Shown here one piece after another: positions 1 through 64,000 of a stretch of DNA of 64,000 nt. How positions within the stretch are numbered: the stretch's first letter is position 1; every line of letters begins with the position of its first letter. Position numbers and translations under genes: made by a program. The DNA comes from Octopus vulgaris (lineage: Eukaryota). The stretch spans positions 46,934,001 through 46,998,000 of the forward strand of contig OX597820.1 of assembly GCA_951406725.2 (NCBI GenBank), read 5' to 3'. The notes beneath the pieces were generated by a model. It ran no database searches and was not told where the DNA came from. It saw only the letters and a list, made by a program, of their open reading frames with translations.

Positions 1-90
1 CTCAGAATACAAAGGGACGTAAGTAACCGTGTTTCTTACTTTGCAATCGGTTAGTTTCGTATTTTTTCGTCAACCATCGTGACAAATGAC

Positions 91-154
91 CCGGAAGTAT
101 ATGTTGGCCAATGGCAGAAAAACACGAATAGACAGAACGAATATATTGGCAACG
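91..154 (+). promoter_or_regulatory. DNAJC3 proximal promoter: ETS-like CCGGAAGT (91-98), ERSE-I-like CCAAT-N9-ACACG (108-126), reverse CCAAT/ATTGG (145-149)
   Basis: Motifs read directly 35-95 nt upstream of the ATG. The ERSE consensus is CCAAT-N9-CCACG (1 mismatch here). DNAJC3 is an established UPR target. Confidence 0.6.
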
Positions 155-184
155 TTGAGGGGTTTGTTAGTTTAGTAGAGAAAT

Positions 185-251
185 ATGTTAGGCTCCAGTG
201 ATATACCACCTCTTGTTGCTCTGGTGTTTTCGATCACGCTGAAACTGTCGG
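185..251 (+). CDS. DNAJC3: DNAJC3 exon 1 (signal peptide MLGSSDIPPLVALVFSITLKLS)
   Basis: ATG with in-frame upstream TAG at 176, hydrophobic leader, GTAAGT donor at 252. Phase 1 matches exon 2. Confidence 0.8.
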
Positions 252-3200
252 GTAAGTAAATGATTCCTTTGTGATTGAGAGAGGGAGAGATGGAGAGGAA
301 TGTAATGCTAAAGAGGTGTGAATAGAGGAGAAACTTAGTATGTGTTCACTTTTCCGTGATGTTAGGGCGAAGAGCCCTTCTCTTTTCATTTGAGATGAAA
401 ATGAAGTGTAATAATCATAGACAACAGTTAATACTCCGGCAACCACTATTTCATAAACAACGAGAAAGTGCATCTGACCTAGGCGTGAGAACGCTCAGCT
501 AGATACTTTAACAAAATAACTAGACTTGTCCTCCAGTTGTGGTTTCAGTACCATTTCGTTGCTTCGCATATTTTTCATTGCCCACCTGGGTCACGCATGA
601 ATTGAGTATTGTTTATATTCTGGGGCTCGGTATAATCGTTTCTGTCCTTCCTTGGTTTTCTTTCAAAATTCGTCTCCTGACTATTAAAAGTAATTATCTA
701 ATTAAATGTTTTAACCTGCCACCAGGTATGAGAGTTCGTACCTTGCTTCCCCCCCCCTCTCTGTTTCCCTATTTGTCATCACGCCTTGAACAAACATGTG
801 ACGAAGGTGGAACTCTTGATATCGTCTGCTCCACCTTTATAAAAAAAAATATTGAAAAAAATGTTTATTGTTGTTTGTGTCGGTTTTGATTGCGTCTCCC
901 TTTAGATTCTTTTAGGATTCGATCCCTCATTGAAATTGCTTCTTTGATTTGTAATTTTGAGCGGAAAAAATTTGAACGTGCCTTCATATGAATACTTATT
1001 GTAAACCCAGCAATTCCCCTAGCTTATCTACTTCTGCTAAGAAGTTTGGATCTGTATATCAACTTCGTTTTACCACATGCACAAAATGCACAAATATACA
1101 CTTTACCGAGTCTTTTGGTTTTTCTCTCTCTCTTTCTCTCTCTTTGTGTACATAGCGAGTATGTCTGCTTCTTTCTCTCCCTCCGATATATATGTTTGTG
1201 TGTGTCGTTTTGCATTTCTCTCTTGTTTTAACCATGTATATCTTCTTACCCTCACTGTCTTATTTCTCCACATATCTCCTCTAATTTGTTCTCTTCTCTT
1301 CTCTTTCTCCCCCCACCTCTCTCTCTCTCAACCTCTAACTACATTAAAAAGGTCTCATTTTGATTTTGCAATAACCGACCCCCATCCAGGTTTAGATCCA
1401 GAATTTCGAATGTGTGTATGCGTAAACTCAAACTATCTTTGCAAAAGTTTTGCATAAGTCTTTAAGATTGTATCCTTGGGGAGGTAGGCGGTGTGACAGA
1501 TCCTGTTGACATCGCACTCACACCACATATAGGATTTGTTTTATTTACGATTCCGACTAGTTTCGCATTCCTTTCATGAATGAAAAGGCAGAAAGGGTGT
1601 GTCATGTGAACTTGGATCCACGGATTGAAACCTGATACATTTCATGCACTACATCTTTCTGTGTATGTACTCAATGTACCACAGCTGTTGTTGCTGTTGG
1701 TTTATTTACTGCCGTTGTCGTTGTTTAGCCTCAGGTCACTTCAGATCCAGAAAACTTTTTCTGAAAACTGTCCGGCCATGATCATTTTATATTTTGTTGC
1801 TGTATGTGTTTAAGATTGTAATTTGCTGAATCGATGGAAATTTAGCTGCTATTTTTAGCAAAACTCAGTTACTTCGACGAGATATCATTATTATTATTGA
1901 TGGTGATAGTGGTGGTGATGGGTGTGATATTTGTTTTTGTTGGTTGTGAACGAATCACGTATTATTATTGAATTGTTATAGTTTTCAGGCGCTCGATAGT
2001 GGTGGTGGTGGAAGTGATAGTTGTACCAATTGTGTTGGTGGAGGTGGTGTTATTTATATAATACGGTTTGCTGTCGTGTCCTTATTCCTTTGGACAGGAG
2101 CGCTGTTCAATAATAACTATGATCAACAACAGTCAGGCGCCGTCGAGGAAAGACCATTCAGCTAATCCTGCTCCACCACATCATCCATACCAGATCAATC
2201 AATGACTCAACCATCATAAACATCACCTCTATCGGTTTGACTTAATTACATATCTCATTATTAAAGAGGTATTATTATTTTTTTTTTGTTAATTTGACAG
2301 TTCAGAGTTATCTTTGAACTGTTGATTTTTTTTTTAGAGAAATTATTACAACATTGACTCTGTCACAAAATTCTTGGTATTTATTTAAACAAATTTGTGG
2401 AATGAATCCCAAGGAATATACCCCATGAGTTCTCAGCAGCACTGAAAGTATACTGAACTGATTAAAACCTTTGAGATTTTAAAAATTTCTTTATTTAATA
2501 CAATGGCTATAGAAACACTGCCAGATCAGACTGGAGCCTGGTGCAGCCTTCTGGCTTCCCAGATCCCCGGTCGAACCGTCCAACCCATGCTAGCGTGGAG
2601 AACGGACGTTAAACGATGATGATGATGGTTCTCAGTCGGGGTCGACTTGACCCCTGGGGATCCATATAGAATATGAGGATGGGTGAATCCACATAAGCAA
2701 AACAGTAAATTGGGGGGGGTTAACGGTAGTATTTTTGAGGTTAATGGGAAAACTTTAGCTTTAGATGTATTTACTGTAAGAAACAGGTGGCCCCACTCTC
2801 ATTATGCTGCATTGTTATTGTACTTTTCTGTTGTTTCTTGTACAACTAATAGCATCATGAGATAAGTGAACTCTTAGAGGTACTTATGTTTTTCTGGGCT
2901 TCAACAGGAACTTCTACGCATACTATCATTATTCTTACACAAGCATAGTCTGGAAATATCTGTTTACAGTACAGCATATTATTGCAGCTCTCCCTTCATC
3001 ATCCATTTTACACTTACTTTTCCTGTTGGCATGGGTTTGATGCATCATCACAGTCTGAGTCAGATCTTATCCAGAATTACTGCTCTCACAAACAGGTTGG
3101 GGGACCATTGTTCCTATGGCTGGATGCTCTTCCTGATACCAATCACTCTGTAGAGTGTACTGTGCACAGTTTATTATAGAACCAGCATTAGAGAGGTTGA

Positions 3201-3505
3201 CATGACCTTGGAAAAACTAAAGGGCCTTTTTGACCCTATGCTATTAAAGTTCCTTAGTAGGAAGCTTAAAAACCATTGTTTAACTGGTTTTAATTATCTA
3301 ATACATGATGTCTTAGTCTCTAATACATGATGTGTTGTGCATAAATAGTTATCAATTATTTAATTATGTCACTGAAAAATACTGTGCAAAATAATGTGCA
3401 AATTAGTTGTGCCATTAAGACAGAGTTCTAATTGGTAATAGGCAGTGGTTATTCGTTATTTCATTAAAGATTTCTGTTTTGGCTGTGCAGACTTAATCAT
3501 GAGTG

Positions 3506-3542
<37 letters not shown>

Positions 3543-4779
3543 AATATTATATATTATGGCATTTATTTCAATTAGCTATTATACTTTTTATTACATTAAT
3601 TGAGAAAGTAACTATTTAATAGATAATTGAATTGAATTAAATTAAGAAAATATGAAGTACACCGTAATAATTATTTAATAATCTTGTAAGATACTCTCCA
3701 GCTGTTCATGGTTGGCTAACATCATCCTGCCCAGAGTGTGGTGGGACATTGATGTCTTGCTGGGATTCAGCGACTTGATCAGGCCGACCAAGGTGGAGGA
3801 CTCCACTACATGCTGTGGTAGCATGTTGTTGACAAACAGGTCTACAATCCTTTTGTTGCCATAGAGTAACAGATGCCATTGCTAGCAGTTTGGGCAAATG
3901 CCTTGATAATGCTGGGCTGGCATGCTTTCTTTGTATATGGCTGCAACGACTGGCTACTGGCACTGCTACCAGAAGAATCTCTGTGTTTCCCATGGGAAAG
4001 CTGGCCTTGATCTTCTCCTCAAACTAGATGGCATGCAACTTGGTGTTTCCTCTTGACATGTGACAAGTTGTAGAGGCTTGCCACTTGTCCCTTGATGAGG
4101 TTCTCCTTGGGCTGGCACATGACACACTGGGAGTACAGGATTTTGGCATTCCTCTTCTCCCTTTATGTAAGGACAAAGTAATCCCCCATGTGGGGCCATG
4201 AGTTCTGAGACTTCTGGCTCTCAACCTGAGCAATCTCTGTCTCACCCACAACTGATGCAGACTCCTCTACAGGCTCTGATCCTTAGGTTGAACAAAAACA
4301 TCTTCACCTTCCATAACAATAAGCCTGTAACATACACTGCTGTTGCTGACACTGTAAGACTGTCTGTAATGTAACAACATCGTTAGTGAACACAACTCAA
4401 AACTGCAAAATCAACCTATCACATCTTGTCACATGTACATGTAATCAGCCAATAGTGTAGCTGATGGACTCTTTGAGACAAAATCACAACAGACAAAAAC
4501 AAACGTATGAATTTTGTTGGCAGACCCAATTTTAGCGGAAGCTAACTGGTCCACTAATGGTTTCCAAAGTTTGTGAAAATACTAATCTGCGAAACAAAAA
4601 GTTAGCTTCGCTAATTAGCTGTTAGCATATTAGCGGAACCATGCCCACCACTGGTGAGAGGTTTAAATAATGAGTTACCGTAGGTTCTCTTCATAGGCAG
4701 AGAAATGAGGATGATTTGTTTTGTGAATAACTTTCAGCAAACTATGAAACATGTGAAGGCAATTCGTTTTTATACAACA

Positions 4780-6050
4780 TTAATACCTTCAGGTAAATGG
4801 CCCCGCTTGATCTGTAGAAAAGGTGTTGGTAGAAATTCCATAAGATGTATCCAGTGTAAGCTATGGATACATAAGAGGTGCAGTAATATCAAAGCAAGCC
4901 TAACTGGGAAGATAGTTTTTGTGTGGAAAATGCTCAGGAGCAATAAACACTGAAAATGTGCAGAAAACAGCTTCCGTCATATTCCAAGGAGTAAAAAAGT
5001 ACAAGTAGTTGATAGCTTCCATTACCTCGGTGACCAAGTCAGTAGCGGGGTGGATGCTCTGAAAGTATAGCTGCTAGAATAAGAATAGCCTGAGCAAAGT
5101 TCATATAGCTCTTACCTCTCCTGGTGACAAAGGGCCTCTCACTCAGAATAAAAGGTAGTCTATTACGCATGTGTAATAGCCTTGCTACATGGCAGTGAAA
5201 CATGGGCCATGACTGCTGAGGATATGCGTAAACTTGCAAGGAATGAAGGCAGTATGCTCCGCTGGATATGTAATGTCAGTGTGCATGCATGACAAAGTGT
5301 AAGTGCCCTGAGAGAAAAGTTGGACTTAAGAAGCATCAGATGTGGTGTGCAAGAGAGATGACTATGCTAGTATGGTCATGTGTTGTGTATGGATGTGGAC
5401 AGCTGTGTGAAAAAGTGTTACACCCTAGCAGTAGAGGGAACCTGTGGAAGAGGTAGACCCAAGAAGACCTAGGATGTGGTGGTGAAGCATGACCTTTGAA
5501 CATTGGGCCTCACTGAAGCGATGACAACTGACTGAGATCTTTGGAGATATGCTGTGCTTAAGAAGACCCAGTAAGTCAAGTAAGACTGTAACTGGGGCCT
5601 ATGCCAGTGCAGCATAACCAGCCCATTTAGGAATACCCTTCAATCATTGGCCAATAAACTGCGCTTGCGAAGACCTGTTGAGGCAAGTGAATTGTTGTGG
5701 CTGATGACAGTACTGCCTGATTGGCACCCATGCCAGTGAACGTTAAAAGCACCATTCGAGTGTGATCGTTGCCAGTGCACCCGATTGACTCTCGTACCGG
5801 TGGCATGTAAAAAGTACTATTCAAGTTTGGTTGATGCCAGTACCACCTGACTGGCCCTTGTGCCGGTGTCATGTAAAAAGCACCCACTACACTCTTGGAG
5901 TGGTTGGCATGTTAAGAAGGGCACCCAGCTGTAAAAACTTTGCAAGATCAGATTGGAGCCTGGTACAGCCTTCTGGCTTGCCAGCCCTCAGTCAAACCGT
6001 TCAACCCGTGCCAGCATGGAAAGCAGACGCTAAACGATGATGATGTTGAT
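4780..6050 (+). mobile_element. Decayed 5'-truncated RTE-type LINE (same family as 27887)
   Basis: [26 protein letters not shown] peptide, homologous 3' UTR, (GAT)n tail, several stops. Confidence 0.9.
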
Positions 6051-6084
6051 GAAATATACATATATGTACATATATATATATATA

Positions 6085-6535
6085 TATTTAACAATTAAGG
6101 ATAACTTCTTAATAAGGAATCTTAACAAGAAATTATCAGGTAGATAGCGTGAAAAACCTCATAAGAGAAAAATTTCAAAAATAATTCTTTCTTATTGAAC
6201 ATATTAATTTATATATAGAGGGCATTATTACACATAAATGCCTCACGCTAAGAGGGACATCAGTCATTTCTACCAAAAATTTTACTAATCATACCCAATG
6301 CAATTTTTCAAAGCAAGACATTTAAAAAATGAATTTAGTCTTATATCACCTGTGATTTTGCACTTACCGCAGAAGAATTTGCGACCATGCTCATCCGTAA
6401 GACTGATTCTGAACATATCATAAATAAACGACCAGTACCGTCAAAGTCGAACAGCCAACTGCCCTATTCCAACGAAGCACATGGAGAAGTTTACAAATCA
6501 TATATCCGGTAAATGGCGGGCTTCTTCGAATTGCA
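6085..6535 (-). mobile_element. PLE-like terminal fragment between (TA)n tracts with a degenerate type I hammerhead at 6337-6404
   Basis: Minus strand: AGTCTTA-CGGATGA-GCA..TGC-AAAA-TCAC.GTGA-TA-TAAGACT. All three stems present, two core substitutions. Confidence 0.6.
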
Positions 6536-7869
6536 TATATATATATATATATATATCTACAGGATATAATCGATTATTTGGTAAAAGTTTTGTTAAAAAG
6601 CATCCATTTTTCTAGAAGTTATGAGGCAACAAAATCGGTGGAGTATTAAACTTCAGTGATGCCTTTTTTCAATAAAAGTTAATGGATTTACGATTAACGA
6701 AGTTAACTTTTTGATTAACAGAGTTGATTTCAGAGGAATTTGAACTCAGAATGAATGTAAAGGTATCATGTTAATTATGTTGACTTGAACATAACACATT
6801 AGAATTAATGTTAACAATGAGCCAACTGCAACCTGTAATTTGAAAATAATTTTTGTCTTTTTTCCTCCACTCTGACTAGCCTTCTCACAGGGAAATAAAT
6901 AAATCTCATTATTTTTGTTAAAGTCAACCACATGCATATCAACAAGATTAAACCCTCAGCTACCTTTATTAACCACTGCAAGGTCCAGTCCTTGTAGTAG
7001 TGAGGTGGTTTGTGTGCCTCAATGTTCCTGAGAGCCATGTCGGCAGAACACAAGCTTTTTACGGGAGCCTAACATGATGGACATGTCAAAGGATAAAGGC
7101 CAGACTGATATAGACTGCCTCTTCCCAGATGTAAAAAAGGGTTTGCATAGAGCCAACATTCCTACCTAGGAAAAGTAAAGTTACAGAACCATTGATGACT
7201 ATAACAAAACCAACAAGAACTGTGAGAACAAGAGAAACATTTGGCATGGTACAGCAAAAACCAAAAGGTAGAGCTGAGCTGAAAAAGCAGGGATACAACT
7301 AGAAAGAAGCAGAAAAGACAGCCCAAAGTTGAGAAAAGTGCTAAGAAGTTGTCAATGACTTACTCTCCACAGGGACTGAAAGGCTTATGTATCATTACTA
7401 ACTTTCCAAGGTCTGGCCTAATCTTTTCATTTTAAGTATCTCACCAACCAGCTTCTCCTACTTATATTAATTCAAACAATTTACACCTTACCACACAGAC
7501 CATTCTTACCACTGCATATCCAAACATAATAAAGCTATCTTTCACTGCTCTCTATCAAATAAAACCTCCATCTTCAACTAAGGCAATCCTAAGTAGAAAA
7601 AGAACAGTAAAAGGTTGCTATTACTACCAAATTATCAAAATCATGTTTACTAGTCTAGTTAACTGACTCCAATCTGGGGAAATTCCTATTCAATAACAGT
7701 AAACTCTGAAATCCAAGGAAACTAGTGATGGCTTGTTCTAGCAACAGGTAATCAATCTGAGAGTGAAATAAGTGCATTTGTTGTGAGAAGTGTTGAATCT
7801 CATGTCCTGGAGGTACATCAATTTGCTTGACTCCTTACTCAACAAAACCATTTTATTCACCTTCAGCAT

Positions 7870-8900
7870 TAAAGAGAATTATATCTTTTATTTTTTTGCA
7901 TGATGTACTATGGGCCATTATGAAGAGATTCGACATGGAGTATAAGTTGACTCACACCATCCAACAGCTTTACAACAAGGCATCATGTGTAGTACTCACA
8001 CAAGACCCATTAAAGCTGCTTTTATACTGGAAACAGAAGGGCATCAGAGTTGCCTCCTTTCCCCTCATTGTCTTCAATGCCGTTTTTGAAAAGATTTTGA
8101 GTAATACTCTTGAAGACCACATGGGCAAGGTCAGTATTGGAGTGAGACACATCAAAAACCCTAAAATTTGCAGACGATATTGATGGATCAACAGGAAAGA
8201 AGGATCAATCAGTCACCTTCGTAGAGCCTTCATCAAGTTTGAAATGAAAATCAATGCTAAACTAAACTCATGATAAATGCTAACAGTGTCATCCCAACAT
8301 GCAATTTTGTTCAGGAACAGAGATGAGAGATAGCACAGCAGCTTGAATATCTAAGGGAAGATCTCTAATAATGAAGGGTCAAAACCAGGACTCTTCCAAG
8401 AGCTGTACAATGACTGCACTAAACAAACTCAGGCCAGTATGGAGAGATAAAAACATCACCATCAAAAAAATAGTTCAGACTACTGAAATGCATTGGTGTT
8501 CTCTATCATCCTGTTTGCATGCAAGACACTGACCCTTACTGCAGAGATACAGACAAATATACAGGTACTGAAAATGTGATGCTACTGCAACATTTTAGGC
8601 ATATCAGCCTGGAACCACATCACAAACAAGCAAATCTCTGAAACTAAATCATCCAGTAATCATTGGCTCTCATGAAGACTTACTCAGAATGTTGAAGTAC
8701 AGAAAACTGAGGAGGTCTAGACATGTAACAAGGTATAGTGGCTTTGCAGAACCAGTTCTTTTGGAAACTGTGGAGGAAAAAGAAGAGGTAGACAGGAAAA
8801 GACGGACGACACTTACAAATGGACAAGCTGTGGCATATGGAGAACACTGGCATACAGCATGTCATAATGGTACCCCCTGCAACTCCATCATGAGTTGAAG
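7870..8900 (+). mobile_element. Old decayed RTE/BovB-like LINE RT fragment
   Basis: Frameshifted RT peptides (LWAIMKRF..LTHTIQQLYNKA; FNAVFEKIL; FAD-like motif) and an RTE-like C-terminus. Confidence 0.7.
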
Positions 8901-9631
8901 CTCAAGCAGGCAACAATACCTCTTCCTTTGCCTTTTATCATTCTCATGGTCTGAAATAGATTGTATTCAGTCAGTGTGCCATTTTATGAGAGGTTGCATC
9001 TGAACCTTACATGAATTTGGTGAGACGGCTGCATTTCCATTTTACAGACAAAATGGTGAGCAGATTACTTGGCATTGTAATTTCTTCTCAACATGGATTT
9101 TGTGAGAGGCCAACATCCTCATCCGATCAACTGAACTGACTTGTATTATTATATTTTAACAACATGAAATTAGTTCAAAAATAAGCATATGTTAAAGAAG
9201 TTGAAGGCTGCATTCCTAGTTCAGAAAGTTGCAGATGATCTCTGATAGCATTTACATTCTTGTTTCATTCTTTATTTATTTATTTATTTTTTTGTGATAC
9301 AGCCATTGTGTAAGTTAGAGGGAGGGCAGCTTGTTAATAAATGCATTTTAATAAAGCAAAAAGAGCAAGAAAAGAAAAGAAAGGTGTGTGTGTGTGTGTA
9401 TCACATCATCATTTAACCACCTATTTTCCATGCTGGTATAGGTTGGACAGTTTGACAGGGTCTCTATCAAGCTCCAGTGTCAGCTTCAGTATGGTTTCTA
9501 TGGATGTCCTTCCTAACACCAACCACTTTATAGCATGTACTGAGTGCTAGGAGAAGGAAAACGAAAATGTCCCCTTAACTAAGTCGGGCGGGAGATTGTT
9601 GAACACATGATGCTGTGGGGCTATATATATA

Positions 9632-9966
9632 CACAAGGTAGTATCAGAAAGTTCTTGGACTAGTTCTATAGTGTGCCAACAGATGGCAGCACACTGTTGC
9701 GTGCGCAGTGAGAGCTAGCAGTGACCTTCATGAAGCAGTGTGTCAATTGACGCCGCTGTGTTTACTTCGCTAGTTGTGAAATTTGTGTTTTTGTGATTAC
9801 ATGTATGCTGCAGTCTGCAATTTTGTCATAGACAGGAAATTGGAACAAAGAGCCAATGTGAAATTTTGGGTTAAACTTGGGAAGTCTGCTACAGAGACAT
9901 AGAGCAGTCTCTGGCAAGCTTATGGTGATGAGGCGATGGGTCATACACAATGTTTCAAGTGGCACA
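9632..9966 (+). mobile_element. Mariner 5' fragment (TIR plus transposase N-terminus LEQRANVKFWVKLGKSATET)
   Basis: TIR-like ggtagtatcagaaagttcttggactag; mariner HTH N-terminal peptide. Confidence 0.75.
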
Positions 9967-10061
9967 GTATGTATGTATGTATATATATATACATATATAT
10001 ATATATGTAACACTATATAGAATGTATGTGTGCATATATATATCACTATATAGTATGTATG

Positions 10062-10094
<33 letters not shown>

Positions 10095-10146
10095 GTATCA
10101 CTATATAGTATGTGTGTGTGTGCATATATATATATACATACATATG

Positions 10147-10982
10147 TATGAGGTGGTATGGAAAAGTTCTTGGACTAGCTATGTTTAATGAAAAAGAACC
10201 GATTTACCTAAGCTTTAGCATCATCTCCTTTGAAATAGTCACCCTGCACAACAATACATCAGTTCCAGCATTCCTACCACTTTTGGAATCCAGCCTGGAA
10301 GTTGTTTTCCATAAGCAAGTCAAAGACCTTCTGCAATTCACTCTGGATCTCAACAACGATGTTAAAATGGCGACCTTTGTACTGCCTTTCCATTTTGCAG
10401 GTGCTAAATCTGGTGAGTAGGGTGGATGCAGAAGCAGTACTGTGTTGTTTTTGACAAGAAACTCGTGAGTGAGGAGAGCTCGGTGAAGAATCCAATTCTT
10501 CGTGCTCCACAGATCTGGTCACTTTCACCGAATGTCCTCCTTTAAATTCTTCAAAACGTCACAGCAGAACTCATGATTGACAGTCTGGCCCTAGGGGATG
10601 AATTCTTGATGCACAATAAAGGTGTAGGAGTGGCTGTGTGGTAAGTAGCTTGCTTACGAATCACATGCAAGTGCTTTCAACTATAGCCTCAGGCCGACCA
10701 AAGCCTTGTGAGTGAATTTGGTAGACAGAAACTGTATATATATATATATATATATATATCTTTTTACTACCCACAAGGGGCTAAACACAGTGGGGACAAA
10801 CAAGGACAGACAAATGAATTAAGTTGATTATATCGACCCCAGTGCGTAACTGGTACTTAATTTATCGACCCCGAAAGGATGAAAGGCAAAGTCGACCTTG
10901 GCGGAATTTCAACTCGGAACGTAACGACAGACAAAATACGGCTACGAATTTCGCCCGGCGTGCTAACGTTTCTGCCAGCTTG

Positions 10983-11015
<33 letters not shown>

Positions 11016-11550
11016 GTATGTGTGTATATGTTTGTGTGTCTGTATTTGTCCCCCCCCCCCAACATCGCTTGACAACCAATGCTGGTGTGTTTACGTCCTC
11101 GTAACAAAAGGGACCGATAGAATAAGTACTAGGCTTACAAAGAATAAATCCTGGGGTCGATTTGCTCGACTAAAGGCGATGCTCCAGCATGGCCACAGTC
11201 AAATGACTGAAACAAGTAAAAGAGTTAAAAGACTAAAACCGCTAATGTCGAAAGAAACAATGAGCTTGCTTTTAATTGAGCTGTGGCTCCATCATGCCTT
11301 TTTGGCCGTCGTCGAGATGAAGAGCTCTTCCATTGTGACGACTGCTGCTTCATCTCAGGGAGGCATACCTACCTGTAGACCCAACTCTCGTGACCGGTGA
11401 TGATCCTTGACATGAAGGATGGGTCATCAGCAACACACTGATGGAGACCCTGACAGACTTCAATGCAATGTTCTTTCTGTTCAGTAGTCAGCAGGTGGAG
11501 TACAAACATGGCAAAAACATGCCGCATGTTCAATTCAGACATTAGGATGA
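10147..11550 (-). mobile_element. Mariner middle and 3' fragment, interrupted by nested SINEs (10620-11230)
   Basis: Peptides DPSFMSRIITGHESWVY and KGRHFNIVVEIQ..FQAGFQKW; TIR at 10147-10178. Confidence 0.8.
10620..11230 (+). mobile_element. tRNA-derived SINE family B with a family-A SINE nested in its internal microsatellite. Other B copies: ~20563-20990(-), 40270-40512(-), 46565-47175, 52425-52755, 54806-55460, 57510-57660, 59340-59550, 62706-62840(-), 63725-64000(-)
   Basis: Recurring head gtggtaagtagcttgct..., body gccgaccaaagccttgtgagtggatttggtagac and tail gctccagcatggccacagtcaaatgactgaaacaagtaaaaga. Confidence 0.85.
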
Positions 11551-12051
11551 TACATATATATATATATACACACACATACATACTACATAGCGATACATAT
11601 ATATATATAGATCAATAAAATAAAGTAACAGTCAAGTACTGTGCTTGATGTCTAAACTCTACTTCCCTTTGCTTTTGCTACAAATCATCATCATCGTCAT
11701 CATTGTTGGACAAAATGCTTAGCAGCATTTCATTGGTCTTTATGTTCTGAGTTGCAGATTCCATTGAAGTCAACTTTGTTTATCATCCGTTTGATGGGAT
11801 CAATAAAATAAGTACCAGTTGCACACTGGGGTCGATGTAACCAACTTATACTCTTCCCTGAAACTGCTGACCTTGTACCAAAATTTGAAATCATTATTAA
11901 TCCTTTTGGGGGTCGATAAATGAAGTACCAGTGAAACATTGGGGTGGGGAGGTGATGTAATCAACTTAATCCCCTTCCTTGTGGCAAAAACTTGAAAGCT
12001 GTCCTTGTGGCAAAAACTTGAAATCATTATCATTATTGTTATTATTATTAT

Positions 12052-12810
12052 TATTACCTCTGCCTTAGTAAAGGCAGGCGTGTAGTGACGTCATATTTCA
12101 GTGTGCGGGGTTGGAACCTTCTGGAAAGGCATAAGGAAGTTCCCTTATGCACATGCGCTAGAGACTGAAGAATAAATTCTATAGCGTTCCTTAATAGCGT
12201 CGGGGACTTGAGACACGGCGATAGAAGAGAAAGGACGTATTTTTAAACGTTCAGCCTATTCTCCTGTCCCAGACGCTTAGGATTTAACCTGTTCTATTAA
12301 TGCTGAATTGTTGTAAGAAGCTTACAAACGTTAGAATTCAGCCTTACTGTGTTGAACTAGGTGGATACCAGTATACCATCGTGTTTCGTTGTTGAAGAAG
12401 AGAATAAAGAATTGTATATATTTTTAAACTTGCGTTTCGTTCCTGACTGGTAGTTTCTAGAAACAAAAGAAAGGAAATTGTGTTGCACCCAAGTTGCACC
12501 CCAAAAGTGTAAAGAAGCAACCAGTTCCCTTTACAGGGGTATTGTTTCCAGTCATGTCTGTTTGTTTATTTGTCCATGGACAAGATATCTCAAGAACCAT
12601 TGGATGGATTTGGATGAAACTTTCAGGGGTATTTGGCCTCATGACTGGCACAAACCGATTAGATTTTGGGATTGATCTGTTACTGGACAAGGATTCTGGA
12701 TTATTTTTCTGTAATTTTTTACTTAATTTTTGAAAGCAGTCGGGTTCATTTTTAGTATTCTTGTTTATGAGAGCAGTTGTTTATTTCAGATATTCTCTGA
12801 GTGCTCTTGT
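12052..12810 (+). mobile_element. Helentron-associated (HINE/DINE-like) non-autonomous element, split by a solo LTR
   Basis: 5' ttattacctctgccttagtaaaggc hairpin, tgtt/gtcc microrepeat, ggatggatttggatgaaacttt core, 3' ctctgagtgctcttgtt. Confidence 0.5.
12081..12535 (+). mobile_element. Solo LTR (455 bp)
   Basis: TGTA...TACA termini, internal AATAAA, imperfect 4-bp TSD GGCG/GGGG; interrupts another repeat. Confidence 0.65.
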
Positions 12811-13210
12811 TGTTGTTATTATTGTTATTATTATTATCATTATACGTGACTACACATTTCTGTTTTAATGGTATGTGTAGCAATGTTATTGGTGGTGACT
12901 GTTGACTAATGGAAGCGGATAGATTTGACGGTTGCCTCTGAATGTGACATCTGTCACTTTCATATGTGACCATCAGTCTAGCTACATGCATTGTTGAATT
13001 TCATTCACTGCCAACAGCATTGCTACATGTGCCATTTCAAAAGAAATGTGTAAAGTCACGTGGTAGTCTCATAATAGTACTAACTATCATGAAATGATAG
13101 TCAACACATTCTCACCACCACCACCACCACCATTACCAACCTCAATTGTGTCATTATTAGATTATTTGCTTATTTCTTTCTACCATCGTATTATAAAAGT
13201 ATGAGTGTGT

Positions 13211-13258
<48 letters not shown>

Positions 13259-14172
13259 AATAGCATACTGAAAGAGAAAAAAAAGCAGTAGAGATCAATA
13301 CATAGTGAGAAACAGAGACAGTAAAAAGTAGACTACACAGATATACATTGTATTTGTCTCACGCCTTTCATTGATCACTGGTCTTTATAGCCTTTTTATT
13401 CTGTCTGTATGTCTCCCCCCTCTCTCTCTCCTTAAATGCCATCTGCTCTTTTCAGACATTCTCTGTCAATGACCAGATGATTACATTTATTCTTTCACTA
13501 TCTCTTTGTCACTCCTTCTCTTTCTTTTCCTTCCCTACTTTTCTGCCTACTTCACTTTTCTGTTTTTTACAGACTTTCTCTCCTTGCCATGCTTTTCTCA
13601 TACTTCTCACTCTCTCACCCTCCCTTCCTCTTCCTTGACCACACTACCCTCATTCTCTCCTCCCACCCTAATTTCAAGATCTTTCCCTATTTCTCACTTT
13701 GTCTCTATTAACCTTCTCCTTATCTTGCTGTCCCTTCTTGCTGTCCTTCACCTTGTTTAATCCTCACCCACCTCTTTCTCATTCACTCCCATCTCATTAC
13801 ATGCACTCTCTTCTTTTACATCCCTCACATGATCACCTCCCTCCCCTTATCCTACACCCCTTCCTTTTGTTTCTGATTTCTCTTTTTCTCTCCAATTCTC
13901 AAGTTATTACCTACTCCTTCCCACACTCATATCCCTCTCATATCTCTCTATTATATATTCTTCACCTGGTTTCCTCCTTCTTACCTTCTCCACTTCAGTC
14001 AGAAACTAGAAATGGCCTGAAGGAAAGGCCCAGAAATAGCTTATATCCCTCTGCACACTGTTCAGTTTTGACTCTGTTAATCCATTTCCTAGAAACATGA
14101 TTCTAATTGCCCATTTCATGACATATTTGATGTCTGCTATTGTCTTACATTTTCTGTTTTTTATCTTTACAG

Positions 14173-14274
14173 GTGCTTTAGGTGATAATGTGGAAGAACA
14201 TCTAGAAATGGGTAAAACCCTTCTGGCACAGGGGAAACTAACTGATGCCTTATCACACTATCATGCTGCAGTAG
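14173..14274 (+). CDS. DNAJC3: DNAJC3 exon 2 (TPR1: GALGDNVEEHLEMGKTLLAQGKLTDALSHYHAAV)
   Basis: AG/GT boundaries; peptide matches the P58IPK TPR1 pattern; phase 1/1. Confidence 0.95.
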
Positions 14275-14302
14275 GTATGTATTTGTGTGTGTGTGTGTGT
14301 GT

Positions 14303-14545
14303 GAAGGTGCATAGCTTAGTGGTTAAGGTGTTGGACTCATGATTGTAAACTTGTGGTTTCGATTCCTAGACCAGGCGACACATTGTGTTCTTGAACAAAA
14401 CACTTCATTTCATTTTGCTCAAGTTCACTCAACTGGCTAAGATGAGTAATCCTGCGATGGATGGGTGTCCCATCCTGGTGGGAAATATATACACCATGAA
14501 ACTGGCCCTTATGAGTTGGTATAACTTGAGAAGATAACTTTACCT
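14303..14545 (+). mobile_element. CORE-like tRNA SINE (family D). Other copies: ~25218-25556(-), 33040-33365, 39440-39770
   Basis: A/B boxes (tagcttagtggttaa; gtttcgattcc) followed by ttgtgttcttgaacaaaacactt..ttgctc..cactcaactg. Confidence 0.75.
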
Positions 14546-14574
14546 TATATATATATACACACACACACATATAG

Positions 14575-14870
14575 TTATTAAAGTTTTTACAGGAAGAGAA
14601 GTGACAGTAACTTTGAAGTCTGTGTTATCTCTCCAAATCCTTCATCATATTGCTGATGAAGGCTATATTTATATTCTTTTATTTGTTTCAGTCATTTGAC
14701 TGTGGCTATGCTGGAGCACTGCTAGTATACCAAAACTTTGAAGTCACTGTAGCTCTTCTTGTAAAAGTTTAATAAATATGTACGCTTCTAAAAAGTATTG
14801 ACTAGTTGAGTAATTTTACATTTTAATGTTGAATTGTTTATATAACTTGACATTGAAACAAACATCAATA
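14575..14870 (+). mobile_element. PLE-like terminal fragment with an imperfect inverted repeat enclosing a decayed hammerhead (14653-14750)
   Basis: CTGATGA-A-GG...CC-AAAA-C-TTTGAA-G-TC, with a SINE tail piece inserted in stem II; arms 14576-14614 and 14741-14775. Confidence 0.5.
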
Positions 14871-16212
14871 TATATGTGTGTATATCATCATCATCATTTA
14901 ACATTCATTTCCATGCTGGCATGGGTTGGATGGTTTGACAGGAGCTGGCCAACCGGATGACTGTTCAGGCTCCAGTTGTCTCTTTTAGCATAGTTTCTAT
15001 GGCTGGATGCCCTTGCTAATGCCAACTACTATACAGTGTGTACTGGGTGCTTTTTTTATGTGCCACCAGCATGAGTGCACTGTCACATGGCACTGGCATG
15101 AGTACATCAACATGAGTACATTTTACATGGTAAGTCAGAAATGGAGAGTCAGTTTGAGCAATCTAATTTCTAAATGTGGCGCTTTCAGGCCTATAGTAGG
15201 AAAAGACCAGGCCATGTTTCATTCATCCATTTCTGATGATTGCTGGATTTGCCTCTCCATTTGTCATGAAACCTTTTGGTAATTTGTCTATCATGATACT
15301 ATAATATTTTGTGTGTGCGTTTACACATGAAAAGGAAAATGTACTTCATACATAAAGTAAAATATTTCTATGTTTAGAAGCTGAAGCATCTTGGATCATT
15401 ACTTTGCATTTCATGTTACCAGTTATTCAGATAATTGATGAAGGGAAGCAGCTTGACATTATACAAGTGAAAATATTTGTAAACGCATCATAATATGATT
15501 ATTCAATGAGATTGATCAGCTGCCAAAAATACCATTAGAAAATGTAACCTACATATGTCTATTCAGTTGTTACATGTAGAATATGTGATCTAATCATTTA
15601 TTTGCTTGCAAAAGCAAAATATTTTCAGGTCTTTTGTAAAAACGCAAAGGCAAGGAAAGCAACTAATGCTAATGGCTAATGTAGTTTAAGTTTTAATGAA
15701 AAACTGTAGGTTTTTTCCTCTTTCTTGCAGATCTATTTTTTTTTAAAGAATAAGCTATTTTGCTAATTGATTTGCAGAATTCTACTTCATGCATGCCATA
15801 TAATTCCTCATGACTTTTCTATTTTTGGGAATTTTCAGAAAATTTTTGCAAATTTGTATTCTACACATGAGAATTTACATGACTTATGAAAAAAAAAATT
15901 AAAAAAAAATTTTTTTTAATTTATTTAAAAAAAATTTTGGTTAACCTCAGCAGAATTTGAACTCAGAATGTAACGGCAGATGAAATACCGCTAAGCATTT
16001 CGTGCGGCGTGCTAATGTTTCTACCGCCGTTTGTTGCTTTCTTTTTAGGGTGATTTTAATTTTTAACAATTATTTTTCCAAAGTAGCATGGAAATATGGA
16101 TGTAATAAAAGTAGACCTTTTCACTGATGTTAAAAAGAAAAGTGGGGTGGAAATGGTTTTATTCTATAGCTTTTTACCACTAAATATTTTTTTTTTTTTT
16201 TTCTGTTTCCAG

Positions 16213-16337
16213 AGGGTGACCCATCCAACTATTTAACTTATTACAAAAGAGCTACAGTGTTCTTAGCCTTGGGTAAATCTCGGTCTGCTCAACCAGACTT
16301 GGATAGAGTTTTGGAACTGAAACCAAATTTTAATGCT
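16213..16337 (+). CDS. DNAJC3: DNAJC3 exon 3 (EGDPSNYLTYYKRATVFLALGKSRSAQPDLDRVLELKPNFNA)
   Basis: Polypyrimidine tract plus AG, GTAAGT donor, conserved TPR2 peptide. Confidence 0.95.
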
Positions 16338-16454
16338 GTAAGTTGTTTATTTTAACATTTGGCTTGCATAATTCACTCATTGTTTTCTTGATATTTTGAT
16401 TGATGTTGTCAATGTACATGGCATGGTAGGAGATGGAATAAACAATGATAATAA

Positions 16455-16864
16455 TTCTTTCTACTATAGGGACAAAGGCTGAAATTTGGTGGGATGGGGT
16501 TAGTCAATTACATCGACTCTAGTACTTGATTGGTGCTTAATTTAATGACCCCGAAAGAATGAAAAGCAAAGTTGACCTTGGCAGAATTTGAACTCGGAGC
16601 ATAAAGTTGGAAGAAATGCTACTAAGGATCTTGTCCAGTGTGGTAACAATTCTGCCAGCTTAATAATAATAATAATAATAATAATAGGACTTACAAACAC
16701 ATATAACATACAGAAAATTGCACTACTGGGCACTGCACACATCCTACGCAGAACACTTTCCATACAATAACCATCAGAGCATCACAACAAATCACAGCAC
16801 ATACCCAAGGCACACAGAGCTGTGTTCGGTAGTGAAATGAAAGCACGCTATAAAAATAAAACTA

Positions 16865-16907
<43 letters not shown>

Positions 16908-17550
16908 GTTTCAAATTTTGCCACAAGGGCAGCTATTTTGGCAGTGGGGATAAGTCGATCACATCAACCCCAGTACTCAACTGGTACTCATTTTATCGAT
17001 CCCAAAAGGATGAAAGGCAAAGTCGACCCTGGTGGAATTTGAACTCAGAATGTAGTGATGGGTGAAATACCACTAAGCATTTCGTCTAGTGTGCTAACAA
17101 TTCTGCTGGCTCGCCGCCTTATTAATAATAATAGTAATAATAATAATGATAATGGTTTCAAATTTTGGCACAAGACCAGCAGTTTTTGAGGGGAGACGGG
17201 GAGAGGGAAGTTGATTACTTTGACTCCAGTGCTTGACTGGTGCTTATTTCATCAACTCTGAAAGGATGAAAGGCAAAGTCAACCTCGGTGGAATTTGAAC
17301 TCAGAATGTAAAGCTGAATGAAATCCTGCTCGGCATTTGTCCGGCATGCTAATGATTCTTCCAACTTGCCGCCTTAACAAAAATAATAACAAAATGAATA
17401 ATGGTTTCAATATTAGCAGAAGCCCAGCAATTTTAAGGGAAGCCGGTTAGTCGATTACAGACCTCAGTTCTTGACTGGTACTTTATTTTTAACGACCCTG
17501 AAAAGATGAAAGGTAAAATTGACTTTGATTGGATTTGAACTCAGGACATA
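16455..17550 (-). mobile_element. Four tandem family-A SINEs (tRNA head plus Meta/MESC-like core) separated by (TAA)n. Other copies: ~10760-10980, 11710-11890, 44165-44650, 45400-45615, 47772-48000, 49977-50188
   Basis: Repeated ccccgaaaggatgaaaggcaaagtcgacctcggcggaatttgaactcagaa block. Confidence 0.85.
16686..16868 (+). mobile_element. 3' end of an R4/Dong-like RLE LINE inserted in (TAA)n
   Basis: IQKIALLGTAHILRRTL* C-terminal motif, flanked on both sides by TAA repeats. Confidence 0.75.
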
Positions 17551-17744
17551 AGAAATAAGAGCAATAAGAACTACCTCTTTACACTCATGTATTTTGTACA
17601 GCAGCAAGAGAAGTTCATTTCTTATATCTGTATCGTCTTCATTACATATTTTACATTATATATTACATTATTCATCTTTTCCTTTATTAATTCCCTTTAC
17701 TCCCCTTTCAAATTCTTTTCATTATTGCTCTCCTCCCCTTGTAG

Positions 17745-17819
17745 GCTCGTATGCAGCGAGGTAATGTCCTACTAAAACAGGGACAGTTAGATGAAGCAAA
17801 GGATGACTATACAACTGTG
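17745..17819 (+). CDS. DNAJC3: DNAJC3 exon 4 (ARMQRGNVLLKQGQLDEAKDDYTTV)
   Basis: AG/GTAAGT, 75 nt, phase 0/0, TPR3 peptide. Confidence 0.95.
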
Positions 17820-17861
17820 GTAAGTATTATATTCTTTATTTGTGTGTTTATTTGTAATAAA

Positions 17862-18245
17862 GGAGGCGCAATGGCCCAGTGGCTAGGGCAGCGGTCTCGC
17901 AGTCGTAGGATCGCGGTTTCGATTCCCAGACCGGGCGTTGTGAGTGTTTATTGAGCAAAAACACCTAAAGCTCCACGAGTCTCCGGCAGGGATGGTGGTG
18001 ATCCCTGCTGTACTCTTTCACCACAACTTTCTCTCACTCTTACTTCCTGTTTCTGTTGTACCTGTATTTCAAAGGGCCGGCCTTGTCACTCTCTGTGTCA
18101 CGCTGAATATCCCCAAGAACTACGTTAAGGGTACACGTGTCTGTGGAGTGCTCAGCCACTTACATGTTAATTTCACGAGCAGGCTGTTCCGTTGATCGGA
18201 TCAACCGGAACCCTCGTCGTCGTAACCGACGGAGTACTTCCATCC
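17862..18245 (+). mobile_element. tRNA(Arg)-like SINE family C. Other copies: 56223-56598, related 50211-50425
   Basis: ggaggcgcaatggcccagtggctag..gtttcgattccc head; near-identical body at 56223. Confidence 0.85.
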
Positions 18246-18829
18246 ATTTGTAATAAACTACCAATAGTAGTTAATTATAGTGAGATCTGCTGACACACAC
18301 TTCATGTACCAATCTTTGACAATGCCTTTACTGTTTCATGTCAGATTTATAGCTTGTAGAAAGTTGGTTGAACTATTAGATGTGATTCACAGATTCAGTA
18401 TTCCAAAAGCATCATGTTTCCACCTGATTGAACACCACATTATACACTCTAAAATGCAATGATTTCTCATTCAAGATGACTTATGGCAGTCTTGGCCTTT
18501 AGCAGTTTTCTTCATTGAGTGTTCCTATATGGTTGTTTAGTTCTAGATCAACTCTGATTCAACAGACTTATTACCAAAAGCATTCCATTACATCTTTTAT
18601 TTAGATACATTAGGACTACATTAGCTGATGTATCCCTCCCTTCAGATAGTAGGTTGTGATTTTTAGGGAGATTTTGCTGCTATTTCTAGCTGGTCAAGTG
18701 AGCTTGTAGAGGTTTTCATGGTGGTGAATACACTAAAGTTGGTAAATGTGAGCTTGGTTGGTGCACAAGAGTTATTGCTCCTTTTCACTTACTATTGATG
18801 TACCTTCCAGTACAGTGTTTAGAATTAAT

Positions 18830-19647
18830 GGATTTTTTTCCCTTTCAACAGCAGATTGAGAAATTAATTTTTTGTAACTAAACACTTTCAAACTTCGGAC
18901 ACTGGTAGAATGTGTCATATAAAACATCTTTTACTCTTAGTGTTGTTGAGAAAATTTTTTATTTTCAAAGGTATTTCATGTTAAATTTTTTTGTATTTCG
19001 GTAATTTCAACCAATCAGTGACATGTATACAGCTGAATAAAATTACTGCCGTTGTTTATCAACAACAACTATCGGCAGTGTATATTTTGTTTGTTACTGT
19101 TATTTATGACATCGTTCGTGCGTTTGTACTAGTTTTAGGGTTACGGTTGGGGTTGGGGGTTTTGGGTTAGAGTTATGGAAAAAAGTGAAAAAATGAAGAA
19201 ATTAGAGGGGAAAGGGGACAAAAAAGTCTTTCTGAAAATAATAGCTGAAAAACAGGAAAAAAAGACTAAAAGCAGTAGAAATGCACGAATGAGTATGGTG
19301 GTGCCATGATATAAACATGTTTCAGATACACTCGTTTATTCATACAAACTTAACTGAGATGAAATATGTCATAAATAACAGTGACAAACGAAATATACAC
19401 CACCGGAAGTTGTTATTGACAAACAACAACAGTAATTTTATTCAGCTGAATAGACGTCATTGATTGGTTGAAATTACTGAAATACAACAACTTTAACATG
19501 ACATAACTTCGAAAATTAGAAAATTTTCTCAACAACACTAAGAGTAAAGGATGTTTTACATGACACATTCTACCAGTGTCGGAAGTTTGATAGTGTTTAG
19601 TTACAAAAAATTAATTTCTCGATTTGCCATTGAAAGGGAAAAGATCT
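18830..19647. mobile_element. Non-autonomous DNA transposon with ~290-bp TIRs and 8-bp TSD GAATTAAT. Related one-ended copy ~48310-48580
   Basis: Long imperfect inverted repeats; identical GAATTAAT at 18822-18829 and 19648-19655. Confidence 0.85.
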
Positions 19648-19937
19648 GAATTAATGAGGCTGCATTTTTAAAATAATGTTATAATAGTGTTCTAGTTTGA
19701 TGTAGATGTGTCTGGATGTCTGAAGATGATTGAACATATATTTTCTGGCAAGGGCTGTGAGCTTGTTGCAGCCACAAACTGGCTCCTCATATATCCAGGA
19801 AGTCTTTCATTATGAGTATTTTGGTTTCATTGTGTAAGTGACCTGTGTGCAGCTTGTGATGATGTAATATGCAGCAATTTGTACCCTGGGTAAGTTGTAG
19901 TTGATATTTTAATACAGATTAACTCAGATTTACCAAA

Positions 19938-20275
19938 AGTTAAGTTAAGTTAAGTTAAGTTAATTTTTTGGCTCAAAAAGCAAAAAGCAAGGCCATGTTG
20001 AGGGACATGGAGTTATGTACAGGGTGGTGTTCATGCAAAGAGTTCAGGCCATTTCTGGTCAAGAGAGACTTTGAACCGAGCGGTCGTCGGCATCTTCACT
20101 ATTTCGTCCGGCAGCTTATTCCATGGATCCGCAACCCGGACGGAAAAAGCCCCTCTCCTTCGATTGAGATGAAATCATCGCAGATAGAGCTTTTTGGAGT
20201 GACCCCACAGCCGACGCTCTGGAGCAGGAGTGAAGAACAGCTCTTTCGAGAGGTTACACTTTCCGCTTAAAGGCA
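19938..20275 (-). mobile_element. CR1-type LINE 3' end with (CTTAA)n tail
   Basis: Minus-strand peptide RRLWGHSKKLY...AFSVRVADPWNKLP...FKVSLD. Confidence 0.8.
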
Positions 20276-20787
20276 TTGTAGCTATGAACATCCAGTATTT
20301 TTTCAGTTACTGGACAATTTTATCCAATGTTCCCTTGTTTTGTTTTAAGATAATATTCTGGGCCTGGGATTTGAGGGAGATTTGGGTGCAGAGCAAGTTA
20401 TCATGTGGAGTTCCCCTACTTTGGCTCATGTTTGGGTATGTGTTGTGAGTTGTAGTGTGTGTCAGTGTGGGTATGTTGTGTTATGCAGTGTAGTTTTTGT
20501 TCGTGTAAGTTATAGCATGTTGGTATGGGTATATGGTGTTGTCAGGTGTAGCAAGTCAGTCTCTTTTACTCTTTTACTTGTTTCAGTCATTTGACTGTGG
20601 CCATGCTGGAGCACCGCCTTTTAGTCAAGCAAATCGACCGCAAGACTTATTCTTTGTAAGCCTAGTACTTATTCTGTCGGTCTCTTTTGCCGAACTGCTA
20701 AGTTACGGAGACGTAAACACACCAGCATTGGTTGTCAAGCGATGTTGGGGGGACAAACACAGACACACAAACATATACACACACACA

Positions 20788-20832
<45 letters not shown>

Positions 20833-21331
20833 GACGAGCTTCTTTCAGTTTCCATCGACCAAATCCACTCAGAAGGCTTTGGTCGACCCTAGGCTATAGA
20901 AGGCACTTGCCCAAGGTGCCACGCAGTGGGACTGAACCCAGAACCATGTGGTTCATAAGCAAGCTACTTACCACACAAGCACTCCTGGGAGTAGGCATAT
21001 TTGGCAGATAATGTGTTGGAGTCAAGAGACACATGAGAGATGGAGTATGAGTGTTGGTATTGGGTGGAAGTGTGATTATATTTGCATAGAGTTTTGTTTG
21101 AACTTCTTTGTTTCCACTCCCTTCATCTGATTGTTGAAGGTAATTAACGATGTTGTTTGATTAAAATCATCCTTGATATAAAACTGACTTTAGGTGTTTC
21201 GGTGAACATCAATTTGTAGCTTCATTTTGTAGATCCCTGTGTTGTCTGTAAACCCCATTTTAGAAAAGTATGGGATCCACAGGCTTTCCTGTGTATGTCT
21301 TTAATCTCCTTTTTATGTTTGTTTCATATAG

Positions 21332-21475
21332 TTGAAATTTGACCCCAATCACAGCCAAGCCCAGAAACAATTAGACTTGATTGACCCCCTAAAAGCAGAG
21401 ATATCTGAAGCAAAAGCCAGATACAAGAGCGGTGACCATCAGGCAGCCATAGATCACTTAACAAAAGCCATTGAG
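21332..21475 (+). CDS. DNAJC3: DNAJC3 exon 5 (LKFDPNHSQAQKQL...HLTKAIE)
   Basis: AG/GTTAGT, 144 nt in frame, TPR4 peptide. Confidence 0.93.
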
Positions 21476-21775
21476 GTTAGTGATTTTTTTTTTTTTTTCA
21501 CATCTTGGTTGTTGTCCTTATTAAATCATCTCTTTTCAGTTTCATGTTTTTGTTTTATTTTATACTCGATATTTGAATTTATTATTTTGTGTTTATTTTA
21601 TATATATATATACTTACATACATACACACACACACACATATATATATATATATTGTCAGTAATTCATATATCTGAAAAGAAGCATACTCTAAAGCATTTG
21701 AGTAGTAATATATTTTTAGGAAATTGATTCTTAAGATCACTCTCTGACTGGTCATGACTATCATGGTCATGACTC

Positions 21776-21817
<42 letters not shown>

Positions 21818-22726
21818 CTACGTTAGGAAGGGCATCCAGCTGTAGAAACACTGACAGATCTGACTGGCCTGGTGCAGCCTTCGGGCTCCCCAGACTCCAG
21901 TTGAACCGTCCAACCCATGCTAGCATGGAAAGCGGACGTTAAATGAGGATGATGATGATGATATATATATATATATATTAAAATTAAAATGAGGGTGAAA
22001 ATTCTTAGTGGTTAAGACCATAGTGGATCTTCTTCTAGCATAAGGGTTTCCACAGTGGTAAAATTCCCTCTTATATTTATATATATATATATATATATAA
22101 ATTGTTTTTGAGTTTATGTAATTTCTTTTAGTTTTTGATACATCCAAAGTAGTTTATGTATCGTGAACTTCTCTCATTTTCCATAATGTTAAATTTCCAA
22201 GCAGTATATCTTCCTACCTAGATACAGGTAGAGACAATCTTGGCAAGATTCAAACTTAAGGCTAGGAACATCCCATATCTGAGTTATAGTTTGTTCCTTT
22301 TAATGAAGCTAGTCATAGGTCCGAAAAATGTAAAAAGCTAATTGCAACTTCATGTGATTTGAGGTTCTGAACATATTGTCAACAAGTATGGACAGCGCGA
22401 TTGTTGTTCACTGTAATGACTTCACCTGTGGGAATTTAAATCCTTATATAAAATTTGAGCTCTCAGGATGTCTGTGGCCCAGAGTTATGGCACACTGGTA
22501 TCATGAATTGTCATCTCTTCAATATAAAATATAGTTTGTTATCAGACCAGTCACATTAAGTAAAGCTTTGACTCTGGTGTAATTAGATGTGATTTAAACT
22601 TCAGAACTGTAAGATTTAATCTTGTTGCCAGTATGTATAGATTGCAGTGAGAATACAGATTTTGTGGGTTTTTTATTTTTTAAAATTTTACATCTTGATC
22701 ATGCTATAACCCTTCATCTGTTGCAG

Positions 22727-22908
22727 GTTTGTCCATGGAGCCCAGAACTGAAGGAGATTCGATCTGAATGCTACATTGCTCTAGGCGATTTGTTAAAAGC
22801 AATCCACGACATCCGTCCAACTACAAAATTACGCAATGATAATACAGCTGCCTTTTTGAAACTCAGTCTTTTACATTATCAATTGGGGGAAGCAGATGAC
22901 TCTCTCAG
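22727..22908 (+). CDS. DNAJC3: DNAJC3 exon 6 (VCPWSPELKEIRSECYIALGD...GEADDSL)
   Basis: CAG/GTGAGT, conserved TPR5-6 peptide, phase 0/2. Confidence 0.95.
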
Positions 22909-23747
22909 GTGAGTTGTCAGAATGTAGTTGTTCCCTTCTGAAGCCTTCATACATCTATATTATTTGACATTTGTGCTCAGCAAGACCTACCCACCACAAC
23001 AGAACTGAGATCCTAAAACCAAGGTGTCATGTAAAAAGCATTGGTGTGGGTACTGGTGCTATATAAAAAGCCCTGATGGTGGTACCATGTCAAAAGCACT
23101 CATTACATTCTGTAAAGTGGTTGGCATTAGGAAGGGCATCCAGCTGTAGAAACCTAGCCTAAATAGACTATGGAACGTGGTGCAGCCCCTGGCCTTGCCA
23201 GTTCCTATCAAGCCATCCAACCCATGCCTGCATGGAAAACAAACATTAATAATGATGATGATGATGTTTGCTTGTGTGTGTGTGTGTGAATTACTCTTAG
23301 TTAGGTGGGAGTTATCCTGCAGATATGTGAGCATCATTAAACTTAAAGGGCTCAACTGGTGGAGAAGATTCTGAAAATGAACCAAGAAACAGGCTTGATA
23401 AAAGGGTTCTTCAGCAGCTGTAGAGGAAGAACATGCTTGTCCTTTTTGTGATTCACTAAGCAGTTCCAAAGTTTGGCTTGCACTATATATGAGTCCACCA
23501 TGGTTTCCATATGAAGAGGCACTGACTGCTGTCATCTCGTAACTCTATGAAAATAACAAAAGCCAAACATCCATAAAGCCTGTCTGCAAGGAATAAGTTT
23601 ACAGTTAATTAAGTCTTTGTGTGTGTGTGTTGCTGTTTTCCATATCGCCATAGATGCTGATGATTATCTTGAAGCAGATTTTTTTTGAATTCTGTTCAGT
23701 ACACAACTCTTTAGTTAGACTGAAACCACATGTTAGTTAAGCAAATT

Positions 23748-24095
23748 CATCATCATCATCATCATCGTTTAAGGTCCGTTTTCCATGCTAGCATGGGTTG
23801 GACGATTTGACCGAGGACTGGCAAACCAGATGGCTGCACCAGGCTCCAATCTGATCTGGTAGAGTTTCTACAGCTGGATACCCTTCCTAACGTCAATCAC
23901 TCCGAGAGTGTAGTTGGTTCTTTTACGTGCCACCGGCTCGAGGGCCAGTCAGGCAGTACTAGCAACGGCCACGCTCAAGTGGTGTTTTTTATGGGCCAAC
24001 TACACAGGAGCCAGTCCAGCGGCACTGGCAATAACCTCACTTGAATGTTGTTTTTCCCGTGCCACCAGCACAAGTGCCAGTAAGGTGATGCTAGT
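23748..24095 (-). mobile_element. RTE 3'-tail fragment. Other copies: ~2510-2628, 14884-15060(-), 21820-21960, 23030-23265, 43860-44150, 44826-45232
   Basis: Matches the 3' UTR of the RTE at 29600-29876, including the (GAT)n tail. Confidence 0.85.
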
Positions 24096-24834
24096 AATGC
24101 AAGTAAGGCGGGCAAGCAATTGTGCATAATAGATAGAGCTGGATTAAGGTTTGAGCTTGCCCAATAAATGGTTAAAAGCCATTTTGCAGTAATTGTTCCA
24201 AACCATTTGTGACTTGACATGCCCCTGACCTATGTAAGACTACATGGGTATAAGCTTAGATATTTTGAGATCCTTTTTTTCTATTGTGCACCACAGCAAG
24301 GCACCCCTCTTTGCTCAGTTTGTTCAACCAGCCAAAAAATGTTCTATGACCTTTTTCTTCACATTTGAATGGATTAGTGACCAGAAATGAATCCAACCAA
24401 CGATAAAAACAATCACCTCAACATATAAACCATTTCATTCATGCTAGCAAAGAAAAATTAATGTAAATCTGCAAAAACAAAAATTTTGTTTTATCATTTT
24501 CACTCTTTCTTTTTCTCATACCCCATCTCTCTCCACTCTCTCTTTCTCTCTTCCTGTCTTTCTCCCTCTCTTTCAGTTCCCCTCTTTTTCTCTCTTCCCC
24601 TCTTTCTTTTTCTTTCTCTCTCCTTCCCTCTTTCCGTCTAAGATATATTCTTTGCTGTTTTCAAATTCCAAATAGAGTTACTCATAAGAAATAGTAAAAT
24701 TGATTTGCAAAACTGACTTTGAAAAAATTATATTTTATTTTGTTTTTCTATTTCTGTTGTTATCTTCTGGTTTTATTTTCTGCTGTTAATTTCTGTCAGT
24801 AATTCCTGACATTAATTCCTGCCATTCATTTCAG

Positions 24835-25060
24835 TCAAATCCGTGAATGCTTAAAGTTAGACCCTGATCATAAAGACTGCTTCCAGCATTATAAGAAGGT
24901 GAAGAAATTGGTAAAACTTATTAATGCAGCACAAGAACAAGCAAACTCACAATCTTATGAAGAATGTATCCAAAAAGCTAATCAAATTCTTGAAATGGAG
25001 AATAAAAATCAACAATTTATTCTAAAGGGCAAGTCCTTCCTTTGTCATTGTAATTCCAAA
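24835..25060 (+). CDS. DNAJC3: DNAJC3 exon 7 (SQIRECLKLDPDHKDCFQHYKKVKKL...CHCNSK)
   Basis: CAG/GTAAGT; hallmark RECLKLDPDHK motif; phase 2/0. Confidence 0.95.
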
Positions 25061-25560
25061 GTAAGTGACTTTTTTCTGTTTTTTGCATTCTTGTTTGACA
25101 TTTTTGTTTTTTTTTCATCAATTCCTTGCATTTCTATTTCACCTCTACTTACCTTCTTTCTCTTTTAGTCTCATTTGGTGTGTGTGTGTGTGTGTGTGTG
25201 TATAATATACATATATAAAGGGTAAAGATTTCCTTCTGTCTTGACTGACCATGGGATTACACCTAGATAGTTCCCCTCAGAGGTACAAGTCCAGGCAAGG
25301 TTGTTTATGGAAGATCAGGAGTTGCCCATGCATACCAGCCTGCACTCTCCATGCCACTGATGTTATCCAAGGGAAAGGCAAAGGCTGATACAGCTTGGCA
25401 CCAGTGACTTCGCAACTCATTTCTATAGCTGAGTGAACTGGAGCAACATGGAATAAAGTGTCTTGCTCAAGAACACAACATACAGCTCAGTCTGGGAATC
25501 AAACTCACCACCTCATGATTGCGAGCCCAACACTCTAACCACTGAGCCATGCACCTTCAG

Positions 25561-25573
25561 TGTACATACATAC

Positions 25574-25606
<33 letters not shown>

Positions 25607-25654
25607 ATGTACATATATACAACATGCACATGTACAAATATACATACACACACA

Positions 25655-25695
<41 letters not shown>

Positions 25696-25837
25696 ATATG
25701 TATATATATATATGTATATGTGTATATATATGTATATATGTGTATATATATGTGTATGTATATGTATATATATATGTATATATATGTATATGTATATATG
25801 TGTATATATATATGTATATATATGTATATATATATGT

Positions 25838-25871
<34 letters not shown>

Positions 25872-25920
25872 ATGTATATATAAAGATGTATATGTATATA
25901 TGTAGTTTTATATGTATATG
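25561..25920. repeat. Compound (TA)/(TG) microsatellite, representative of dozens (e.g. 27657-27886, 52983-53158, 53687-53820, 57885-58030, 59595-59960)
   Basis: Directly visible; source of many spurious YI/CV/HT ORFs. Confidence 0.98.
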
Positions 25921-25924
25921 TCAT

Positions 25925-26790
25925 CATCATCAATCATTTTAAATCCGTGGTTTGTCCCCGTTAATAGGGGTTGCTGGATCTACCTCAATGCCCCAGCAAC
26001 CGCCCTCACACTATCTCACCATCTTTCCCGGTTTTGGCCATCCTCCCTTCGCAAGCCAACCCTTCCAATCTCCTCCTCCACCCGTCCTCTTCACATTTGG
26101 TCTACTTCGCTTTCACTGTCCATTTTCCTCAAACTCTAGCAGCCTCTTCAGAACATGCTCCTCATCCCTCCTCAACACATGCCCATACCACAACACTCTA
26201 TTTGCCCTTTGGCAGCTGTTCCACTGATTTCTCTAACCCCAGCATCCCCATCATCTCCTCAGTCTTCCGCTTATCAAACAGCCTCACACTACACATTCCT
26301 CTGACCGTTACCCTCTCTGTCTTTCTCAAAATTGACATCTCTCTCTCTCCCTCAACTAGCATATCTCACCCCCATACTGCATTGCAGCTCTTACGTACAC
26401 CTTTCTTTTCGTCTTCAATGAGAACCTTTTCCCATATAACAACGCTCCGCATTCCCTGAACTCCACCCAGCCAAGTTTCGCTCTTGCTGTCACAGCTGCT
26501 TCACATCCACCACTTACATCCACCCTGTTTACCAAATAACAAAACCCTCTCACCAGCTCCACACCTTATCACATAGTGTTTCCACTAACTTCTGTCTAAG
26601 ATATATTCTTTGCTGTTTTCAAATTCCAAATAGAGTTACTCATAAGAAATAGTAGCCTTCCACCTCCTCTCTCACATCTTCCACAAACAAACTCTCTTGC
26701 CAGTCGCTTGGGGGTCACCTTCTTCATTTCTATACATCTGCCATGAATCCATTTCTCACATCTCATACACAAAACCGCATTTGTCATTAC
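25925..26790 (-). mobile_element. Decayed RTE-type LINE, second PHD-bearing family
   Basis: CMRCEKWIHGRC..FVCGRC and GGCEAAVTARAKLGWVEFREC peptides. Confidence 0.85.
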
Positions 26791-27099
26791 CCTCCCACAT
26801 ACACCTTCCTTAGCCTAACCTACACCCCCACCCTCAGCTTAACCCACACCCCACCCTTGCGTTCCCCACTCTTGCCTCCCTCACCTTCCAACACCACTAC
26901 ACCATACACCACCATGCCACACAACACATCACATCACACCACCATGCACACACTAGCACTGACCACTCCCCAGCCCCACATCCATACACCCACACATTCA
27001 CACACCCACATGTCAAGGTCACCAGCCGTCTTCCACATGCACATACATACTCTCTTATACACATGCACGTGAACCTTCGTTTTGGGATCACCACTTCTT

Positions 27100-27250
27100 T
27101 ATTATCTCCCCTTCTTCCTAGCTCTCCTGTGTGACCCCTCTGTCTGGCATTCGCCATGATAGATCGCTAGCCACTACACATTCTTTATTTTCTCTCCTTG
27201 TTTCTTTCTGTGTTCCTTTCTGTGGAAGAGCGTAGACTCGAAATGTTATA
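27100..27250 (+). mobile_element. PLE-type terminal module with minimal HHR-like motif (27216-27249). Same family at 57720-57870(+) and 61035-61205(-)
   Basis: ccactacacattctttattttctc...cttt-CTGTGGA-A-GAG..CTC-GAAA shared among the copies. Confidence 0.6.
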
Positions 27251-27271
27251 CATGTATATGTATATACATAC

Positions 27272-27310
<39 letters not shown>

Positions 27311-27311
<1 letters not shown>

Positions 27312-27604
27312 AATTGCGGTGTGGAAGGTGTTTGTGAGCCATTTAAGAGGCACACGGGGGCCGTTCGGTTCACTTCAGCATTTGGGTTTGATTTGTCAAA
27401 ATATTTTCGTCGGTATGGGACCACGACCTGTTCACTGACAAAAATCCGTGAAAAAGAGATGCGGCACGGATTTTTGTCAGTGAACGGGTCGCCGTCTTGA
27501 AGCAGCGAAAGTGTTTTGACAAATTGGACTTGGATGCTGAAGTGAATCGAGCGGCTTTTGTGTGTTTCTTGAATGGCTTGCGGGCGCCTTCCACGCTGCA
27601 ATTG
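27311..27604 (+). repeat. 140-bp-arm palindrome (14-nt loop) with 31 G.T appositions
   Basis: Ungapped position-by-position pairing of 27311-27450 with 27465-27604: 104 Watson-Crick, 31 G.T, 5 other. Confidence 0.95.
27392..27442 (-). ncRNA. Minimal type I hammerhead-like motif with G3-C8 core
   Basis: TTTGTCA-GTGAACA-G-GTCG..CGAC-GAAA-ATAT-TT-TGACAAA: 7-bp stem I, 4-bp stem II, palindromic loop III. Confidence 0.65.
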
Positions 27605-27674
27605 TTTTCGTTTCAGCACACGATCTCAGATCAAATCACTTGCTATGCGAGTACATCTCTCTCTCTCTCTCTCA

Positions 27675-27740
<66 letters not shown>

Positions 27741-27886
27741 ACATATATATGTATGTGTTATACATACATATATATGTATATGTCATACATATATATGTAT
27801 ATGTTATACATATATATATATATGTATATATACATACATATATATATTCACGTGTATAGATATATATATGTATATATATATATATA

Positions 27887-29876
27887 TGATGCTATATTCC
27901 TGGTAAGGCAGCTGCAGGAGAAATACCTAGGCAAAGATAAGCCCCTGTACCTGGCTTTTGTTGACATGGAGAAAGCCTTCGACAGGGTCCCCCGATCCCT
28001 TATCTGGTGGGCAATGAGGAAACTAGGGATAGATGAATGGTTAGTGAGAGCTGTGCGGGCCATGTATAGGGACGCTGCTAGTAGGGTGAGGGTTGGAAAC
28101 GAGTACAGTGAAGAATTCCGGGTAGAGGTAGGGGTCCACCAAGGCTCAGTACTCAGCCCCCTCCTATTTATCATAGTCCTCCAGGCAATAACGGAGGAAT
28201 TCAAGACAGGATGCCCTTGGGAGCTCCTCTATGCTGATGACCTTGCTCTAATTGCTGAGTCGCTATCAGAACTGGAGGAGAAGTTTCAGGTGTGGAAACA
28301 AGGATTAGAATCGAAGGGCCTCAGAGTCAATCTAGCTAAAACCAAAGTCGTAATCAGTAGGAAGGTAGACAAATCACAAACGCCTTCAGGTAGATGGCCC
28401 TGCTCGATCTGTAGAAAAGGTGTAGGTAGAAACTCTATAAGATGCACCAAGTGTAAGCTATGGATACATAAGAGGTGCAGCAATGTCAAAGGAAGGCTAA
28501 CTAGGAAGATGATTTTTGTATGTGGCAGATGCTCAGGAACAATAAACACTGAAAATGCTCTGAGACCAACTTCCGTCACTTTCCAAGGAGAAAAACTAGA
28601 AATAGTTGATAGTTTCCGTTACCTAGGTGACCAAGTCAGCAGAGGGGGCGGGTGTGCTGAAAGTGTAACTGCTAGAGTAAGAATAGCTTGGGCAAAGTTC
28701 AGAGAGCTCTTACCTCTGCTGGTGACAAAAGGCCTCTCGCACAGAGTGAAAGGCAGACTGTATGATGCGTGTGTATGAACAGCCATGCTACATGGCAGTG
28801 AAACATGGGCCGTGACTGCTGAGGATATGCGTAAGCTCGCAAGAAATGAAGCCAGTATGCTCCGATGGATGTGTAATGTCAGTGTTCATAATCGACAGAG
28901 TGTAAGTACCTTGAGAGAAAAGCTGGACCTAAGAAGCATCAGTTGTGGTGTGCAAGAGAGACGATTGCGCTGGTATGGTCATGTGGTGAGAATGGATGAA
29001 GATAGTTGTGTGAAAAAGTGCCACACCCTAGCGGTTGAGGGAACCTGTGGAAGAGGCAGACCCAGGAAAACCTGGGACGAGGTGGTGAAGCACGACCTTC
29101 GAACTTTAGGTCTCACTGAGGAAATGACTGGAGACCGAGTCCTCTGGAAGTGTGCTGTGCGCGAGAAGACCCGGCAGGACAAGTGAGTCCATAACCCGTG
29201 GCCTTCTACTTGGGATGGAGCCAGCCTACGTATGCATACCTTCCCTTCTTGGGACACAAAACTCTACTTGTGAAGACCTGTTGAGGCAAGTGAGGATCAG
29301 AATCGAAATCGATCAATGGAAATTGCAGATGTGTTACCAGTGCCGGTGGCATGTCGATACTCTACTTGTGAAGACCCGTTGAGGCAAGTGAGGATCAGAA
29401 ATGGAAATCGATCAATGGAAATTGCAGATGTGTTACCAGTGCCAGTGGCATGTCGAAACTCTACTTGTGAAGACCCGTTGAGGCAAGTGAGGATCAGAAT
29501 GGAAATTGCAGATGTGTTACCAGTGCCGGTGGCATGTAAGAGAACCTTCCGTTTCGAGACTGTTGCCAGCACCGCCCCGTTTCATGTCCGTTGCCAGCCT
29601 CGCCTGGCCCTTGTGCCGGTGGCACATAAAAAGCACCATCCGTTCGTGGCCGTTTGCCAGCTCTGTCTGGCACCTGTGCGGGTGGCACGTAAAAAGCACC
29701 TACTACACTCACGGAGTGGTTGGCGTTAGGAAGGGCATCCAGCCGTAGAAACACTGCCAGATTTGACTGGGCCTGATGAAGCCTTCTGGCTTCACAGACC
29801 CCAGTAGAACCGTCCAACCCATGCTAGCATGGAAAACGGACGCTAAACGACGATGATGATGATGATGATGATGATA
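27887..29876 (+). mobile_element. Young 5'-truncated RTE-type LINE (RT with YADD, PHD finger, one CGA>TGA stop at 28776, tandem-repeat 3' UTR, (GAT)n tail)
   Basis: [22 protein letters not shown] and LLYADDL motifs; RGRPRKTW C-terminus. Confidence 0.97.
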
Positions 29877-29932
29877 TATATATGTATATATATATATATA
29901 TATAGGAAGGTTTGGAGATGATGTACAGGTAT

Positions 29933-30320
29933 TATATATTAGAAGAAATGAGGTACTCAGAAGATCAGATGGTTTATATTTACAGATATTTATTTGTATA
30001 TTACATTTTTTATATATATATCATATCACTTAGATCATTAGTGCTTTCTCCCATTCTAGTGGGGTTTTCAAATCAAACTAAGTTCCTGTGTGAGGAGATT
30101 TGACCATTTTATGTGTGAGGAGATTTGACCATTTTATAAAATGGTCAAATCTCCTCACACAGGAACTTAGTTTGATTTGAAAACCCCACTAGAATGGGAG
30201 AAAGCGCTAATGATCTAAGTGATATGATATATATATAAAAAATGTAATATACAAATAAATATCTGTAAATATAAACCATCCGATCTTCTGAGTACCTGAT
30301 TTCTTCTAATATATATATAT
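29933..30320. repeat. Near-perfect ~180-bp-arm fold-back palindrome in (TA)n; second copy ~36068-36440
   Basis: Arms differ at about 3 positions; centre gaccattttataaaatggtc. Confidence 0.95.
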
Positions 30321-30736
30321 ATATATACTCACACACACATATATGTATACATACACAAATCAGATAAGAAGGGATTAAAAATCCAAGCTGATTCCACAAT
30401 CTGCACTTTCGCAAATGTTGTCTAACACAGTGTATATAAGTAGATTGTTTACCTTAAAGAAAATTGCTCATACAAAGTGAAAGGTCTAATAAATTGTAGG
30501 ATGTGATTCGAGGGAGGTTTGGCTGATATTTCTAGCAGGTTGAGTCACCATACAGAGGCTGATTATGGGAATCTAAGCTCTCAAGAGTCAAGTGCATAAA
30601 TTCTCATTACAGGAATTAAAGATGAAAGGTTACTGCTCAAAAATATTAGTCTCTTATTCCATGTCATGTAAATGACATGCTTTGCTTCAATATCTGTTGT
30701 TTTTAAATATTATCATATTAACCTTTTTACATTTAA

Positions 30737-30957
30737 CTCTGTAGCATTCAGATTACTCTATCAAATGTAATGCTTATTTATGCACAATGTTTGGAATTAA
30801 TAATATAATATCTGATAGCTTCAAAATTTCGATGAGATGATTGCATGCTTTTTAAAATGACATTGTAGAGTAGGTGTGAGAGGCCAGATCTGTCTGGTTT
30901 GTGTATAAAACAGGTAGAATATTTGGGCTGGGTATGGTCAGTTTAAATGCTAAAAGG
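30737..30957. mobile_element. piggyBac-like MITE. Related copies ~32615-32830, 45735-45916
   Basis: TTAA flanks; ctctgtagcatt / aatgctaaaagg termini. Confidence 0.6.
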
Positions 30958-31019
30958 TTAAACTAGCCATATCTGATTTATAGTAGCTTACCTTTTGACT
31001 TATTTTAGAACATGGTTGA

Positions 31020-31516
31020 GTCCATAAAATAGAATTTGACTACACCTCCATTTAGAGCACAGTTTAAGCTATCTTTCGTGGAAGAAGATTTATGTTCCTA
31101 TAACCTGTGTTAATTCTGTAACCCTTTAAAATGGAAGATAAGAAAGTTCATTTTCGGCACTTGATGCTTTGGGAACCAGACAAAAATTGCTGCAGCTCGG
31201 CTGGGATATGTTACCCCACCCTCCATATTCTCCAGATATTGCTCCTTCAGATTTGCACTTATTCAGGTCTCTGCAGAATAGTCTTAATGGTAAAAATTTC
31301 AATTCGTTGGATGACGTAAAAAGATACCTTGATGAATTCTTCGCCATGAAACCACCTCAATTCTGGGAAGAGGGTAATTTCAAGGTAATGGATAGATGGA
31401 GACGCATTGTGCAACAAAAAGGTTCATGTTTGGTTGATTAAAAATGTAATGGCAAGTATTTATTGACCTTTTTCTTTCCTTTAAAAATCGGCACAAACTT
31501 TCCGAAGAACCCAATA
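31020..31516 (+). mobile_element. Internally deleted mariner; duplicate at ~37415-37911
   Basis: MEDKKVHFRHLMLWE fused to LPHPPYSPDIAPSDLHLFRSLQNSL; 3' TIR ending ...aacccaaTA. Confidence 0.9.
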
Positions 31517-31760
31517 CTTGTTTTATGTTCAGATCTGGCCTTTCCTATCTAGCCTACAATGTCATTTTAAAAGTAAACAGTCACATCATTGAGAGGTAGA
31601 GGTACAAGATAATACATGATGAATTCAAAATGATGTGAATACATAAGCATTACATTTCACTGAATAATATTAATGCTAAAGGGGTTGTTAAAGGTTAATC
31701 ATTGATTAGTTGTAATGTGAAACACTTTCGTATAAATATTTTCTTTTTATTTTAACAAAG

Positions 31761-31881
31761 GCTGGCTTTGAAAAAGAGGCAATCAAGAAGTGTAGTGAAG
31801 TTCTCACAATAGACTCTAACAATGTGGATGCTTATTGCGACCGAGCTGAAGCTTATATTAAAGCCACCCAGTACAACGACG
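31761..31881 (+). CDS. DNAJC3: DNAJC3 exon 8, copy 1 (AGFEKEAIKKCSEVL...DRAEAYIKATQYND)
   Basis: AG/GTAAGT, phase 0/1, DRAEAY motif. Confidence 0.9.
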
Positions 31882-32161
31882 GTAAGTGGTTTGATCATCA
31901 ATGAAGGCTGCAAACAGCTGAGGTGTATAAGAGGAAATTGTTTGTTGTATGACTGAGTGCCCATTGTAATGTCTAGAACAGGCATGGCCATTTTTTTTTG
32001 TATGGAGGGGAAGGGGGTCGATCTAATTGACTGGCCCCCTCCCCAAAAATTTTGGCCTTGTGCCTAGAGTAAGAAAAGATATTGTCTACACTCATTTTCG
32101 TTACATTTTGTCCTTCATTGTAATGCCATATCTCTACTTTCTTTTTCTCATTCCTCTATAG

Positions 32162-32294
32162 CGGTTAACGATTACCAACAAGCACAGAATATCGACTCAG
32201 AATCACATAGAGTCCAAGAAGGTCTGGAGAAAGCTAAAAAAATTCTTAAGCAATCAAAAAGAAGAGATTATTATAAAATCCTTGGTGTACGGAG
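32162..32294 (+). CDS. DNAJC3: DNAJC3 exon 9, copy 1 (AVNDYQQA...KQSKRRDYYKILGVR)
   Basis: AG/GT, J-domain start DYYKILGV, phase 1/2. Confidence 0.9.
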
Positions 32295-32390
32295 GTTGGT
32301 TTCTTTCTCTTTCTCTCTCTCTTCTACTTTATCTCCTGTTCACTCTCTCTTTTCCTCTTCTCTCTCTCTCTCTCATCTTCTCTATTATTA

Positions 32391-32485
32391 TATATAAACT
32401 CTTTAGCTACAGTACAGACAATACAAATTGCATATAGAATATATGCAATTTGTATTGTCTGTACTGTAGCTAAAAAGTTTATATA
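32391..32485. repeat. 46-bp-arm palindrome with GAA loop, ~100 nt after exon 9; duplicate ~38793-38888
   Basis: One mismatch between the arms. Confidence 0.9.
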
Positions 32486-33534
32486 CCCTTCTGAAAGCTT
32501 TTGAATAAGTCAAAATGTAGATGTTAGATTTTCGTATATGCTGTTGTGCATCAACAGATCATAATGAAGATGAAGAAATGTCTATGGCTTTTGTATAGGT
32601 TGTCATGTATTTAACACTTTAGCATTCAGATTTGCTTGTCAAATCAAATGCTTACTTATTCTCGTTATTTTGAATTAATCATGCATTATCTTGTAGCTTC
32701 AAGAATTTGATGGTATGTTTGTTATATTTTTAGAATGACATTGTAGGGTAGGTGTGAGAGATTGAACCTGATCAGTTTTAACATAAAACAATATTTGGGC
32801 AGGATATGGCTGGATTAAGTGCTAAAAGGTTGAAACGCATCTATAGGAATTTATATTGCCTAGAATGTGTACATACTTTATAGATATGCATAAGCATTGG
32901 CTCTATAGCTGTGTGTCACATGTAGTCAGTGAAGACTTGTATTTAATAACTATATGCATTTGTGCATATTGTAATATACTGTAGGACTGTATATGACTTT
33001 AATCTATGGAGATTTATATAGCAGATGCTGCAGGATCAGTGTTTAGTCGTTAGAGCATTGGGCTCACAATCATGAGGTAGTGAGTTTGATTCCCGGAACG
33101 GGCAGTGTGTTGTGCTCTTGAGCAAGACACTTTATTTCACATTGCTCCAGTCCACTCAGCTGTAGAAATGAGTTGCAATGTCACTGGTACCAAGCTGTAT
33201 CAGTCTTTGCCTTTCCCTTGGATGACATTGATGGTGTGGAAAGGAGGAGGCTGGTATACAGAGGCGACTGGTGGTCTTCCATAAACAACCTTGCCCAAAC
33301 TTGTACCTTGGAGGGGAACTTTCTAGGTGCAATCCCATGGTCATTCATGACCGAAGGGGGCCTTTACTCAATATTTGGAGATTTACATAACTTGTACTGT
33401 AGTTATAAGTGTTTGTATAACTTGTAGTCTGTTATATGTTGATTTTCATAGGCTTTAATGTTACATAGTTTATGCTGCCTTAAATTTATGTAAGGATTTG
33501 TACAATCTCTATGTTATGATAATATTTTTGCCAG

Positions 33535-33683
33535 GAATGCAGACAAACGTACGATACTAAGGGCATACAGAAAGCTGGCTGTGAAATGGCACCCTGATAA
33601 ATATGATAATGAAGAGGACAAAAAGAATGCACAGCAACACTTCATTGATATTGCTGCTGCCAAAGAGGTTTTGACCAATCCTG
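33535..33683 (+). CDS. DNAJC3: DNAJC3 exon 10, copy 1 (J-domain HPD: RAYRKLAVKWHPDK...FIDIAAAKEVLTNP)
   Basis: CAG/GTGAGT, HPD motif, phase 2/1. Confidence 0.9.
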
Positions 33684-33882
33684 GTGAGTGTTTGGTGACG
33701 GCACTAAGAATGTTTAAATGCTCATGTAGATTCACACTCACATCCACTCCCCAGCAATCTCTCTCCTCACAAGACATTTTCTCTCTTGCTCTTTCTCTCT
33801 CTCTTTCTCACTTTCTTTCTTTACCACATTCACCATATAAAGTGAGATCACTACCCAAAGTTACGGGGAAGTAAACACACCA

Positions 33883-33982
33883 NNNNNNNNNNNNNNNNNN
33901 NNNNNNNNNNNNNNNNNNNNNNNNNNNNNNNNNNNNNNNNNNNNNNNNNNNNNNNNNNNNNNNNNNNNNNNNNNNNNNNNNN
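33883..33982. other. Assembly gap (100 N)
   Basis: Run of exactly 100 N between the two duplicated blocks. Confidence 0.99.
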
Positions 33983-34026
33983 TATATATTCACGTGTATA
34001 GATATATATATGTATATATATATATA

Positions 34027-36006
34027 TGATGCTATATTCCTGGTAAGGCAGCTGCAGGAGAAATACCTAGGCAAAGATAAGCCCCTGTACCTGGCTTTTG
34101 TTGACATGGAGAAAGCCTTCGACAGGGTCCCCCGATCCCTTATCTGGTGGGCAATGAGGAAACTAGGGATAGATGAATGGTTAGTGAGAGCTGTGCGGGC
34201 CATGTATAGGGACGCTGCTAGTAGGGTGAGGGTTGGAAACGAGTACAGTGAAGAATTCCGGGTAGAGGTAGGGGTCCACCAAGGCTCAGTACTCAGCCCC
34301 CTCCTATTTATCATAGTCCTCCAGGCAATAACGGAGGAATTCAAGACAGGATGCCCTTGGGAGCTCCTCTATGCTGATGACCTTGCTCTAATTGCTGAGT
34401 CGCTATCAGAACTGGAGGAGAAGTTTCAGGTGTGGAAACAAGGATTAGAATCGAAGGGCCTCAGAGTCAATCTAGCTAAAACCAAAGTCGTAATCAGTAG
34501 GAAGGTAGACAAATCACAAACGCCTTCAGGTAGATGGCCCTGCTCGATCTGTAGAAAAGGTGTAGGTAGAAACTCTATAAGATGCACCAAGTGTAAGCTA
34601 TGGATACATAAGAGGTGCAGCAATGTCAAAGGAAGGCTAACTAGGAAGATGATTTTTGTATGTGGCAGATGCTCAGGAACAATAAACACTGAAAATGCTC
34701 TGAGACCAACTTCCGTCACTTTCCAAGGAGAAAAACTAGAAATAGTTGATAGTTTCCGTTACCTAGGTGACCAAGTCAGCAGAGGGGGCGGGTGTGCTGA
34801 AAGTGTAACTGCTAGAGTAAGAATAGCTTGGGCAAAGTTCAGAGAGCTCTTACCTCTGCTGGTGACAAAAGGCCTCTCGCACAGAGTGAAAGGCAGACTG
34901 TATGATGCGTGTGTATGAACAGCCATGCTACATGGCAGTGAAACATGGGCCGTGACTGCTGAGGATATGCGTAAGCTCGCAAGAAATGAAGCCAGTATGC
35001 TCCGATGGATGTGTAATGTCAGTGTTCATAATCGACAGAGTGTAAGTACCTTGAGAGAAAAGCTGGACCTAAGAAGCATCAGTTGTGGTGTGCAAGAGAG
35101 ACGATTGCGCTGGTATGGTCATGTGGTGAGAATGGATGAAGATAGTTGTGTGAAAAAGTGCCACACCCTAGCGGTTGAGGGAACCTGTGGAAGAGGCAGA
35201 CCCAGGAAAACCTGGGACGAGGTGGTGAAGCACGACCTTCGAACTTTAGGTCTCACTGAGGAAATGACTGGAGACCGAGTCCTCTGGAAGTGTGCTGTGC
35301 GCGAGAAGACCCGGCAGGACAAGTGAGTCCATAACCCGTGGCCTTCTACTTGGGATGGAGCCAGCCTACGTATGCATACCTTCCCTTCTTGGGACACAAA
35401 ACTCTACTTGTGAAGACCTGTTGAGGCAAGTGAGGATCAGAATCGAAATCGATCAATGGAAATTGCAGATGTGTTACCAGTGCCGGTGGCATGTCGATAC
35501 TCTACTTGTGAAGACCCGTTGAGGCAAGTGAGGATCAGAAATGGAAATCGATCAATGGAAATTGCAGATGTGTTACCAGTGCCAGTGGCATGTCGAAACT
35601 CTACTTGTGAAGACCCGTTGAGGCAAGTGAGGATCAGAATGGAAATTGCAGATGTGTTACCAGTGCCGGTGGCATGTAAGAGAACCTTCCGTTTCGAGAC
35701 TGTTGCCAGCACCGCCCCGTTTCATGTCCGTTGCCAGCCTCGCCTGGCCCTTGTGCCGGTGGCACATAAAAAGCACCATCCGTTCGTGGCCGTTTGCCAG
35801 CTCTGTCTGGCACCTGTGCGGGTGGCACGTAAAAAGCACCTACTACACTCACGGAGTGGTTGGCGTTAGGAAGGGCATCCAGCCGTAGAAACACTGCCAG
35901 ATTTGACTGGGCCTGATGAAGCCTTCTGGCTTCACAGACCCCAGTAGAACCGTCCAACCCATGCTAGCATGGAAAACGGACGCTAACGACGATGATGAGA
36001 TGATGA

Positions 36007-36010
<4 letters not shown>
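34027..36010 (+). mobile_element. Duplicate of the RTE LINE at 27887
   Basis: Identical ORF translations at an offset of 6140. Confidence 0.95.
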
Positions 36011-36041
<31 letters not shown>

Positions 36042-37140
36042 AAGGTTTGGAGATGGTGTACAGGTATTATATATTAGAAGAAATGAGGTACTCAGAAGAT
36101 CAGATGGTTTATATTTACAGATATTTATTTGTATATTACATTTTTTATATATATATCATATCACTTAGATCATTAGTGCTTTCTCCCATTCTAGTGGGGT
36201 TTTCAAATCAAACTAAGTTCCTGTGTGAGGAGATTTGACCATTTTATAAAATGGTCGAGATCTCCTCACATTTTATAAAATGGTCAAATCTCCTCACACA
36301 GGAACTTAGTTTGATTTGAAAACCCCACTAGAATGGGAGAAAGCGCTAATGATCTAAGTGATATGATATATATATAAAAAATGTAATATACAAATAAATA
36401 TCTGTAAATATCCGAAACCTCATTTCTTCTAATATATATATATATATATATCGAAACGTCATACCCTCCTTCTTCCATTTTCCTGAGCACCTATTAATAA
36501 TAATACTGTAATTGTTCCACGTGTTGTTTTTCTGTTTTCCCGTTTGGATTAACCCTATATATATATATATATATATATACTCACACACACATATATGTAC
36601 ACATACACAAATCAGATAAGAAGGGATTAAAAATCCAAGCTGATTCCACAATCTGCACTTTCGCAAATGTTGGCTAACACAGTGTATATAAGTAGATTGT
36701 TTACCTTAAAGAAAATTGCTCATACAAAGTGAAAGGTCTAATAAATTGTAGGATGTGATTCGAGGGAGGTTTGGCTGATATTTCTAGCAGGTTGAGTCAC
36801 CATACAGAGGCTGATTATGGGAATCTAAGCTCTCAAGAGTCAAGTGCATAAATTCTCATTACAGGGATTAAAGATGAAAGGTTACTGCTCAAAAATATTA
36901 GTCTCTTATTCCATGTCATGTAAATGACATGCTTTGCTTCAATATCTGTTGTTTAAATATTGTCATTGTAACCTTTTCACATTTAACTCTGTAGCATTCA
37001 GATTACTCTGTCAAATGTAATGCTTATTTATGCACATTGTTTGGAATTAATAATATAATATCTGATAGCTTCAAAATTTCGATGAGATGATTGCATGCTT
37101 TTTAAAATGACATTGTAGAGTAGGTGTGAGAGGTCAGATC

Positions 37141-37290
37141 GCCAACACTACACTTGATACACACACAAGCATGTCTGACTCATACATTGTTTTTCCAGAC
37201 ATTTCTACATTACTGCATGTACTATATGCACTTTCTGACAAGTTGTGGTGCAACGAACTGTATTTTTCATTATTATTATTATTATCATTA
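37141..37290 (+). mobile_element. CR1-like 3'-end insertion with (ATT)n tail, present only in copy 2
   Basis: Absent at the homologous site 30890-30893; resembles the reverse complement of 50665-50755. Confidence 0.75.
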
Positions 37291-38155
37291 TCTGGTTTGT
37301 GTATAAACTAGAATATTTGGACTGGATATGGTCAGTTTAAATGCTAAAAGGTTAAACTAGCCATATCTGATTTATAGTAGCTTACCTTTTGACTTATTTT
37401 AGAACATGGTTGAGTCCATAAAATAGAATTTGACTACACCTCCATTTAGAGCTCAGTTTAAGCTATCTTTTCGTGGAAGAAGATTTATGTTCCTATAACC
37501 TGTATTAATTCTGTAACCCTTTAAAATGGAAGATAAGAAAGTTCATTTTCGGCACTTGATGCTTTGGGAACCAGACAAAAATTGCTGCAGCTCGGCTGGG
37601 ATATGTTACCCCACCCTCCATATTCTCCAGATATTGCTCCTTCAGATTTGCACTTATTCAGGTCTCTGCAGAATAGTCTTAATGGTAAAAATTTCAATTC
37701 GTTGGATGACGTAAAAAGATACCTTGATGAATTCTTCGCCATGAAACCACCTCAATTCTGGGAAGAGGGTAATTTCAAGGTAATGGATAGATGGAGACGC
37801 ATTGTGCAACAAAAAGGTTCATGTTTGGTTGATTAAAAATGTAATGGCAAGTATTTATTGACCTTTTTCTTTCCTTTAAAAATCGGCACAAACTTTCCGA
37901 AGAACCCAATACTTGTTTTATGTTCAGATCTGGCCTCTCCTATCTAGCCTACAATGTCATTTTAAAAGTAAACAGTCACATCATTGAGAGGTAGAGGTAC
38001 AAGATAATACATGATGAATTCAAAATGATGTGAATACATAAGCATTACATTTCACTGAATAATATTAATGCTAAAGGGGTTGTTAAAGGTTAATCATTGA
38101 TTAGTTGTAATGTGAAACACTTTCGTATAAATATTTTATTTTTATTTTAACAAAG

Positions 38156-38276
38156 GCTGGCTTTGAAAAAGAGGCAATCAAGAAGTGTAGTGAAGTTCTC
38201 ACAATAGACTCTAACAATGTGGATGCTTATTGCGACCGAGCTGAAGCTTATATTAAAGCCACCCAGTACAACGACG
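38156..38276 (+). CDS. DNAJC3: DNAJC3 exon 8, copy 2
   Basis: Same sequence as 31761-31881, inside the duplicated block. Confidence 0.85.
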
Positions 38277-38561
38277 GTAAGTGGTTTGATCATCAATGAA
38301 GGCTGCAAACAGCTGAGGTGTATAAGAGGAAATTGTTTGTTGTATGACTGAGTGCCCATTGTAATGTCTAGAACAGGCATGGCCATTTTTTTTTTTTGCA
38401 TATGGAGGGGAAGGGGGTCGATCTAATTGACTGGCCCCCTCCCCAAAAATTTTGGCCTTGTGCCTAGAGTAAGAAAAGATATTGTCTACACTCATTTTCG
38501 TTACATTTTGTCCTTCATTGTAATGCCATATCTCTACTTTCTTTTTCTCATTCCTCTATAG

Positions 38562-38694
38562 CGGTTAACGATTACCAACAAGCACAGAATATCGACTCAG
38601 AATCACATAGAGTCCAAGAAGGTCTGGAGAAAGCTAAAAAAATTCTTAAGCAATCAAAAAGAAGAGATTATTATAAAATCCTTGGTGTACGGAG
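38562..38694 (+). CDS. DNAJC3: DNAJC3 exon 9, copy 2
   Basis: Same sequence as 32162-32294. Confidence 0.85.
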
Positions 38695-39945
38695 GTTGGT
38701 TTCTTTCTCTTTCTCTCTCTCTTCTACTTTATCTCCTGTTCACTCTCTCTTTTCCTCTTCTCTCTCTCTCTCTCATCTTCTCTCTATTATTATATATAAA
38801 CTTCTTTAGCTACAGTACAGACAATACAAATTGCATATAGAATATATGCAATTTGTATTGTCTGTACTGTAGCTAAAAAGTTTATATACCCTTCTGAAAG
38901 CTTTTGAATAAGTCAAAATGTAGATGTTAGATTTTGTATATGCTGTTGTGCATCAACAGATCATAATGAAGATGAAGAAATGTCTATGGCTTTTGTGTAG
39001 GCTGTGATGTATTTAACTCTTTAGCATTCAGATTTGTTTGTCAAATCAAATGCTTACTTATTCTCATTATTTTGAATTAATCACGCATTATCTTGTAGCT
39101 ACAAGAATTTGATGGTATGTTTGTTATATATTTAGAATGGCATTGTAGGATAGGTGTGAGAGATTGAATCTGATCAGTTTTAACATAAAACAGAATATTC
39201 GGGCAGGATATGGCTAGATTAAATGCTAAAAGGTTGAAATGCATCTATAGGAATTTATATTGCCTAGAATGTGTACATACTTTATAGATATGCATAAGCA
39301 TTGGCTCTATAGCTGTGTGTTACATGTAGTCAGTGAAGACTTGTATTTAATAACTATATGCATTTGTGCATATTGTAATACACTGTAGGACTGTATATGA
39401 CTTTAATCTATGGAGATTTATATAGCAGATGCTGCAGGATCAGTATTTAGTCGTTAGAGTATTGAGCTCACAATCATGAGGTAGTGAGTTTGATTCCCAG
39501 AACGGGCAGTGTGTTGTGCTCTTGAGCAAGACACTTTGTTTCACATTGCTCCAGTCCACTCAGCTGTAGAAATGAGTTGCAATGTCACTGGTACCAAGCT
39601 GTATCAGTCTTTGCCTTTCCCTTGGATGACATTGATGGCTTGGAGAGGGAGAGGCTGGTATGCAGAGGTGACTGGTGGTCTTCCATAAACAACCTTGCCC
39701 AAACTTGTACCTTGGAGGGGAACTTTCTAGGTGTAATCCCATGGTCATTCATGACCAAAGGGGGTCTTTACTCTTTACTCAATATTTGGAGGTTTACATA
39801 ACTTGTACTGTAGTTATAAGTGTTTGTATAACTTGTAGTCTGTTATATGTTGATTTTCATAGGCTTTAATGTTACATAGTTTATGCTGCCTTAAATTTAT
39901 GTAAGGATTTGTACAATCTCTATGTTATGATAATATTTTTGCCAG

Positions 39946-40094
39946 GAATGCAGACAAACGTACGATACTAAGGGCATACAGAAAGCTGGCTGTGAAATGG
40001 CACCCTGATAAATATGATAATGAAGAGGACAAAAAGAATGCACAGCAACACTTCATTGATATTGCTGCTGCCAAAGAGGTTTTGACCAATCCTG
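39946..40094 (+). CDS. DNAJC3: DNAJC3 exon 10, copy 2
   Basis: Same sequence as 33535-33683. Confidence 0.85.
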
Positions 40095-40339
40095 GTGAGT
40101 GTTTGGTGACGGCACTAAGAATGTTTAAATGCTCATGTAGATTCACACTCACATCCACTCCCCAGCAATCTCTCGCCTCACAAGACATTTTCTCTCTTGC
40201 TCTCTCTCTCTCTCTTTCTCACTTTCTTTCTTTACCACATTCACCATATAAAGTGAGATCACTACCCAAAGTTACGGGGAAGTAAACACACCAGCATCGG
40301 TTGTCAAGCGATGTTGGGGGGACAAACACAGACACATAA

Positions 40340-40372
<33 letters not shown>

Positions 40373-40622
40373 TATATACGACAGGCTTCTTTCAGTTTCC
40401 TTTTACCAAATCTGCTCACAAGGCTTTGGTCAGCCTAAGGTGCGTCACAGTGGGACTGAGCCTGGAACCATGTGGTTCATAAGCAAGCTACTTACCACAC
40501 AGCCACTCCCACACCTTATATGTAAAATACTACAATTAGCTAGCATTTTTGGCGGCACAGTGCTAGCTTGTGTATTAATATTTAAAGTGACTCATAATTT
40601 CTTCCTGTCTTTTTTTTTTTAG

Positions 40623-40765
40623 AGAAGCGTCAAAAGTTTGATCACGGTGAAGATCCATTGGATCCGGAAAATCAGAACGAACATGGTGGCGGACCTTTCT
40701 GGCATCAGGGTTTCAATCCCTTTGAAAGTGGAGGAGGTTTTCAGTTCAAATTCCACTTCAACTGA
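40623..40765 (+). CDS. DNAJC3: DNAJC3 exon 11, terminal (EKRQKFDHGEDPLDPE...GFQFKFHFN*)
   Basis: Poly-T plus AG acceptor; conserved GEDPLD and C-terminal FKFHFN; TGA at 40763-40765. Exons sum to 1467 nt (488 aa + stop). Confidence 0.95.
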
Positions 40766-41635
40766 AAACAAAAACAAAAAAAAAATGGAGAGAAAAAACA
40801 AACAAAACAAAACAAAAAAAAACACCTTCCCATAAAAGAAAGAGAAATGACTTCTCTCTTCCTCCTCTTTCTACCCCCTCTTTTTTTAAAGATTTTTTTT
40901 TTTTTACATACATTTTTTTGTACTGCTACACCTTTGCCTACCCTAACCTCACTCCTTCCACACATACTCACACACTTTGACCTCTGATACCATTCCACAT
41001 TCACCATCTTACCTTTCTCTCTCTCTCTCTGTAACTATCTATCTAACGTGTGGGTAGTAGTAGGAGGGTGAGATAAATGATAGTGGTGATGGTGGTGTTG
41101 ATGGACATGTAGAGGACAAAGGTGGTTGTGGCAGTGGTGGTCGTAGGTGGAGTTTGATTGGTTAAGGTGATGGACATTGTGATACTGTGTGATGTGATGT
41201 GGTGGAGGTGGCATTCTGGAGCAGTGGTGGTGGTGGTGGAGTTGTAGGGTATGGCCACGCCCATCCCGCCACACACATACACATGCCCATACAGACGCAC
41301 ACTCTCACATGCATACACACACACATACAAAAAGCGGACATCTTGATAAACTGTTGGTTGTAAATAAAATATAATAATAATAAAAAGAAACTATGTATTG
41401 ATGGTGATGATGATGATGATGATAGGGTGGTGGTTGGCAGGGGTGATGGTGATGGTGATGATGGTTAGGGTGGGGATAGGAGTGGCGGTGGTGGTGGTGG
41501 AGTTTACATTGATAATGATGAGATGTTTCATCATATATTTCAAAGTGAATATTTTGATAGAAGTAAATATTCTGTTTGTGTTTGTAATTGTGTGTGTTGC
41601 ATTATTGTGTGTGCTTGTGTATGTGATTTTGGTGT

Positions 41636-41678
<43 letters not shown>

Positions 41679-42750
41679 TGTGTTTGGAATACTCTGTGTG
41701 TGTGTGATGCTGTACACAAGTTTGTGAGAATCACAAACACATACTGAGTTTGTGATTCTGTGCATACATAATTGTATTGGTGTGTCTGTGTATGTATGTG
41801 TGTGTGTCAGTTGTTTTCTATATCCCTTTTTCTCTCTTTCATATAACCCCTGCACACACACACACACACACACACACTGTATTTGTGGCCCTACACTCAC
41901 CACCCTCCTTATTGATCTCTATTACCATCATCATCGGGGATGCATAATCTAGTAGAAACTGCAGCCTGTTACCCTCATATCACACTCTACTGTTTTAGAA
42001 AAACAAAAAGAATGTAATCGTGAATACTCCTGAATAGACAGGATGATCACAGCTGGAATGTCTTATGATAAAAGATCTGCCCAATCTGGGCTGAACAACA
42101 TCATCACAAACCTTTCAAAAGACTTTTGTTATATTTCTAATTTCTTAATTTAAAAAAAAAAAATATTTTTGTTATTTTTTATTCTAAAAGTACCCCTCTT
42201 TTCTGTCACTCTCCATCATCGATTTTGGTTACATGGCCTGCTAGAAGTAGTAGCCAGGTCACACTCAAATCGCACCATTGTGTTTCATGAAGAAAGATGC
42301 TTTGGACAATGTAGTCCCTGACATACAAAAAAAAAAGATGGGATGGTCATGGTTAGAACTCCTTTGATCATAGGTCTGTTCAGTCAGGGCTGACATTGGA
42401 CTGAGCAACAATTATGACACATGACTTTTGTTCAAACTGATCTTGATTTCCTCTTTCTCATCCTCATCCACCTTTATATCTGTTTTATTGTTGTTGTTGT
42501 TTTAATCCTCCGTTCCTTCTGTAAGCTTTCTCACGTAGAGAAAGTTTTGAGTAAAAACTTGGAAAATAAGTCAAGAGCTGAGGAGGAGGAGGAGGATGTG
42601 GGTCTCAACCCATCTTCTTTGTGTGTGTAATCTGTTTAGTGTTAACTGTTGGAAAAAAAGGGGTACTTAATTCTATAGTAGAGATCCTGTGCACCCACAG
42701 GTGACACTTGGGAGTAGCAAGAGAATGACTCAACAAAAATATAATATTTG

Positions 42751-42806
<56 letters not shown>

Positions 42807-43035
42807 TAAATACACATGCATGTTCATGTGTGTGTAAATTTATATATAAATGTGAGTGTATGTAATAAAACATCCCTTTCTTCAGAAATGGGTATGGTTT
42901 GGTGACAGGAAGAACATTTGGTTGTAAAAATCTTGCCTCAATAACCCCCTGTCCAAATCCCATGCTAGCATGGGAAAATGGATGATAAATGAACAAAAAG
43001 TGTGTGTGCATGTGGGTATATATATATATATATTC

Positions 43036-43167
43036 ATCAAAAGAAAAACAGGATGCAAAGGATTTAGCGGTACATATGTTTCTGGCTTTATTGGACAGTT
43101 TATATCAATGCATAAAGCCAGAAACATATGTACCGCTAAATCCTTTGCATCCTGTTTTTCTTTTGAT
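43036..43167. repeat. Perfect 56-bp-arm palindrome with 20-nt loop
   Basis: 43036-43091 is the exact reverse complement of 43112-43167. Confidence 0.95.
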
Positions 43168-44687
43168 AAATATACCCTATCACCTACACCACTAACTGGC
43201 ATATACAGGTGCTTATAGTTATCAAGTATTCACCCTGAATTTTTTATATATATATATATATACACACACACACGCACACATATGCACAAATGTACATAAT
43301 GTATTCATATACACATACACTCATAAATATATTCATATCCACACAGACATATATATATGTGTGTGTGTGTGTGTGTTAGATGTTTGGTTGTACAAACTGA
43401 GGGAAAATGTACACCACACATACATACACACAAAATATTTGTTTTTGTCGGGGACATTATTAAAACATTTTAAAGTAAATAAAAGAATTGAATTGAACTC
43501 ATTTCCCCAGTCAGCATCATTACTACTACAACTACTACTACAACGACAACAACAACAACAATACAAAGAATGAAGAGATGAGGATTTAGAAAGTATATAG
43601 ATGGTTTGATTTTTACCTCTTTGTAAATAAGTTGAATGTAATGTAATAATGGTGATGGTGTGCTGGGACAGGTGTAAATTAAAGGTGAGTTAAAAGTTGT
43701 TTTTGGCTTTGTTTGATCTGTTTGATCCAGGTTCAGTATTGTTCTTCATTTCCTAAGATTTTTCATCTCCCTCCTTCTCTCTTCTCTATTTTGTTTATGT
43801 CCCTATTATCTCTTTCTCTTCTATTTTCTTCCTGTGTTTGTGTTATTGTCATTCCTAGCCGAGCGTGATCGTTACTAGCATCGCCTTACTGGCACCTGTG
43901 CCGGTGGCATGTGTAAAAAGATTCGAGTGAGGTTGTTGCCAGTACCACCTGACTGGCCCTGTGCCGGTGGCACGTAAAAGCACCCACTACACTCTCGGAG
44001 TGGTTGGCATTAGGAAGGGCATCCAGCTATAGAAACTCTGCCAGATCAAGATTGAAGCCTGGTGCAGCCATCTGGTTCGCCAGCCCTCAGTCATTCGTCC
44101 AACCCATGCTAGCATGGAAAGCAGACGTTAAACGATGATGATGATGATGATTTCCTTCTACAGACATTGCCTTTCATCCTTTCAAGGTCGATTAAATAAG
44201 TACCAGTTACACACTGGGGTCGATGTAATCGACTTAATCCCTTTGTCCTTGTTTGTCCCCTCTATGTTTAGCCACTTATGGGCAATAAAGAAATAAATTT
44301 GACTGAATATGAGCAAGTTGGGATAGCGATTAGTTATAATACCAACTGAGTGGAGTATATGGTGCAAAGTAATAATGGTGTCAAATTTTGACACAGGGTC
44401 AGCAGTTTTTGAAGGGATAAGGTAGTTGATTACATTGGCCCCGAAAGGATGAAAAACAAAGTTGACCTCATTGGAATTTCAACTTGGGATATAAGGTAAT
44501 AATCCTTTCTATTATCATGAAATTTTAAGGGAGGGAGTTAGTCGATTACATCGACCCCAGTGCTTGACTGGTACTTATTTTGTTGACCCTGAAAGGATGA
44601 AAGGTAAAGTTGATCCTGGTGGAATTTGAACTCAGAATGTAAAGAGCAAGAGGAGTAAGGTAATAATAAAAAGTGGTTGCAATAGAT

Positions 44688-45351
44688 CAGTGGTTCTCAA
44701 CTGGGGTCCATATGGCCCTTGAGGGGCCATATAAAATTCCGTTGTTAAAATTCATCGGCAATAAATTGGTTATACTTCCACAATACACCAAATATTAAAA
44801 TTTTTTTTACAATTCCTAATAAGAAAACCATCCGAACGTGGCCGTAGCCAGTACTGCATCGACTGGCCTCCGTGCTGTGGGCACATAACAAACACCATCC
44901 GATCGTGGCCGTTCGCCAGCCTCGTCTGGCACCTGTGTCGGTGGCACATAAAAAACACCATCCGAGCGTGGCCGTCTGGCACCTGTGTCGGTGGCACATA
45001 AAAACACCATCCGAGCGTGGCTGTTCGCCAGCCTCGTCTGGCACCTGTGTTGGTGGCGCATAAAATCACCCATTACACTCTCGGAGTGGTTGGCGTTAGG
45101 AAGGGCATTCAGCTGTAGAAACACTGCCAGATCAGACTGGACCTGGTGCAGCCTCCGGGCTCCCCAGACCCCAGTTGAACCGTCCAACCCATGCTAGCAT
45201 GGAAAGCGGACGTTAAACGATGATGATGATGATTTCATCATAAAAGTACAGTGAGATTTTTTTATATATACTATGAATGGTTATGAAGGTCCAGGAGAGT
45301 AAAATAGGAATCAAAGGGATCTATAGGCGAAAAGATGGTTGAGAATCACTG
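44688..45351. mobile_element. hAT-like MITE with a nested RTE tail
   Basis: cagtggttctcaac ... gttgagaatcactg TIRs; TSD degenerate. Confidence 0.7.
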
Positions 45352-45920
45352 CAATTGAGGAAGATATGGAAACAAGGGGTGAGATTAAATTTGAGAATAT
45401 TCTTTTCTGCTCTAGGCACATGGCCCAAAATTTGGGCGGGGTGGGGGGCAGTTAATTTGGTTGCCCTGTATGCAACTGGTGCTTAATTTATCGACCCCAA
45501 AATGATGAAAGGCAAAGTCAACCTCAGAAGAATTTGAACTCAGAACATAAAGACACATGAAATACTGCTAAGCATTTTGCCTGGCGTGCTAACGTTTCTG
45601 CTAGCCTGCCGGCTTCAAATTTGAGAATATTAAACAAGACTGATGAGATGACACCAGCTCAAGTTGGAGCTGAATCATGATGTTTAAAGAAGCAGTCGGT
45701 AACTTTATAAAGCCTTGTGTTAATACTCTTGACACTTTAACCTGTCTAATGTAATGCTTTTTTATTCACATTGTTTTGAATTAATCATACATCATCTTGG
45801 GGCTTTGAGATTTTGATGATGTGAATGTTTACTTTTAGTATGACATTGTAGGGTAGGTGTAAGAGGCTGGATCTTGACAGTTTGAACATAAAACATGAAA
45901 AAATATTTGGGCCAGTTTAA

Positions 45921-46142
45921 CCCTTTCGTTACCGTATTTATTTTGAGATGCTCTATGTTTCGTTCAATTAATTTTAAATATAACAAAGAATTTAGTAAAA
46001 TAACTTAGTTATCATTAAGCTAGTGTTAAGAACATAAATTGTGACTAAGGTTTGGTGGATGATTTTTATTCAAAACTAATGATAACAAGACATTTGTACT
46101 ATAGAGCCAGAGGTGGTTTCAGCCAGGTTGGTATCGAAAGGG
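45921..46142. mobile_element. piggyBac-like MITE
   Basis: TTAA-ccctttcgttacc ... ggtatcgaaaggg-TTAA. Confidence 0.8.
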
Positions 46143-46708
46143 TTAAATATTGTAGTTTTAAGGGAAGAAAACAAAAGTGAAAGCTTGATCAGAACTAAGG
46201 ATTCTTTGTTTGAATAACGATTATATCTGCTGGTTCTTGCAGAAAGATTGGTTTCAAATTTTGGCACAAGGCCAGCAATGTCTATGTGAGTGTGTGTGTG
46301 GGGGAGGGAGACATTTACATTGACCCCAGTACTCAATCCGTACTTGTTTTATCGACCCTGAAAGGATAAAAGTTAAAACCAGCCTTAAGAATAAGGAATT
46401 TTGCCTAATTAAGAAGATAGAATAACATAATGTTAAAAACATTTAACTGTATATTGTCTTGGAATTACATAGGTATGAGGACACACATATGAAGAAAAAA
46501 AAGAAAACAATATGAATCATAGCCTTCGACTTTTTCTATCTGAAGTATTTTTTAACCTAATATTTACACTTGCTTCCCAAGTACAAGGTTCTGGGTTCAG
46601 TCCTACTGTGTGGCATCTTGGACAAGTAAGTGTCTTCTACTATAGCCTCGGGATGACCAAAGCATTGTGAGTGGATTTGGTAGACAGAAACTGAAATTTG
46701 CATACGTA

Positions 46709-46938
46709 TATGAGTGGTTGCTGAAAAGTTACTGGCTTTGGATAAAATAAAATGGGAAATATGCTGAATAAAATCATAATTATGATTTTCTCCAACATAT
46801 TTCCCTCCCAGATTCATACACTTATTGCAACTTTCCTTCACTTTTTCTAAGCCCTGTAAAAGAACTTGGAAGATTGGGCCTCCAACCAGGCCTTTCGTAA
46901 CACCCTTAAAGACAGGTACTTTTCCGCACTCCCTCGTA
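46709..46938. mobile_element. Mariner-type MITE; inverted sister copy at 60721-60925
   Basis: TIR gttgctgaaaagtt.ctggctt, TA flanks, shared internal sequence. Confidence 0.75.
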
Positions 46939-48718
46939 TATATCTGTGTGTGTGTGTGTGTTTGTCCCCCCCCCCCCCACCGCTTGACAACTGGTATTGG
47001 TTTGTTTACGTTCCCGTAACTTAGCGGTTCGGCAAAAGTGGCTCATAGATAAGTACCAGGCATTACAAAAATAAATAAATAAAATAAATAAATGCTGGGG
47101 TAGATAAGTTCGACTAAAATTCTTCAAGGATGTGCCCAGCATGGCCGCAGACTGAAATAAGTAAAAGATAAAAGATGAGTTGCAAATGCATGTCATCGTC
47201 GTAGAGGCGGTGTCATTTGTTTCCACGTCCGGCCATGGGGAAATGTTACCTTGCTTGGAAACAGTTGATAGTTAGTGGTATGATGGAGATCCGAGATCCC
47301 ACCGTAAAATTCTACCTCAACGAACTCGGTCCAATCTATGAAAGCATGGAAAAATGGACATTAAAACGGTGATTATATATCGGGAAGACGACAATTTTGG
47401 AATCAAGACCAGTCATTATATAAGGGAGGTTACTCCTTAAATACTTTTTCATAACAAAAATGTCTCTGGTAATTTTTTCCCTTTGATTATAACTTTGCTG
47501 TCTATCACAACTAACATATTAGTTCCCAACAATTTATATCCAAGTATGTTTGTCTTTAGTTGTTATTGTTTAGTCCCAAGTCAGTTTTTAGAGAATAAAT
47601 CTATGATCAAAGATATTCCAACCGTAATCAAACCATTATTTATTTTATTCATATATTTTTAAAAAAATATCTGTAACTACCTAATCCGGTGCATCCGTTC
47701 AATTTTTTTAAAGACAGACGAGTACGACAAAGGGATACTTGACTAATATTCTTAACAGATCGAGCTACCTATTTCTTTATTACCCACAAGGGGCTAAACA
47801 CAGAGCGGACAAACAAGGACAGACAAACGGATTAAGTCGATTACATCGACCCCCTGCGAAGCTGGTACTTTATTTATCGACCCCGAAAGGATGAAAGGCA
47901 AAGTCGACCTCGGCGGAATTTGAACTCAGAACGTAACAACAGACGGAATACCGCTAGGCATTTCGCCCGGCGCGCTAACGTTTCTGCCAGCTCGCTGCCT
48001 AATCAAGCTACCATTAACTCTGACCTAGTAGATACACGATCAAGAGCATTCAAGCTACGATCATCCCGTCTTGTTTATGCGAGGCGAACCTACCGTACTT
48101 TTTCTAAGATTTGAAGGAGATTTGACTATTGTTTCTAGCAGGTCGAGCAACCACACACGTTCCTGCGTTAGATTACGTTATATGGTTGGTAAGATAGGTG
48201 AAGGAAAGCATTCGTTGTCGTTATCATCATCATCTCCACTATCACAGTTACAACTATCATCATTACGAAGCGGTCGCTCTACGTGGTCGCTCGATCTGTT
48301 AGAAATATCGGATCGTTTCCTTTTGAACGGCACATGTCAACACAATTTCTAGTTAACTAAACACTTTAAAACTTCGTATACTGGTAGAATGTGTCAAAAT
48401 AAAACATTTTTTTTTCTTGGCTGTCTTGATAAAATTGTAATTCGTTTGTTTAACGAAGTCTAATTTTTCGAATTTTAACCAATTAATCGCCTCTAATTGA
48501 GCTAAAATCATTTGCTGCGTCTAAAACTGAGACAACATCCTGTCACTAACCCTCACCCTCACCCTCACCCTAACCCTAATTTTTTTTTCTTAATTGTTAA
48601 ATTAATTTAAGGATAACAATTAAGAAAAAAAAACGAAAGCAATGGAAAATAACTTAAACAATTAACAAACAAAATAATTCTATAATTTTATACACACGCT
48701 TTCTGTATACGTTTAACT

Positions 48719-48770
<52 letters not shown>

Positions 48771-48772
<2 letters not shown>

Positions 48773-49502
48773 AGTTAAACGCAGGTGTTATTCAAATTCT
48801 TTTACTTCCGACACATGTTTCGAAGATATCACTGGTATTATTCCAAAGGAATAAAATGGTGTAAAACAATGTAATCTTCTCTTCTGGGAAATGAAGAAAG
48901 GAAACTCGTCAATAAGACATTTTAACAGAAAATGATGGATATGTATTGTGATTAAATGAACGCTATTAAGTTTGTTTTAAAAAAACGTTAGCGGATATAA
49001 CGTTAAAAGTAGCCTACAGAAAGAGGACGGGTACCCCCCCCACAAAAAAAAAATTAGAAGTATATAACTACATGTATATTAAATAAAACCATATAGACTT
49101 GGAAAAAGATATATCTAGTGAAGTAAGAAGAAAATTAATGTTTAAATTATATATAATGATAGATATCACTTATATGAACTAAAGGTGTGTTTCTGCCAAT
49201 GTTTACATCGCTATACATGCTCTATAACCGTGTTTACAAGGGGATTTTTTAGAAAAAAGAATTAAATTTAGTTCAGAATTACAGAGAAGACAGAATTCCT
49301 TGCCTTTGTCATAATGTATCGAGATTGAGAGAATCAGCAATTCTAAATTAAATTATTTATTGTGGTCTTTTAGATACCAAATTAATTTACTAAGCCCTGT
49401 ACTGTTACGTTTATTCTTACCCCTAAATGTAGCGTAACGATTAGAAATTCTTTTAGATAACTGAGAAGATGAGCTGCCTATATAAAAAAATATTTCATTA
49501 CC

Positions 49503-49510
<8 letters not shown>
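48771..49510 (-). mobile_element. Penelope-like element 3' end (C-terminal GIY-YIG endonuclease, Hydra-clade-like) with HHR-like motif at 48804-48892
   Basis: YIGSSSSQLSKRISN..FRGKNKRNSTGLSKLIWYLK, then CLLCNSE and RCKH. 3' UTR ATTTCC-CAGAAGA-GAAGAT..ATCTTC-GAAA-CATGTG-TC-GGAAGT. Flanked by (TA)n. Confidence 0.8.
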
Positions 49511-49540
<30 letters not shown>

Positions 49541-49544
49541 TAGT

Positions 49545-49813
49545 AGTCTATTTGCCAACGCAAGTGCAGTCATACGTAGGACGATGTTACTACTTTTTAG
49601 TCCCAGGAAAACATCTTTTCTAGCTGGTTACCGACACATGATCTGTGTCCGTATACTGTGAGCAAGGGAGTCTACGGAGTAGTAGGCTCCTTTGCTTACA
49701 GTATACGGACACAGGTCATGTGTCGGCAGCCAGCTGGAAAAGATGTTTTGCTTGGACTAAAAAGTAATAACATCGTCCTACGTAGGACTGCACTTTGCGT
49801 TGGCAAATAGACT
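49545..49813. repeat. ~130-bp-arm palindrome with a short (~6-nt) loop
   Basis: 11 substitutions and 1 indel between the arms. Confidence 0.95.
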
Positions 49814-50664
49814 TTACTATACAGCACTGTTACTACATATCTCTCGCCCAGAGATTTAAAACTAGTTGTTTTTCTTTTCACACACACACACACATATATA
49901 TAATCGACTGGCCTCCTCCCACCAAATTTCGGGCTAGGTGCCTAGAGTAGAAAATATTATAATGGTCACCTCAAATGCGGCGACCTGGCAGAATCGTTAG
50001 CACGCCGAACAAAGTGCTTAGCGGCATTTCATCCGTCTGTACGTTCTGAGTTCAAATTCCGTCGAGATTGACTTGTCTTTCACCTATTCGGGATCGATAA
50101 AATAAGTACCATTTAAGTGCCGGGGTCGATATAATCGACTTGACCCCTTACTCGAAATTGCTGGCCTTGTGCCAAGATTTGAAATCCATATGTACATTAT
50201 GTAGTCTATGGTGGAGGCACATGGCCTAGTGATTAGAGCAGCGGACTCGCGGTCGAGGGATCGCGGGTTCGAATCTCAGACCGGGCGACTCCGGCAGAAG
50301 GTAATGGCGAACTTCTGCTGACTCTTTCGCCACAACTTTCTCTCACTCTTTCGTCCCGTCCAGGTGGGGAAACTATACGCCAAGGAAACCGGCCCTTATG
50401 AGCCAGGCATGGCTCGAGAAGAAACAATGTAGTCTATGATTCAATCGTTATTCTACATTGTTATTTTCTACAATAAATGCTCTCCCTCATTTCGCAAATA
50501 TTGTATATTTATTCCAAAATACCAAAATGTATGAATATTTGTACATGGGTACACGATCTTACTACAGGTTACATATACAGTAATACCTCACTTTACGAGT
50601 TTTATTTTTCAAGCGCAAGATCTAAATTTGGAACTAAGTGTATCCCTGTGGGATGAAGTTAAAA

Positions 50665-51056
50665 TAATAATAATAATATTAATTGTGTACAGTGCTCAGG
50701 TGCACTACAACTCATCTAAAGTGTATATATAATCAGGTGTAGTTTCGGCGGATTTCAGAAAGTATGCGGGCCTTAAAGGATGCAGTGTCATGGCAGTCAA
50801 CAACTGACGCAGGCAGTTTATTCCATGCTTCAGCAACTCTGAGCGTGAAAAAATGTTTCCGAAAGTCATGGGAGCTGTGTTGTTTTCTGACTTTGTAGGC
50901 ATGTCCACGTGTGTTAGACACATGGAGATCAAAAAGGTGTTCAGTGTTGTTGTTGGTGAGGTGGTTGATAACTTTGTGGTTGTTTACCAAGTCCGTCGCC
51001 AGACGCCGGAGCTTCAGTGAATCCATGCCCAGGGAAACAAGGCGCTCAGAATATAG
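50665..51056 (-). mobile_element. CR1-type LINE 3' end with (ATT)n tail
   Basis: YSERLVSLGMDSLKLRRL...TRGHAYK...FFTLRVAEAWNKLP peptide. Confidence 0.9.
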
Positions 51057-51299
51057 ACAGAGAACACCACTGGAAAATACGAAAACTAAAAGAAGCAGCA
51101 CACATGCTAGGACACAACAACCTCCTAAGCAGACCGAGTGCACATATTAATAGCGTATGGGAAACGGTATTAAGGAAGGAGAGAAAAATGTTAGATTTAT
51201 AAGCCCTAAAGTTCAGTCCGTAATTGCCCACGTAGTGGCGTAATGGTTAAGAGCGTGGACTACTAACCCCAAAATTCCGAGTTCAATTCCAAGCAGTGA

Positions 51300-51346
<47 letters not shown>

Positions 51347-51490
51347 TCGAATAATACTTTAGGAATGAGAACCCAGGTTCGAAATTTCCCCAGGACACCT
51401 GATGAAGGCTAGAGGGTATATCAGCTGGCTAGAGGGTATATCAGCTGAAACGTTATGTTAATTCCTCATCACTTAAACCTAGAACTGCAA
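51053..51490 (+). mobile_element. Penelope/Poseidon-like 3' end: endonuclease C-terminus, tRNA-like Pol III boxes, minimal HHR (51394-51459)
   Basis: IDREHHWKIRKLKEAAHM..LLSR..W peptide; A box 51236-51246, B box 51279-51290; GACAC-CTGATGA-A-GGCT..AGCT-GAAA-CG-TT-ATGTT. Confidence 0.7.
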
Positions 51491-52776
51491 AAGTTTCTTC
51501 TTCTACCATGAAAAATTCTACTGCTTGTTATAGAGAAATTTATATAGCTTCTTCTAAGCAAATAACTCCAGAATGGTTTTTTTAAAAAGAAATTTACAAG
51601 TCCGTCCACGAGTGCTTGTGAATCGGTGATCGCGTCTACAAATGATGGTATGCGGGAATCTATTGCGAGTGAAAGCGACTCAGAAAACGATTATTATAAT
51701 TGTCATTCTTTTTACTTTACATAAAATATTCTTTACATTCTTCTGTTGTTTTATTGCCATTTACTTACGAGTATTATGAATTTTATAGGTAAAATATTTT
51801 TCTAGGAACGAATTACGATTTATAAAACTGCTACTATGGGAAATTATTGCTCTGCTTTACGAATTTTTGCTTTACGTGTTGTCTACGGGAACAAATTAAA
51901 CTCGTATATCGAAGCATTGCTCTATTTTCTAAAGCTCTTCAAGGGACAGCAGGTTTAGTTTATGCAAAAACTGCGCACATTTGCCACATATTAAACACAT
52001 TCCGTGCAAATGCTACAATGTACATGACAATCAATATTATTCATATTCACAGCAAAAGTCTTTGAAGAACAATATAATTTGCATAGAAACGAGGAGACAT
52101 TAACATATATTGGCCGGCTGAATTTTCAGTCTGTAATTTCAAATCATTTACATGTGTGTGTGTACGCGCTTATGGATGGGTGGATGGAAGGGTGGCCGGA
52201 TGGATATGCGCGCGCGCGCGCACACACACACACACACAAGTATCTTGACACATAAACGCATTTCGAAAAATTTTTACCATCTCTTTTAAGGTAACAGAAT
52301 CAAACTCTTTGTCTTTTGCTTTGCTAATGGCAAAGTCCGCAACAGTTTGCTTTATCCAAATTCTTAGATACCAGCATAAAACCGTAATTCAGAAAATCAA
52401 ACTAGCATTAAAGAGTTCATACTGTAGGCATTACTTCCCAACCACATGGTTCCAGCTTCAGTCCCACTGCGTGGCACTTTGGGCAAGTGTCTTCTGCAAT
52501 AGCCTCGGACCGACTAAAGCCTTTTGAGTGGATTTGGTAGACGGAAACTGGAAGAAGTCCGTCATGTGTGTGTGAGTGAGTGTGTGTGTGTGTGTGCTTA
52601 TATCTGTGTGTCTTTGTGTGTGTGTGTTTTTCCTCCGAACACACACACACCGCTTGACAACCGGTGTTAGTTTGTTTACGTCCCTGTAACATGGCGGTTC
52701 AAAACTCTTCATGGCGGTAACTCAGCATGGGCCACAGTCCATAGCTGAATCAAGTATATATATATATATATATATA

Positions 52777-53093
<317 letters not shown>

Positions 53094-53683
53094 AATATGT
53101 ATGTATGTATATATATATATATATATATATATGTACATGTGTGTGTGTGCGTGTGTGTACAGAGAGAGAAATGTTTTATAACTAGTTAACCGTTAGTATT
53201 ATTTAACAAACCGACACCAATGGAAAGAAGTTAAATTTTGAAACACATATGTAACACAGATAATCGTTTAATTTCATTATTCCACAACAATCAGATGATG
53301 TCTTACATTCTTTTCTTTCTGTTTCTCTCCATTTACATTTAACGAAACTCTATTTTTGGGAAGAATGAAGATATTTAAAGAAGTCTTATTTTTATTTGCC
53401 CGCAGTTGATATCATTAACCTCCACCCAAACTCCCGTACTCTTGTCTATCTTTGTAGTTTTTACTTCAACTGTCCTATATAAATTACAAACGCTATTATG
53501 TTGGAAAGATAAAATAGACTCGGGTAATGTATAAATAAAATATAAGGATAATTAAAGGTTTTAGATATGAATAGTCAAAATATAAATTCAAGGAGAGCAC
53601 ACGACATTTTTTCTTTGTTTTTTTTTTGTTTTCTACTTCGTTATGTTTACCCTATTCTTGTGTTCATGTAAACAATTGCGTAC

Positions 53684-53804
<121 letters not shown>

Positions 53805-54276
53805 TGAGAGAGAGAGAGTGAGAAAGAGAAAGATGAAGAGGCGGAAGTGAGAAACCGAATAAGGATATAATAAGTACGTTGTAGAGAAAATTCTTCTTTT
53901 ATTGAAACTGTCTCCTCTTTCAGAGAAGTAGGGACAATTTCAAGAATCAGGAATTTTCCAAAATTGATATATCGTTAAGGAAAAAAAAAATTCTGATTGT
54001 CTGGAGATAAGACAACAGTTGTGGAAACATGTTTTTGCTTTTATAAACATCATCAGCATAGCAATTGTATTTCTTGATGACCAACAAAACGAGACATTTA
54101 GACATATGCAAAAAGTGTAGGACACACTTATGGTCTAGGTAATTTGGATAAAAATAAAGAAAATGAGCGAAGAAAAATAATATGCTGTGGATAGTGGCGC
54201 GTATTTGAACAAGAAAAACAAATTAGAATATAATAAATAGTAGAATATAATAAATATATGCGCACGTATGTATGAG

Positions 54277-55132
54277 TGTGTGTGTGCGTATCCGTATACA
54301 CGCTCACGTGCATACCTAAGGTGATGAACTTAGAATAATCACTAATTAATTGAAACTAGAGCCGTAAAGGAGAGACAAAATCATTAGCGTTAATGAGAAT
54401 TCATCTCAAATATATCAACAGTGAAAACGTCTGAAATTAAATATATTGGCAGCTTCGGCTGAAGAGATTTAATAACAACGAAACGTATCAGGAGTTGTAT
54501 TTTATTGCTATTAAAGTCAGACTACTTTGTCTTCTACATGGTCTTGATTTATTGAAACTATCCCCGTTCCCAAGATAAAGAGAGAATAATCGCTAAGCGG
54601 TAATTGTGACCAATTCCAAATGGAAAGGGGAAACAATCTCAATAGTCAAAATTTCTCCAAAATTGAAATGTCATTAAAGTAAAAAAAAATTTATTATCTG
54701 GAGACAGCAGTTATTTTGCCTTATCGCACATACATACATACATACATACATACATACATACATACATACATACATACATACATACATACATACATGCACA
54801 CACAGCGTGGCTGTGTGGTAAGAAGCTTACTTCCCAACCACATGGTTCTGAGTTCAGTCCCAGTGCGTGACACCTTGGTCAAGTATCTTTTACTATAGCT
54901 TCAGGCCGACCAAAGCCTTGTGAGTGGATTTGGTAGAGGGAAACTGAAAGAAACCCGTAGTGTATATATTTATGTATATATACAAACGTGTCCAAATGGT
55001 TAATATTCTATTTATTTGTGCAGCTGATGATAGCACTGTATTTAAATTAATGTAATGATTGCATTGTTCAATTGAACAGAGTCGCTTGAAACGATCGTAC
55101 TGCGTCACTTCTTGATATCCTGTTGCTTATTT

Positions 55133-55192
<60 letters not shown>

Positions 55193-55819
55193 ATGTATGT
55201 GTGTATGTATGTGTATGTATGTATGTATGTATGTATGTATGTATGTATTTGTGCGTGTGTTTGTACCCCACGCCATCGCTTGACAACCAATGCTGATGTG
55301 TTGATGTATCCGTAAACTAGCGGTTCGGTAAAAGAAACCGTTAGAACAAGTACTATGATTACAAGAATAAGTCCTGGGGTCGATTTCTCCGACTAAAACC
55401 GTTTAAGGTGGTGCTCCAGCATGCGCACAGTCAAATGGCTGAAACAAGCAAAAGAGTAAAATAATAAAAGAATACATACATATTACATATATGCATATAC
55501 TTACGCACATACGTACACATGCGCATGCGCACACATATATTTACATATGTGTGTGTGTGTGCGTATCCGTATACACGCTCACGTGCATACCTAAGGTGAT
55601 GATCTCAGAATAATCTCTAATTAATTGAAACTAGAGCCGTAAAGGAGAGACAAAATCATTAGCGTTAATGAGAATTCATCTCAAATATATCAAGAGTGAA
55701 AACGTCTGAAATTAAATATATTGGCAGCTTCGGCTGAAGAGATTTAATAACAACGAAACGTATCAGGAGTTGTATTTTATTGCTATTAAAGTCAGACTAC
55801 TTTGTCTTCTACATGGTCG
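54277..55819 (+). repeat. ~270-bp near-identical direct repeat (54277-54543 and 55552-55818)
   Basis: Both copies start in a (TG)n tract and differ at only a few bases. Confidence 0.9.
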
Positions 55820-56844
55820 ATTGAAATGCTTTATTATATGGTCGATAAGAGTTTAGGAAATTCTCTTTATTCTCATCTTTTAAGATGAAATCTCACAAAT
55901 GGTAATATGCTTGGAATCTGAATGTACATAGAAAGATTAGTAATGAGGTTTTATAGAAAGCTTGCCGGAAGCTTGCATCCAGGAAGCTGATACATTAGAG
56001 GTTATTTTCTGAGATTTTTTTCACGGCTAAACAATGGCGGGGCTGATATGTGTGAAATAGTATCCCAGGCGTAGAAGCATAAGCAACGATACGAACCCAT
56101 AGAACACCACATACACATGTACACACAATAGCACACCATACAACGCATACGCAACGATAGCATATGCATAGTTTACAACACCTCAGCTCAGTACATCCTC
56201 TGTTATATAGTGGAATTACTGCGGAGGCGCAATGGCCCAGTGGTTAGGCCAGCGGACTCGCTGTCATAGGATCGCGATTTCGATTCCCAGACCGGGCGTT
56301 GTGAGTGTTTATTGAGCGAAAACACTTAAAGCTCCACGAGGTTACGGCAGGGAGTGGTGGCGACCCCTGCTGTACTCTCTCACTACAACTTTCTCTCACT
56401 CTTTCTTCCAGTTTTTGTTGTACCCGTTTTTCAAAGGGGCCAGCCTTGTCATACTCTGTGACACGCTGAATCTCCCGAGAACTACGTTAAGGGTACACGT
56501 ATCTGTGGAGTGCTCAGCCATTTGCACGTTAATTTCACGAGCAGGATGTTCCGTTGATTGGATTAAGTGGAACCCCCGTCGTCGTAACCGACGAGTGTTA
56601 TATTGCTACTTATCCCGCGGGAATCTGGGGTTCGTCTCCTCGCTGAGGAGTATATGAAACGAGCCAAACGCGAGAACTTCTATGCATTTTCAGGACCGTC
56701 AAAAAATAGCAGTCAAATCTCTCTCAAGCTTTCTCGATCTTGTCCGAGGACGTGTCCAATCCAGTTTCAGTGTCTGCGTCTTATTTCCTTGATCAACTGA
56801 TCCTGTTGATGCTCATCATCGTCTGAATATATATATATACACAC

Positions 56845-56959
56845 GCTTACGGCCATATCACTTTGAATGCACCGGTTCTCTTCCGATGTAAGTTAAGTAA
56901 CGTCAACCGTAGTTAGTACTTAGATGGGTGACCGCTTCTCAAAGCTAAGTGCAGCAAGC
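56845..56959 (+). pseudogene. 5S rRNA-derived sequence fused to a SINE body (to ~57110)
   Basis: gcttacggccatatcac..accggttctc.tccgat..aagttaag..gttagtacttagatgggtgaccgc aligns to animal 5S rRNA (boxes A and C), with substitutions and a deletion. Confidence 0.85.
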
Positions 56960-57964
56960 TGTAGCAATTCCCCACCGATGTCGACTTTGCCTTTCATCCT
57001 GTCGGGTCGATGAAATAAGTACCAGTTGAGCACTGGAGTCGATGTAATCGACTAACCCCTCCATCGAAATTTCTGGCCTGATTTGCAACCAAATTTCTGG
57101 CCAAAATTTGCGACCAATTTATATGTATATACACAATGATCCATCACATGGTCGATCAAGTAAACGTTTTGACTCGTTAGATTAGCGAATAAGTGGTCGA
57201 GTATCCCGCATTCACTTGCAGTCTGAACGTAAGTCACAAACCAAATCAGTGTGACAGAAGATATGTCACGTTTAGACCTTTGAATTACGGTTACAATCCA
57301 CCCGATGGGATTCGAAATAGCTTCCGTCCCTACACTTTCACTCACAAAGGTTTTGGGTCCTCCCCTGCAGCTGTAGTAAATACATATAACCAAGGTGCCA
57401 CACATGACAGTGAACCCGGGATATTATGATTGAGGATCGAACTTCTTATCTGATCAGCCATGTCTGCGTCAGCATAATTAGTTAAGGATAAACACAATGA
57501 AAAATACGTAGTGCGTTAAGAAACTTGCTTCCCAAACACAAGGTTCCAGGTTCAGTCACACTGCGTGGCACCTTCGGCAAGTGTCTTCTACTATAGCCTT
57601 GGGCCGATCAAAGTCTTGTGAGTGGATTTGCTAGATGGAAACTGAAAGAAGTCCGTCGTATTATCATGTTGAACCGTTAATCCCTACACATTTTTTCTTT
57701 CTTCGTTTTTTTTTTTTCGTTCACCCTCCGTTTTTTCCTCTCAGTCCTTTCTGTCGAAGAGCGTAGACTCGAAACGTCAGACTTTTCCTTTCTTCCCGAG
57801 CGTTAAACTAATACATCTGCTTGTTGTTCCTTCACCTGTCTTCGTTTTTTGGTTTCTGTAAATTTGAACTAAATATTTATAGTTCACACACACATACACA
57901 CACCCACACACATACACACACACACATACACACGCACGTACACACACACACACACACACACGAA

Positions 57965-58035
<71 letters not shown>

Positions 58036-58870
58036 AATAAAATAAAACATATATATATATAAACATATATGTACGTACCTACCTCTACATGTACATATAC
58101 ACGCATATATGAGTACAGGACACCAAAAGGACGTCGAACACAATGAGAAACGAAAACATAAACACAAACCAAAGGAACTGGACATTTTTTTAACAACAAA
58201 AAAAATAGAGTACAGGACAATTAACACAAAGAAAAAAAGCCTTCTTCAGTCGCTATGGTTTCATCTACTCTACGTTTCGAAGGATAAAAGCGAGACGTAT
58301 CTTCGACAAGAAACTTTCCTTCCTGCGAAAAGCAAATCAATTAAAATTCTGAGATCTTTTCGCAGAGGGGTAAAAAATGGTAACAAAAACAGGACAGTAA
58401 CGACAGTACAAATTATAAACAGTAAAAGACAGGACAAGGAAAAACAAGATAAGAAGGGCTGTTAACGCCGAACGAAAAAAAGTATTGCGAACGCGGATTT
58501 TTTTATGAACGACGAGCGGAGCAAAAAGAATTGTCGTCCATACCTTGAGAGGGCCAGGCCAGAAAGACAGCAGCGGAAGTCTCGTCGCGGGTCAACGACG
58601 GGAAGGGGAGAAGGAGCAAGAGAAAGGGAGAGGAGAAGGGGAATGGCTGCGAGGAAACCATGAAGAATGGAGAGGGGGAGAGAGAGAGTGAAGAATGAGA
58701 GAGAGGAAGAGACAAGTTAAGTAGAGGAAAAGGAAATCAAAGAATGAAGGCTGAGAAAAGGATGGGACAGAAAGGTTAAGAGTGCGCATCAAAGTTAATA
58801 TCAAGAACAAAACTTGATATAAAGAATAATCTTACTTAAAAGGGATGCGTGCGTTTTGTCATATAATATA

Positions 58871-59255
58871 TCTCTCTCTATATAAACGGCAGTTTGTCTG
58901 TGCGTTTTCTGTGTGTCTGTTTTCTCGTACCCTCACTCTGACCACGGCTTTCAACCGATTCTGATGAAACTTGACACACACATAGCCCAATGTCATAATT
59001 CAAAACTAACGCAGCGAAAATTTTGAAAAGTTCCCCCAGTTCTGAAAAACATCGATAAATTCGACATGGAGTCGAGAATCAGAAACCCAAACCGCAGACC
59101 GTCTAGGGGACGCAACTCCACCTTTTTTAACTCTCAAAAAAAATTTACCATCATTTTTTTTTCCATTGTTTTGCTATTTTTGGGCTATAACTCTCTAAAA
59201 ATGCTTTATAGTTATTTCCCTTACAAACCTGAGCAACGCCGGGCGATACTGCTAG
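58871..59255 (+). mobile_element. Non-autonomous Helitron
   Basis: 5' TC, 3' GC-rich subterminal hairpin plus CTAG, inserted between A and T. Confidence 0.75.
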
Positions 59256-59594
59256 TTAATAAATAAAATAAAACATATGCATATATATAAACATATATGT
59301 ATGTACCTACCTATGCATGCGTGTGTGTGAGTCCGTCCTTCTGTCTGTTTGTCTCCTACCACTGCTTGACAACCAGTATTGGTGTGTTTACGGCCCTCGT
59401 AACTTAGCGCTTCGGAAAAAGTGACCGACAGAATAAGTACAGGGCATAGAAAAAAGATACTAGAGTCGATTCATTCGACTAAAAATTCTTCAAAGCGGTG
59501 CCCCAGCATGGCTGCAGTCTAATTACTGAAACGAGTAAAAGATAAAAGACTACATACATGCACACTCATAACATCACATCTTTCAACACGTTTG

Positions 59595-59655
<61 letters not shown>

Positions 59656-59907
59656 TGTGTGTTTATATATATGTGTATGTATATATATGTATATGTATAT
59701 ATATATGTATGTATATATATATATGTGTGTGTGTATATATATATATATATATACACACGCATAACCCCCCCTCTCTCACTCTCTCACACATACATATACA
59801 TTCTTATACACATGCACATAATCATTATCAGTCATATCTAAGTACTACTACAGCACCCAACCATTACCACATACATAGATACATGCACACATACATACAC
59901 ACGCATA

Positions 59908-59951
<44 letters not shown>

Positions 59952-60544
59952 CACACACAAGCAGCTATACCTACCCGAGGTATTATACCATGAATGTCAA
60001 GTTAGTAAGAGAAATATAGGACACGCGAGAGAGTAAGGCAGCAGACGCCTCCACAAAGTTGGTATTTCATGATAAAGTTCTTTAAGAAGAAAAAAATAAA
60101 AGAAGAAAAAAAAAACAGAAAATCAAATCAAATATAAAAAACATATATAAAATGTCCGTGGAATTTCAGTCGACTTGTGTGCGACCAGAGTATAGAATTA
60201 TATTTTTAAAACTAGTCTTTCAGCAGGAGTTCCTCCCTCTAACTGTAAAGCAGCGAAGAACAGCAAACAAGCACTTCAATAATGAAGAAATAATCTTGTT
60301 CCCCGCCCCTTTTCAAAGCGATAAGACAGCTCGATGTTGGGCGCCTATTTATATAGAGATGCCATTATCTATTATATATGTATATATATAATTGGTTACT
60401 CATTTGCCCTTTTAGTGCTTCCAGTCACTATATAGGCATCTTCGTGTTACGGCTATCTCGGGTTACGGGGATTTCGCGCCTACGGAAGTTTGATCAGTAA
60501 TTTCGGAATACGCAACTTTAGGAGGAGAGGATCAGTCGATTACA

Positions 60545-60685
60545 GAATAACTCTCTTCTCATACGAGGGAGGCAAATCCCTAGTCTGGGACGTGACGTGC
60601 TGTGACACGTTCTTCGGCTCCAACCTTGCTGCATCGGCCGCAAACCCGGGTATCACTATTCGTTACGTAGAGGAGAGGAAAATGA
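60545..60685 (+). mobile_element. CRE-clade LINE endonuclease fragment
   Basis: GKSLVWDVTCCDT..EERK peptide. Confidence 0.6.
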
Positions 60686-60922
60686 ATTATTTTTTTTCTG
60701 TCGATAATTTTTTCTTTTAATCGGGGGGTTGCTGAAAAGTTCCTGGCTTGAAGGGTACTGTGAAAGGCCCACTTGAAGGCTCAACCTTCCGAGATCTTTT
60801 ACAGAGCTTAGAAAAACTGAAGGGCCTCTACATTAAGTGAGGGGTGAATATATTAAATAAAATCGTAACTGATCCTCCTGTATTTTCTTTTACCCAAAGC
60901 CAGGAACTTTTCACCACTCCTC

Positions 60923-60953
<31 letters not shown>

Positions 60954-61121
60954 TGTATGTATGTATGTATGTATGTATGTATGTATGTATGTATGTATTA
61001 TGTATATATATATATATACATATATATATATGTAGGGGGAGAATTCACAATAAAAAGACGAAGACAGTTGGTGTAGACAACAAACAGATGTATTAGTTTA
61101 ACGCTCGTGAAGTGAAAAAGT

Positions 61122-61157
61122 CTTTAACGTTTCGAGCCTACGCTCTTCCACAGAAAG
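61122..61157 (-). ncRNA. Minimal hammerhead-like motif with CUGUGGA core
   Basis: CTTT-CTGTGGA-A-GAGC-gtag-GCTC-GAAA-CG-TT-AAAG; stems I and II perfect. Confidence 0.6.
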
Positions 61158-61204
61158 GAAGACTGAAAGAAACAGAGCGAGAAAATAAAGAATGTGTAGT
61201 GGTT

Positions 61205-62615
61205 GCCAGACGTCTGAGCTCCAATGTGTCCATGCCCATGGAAGCAAGACGTTCAGAGTGTGTTAGATGCCTGATGGTGGGTATTCGTTTTGTCGCACGT
61301 ACCTGAACAGTTTCCAGGAGATTTATATGCTGAGAAAGATAGGGGTTTCCATAATGGTGATGCAAATTCTAAGTGCGGACGTACCATCGTCATATATATT
61401 TTAAATAGAAAGCTATAGAGCGGCTGACAAATGTCTTACTGAACGATGCTAGGACACCCTCAGCCTTCTTGACAATCTTAGAGATGTGGTTTGCCCAACG
61501 CAGATAGCTGTTTACAATAATACCCAAATTACGTTCAGTGGAAGACTTCTTGAGATTGGTGTTGTTGATGGAATATGCAAAGGCTAGATTTTTCTTCCCA
61601 AAGTGCATGGTGATGCTCTTGTCCATAGCTAGCTTGAGTTGCCAGTCAGAAACCCATTGCTACATTGTGTCCCGGTCTGATTGTAGGAAAGATCTATAGC
61701 GCATAGGATCTGTTCTTTTTATCTCGCGGTACAGCTTGATGTCATCTGCATATTTCAACACTGTAACATTCCTCAAGTTGGCATCTATGTCATTAATATA
61801 TGCAACAAACAGTAGGAGTCCAAGAATAGATCCCTGTGGCACGCAAGAAGTCATCTCGTAAGGTGGAGATGGTGTGCAAGAACCGTAAATACCTCTATCC
61901 GACCGAGAATGAAGGATTTCAGCCAGTAATTGAGATCATCTTTCACACACATTGCAGAGAGTTTTGCCATGAGTTGTTTGTGTGGCACAGAATTGAAGGC
62001 TTTAGCAAAGTTAAGGTTGATAACATTTCTCAATGAACCACCATCATTAACTCGGGTGATGTTCTCAAGAAACTCGATGAGTCGGCTACAGCCATTGGAG
62101 TTAGTAATCCAAATCCAAATTGTGAGGGTCGAACATGGTTGCGAGGTCTCCAAAAGTTCCAGAGTGTTTCTCTGACACAGAACTCCATCAGTTTGGCGAT
62201 GCAGCTAGTAAGGTTGACTGGAAGGTGATGTGCGATCAGTTTTATTTTATTATTTTTTTAACAGAGGAACAGCACTGTCACTTTTCCAGTGTTCTAGAGC
62301 GACACAGTTGTTAAGGCAGAATTGAAAGTAAAAGGGAAGCTGGTGCAAAAGCAAGAACCCGCTACGTATGAGAAGCAAACGAGTAACATCCATCAAGACC
62401 AGGAGAGGCATAGTTGCGCTTATTCTTGAGGTGGCGTCGTAGAATTGCGGGTGTAGATTTCGCACATGCTATGGAATTCGATGTCAGAGTTGGTGAAGAA
62501 GGTACATTTGGATTTTCAACCGTAAAAATGCCAGCATAGCGTTCAGCAATAAGCTCAGCACATTTCTTGGGATCATCACTGATCTGGTCTGTGTGGGGAC
62601 TGTAAAGAGGGTCAA

Positions 62616-62617
<2 letters not shown>
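61205..62617 (-). mobile_element. Decayed CR1-type LINE RT fragment
   Basis: NFAKAFNSVPH, VPQGSILGLLLF, KYADDIKL and LETVQVRATK motifs with frameshifts. Confidence 0.92.
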
Positions 62618-62707
<90 letters not shown>

Positions 62708-63182
62708 AGCTTCTTTCAGTTTCCGTCTTCCAAATACACTCAAGCTTTTGGTCGGTCCGAGGCCATAGCAGAAGACTCTTTCCCAAGATATCATGCGGTA
62801 GGGGCTGAACCCAGAAACCATATAGTTGGGAAGCCACGCCTATAATTATTGCACTTAAATTTTAACAATAAAATTTCACATGGACCCCGGTTGAAAAAAA
62901 CTACTCCGCTACTATAATATTAGGTTCGAGAAGATCCATATTAATGTCTTGAAAAACATGATATTCATCATTTTGTTAAACACAAAAATGATACATAAAA
63001 CAAAGCGAGCAACAGATTTCTATATATTTTGTTAGATTTTTAACAGTAAAACTTTTGCCTTAACTTTCCACGCAAGATGCGCCAGAAAATTTTTTGTTTG
63101 ATGCGAAGTACGTTAGTAATATTTTTCCTGTGCCAAGAACTCCAAAAAGATTGAGAATGTATGTGTGAGTGTGTGTATATAC

Positions 63183-63217
<35 letters not shown>

Positions 63218-64000
63218 TACACACACACATACACACACACATATATTCATACATACATACATACGTACGTACATACATACATAGAGAGAGAGAGGCTGAG
63301 AGACAGAGATTGGGGAGAAAGGCGTGGAGAGAAGCATCAGTTGATAAACACACCAGAGAATTCCACCGGCATGCGCGCGCGCAACACACACATACACACA
63401 TGCAAGCACGCACACAACTGGAAGATTAGCTTTGGACGATTTATTAATGCCAAAATATAGGCGAAAAAACAACACGTAGAAATAGCAGACGTGAAATAAA
63501 CTACGAAAGAATTGTGGGGTTAACAATAAAACAGTTATAAATCGACCATGATGATTTTATCAGTTACGACATCGTTTCCATGACACCTTACTACCGAGTA
63601 AAAGAAAAAAAATATGCGCCATTCATCCCTTCATTCAGAAGGTGAGTCGGAGAAGTCATTGAAACCTTAAAATGCATAAGAATGTGACTACTTCAGTAAA
63701 ACATAACGAATTAATAAATATCTTTTATCTTTTGTGTTTTTATTTGTTTCTGTCTTTGGATTGCGGCCATGCTGGGGCACCGCCTTGAAAGGTTTAGTTA
63801 AACAAATCGACCCCAGTATATTAAAAAAAAAATCAAGTGTGGTATATATCTTTTAGAAGTCGTTTTCGTTTGCCGAACCACTAAGTATCTGGGACGTAAA
63901 CAAAGCAATACCAGTCATCAAGTGGTGGTGGTTGTGGTGGTGGTGGAGACAGATAAAAACACAAAGGTACACACACATGCAAATATATACGACGGACTTC

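Follow-up and report, generated by a model that had tools for sequence, protein, structure and literature searches.

Adenosine-to-inosine edits in RNA are treated as not directly inherited (PMC7703385), and octopus is described as a top hyper-editor (PMC5625713). The locus considered here raises the question of whether such edits could be copied back into chromosomal DNA. It lies in the window, i.e., the whole 64,000-nucleotide stretch of Octopus vulgaris DNA that was analysed (C7:46934001-46998000; the assembly comprises 2.80 Gb in 227 contigs), in which a hairpin starts at C7:46961311. The hairpin and its surroundings include the following features, the A>G counts being given relative to a sister copy at C18:66558526.

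24803..25063, plus strand: exon-bearing frame of DNAJC3; the intron that follows holds the hairpin, whose edited strand is sense to DNAJC3
27311..27450, plus strand: left arm of the fold-back; G at 15 of 44 A positions
27451..27464, plus strand: 14-nt loop, the same as in the C18 sister except for one A>G (of 8 A)
27465..27604, plus strand: right arm, corresponding to the sense monomer; G at 16 of 42 A positions; hammerhead-like motif at about 27474-27522 with a non-canonical core
27605..27655, plus strand: one-sided unpaired family tail; 0 differences from the C18 sister

The two arms are 74% complementary. A recount reproduced what the sequence-only reading had described, namely gapless arms of 140 nt each with 36 mismatches: 31 of the G.T type (14 G.T and 17 T.G), 2 A.C and 3 others (G.G, A.A and C.C). 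Tested against 1:1, the ratio of 31:2 gives p=1.3e-7. The 5' neighbours of the 31 Gs, read as As, are A in 14 cases, T in 10, C in 6 and, as claimed, G in only 1. The plus strand folds as RNA into one helix (-220 kcal/mol), and the minus strand into a broken helix (-148). The claim that the other long inverted repeats of the window are free of the skew agrees with the six that were examined (G.T:A.C of 1:1, 1:0, 4:3, 5:7, 6:2 and 8:12); the repeat at 43036 lies outside this set and does not appear among the 25 inverted repeats listed for the window. An inverted-repeat scan over 374 kb gave p>=0.06 for 37 of 38 repeats with the window hairpin as the sole outlier, its sensitivity being incomplete, because two other edited hairpins in the same sequence went undetected. 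The G.T skew of the window hairpin is real in the assembly sequence.

Long near-perfect inverted repeats of other families are present in the window (29933-30315, 36111-36411, 49562-49795 and 18836-19642), and the genome is rich in potential ADAR substrates.

The hairpin belongs to a repeat family, the search for which returned 1891 first-look candidates, of which 40 were scored. The common plan is a ~200-nt monomer with its inverted copy, a variable loop, a one-sided tail and TA-rich flanks, and loops vary between independent insertions. Among the private changes of 21 ordinary copies, 24 occur in mirror image in the two arms, which indicates that the hairpin is normally made from one template at insertion; the 96 unmirrored changes yield 36 G.T and 25 A.C. 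Editing of the monomer before fold-back was rejected, since it predicts symmetric changes, whereas 36 of those in the window copy are asymmetric and 1 is symmetric.

An inverted truncated copy, a one-sided tail and a microsatellite target are features of Penelope-like elements (PLEs). The element had been taken for a PLE; its architecture does match PLE insertions, and the search for a PLE open reading frame linked to the family found none, the seven single-arm matches having no common upstream sequence except within one locus. By its architecture, the element could be filed as PLE-like, not as a PLE member. A fragment resembling a Penelope-type reverse transcriptase by eye, with no Pfam match (L028:8104-8586), is situated ~2.8 kb from, and not contiguous with, a family hairpin on C14.

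The earlier reading of a hammerhead stood in part. In the core numbering that we assume for the window motif, A9 reads G in the right arm as described; the core is non-canonical, and Rfam returned no hammerhead match at the gathering threshold or at E<=5-10. The hammerhead-like fold (three helices and a G3-C8 core) is mostly kept among 15 distinct copies, with 95% of cells paired (15 of 500 shuffles were as high). Its covariation is no higher than that of shuffles (85 of 500), and G3-C8 is replaced by A-U in 1 of 15 distinct rows. The copies L047 and L048 represent an older subfamily; they are identical over the aligned stretch, with A-U for the G3-C8 core pair and a ~220-nt insertion.

The direction of the changes was determined with the C18 sister, which has the loop and ~2.3 kb of flank in common with the window hairpin, is near-identical to it and is the only full-length match of the window flank among the 40 scored. 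The arms of this sister differ by 1 mismatch. The window hairpin differs from it by 32 A>G and 8 other changes. Changed A account for 31 of 86 in the arms and for 1 of 291 in the flank (p=2.5e-21); the flank, of 1286 nt, has 16 differences in all. The proposed A>G direction holds both against the family majority and against this sister; consensus and sister comparisons gave A>G and not C>T, and the window arms are not two divergent subfamilies. The features around the hairpin that bear on its origin are as follows.

25655..27888, plus strand: segment common to the window and C18, presumed retro-copied RNA; ~2.3 kb, both ends approximate, in TA microsatellite
25655..25880, plus strand: self-complementary (TA)n-rich tract with an A>G excess against C18 (8 A>G and 2 G>A over an alignment of 220 nt; TGTG occurs 5 times vs 0)
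25920..26815, minus strand: 3' fragment of a non-LTR retrotransposon in the shared segment, presumably RTE-like; an unedited single-stranded control
26594..26654, plus strand: templated insertion of ~57 nt plus microhomology, with its source at window 24636-24696; the C18 sister is without it
26818..27245, plus strand: abundant ~430-nt repeat in the shared segment (4802 first-look candidates), unedited
27888..29874, plus strand: 5'-truncated, very young non-LTR retrotransposon (LINE) with RVT_1 and PHD, which we take to be RTE-like; it is sense to the edited strand and is a candidate mobiliser

Short G spacings in the tract 25655..25880 number 6 of 24 vs 1 of 99 (p=2e-4), which is weaker evidence, given the microsatellite alignment. 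At the insertion 26594-26654, intron sequence (24636-24696) has been copied 1.9 kb downstream into the duplicated segment, with microhomologies of 3 nt and 1 nt; this looks like a repair-derived templated insertion or a template jump at integration.

Two further edited copies were found. Thirty-two family loci, picked by similarity or by edit patterns and therefore not a random sample, were tabulated, and three of them are polar: A>G:T>C as tabulated is 33:1 in the window, 0:18 at C14 and 15:0 at C9, the next locus having 4:0. On the edited strand, against the family majority, the ratios are 33:1, 18:0 and 15:0, respectively. Four sequence patterns gave 2, 10, 2 and 10 matches, with no edited copy beyond the three; a single-site pattern recovered the same three and 7 unedited copies. 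The sites shared by the window and C9 are partly so by construction, because C9 was found with a pattern made from the window's sites. Each of the three edited copies is matched by an unedited sister on a different chromosome (C7/C18, C14/C22 and C9/C27), and all three are placed in larger inter-chromosomal duplications of ~2.3 (window), 5.3 and 0.55 kb. The edited load amounts to 18-36% of the arm A.

Relative to its sister on C22 (near 36847600), the C14 hairpin (C14:23151038) has G at 19 of 93 A, besides 4 other changes; measured against the family majority, the A>G count is 18. In the flank (1497 nt), 2 of 440 A are changed, and in the LINE body (2495 nt) 3 of 735; the sequence in common extends as far as the LINE tail and no further. 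The two loops differ, so the exact loop pattern missed the sister, and C22 was found by a flank search. An upstream TA tract contains 15 G in 713 nt at C14 vs 0 in 1119 at C22. Within the C14 segment, one short inverted repeat and the short runs of pure (TA)n are unedited, which counts against the proposed editing of self-pairing sequence.

The copy at C9:75302600 and its sister at C27:31566729 have 15 differences in 263 nt, all of them A>G. The 280 nt that follow show no substitution and close with the 3' end of a LINE embedded in TAA. C27 is the only one of 13 other loci with the C9 loop that also shares the flank. Two of the C9 Gs fall where C27 alone among the other copies has A, so the G is the later state. 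The C27 sister is without the outer 7-8 nt of the arm present in C9, which counts against a simple copy: as it stands, C27 is not the immediate donor, and a third source or a later deletion is needed. An upstream relative of the C9 LINE contains RVT_1 and zf-RVT (Pfam), and the C9-side LINE is presumably R4/Dong-like. At C9, L057:2650-4263 holds an intact 537-aa ORF of a 5'-truncated non-LTR element within (TAA)n arrays, and more such fragments, presumably under the same label, are grouped at C27 (L103). A single change, A>G, affects the putative hammerhead A9 in one arm of three otherwise ordinary copies (L008, L015 in the right arm, and L007); L007 counts 4 A>G against 0 T>C. These could be lightly edited copies or chance.

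As in ADAR hyper-editing, the A>G changes are clustered on one strand and far exceed other changes; both strands of the duplex are edited and single-stranded flanks are spared, with the exception of 1 of 8 loop A in the window copy. With the family majority as the reference, the edited fractions by 5' neighbour pooled over the three copies are 20/36 for T, 33/120 for A, 7/62 for C and 3/43 for G. The proposed disfavour of a 5' G is thus borne out (3/43 vs 60/218 for other neighbours, p=0.003). Depletion of the upstream G at editing sites is reported across metazoans (PMC5625713; PMC8586724). A 3' G shows no significant preference (11/34 vs 52/227 elsewhere, p=0.28), and the downstream G preference is described as weak in octopus (PMC5625713). 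We infer that the enzyme was ADAR. The edited locus of each pair appears to be the derived copy, the donor would have been transcribed, and the edits would be of germline origin.

How the edited RNA could have reached DNA is suggested by the LINEs. In C14/C22 and C9/C27, i.e., in two of the three pairs, the copy ends at the 3' tail of a LINE and the cargo is in sense, as in non-LTR transduction; at C14 and C9 the edited strand is the sense strand of the terminal LINE. Since the hairpins are found within larger duplications, two of which end at a LINE 3' end, the hairpin seems to have travelled as a passenger. Thus, the central proposal of the sequence-only reading, that a hyper-edited fold-back RNA was copied to DNA, is retained, and the retro-insertion of a PLE transcript gives way to probable carriage within a LINE-terminated transcript. 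In the window, the LINE 27888-29874 is 97-100% identical to 38 other loci scored, many at 99-100%, which indicates a recently active family. Four copies examined are joined to (TA)n at different truncation points, and no hairpin was found in the 600 nt upstream of these four. The LINE is absent downstream of the C18 sister; because of this, and because its family enters TA tracts alone, it is only a candidate mobiliser, and the window copy requires either a template switch or a donor allele missing from the assembly. Several observations count against the passenger reading here: the 8 non-A>G changes of the 294-nt hairpin are denser than the differences of the flank (16/1286) and form two clusters, the LINE fragment inside the shared segment is oppositely oriented (minus strand), and the segment ends in low-complexity TA/TAA microsatellite, so that a target-site duplication is not callable.

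The proposed route would begin with a short non-coding retroelement of PLE-like architecture, inserted as an inverted pair to give a hairpin of ~140 bp. This locus would be transcribed inside a longer RNA terminating in the 3' end of a non-LTR retrotransposon. In both arms, ADAR would deaminate 18-36% of the A; long self-pairing (UA)n tracts would be edited to some extent and single-stranded parts spared. The LINE reverse transcriptase could then prime at the RNA 3' end and copy upstream through the edited hairpin, by 5' transduction or with a template switch in the TA tract. Inosine would be read as G and the cDNA integrated into a TA or TAA microsatellite elsewhere, and the edits of one RNA molecule would become a permanent genomic copy. 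It is very probable that ADAR and reverse transcription acted together, by a new insertion or in place; the likely course is that hyper-editing of a read-through transcript was followed by its reverse transcription and by insertion as a passenger of a LINE, as opposed to the hairpin transposing on its own.

The edited Gs are known from the assembly sequence alone. Among 24 public runs, none contained half the words of window 26700-27640, and no RNA run was listed as containing them. Contigs of four runs (X1, X4, X6 and X15) aligned to 27309-27655 do not reach the edit-dense bins 27357-27368 and 27501-27524, and none spans the interval; they come from other samples, possibly other species, and were filtered, so they neither confirm nor refute the Gs. 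A ~6-kb sequence (27841-33882 and 33983-40293, ~98% identity) is present on both sides of a 100-N gap and includes the last DNAJC3 exons and the young LINE. It is probably two haplotypes overlapped at a contig join and possibly a true tandem duplication. A degenerate 5S rRNA-like sequence at window 56845-56960 (45.3 bits) is a likely pseudogene or SINE head. At C9, C14 and C18, a Pfam scan of 15 (with L057) of 294 long ORFs gave no host-gene family, and a crude exon scan and skew tables were uninformative on host-gene direction. Four ORFs of ~400-420 aa in 30 kb at C18 (L026:8597-9829, L072:8511-9770, L073:3968-5227 and L074:3654-4844) matched no convincing Pfam family and are probably repeat-encoded protein.

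ADAR and reverse transcription would also be required, without a new insertion, if a resident hairpin were repaired or gene-converted in place from cDNA or RNA of the edited transcript to which it itself gave rise (DNAJC3 pre-mRNA in the present case). In the window, the DNAJC3 sense strand is indeed the one edited, and long palindromes are generally break-prone. The edited loci could moreover be the older ones, since the C9 arm end is fuller than that of C27 and C18 has no LINE; these donor gaps keep an overwrite alive. However, it does not predict that 3 of 3 edited copies fall in inter-chromosomal duplicate pairs, and the window edits reach the 5' end of the shared segment, while a 180-bp hairpin at 29933 in the same DNAJC3 intron, outside the duplicated segment, has only 3 mismatches. 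At C14 and C9 no host gene was placed by the exon scan or by Pfam on the listed ORFs. An overwrite in place is considered quite unlikely. An assembly artefact, with a consensus contaminated by edited RNA-seq or cDNA reads or distorted by base-calling error specific to the hairpin, is decidedly unlikely. A contig break is near (the sequence after the N gap, 33883-33982, restarts ~240 nt downstream of the hairpin), and systematic mismatch clusters of the G-to-A type are reported to have entered references before (PMC2873906). RNA reads would nevertheless be expected to align equally to the two sisters, whereas in every pair one sister is free of the changes, and only 3 of 32 tabulated copies are affected, all 3 in duplicate pairs. 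Strand-symmetric sequencing error was rejected, as it should give A>G in one arm and T>C in the other, unlike the one-strand changes seen in both arms.

The changes could also have been made in DNA, during a template-switch duplication, by an error-prone polymerase (eta or iota, with G opposite T and a W-A preference) or by ADAR on the DNA strand of an RNA:DNA hybrid. The templated insertion does reveal repair-type synthesis in the window copy, the 5' T/A preference would also fit the polymerase-eta motif as we understand it, and ADARs are reported to edit the DNA of hybrids in vitro (PMC12925331). The changes, however, stop where single-strand self-pairing stops, and two of the duplications terminate, on the edited strand, at the 3' tail of a LINE. 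Both the purity (15 of 15 at C9) and the load (18-36% of A) appear to exceed what polymerase eta would produce, and such mutagenesis is very improbable. The probability of ordinary decay, or of two divergent subfamilies placed head to head, is practically negligible: some of these Gs do occur in an older subfamily (8 of 10 pattern matches), but those 8 older copies have no polarity, and the arms of the sister with the same loop and flank have 1 mismatch. Comparisons with the sisters C18, C22 and C27 rule out C>T decay and a two-subfamily origin.

With the reading of a LINE-carried, ADAR-edited transcript, the three chromosomal copies and their unedited sisters provide a direct test of whether A-to-I edits can be inherited, and the edited copies would record ADAR action on single RNA molecules in cells contributing to the assembled genome. 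The method is simple and scalable: G.T vs A.C skew is measured in genomic inverted repeats and sisters are then searched for. The events look rare (three found) and non-coding, and the effect on the genome is likely small unless the route reaches genes. It is rather doubtful, though conceivable, that the LINE machinery of this lineage routinely returns ADAR-edited RNA to germline DNA, the hairpins being only the visible extreme. If this is true, (TA)n arrays would gain TG units in the same way, recoding edits could become fixed in retrogenes or through cDNA conversion, and edited retrocopies would amount to a readable fossil record of germline editing. The route would also contribute to the excess of edited-A-to-G substitutions reported in cephalopods (PMC7703385).

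In a search conducted mostly at the level of abstracts and covering few subscription journals, no published case of retrocopies edited by ADAR and fixed in the genome of an animal was found, a result that does not establish absence. Several known systems are related in part. In LINE 5' transduction and chimeric retrocopies, upstream sequence is co-mobilised and the copy ends at the LINE 3' tail and is 5' truncated; the present case is unlike these in that the cargo carries RNA edits and that target-site duplications are not demonstrable at the present ends. Edited RNA is written back to DNA in the retroprocessing of plant organelles, which differs in being C-to-U, organellar and achieved by in-place gene conversion.

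The architecture of Penelope-like elements and non-LTR retrozymes, as described in PMC8557442 and bioRxiv 10.64898/2026.07.22.740005, is similar in the inverted truncated copy, the one-sided tail, the (TA)n targets and the hammerhead-like motif. It differs from the family described here in the tail (~60 nt here vs 30-40) and the canonical core, and the search here found no linked RT/GIY-YIG ORF. Palindromic repeats such as those of Xenopus Harbinger are hyper-edited in RNA (PMC5625713); they likewise provide a self-folding ADAR substrate of ~200-300 nt with depletion of the upstream G, and are reported in RNA only, whereas here the pattern is in DNA.

APOBEC-hypermutated retroelements fixed in genomes have been reported (PMC4866542, PMC2873906). 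The edited LTR retroelements of vertebrates (PMC4866542) resemble the present copies in a deamination burst at retrotransposition that affects one copy and is seen against its sisters, and differ in that G>A arises from cDNA deamination with no hairpin link. G>A was selected over A>G in that screen, which described invertebrates as free of DNA editing; the hairpins would be an ADAR counterpart in animals that it found empty. A near parallel is found in avian retroviruses, where ADAR-type A>G clusters are reported in inverted repeats (Felder 1994; Hajjar and Linial 1995; via PMC12925331, PMC8586724), with nearly 50% of A converted to G in one inverted repeat (PMC12925331). There, too, an RNA with an inverted repeat replicates via reverse transcription; those cases are viral, whereas here a host repeat seems to ride non-LTR elements, at three chromosomal loci with unedited sisters.
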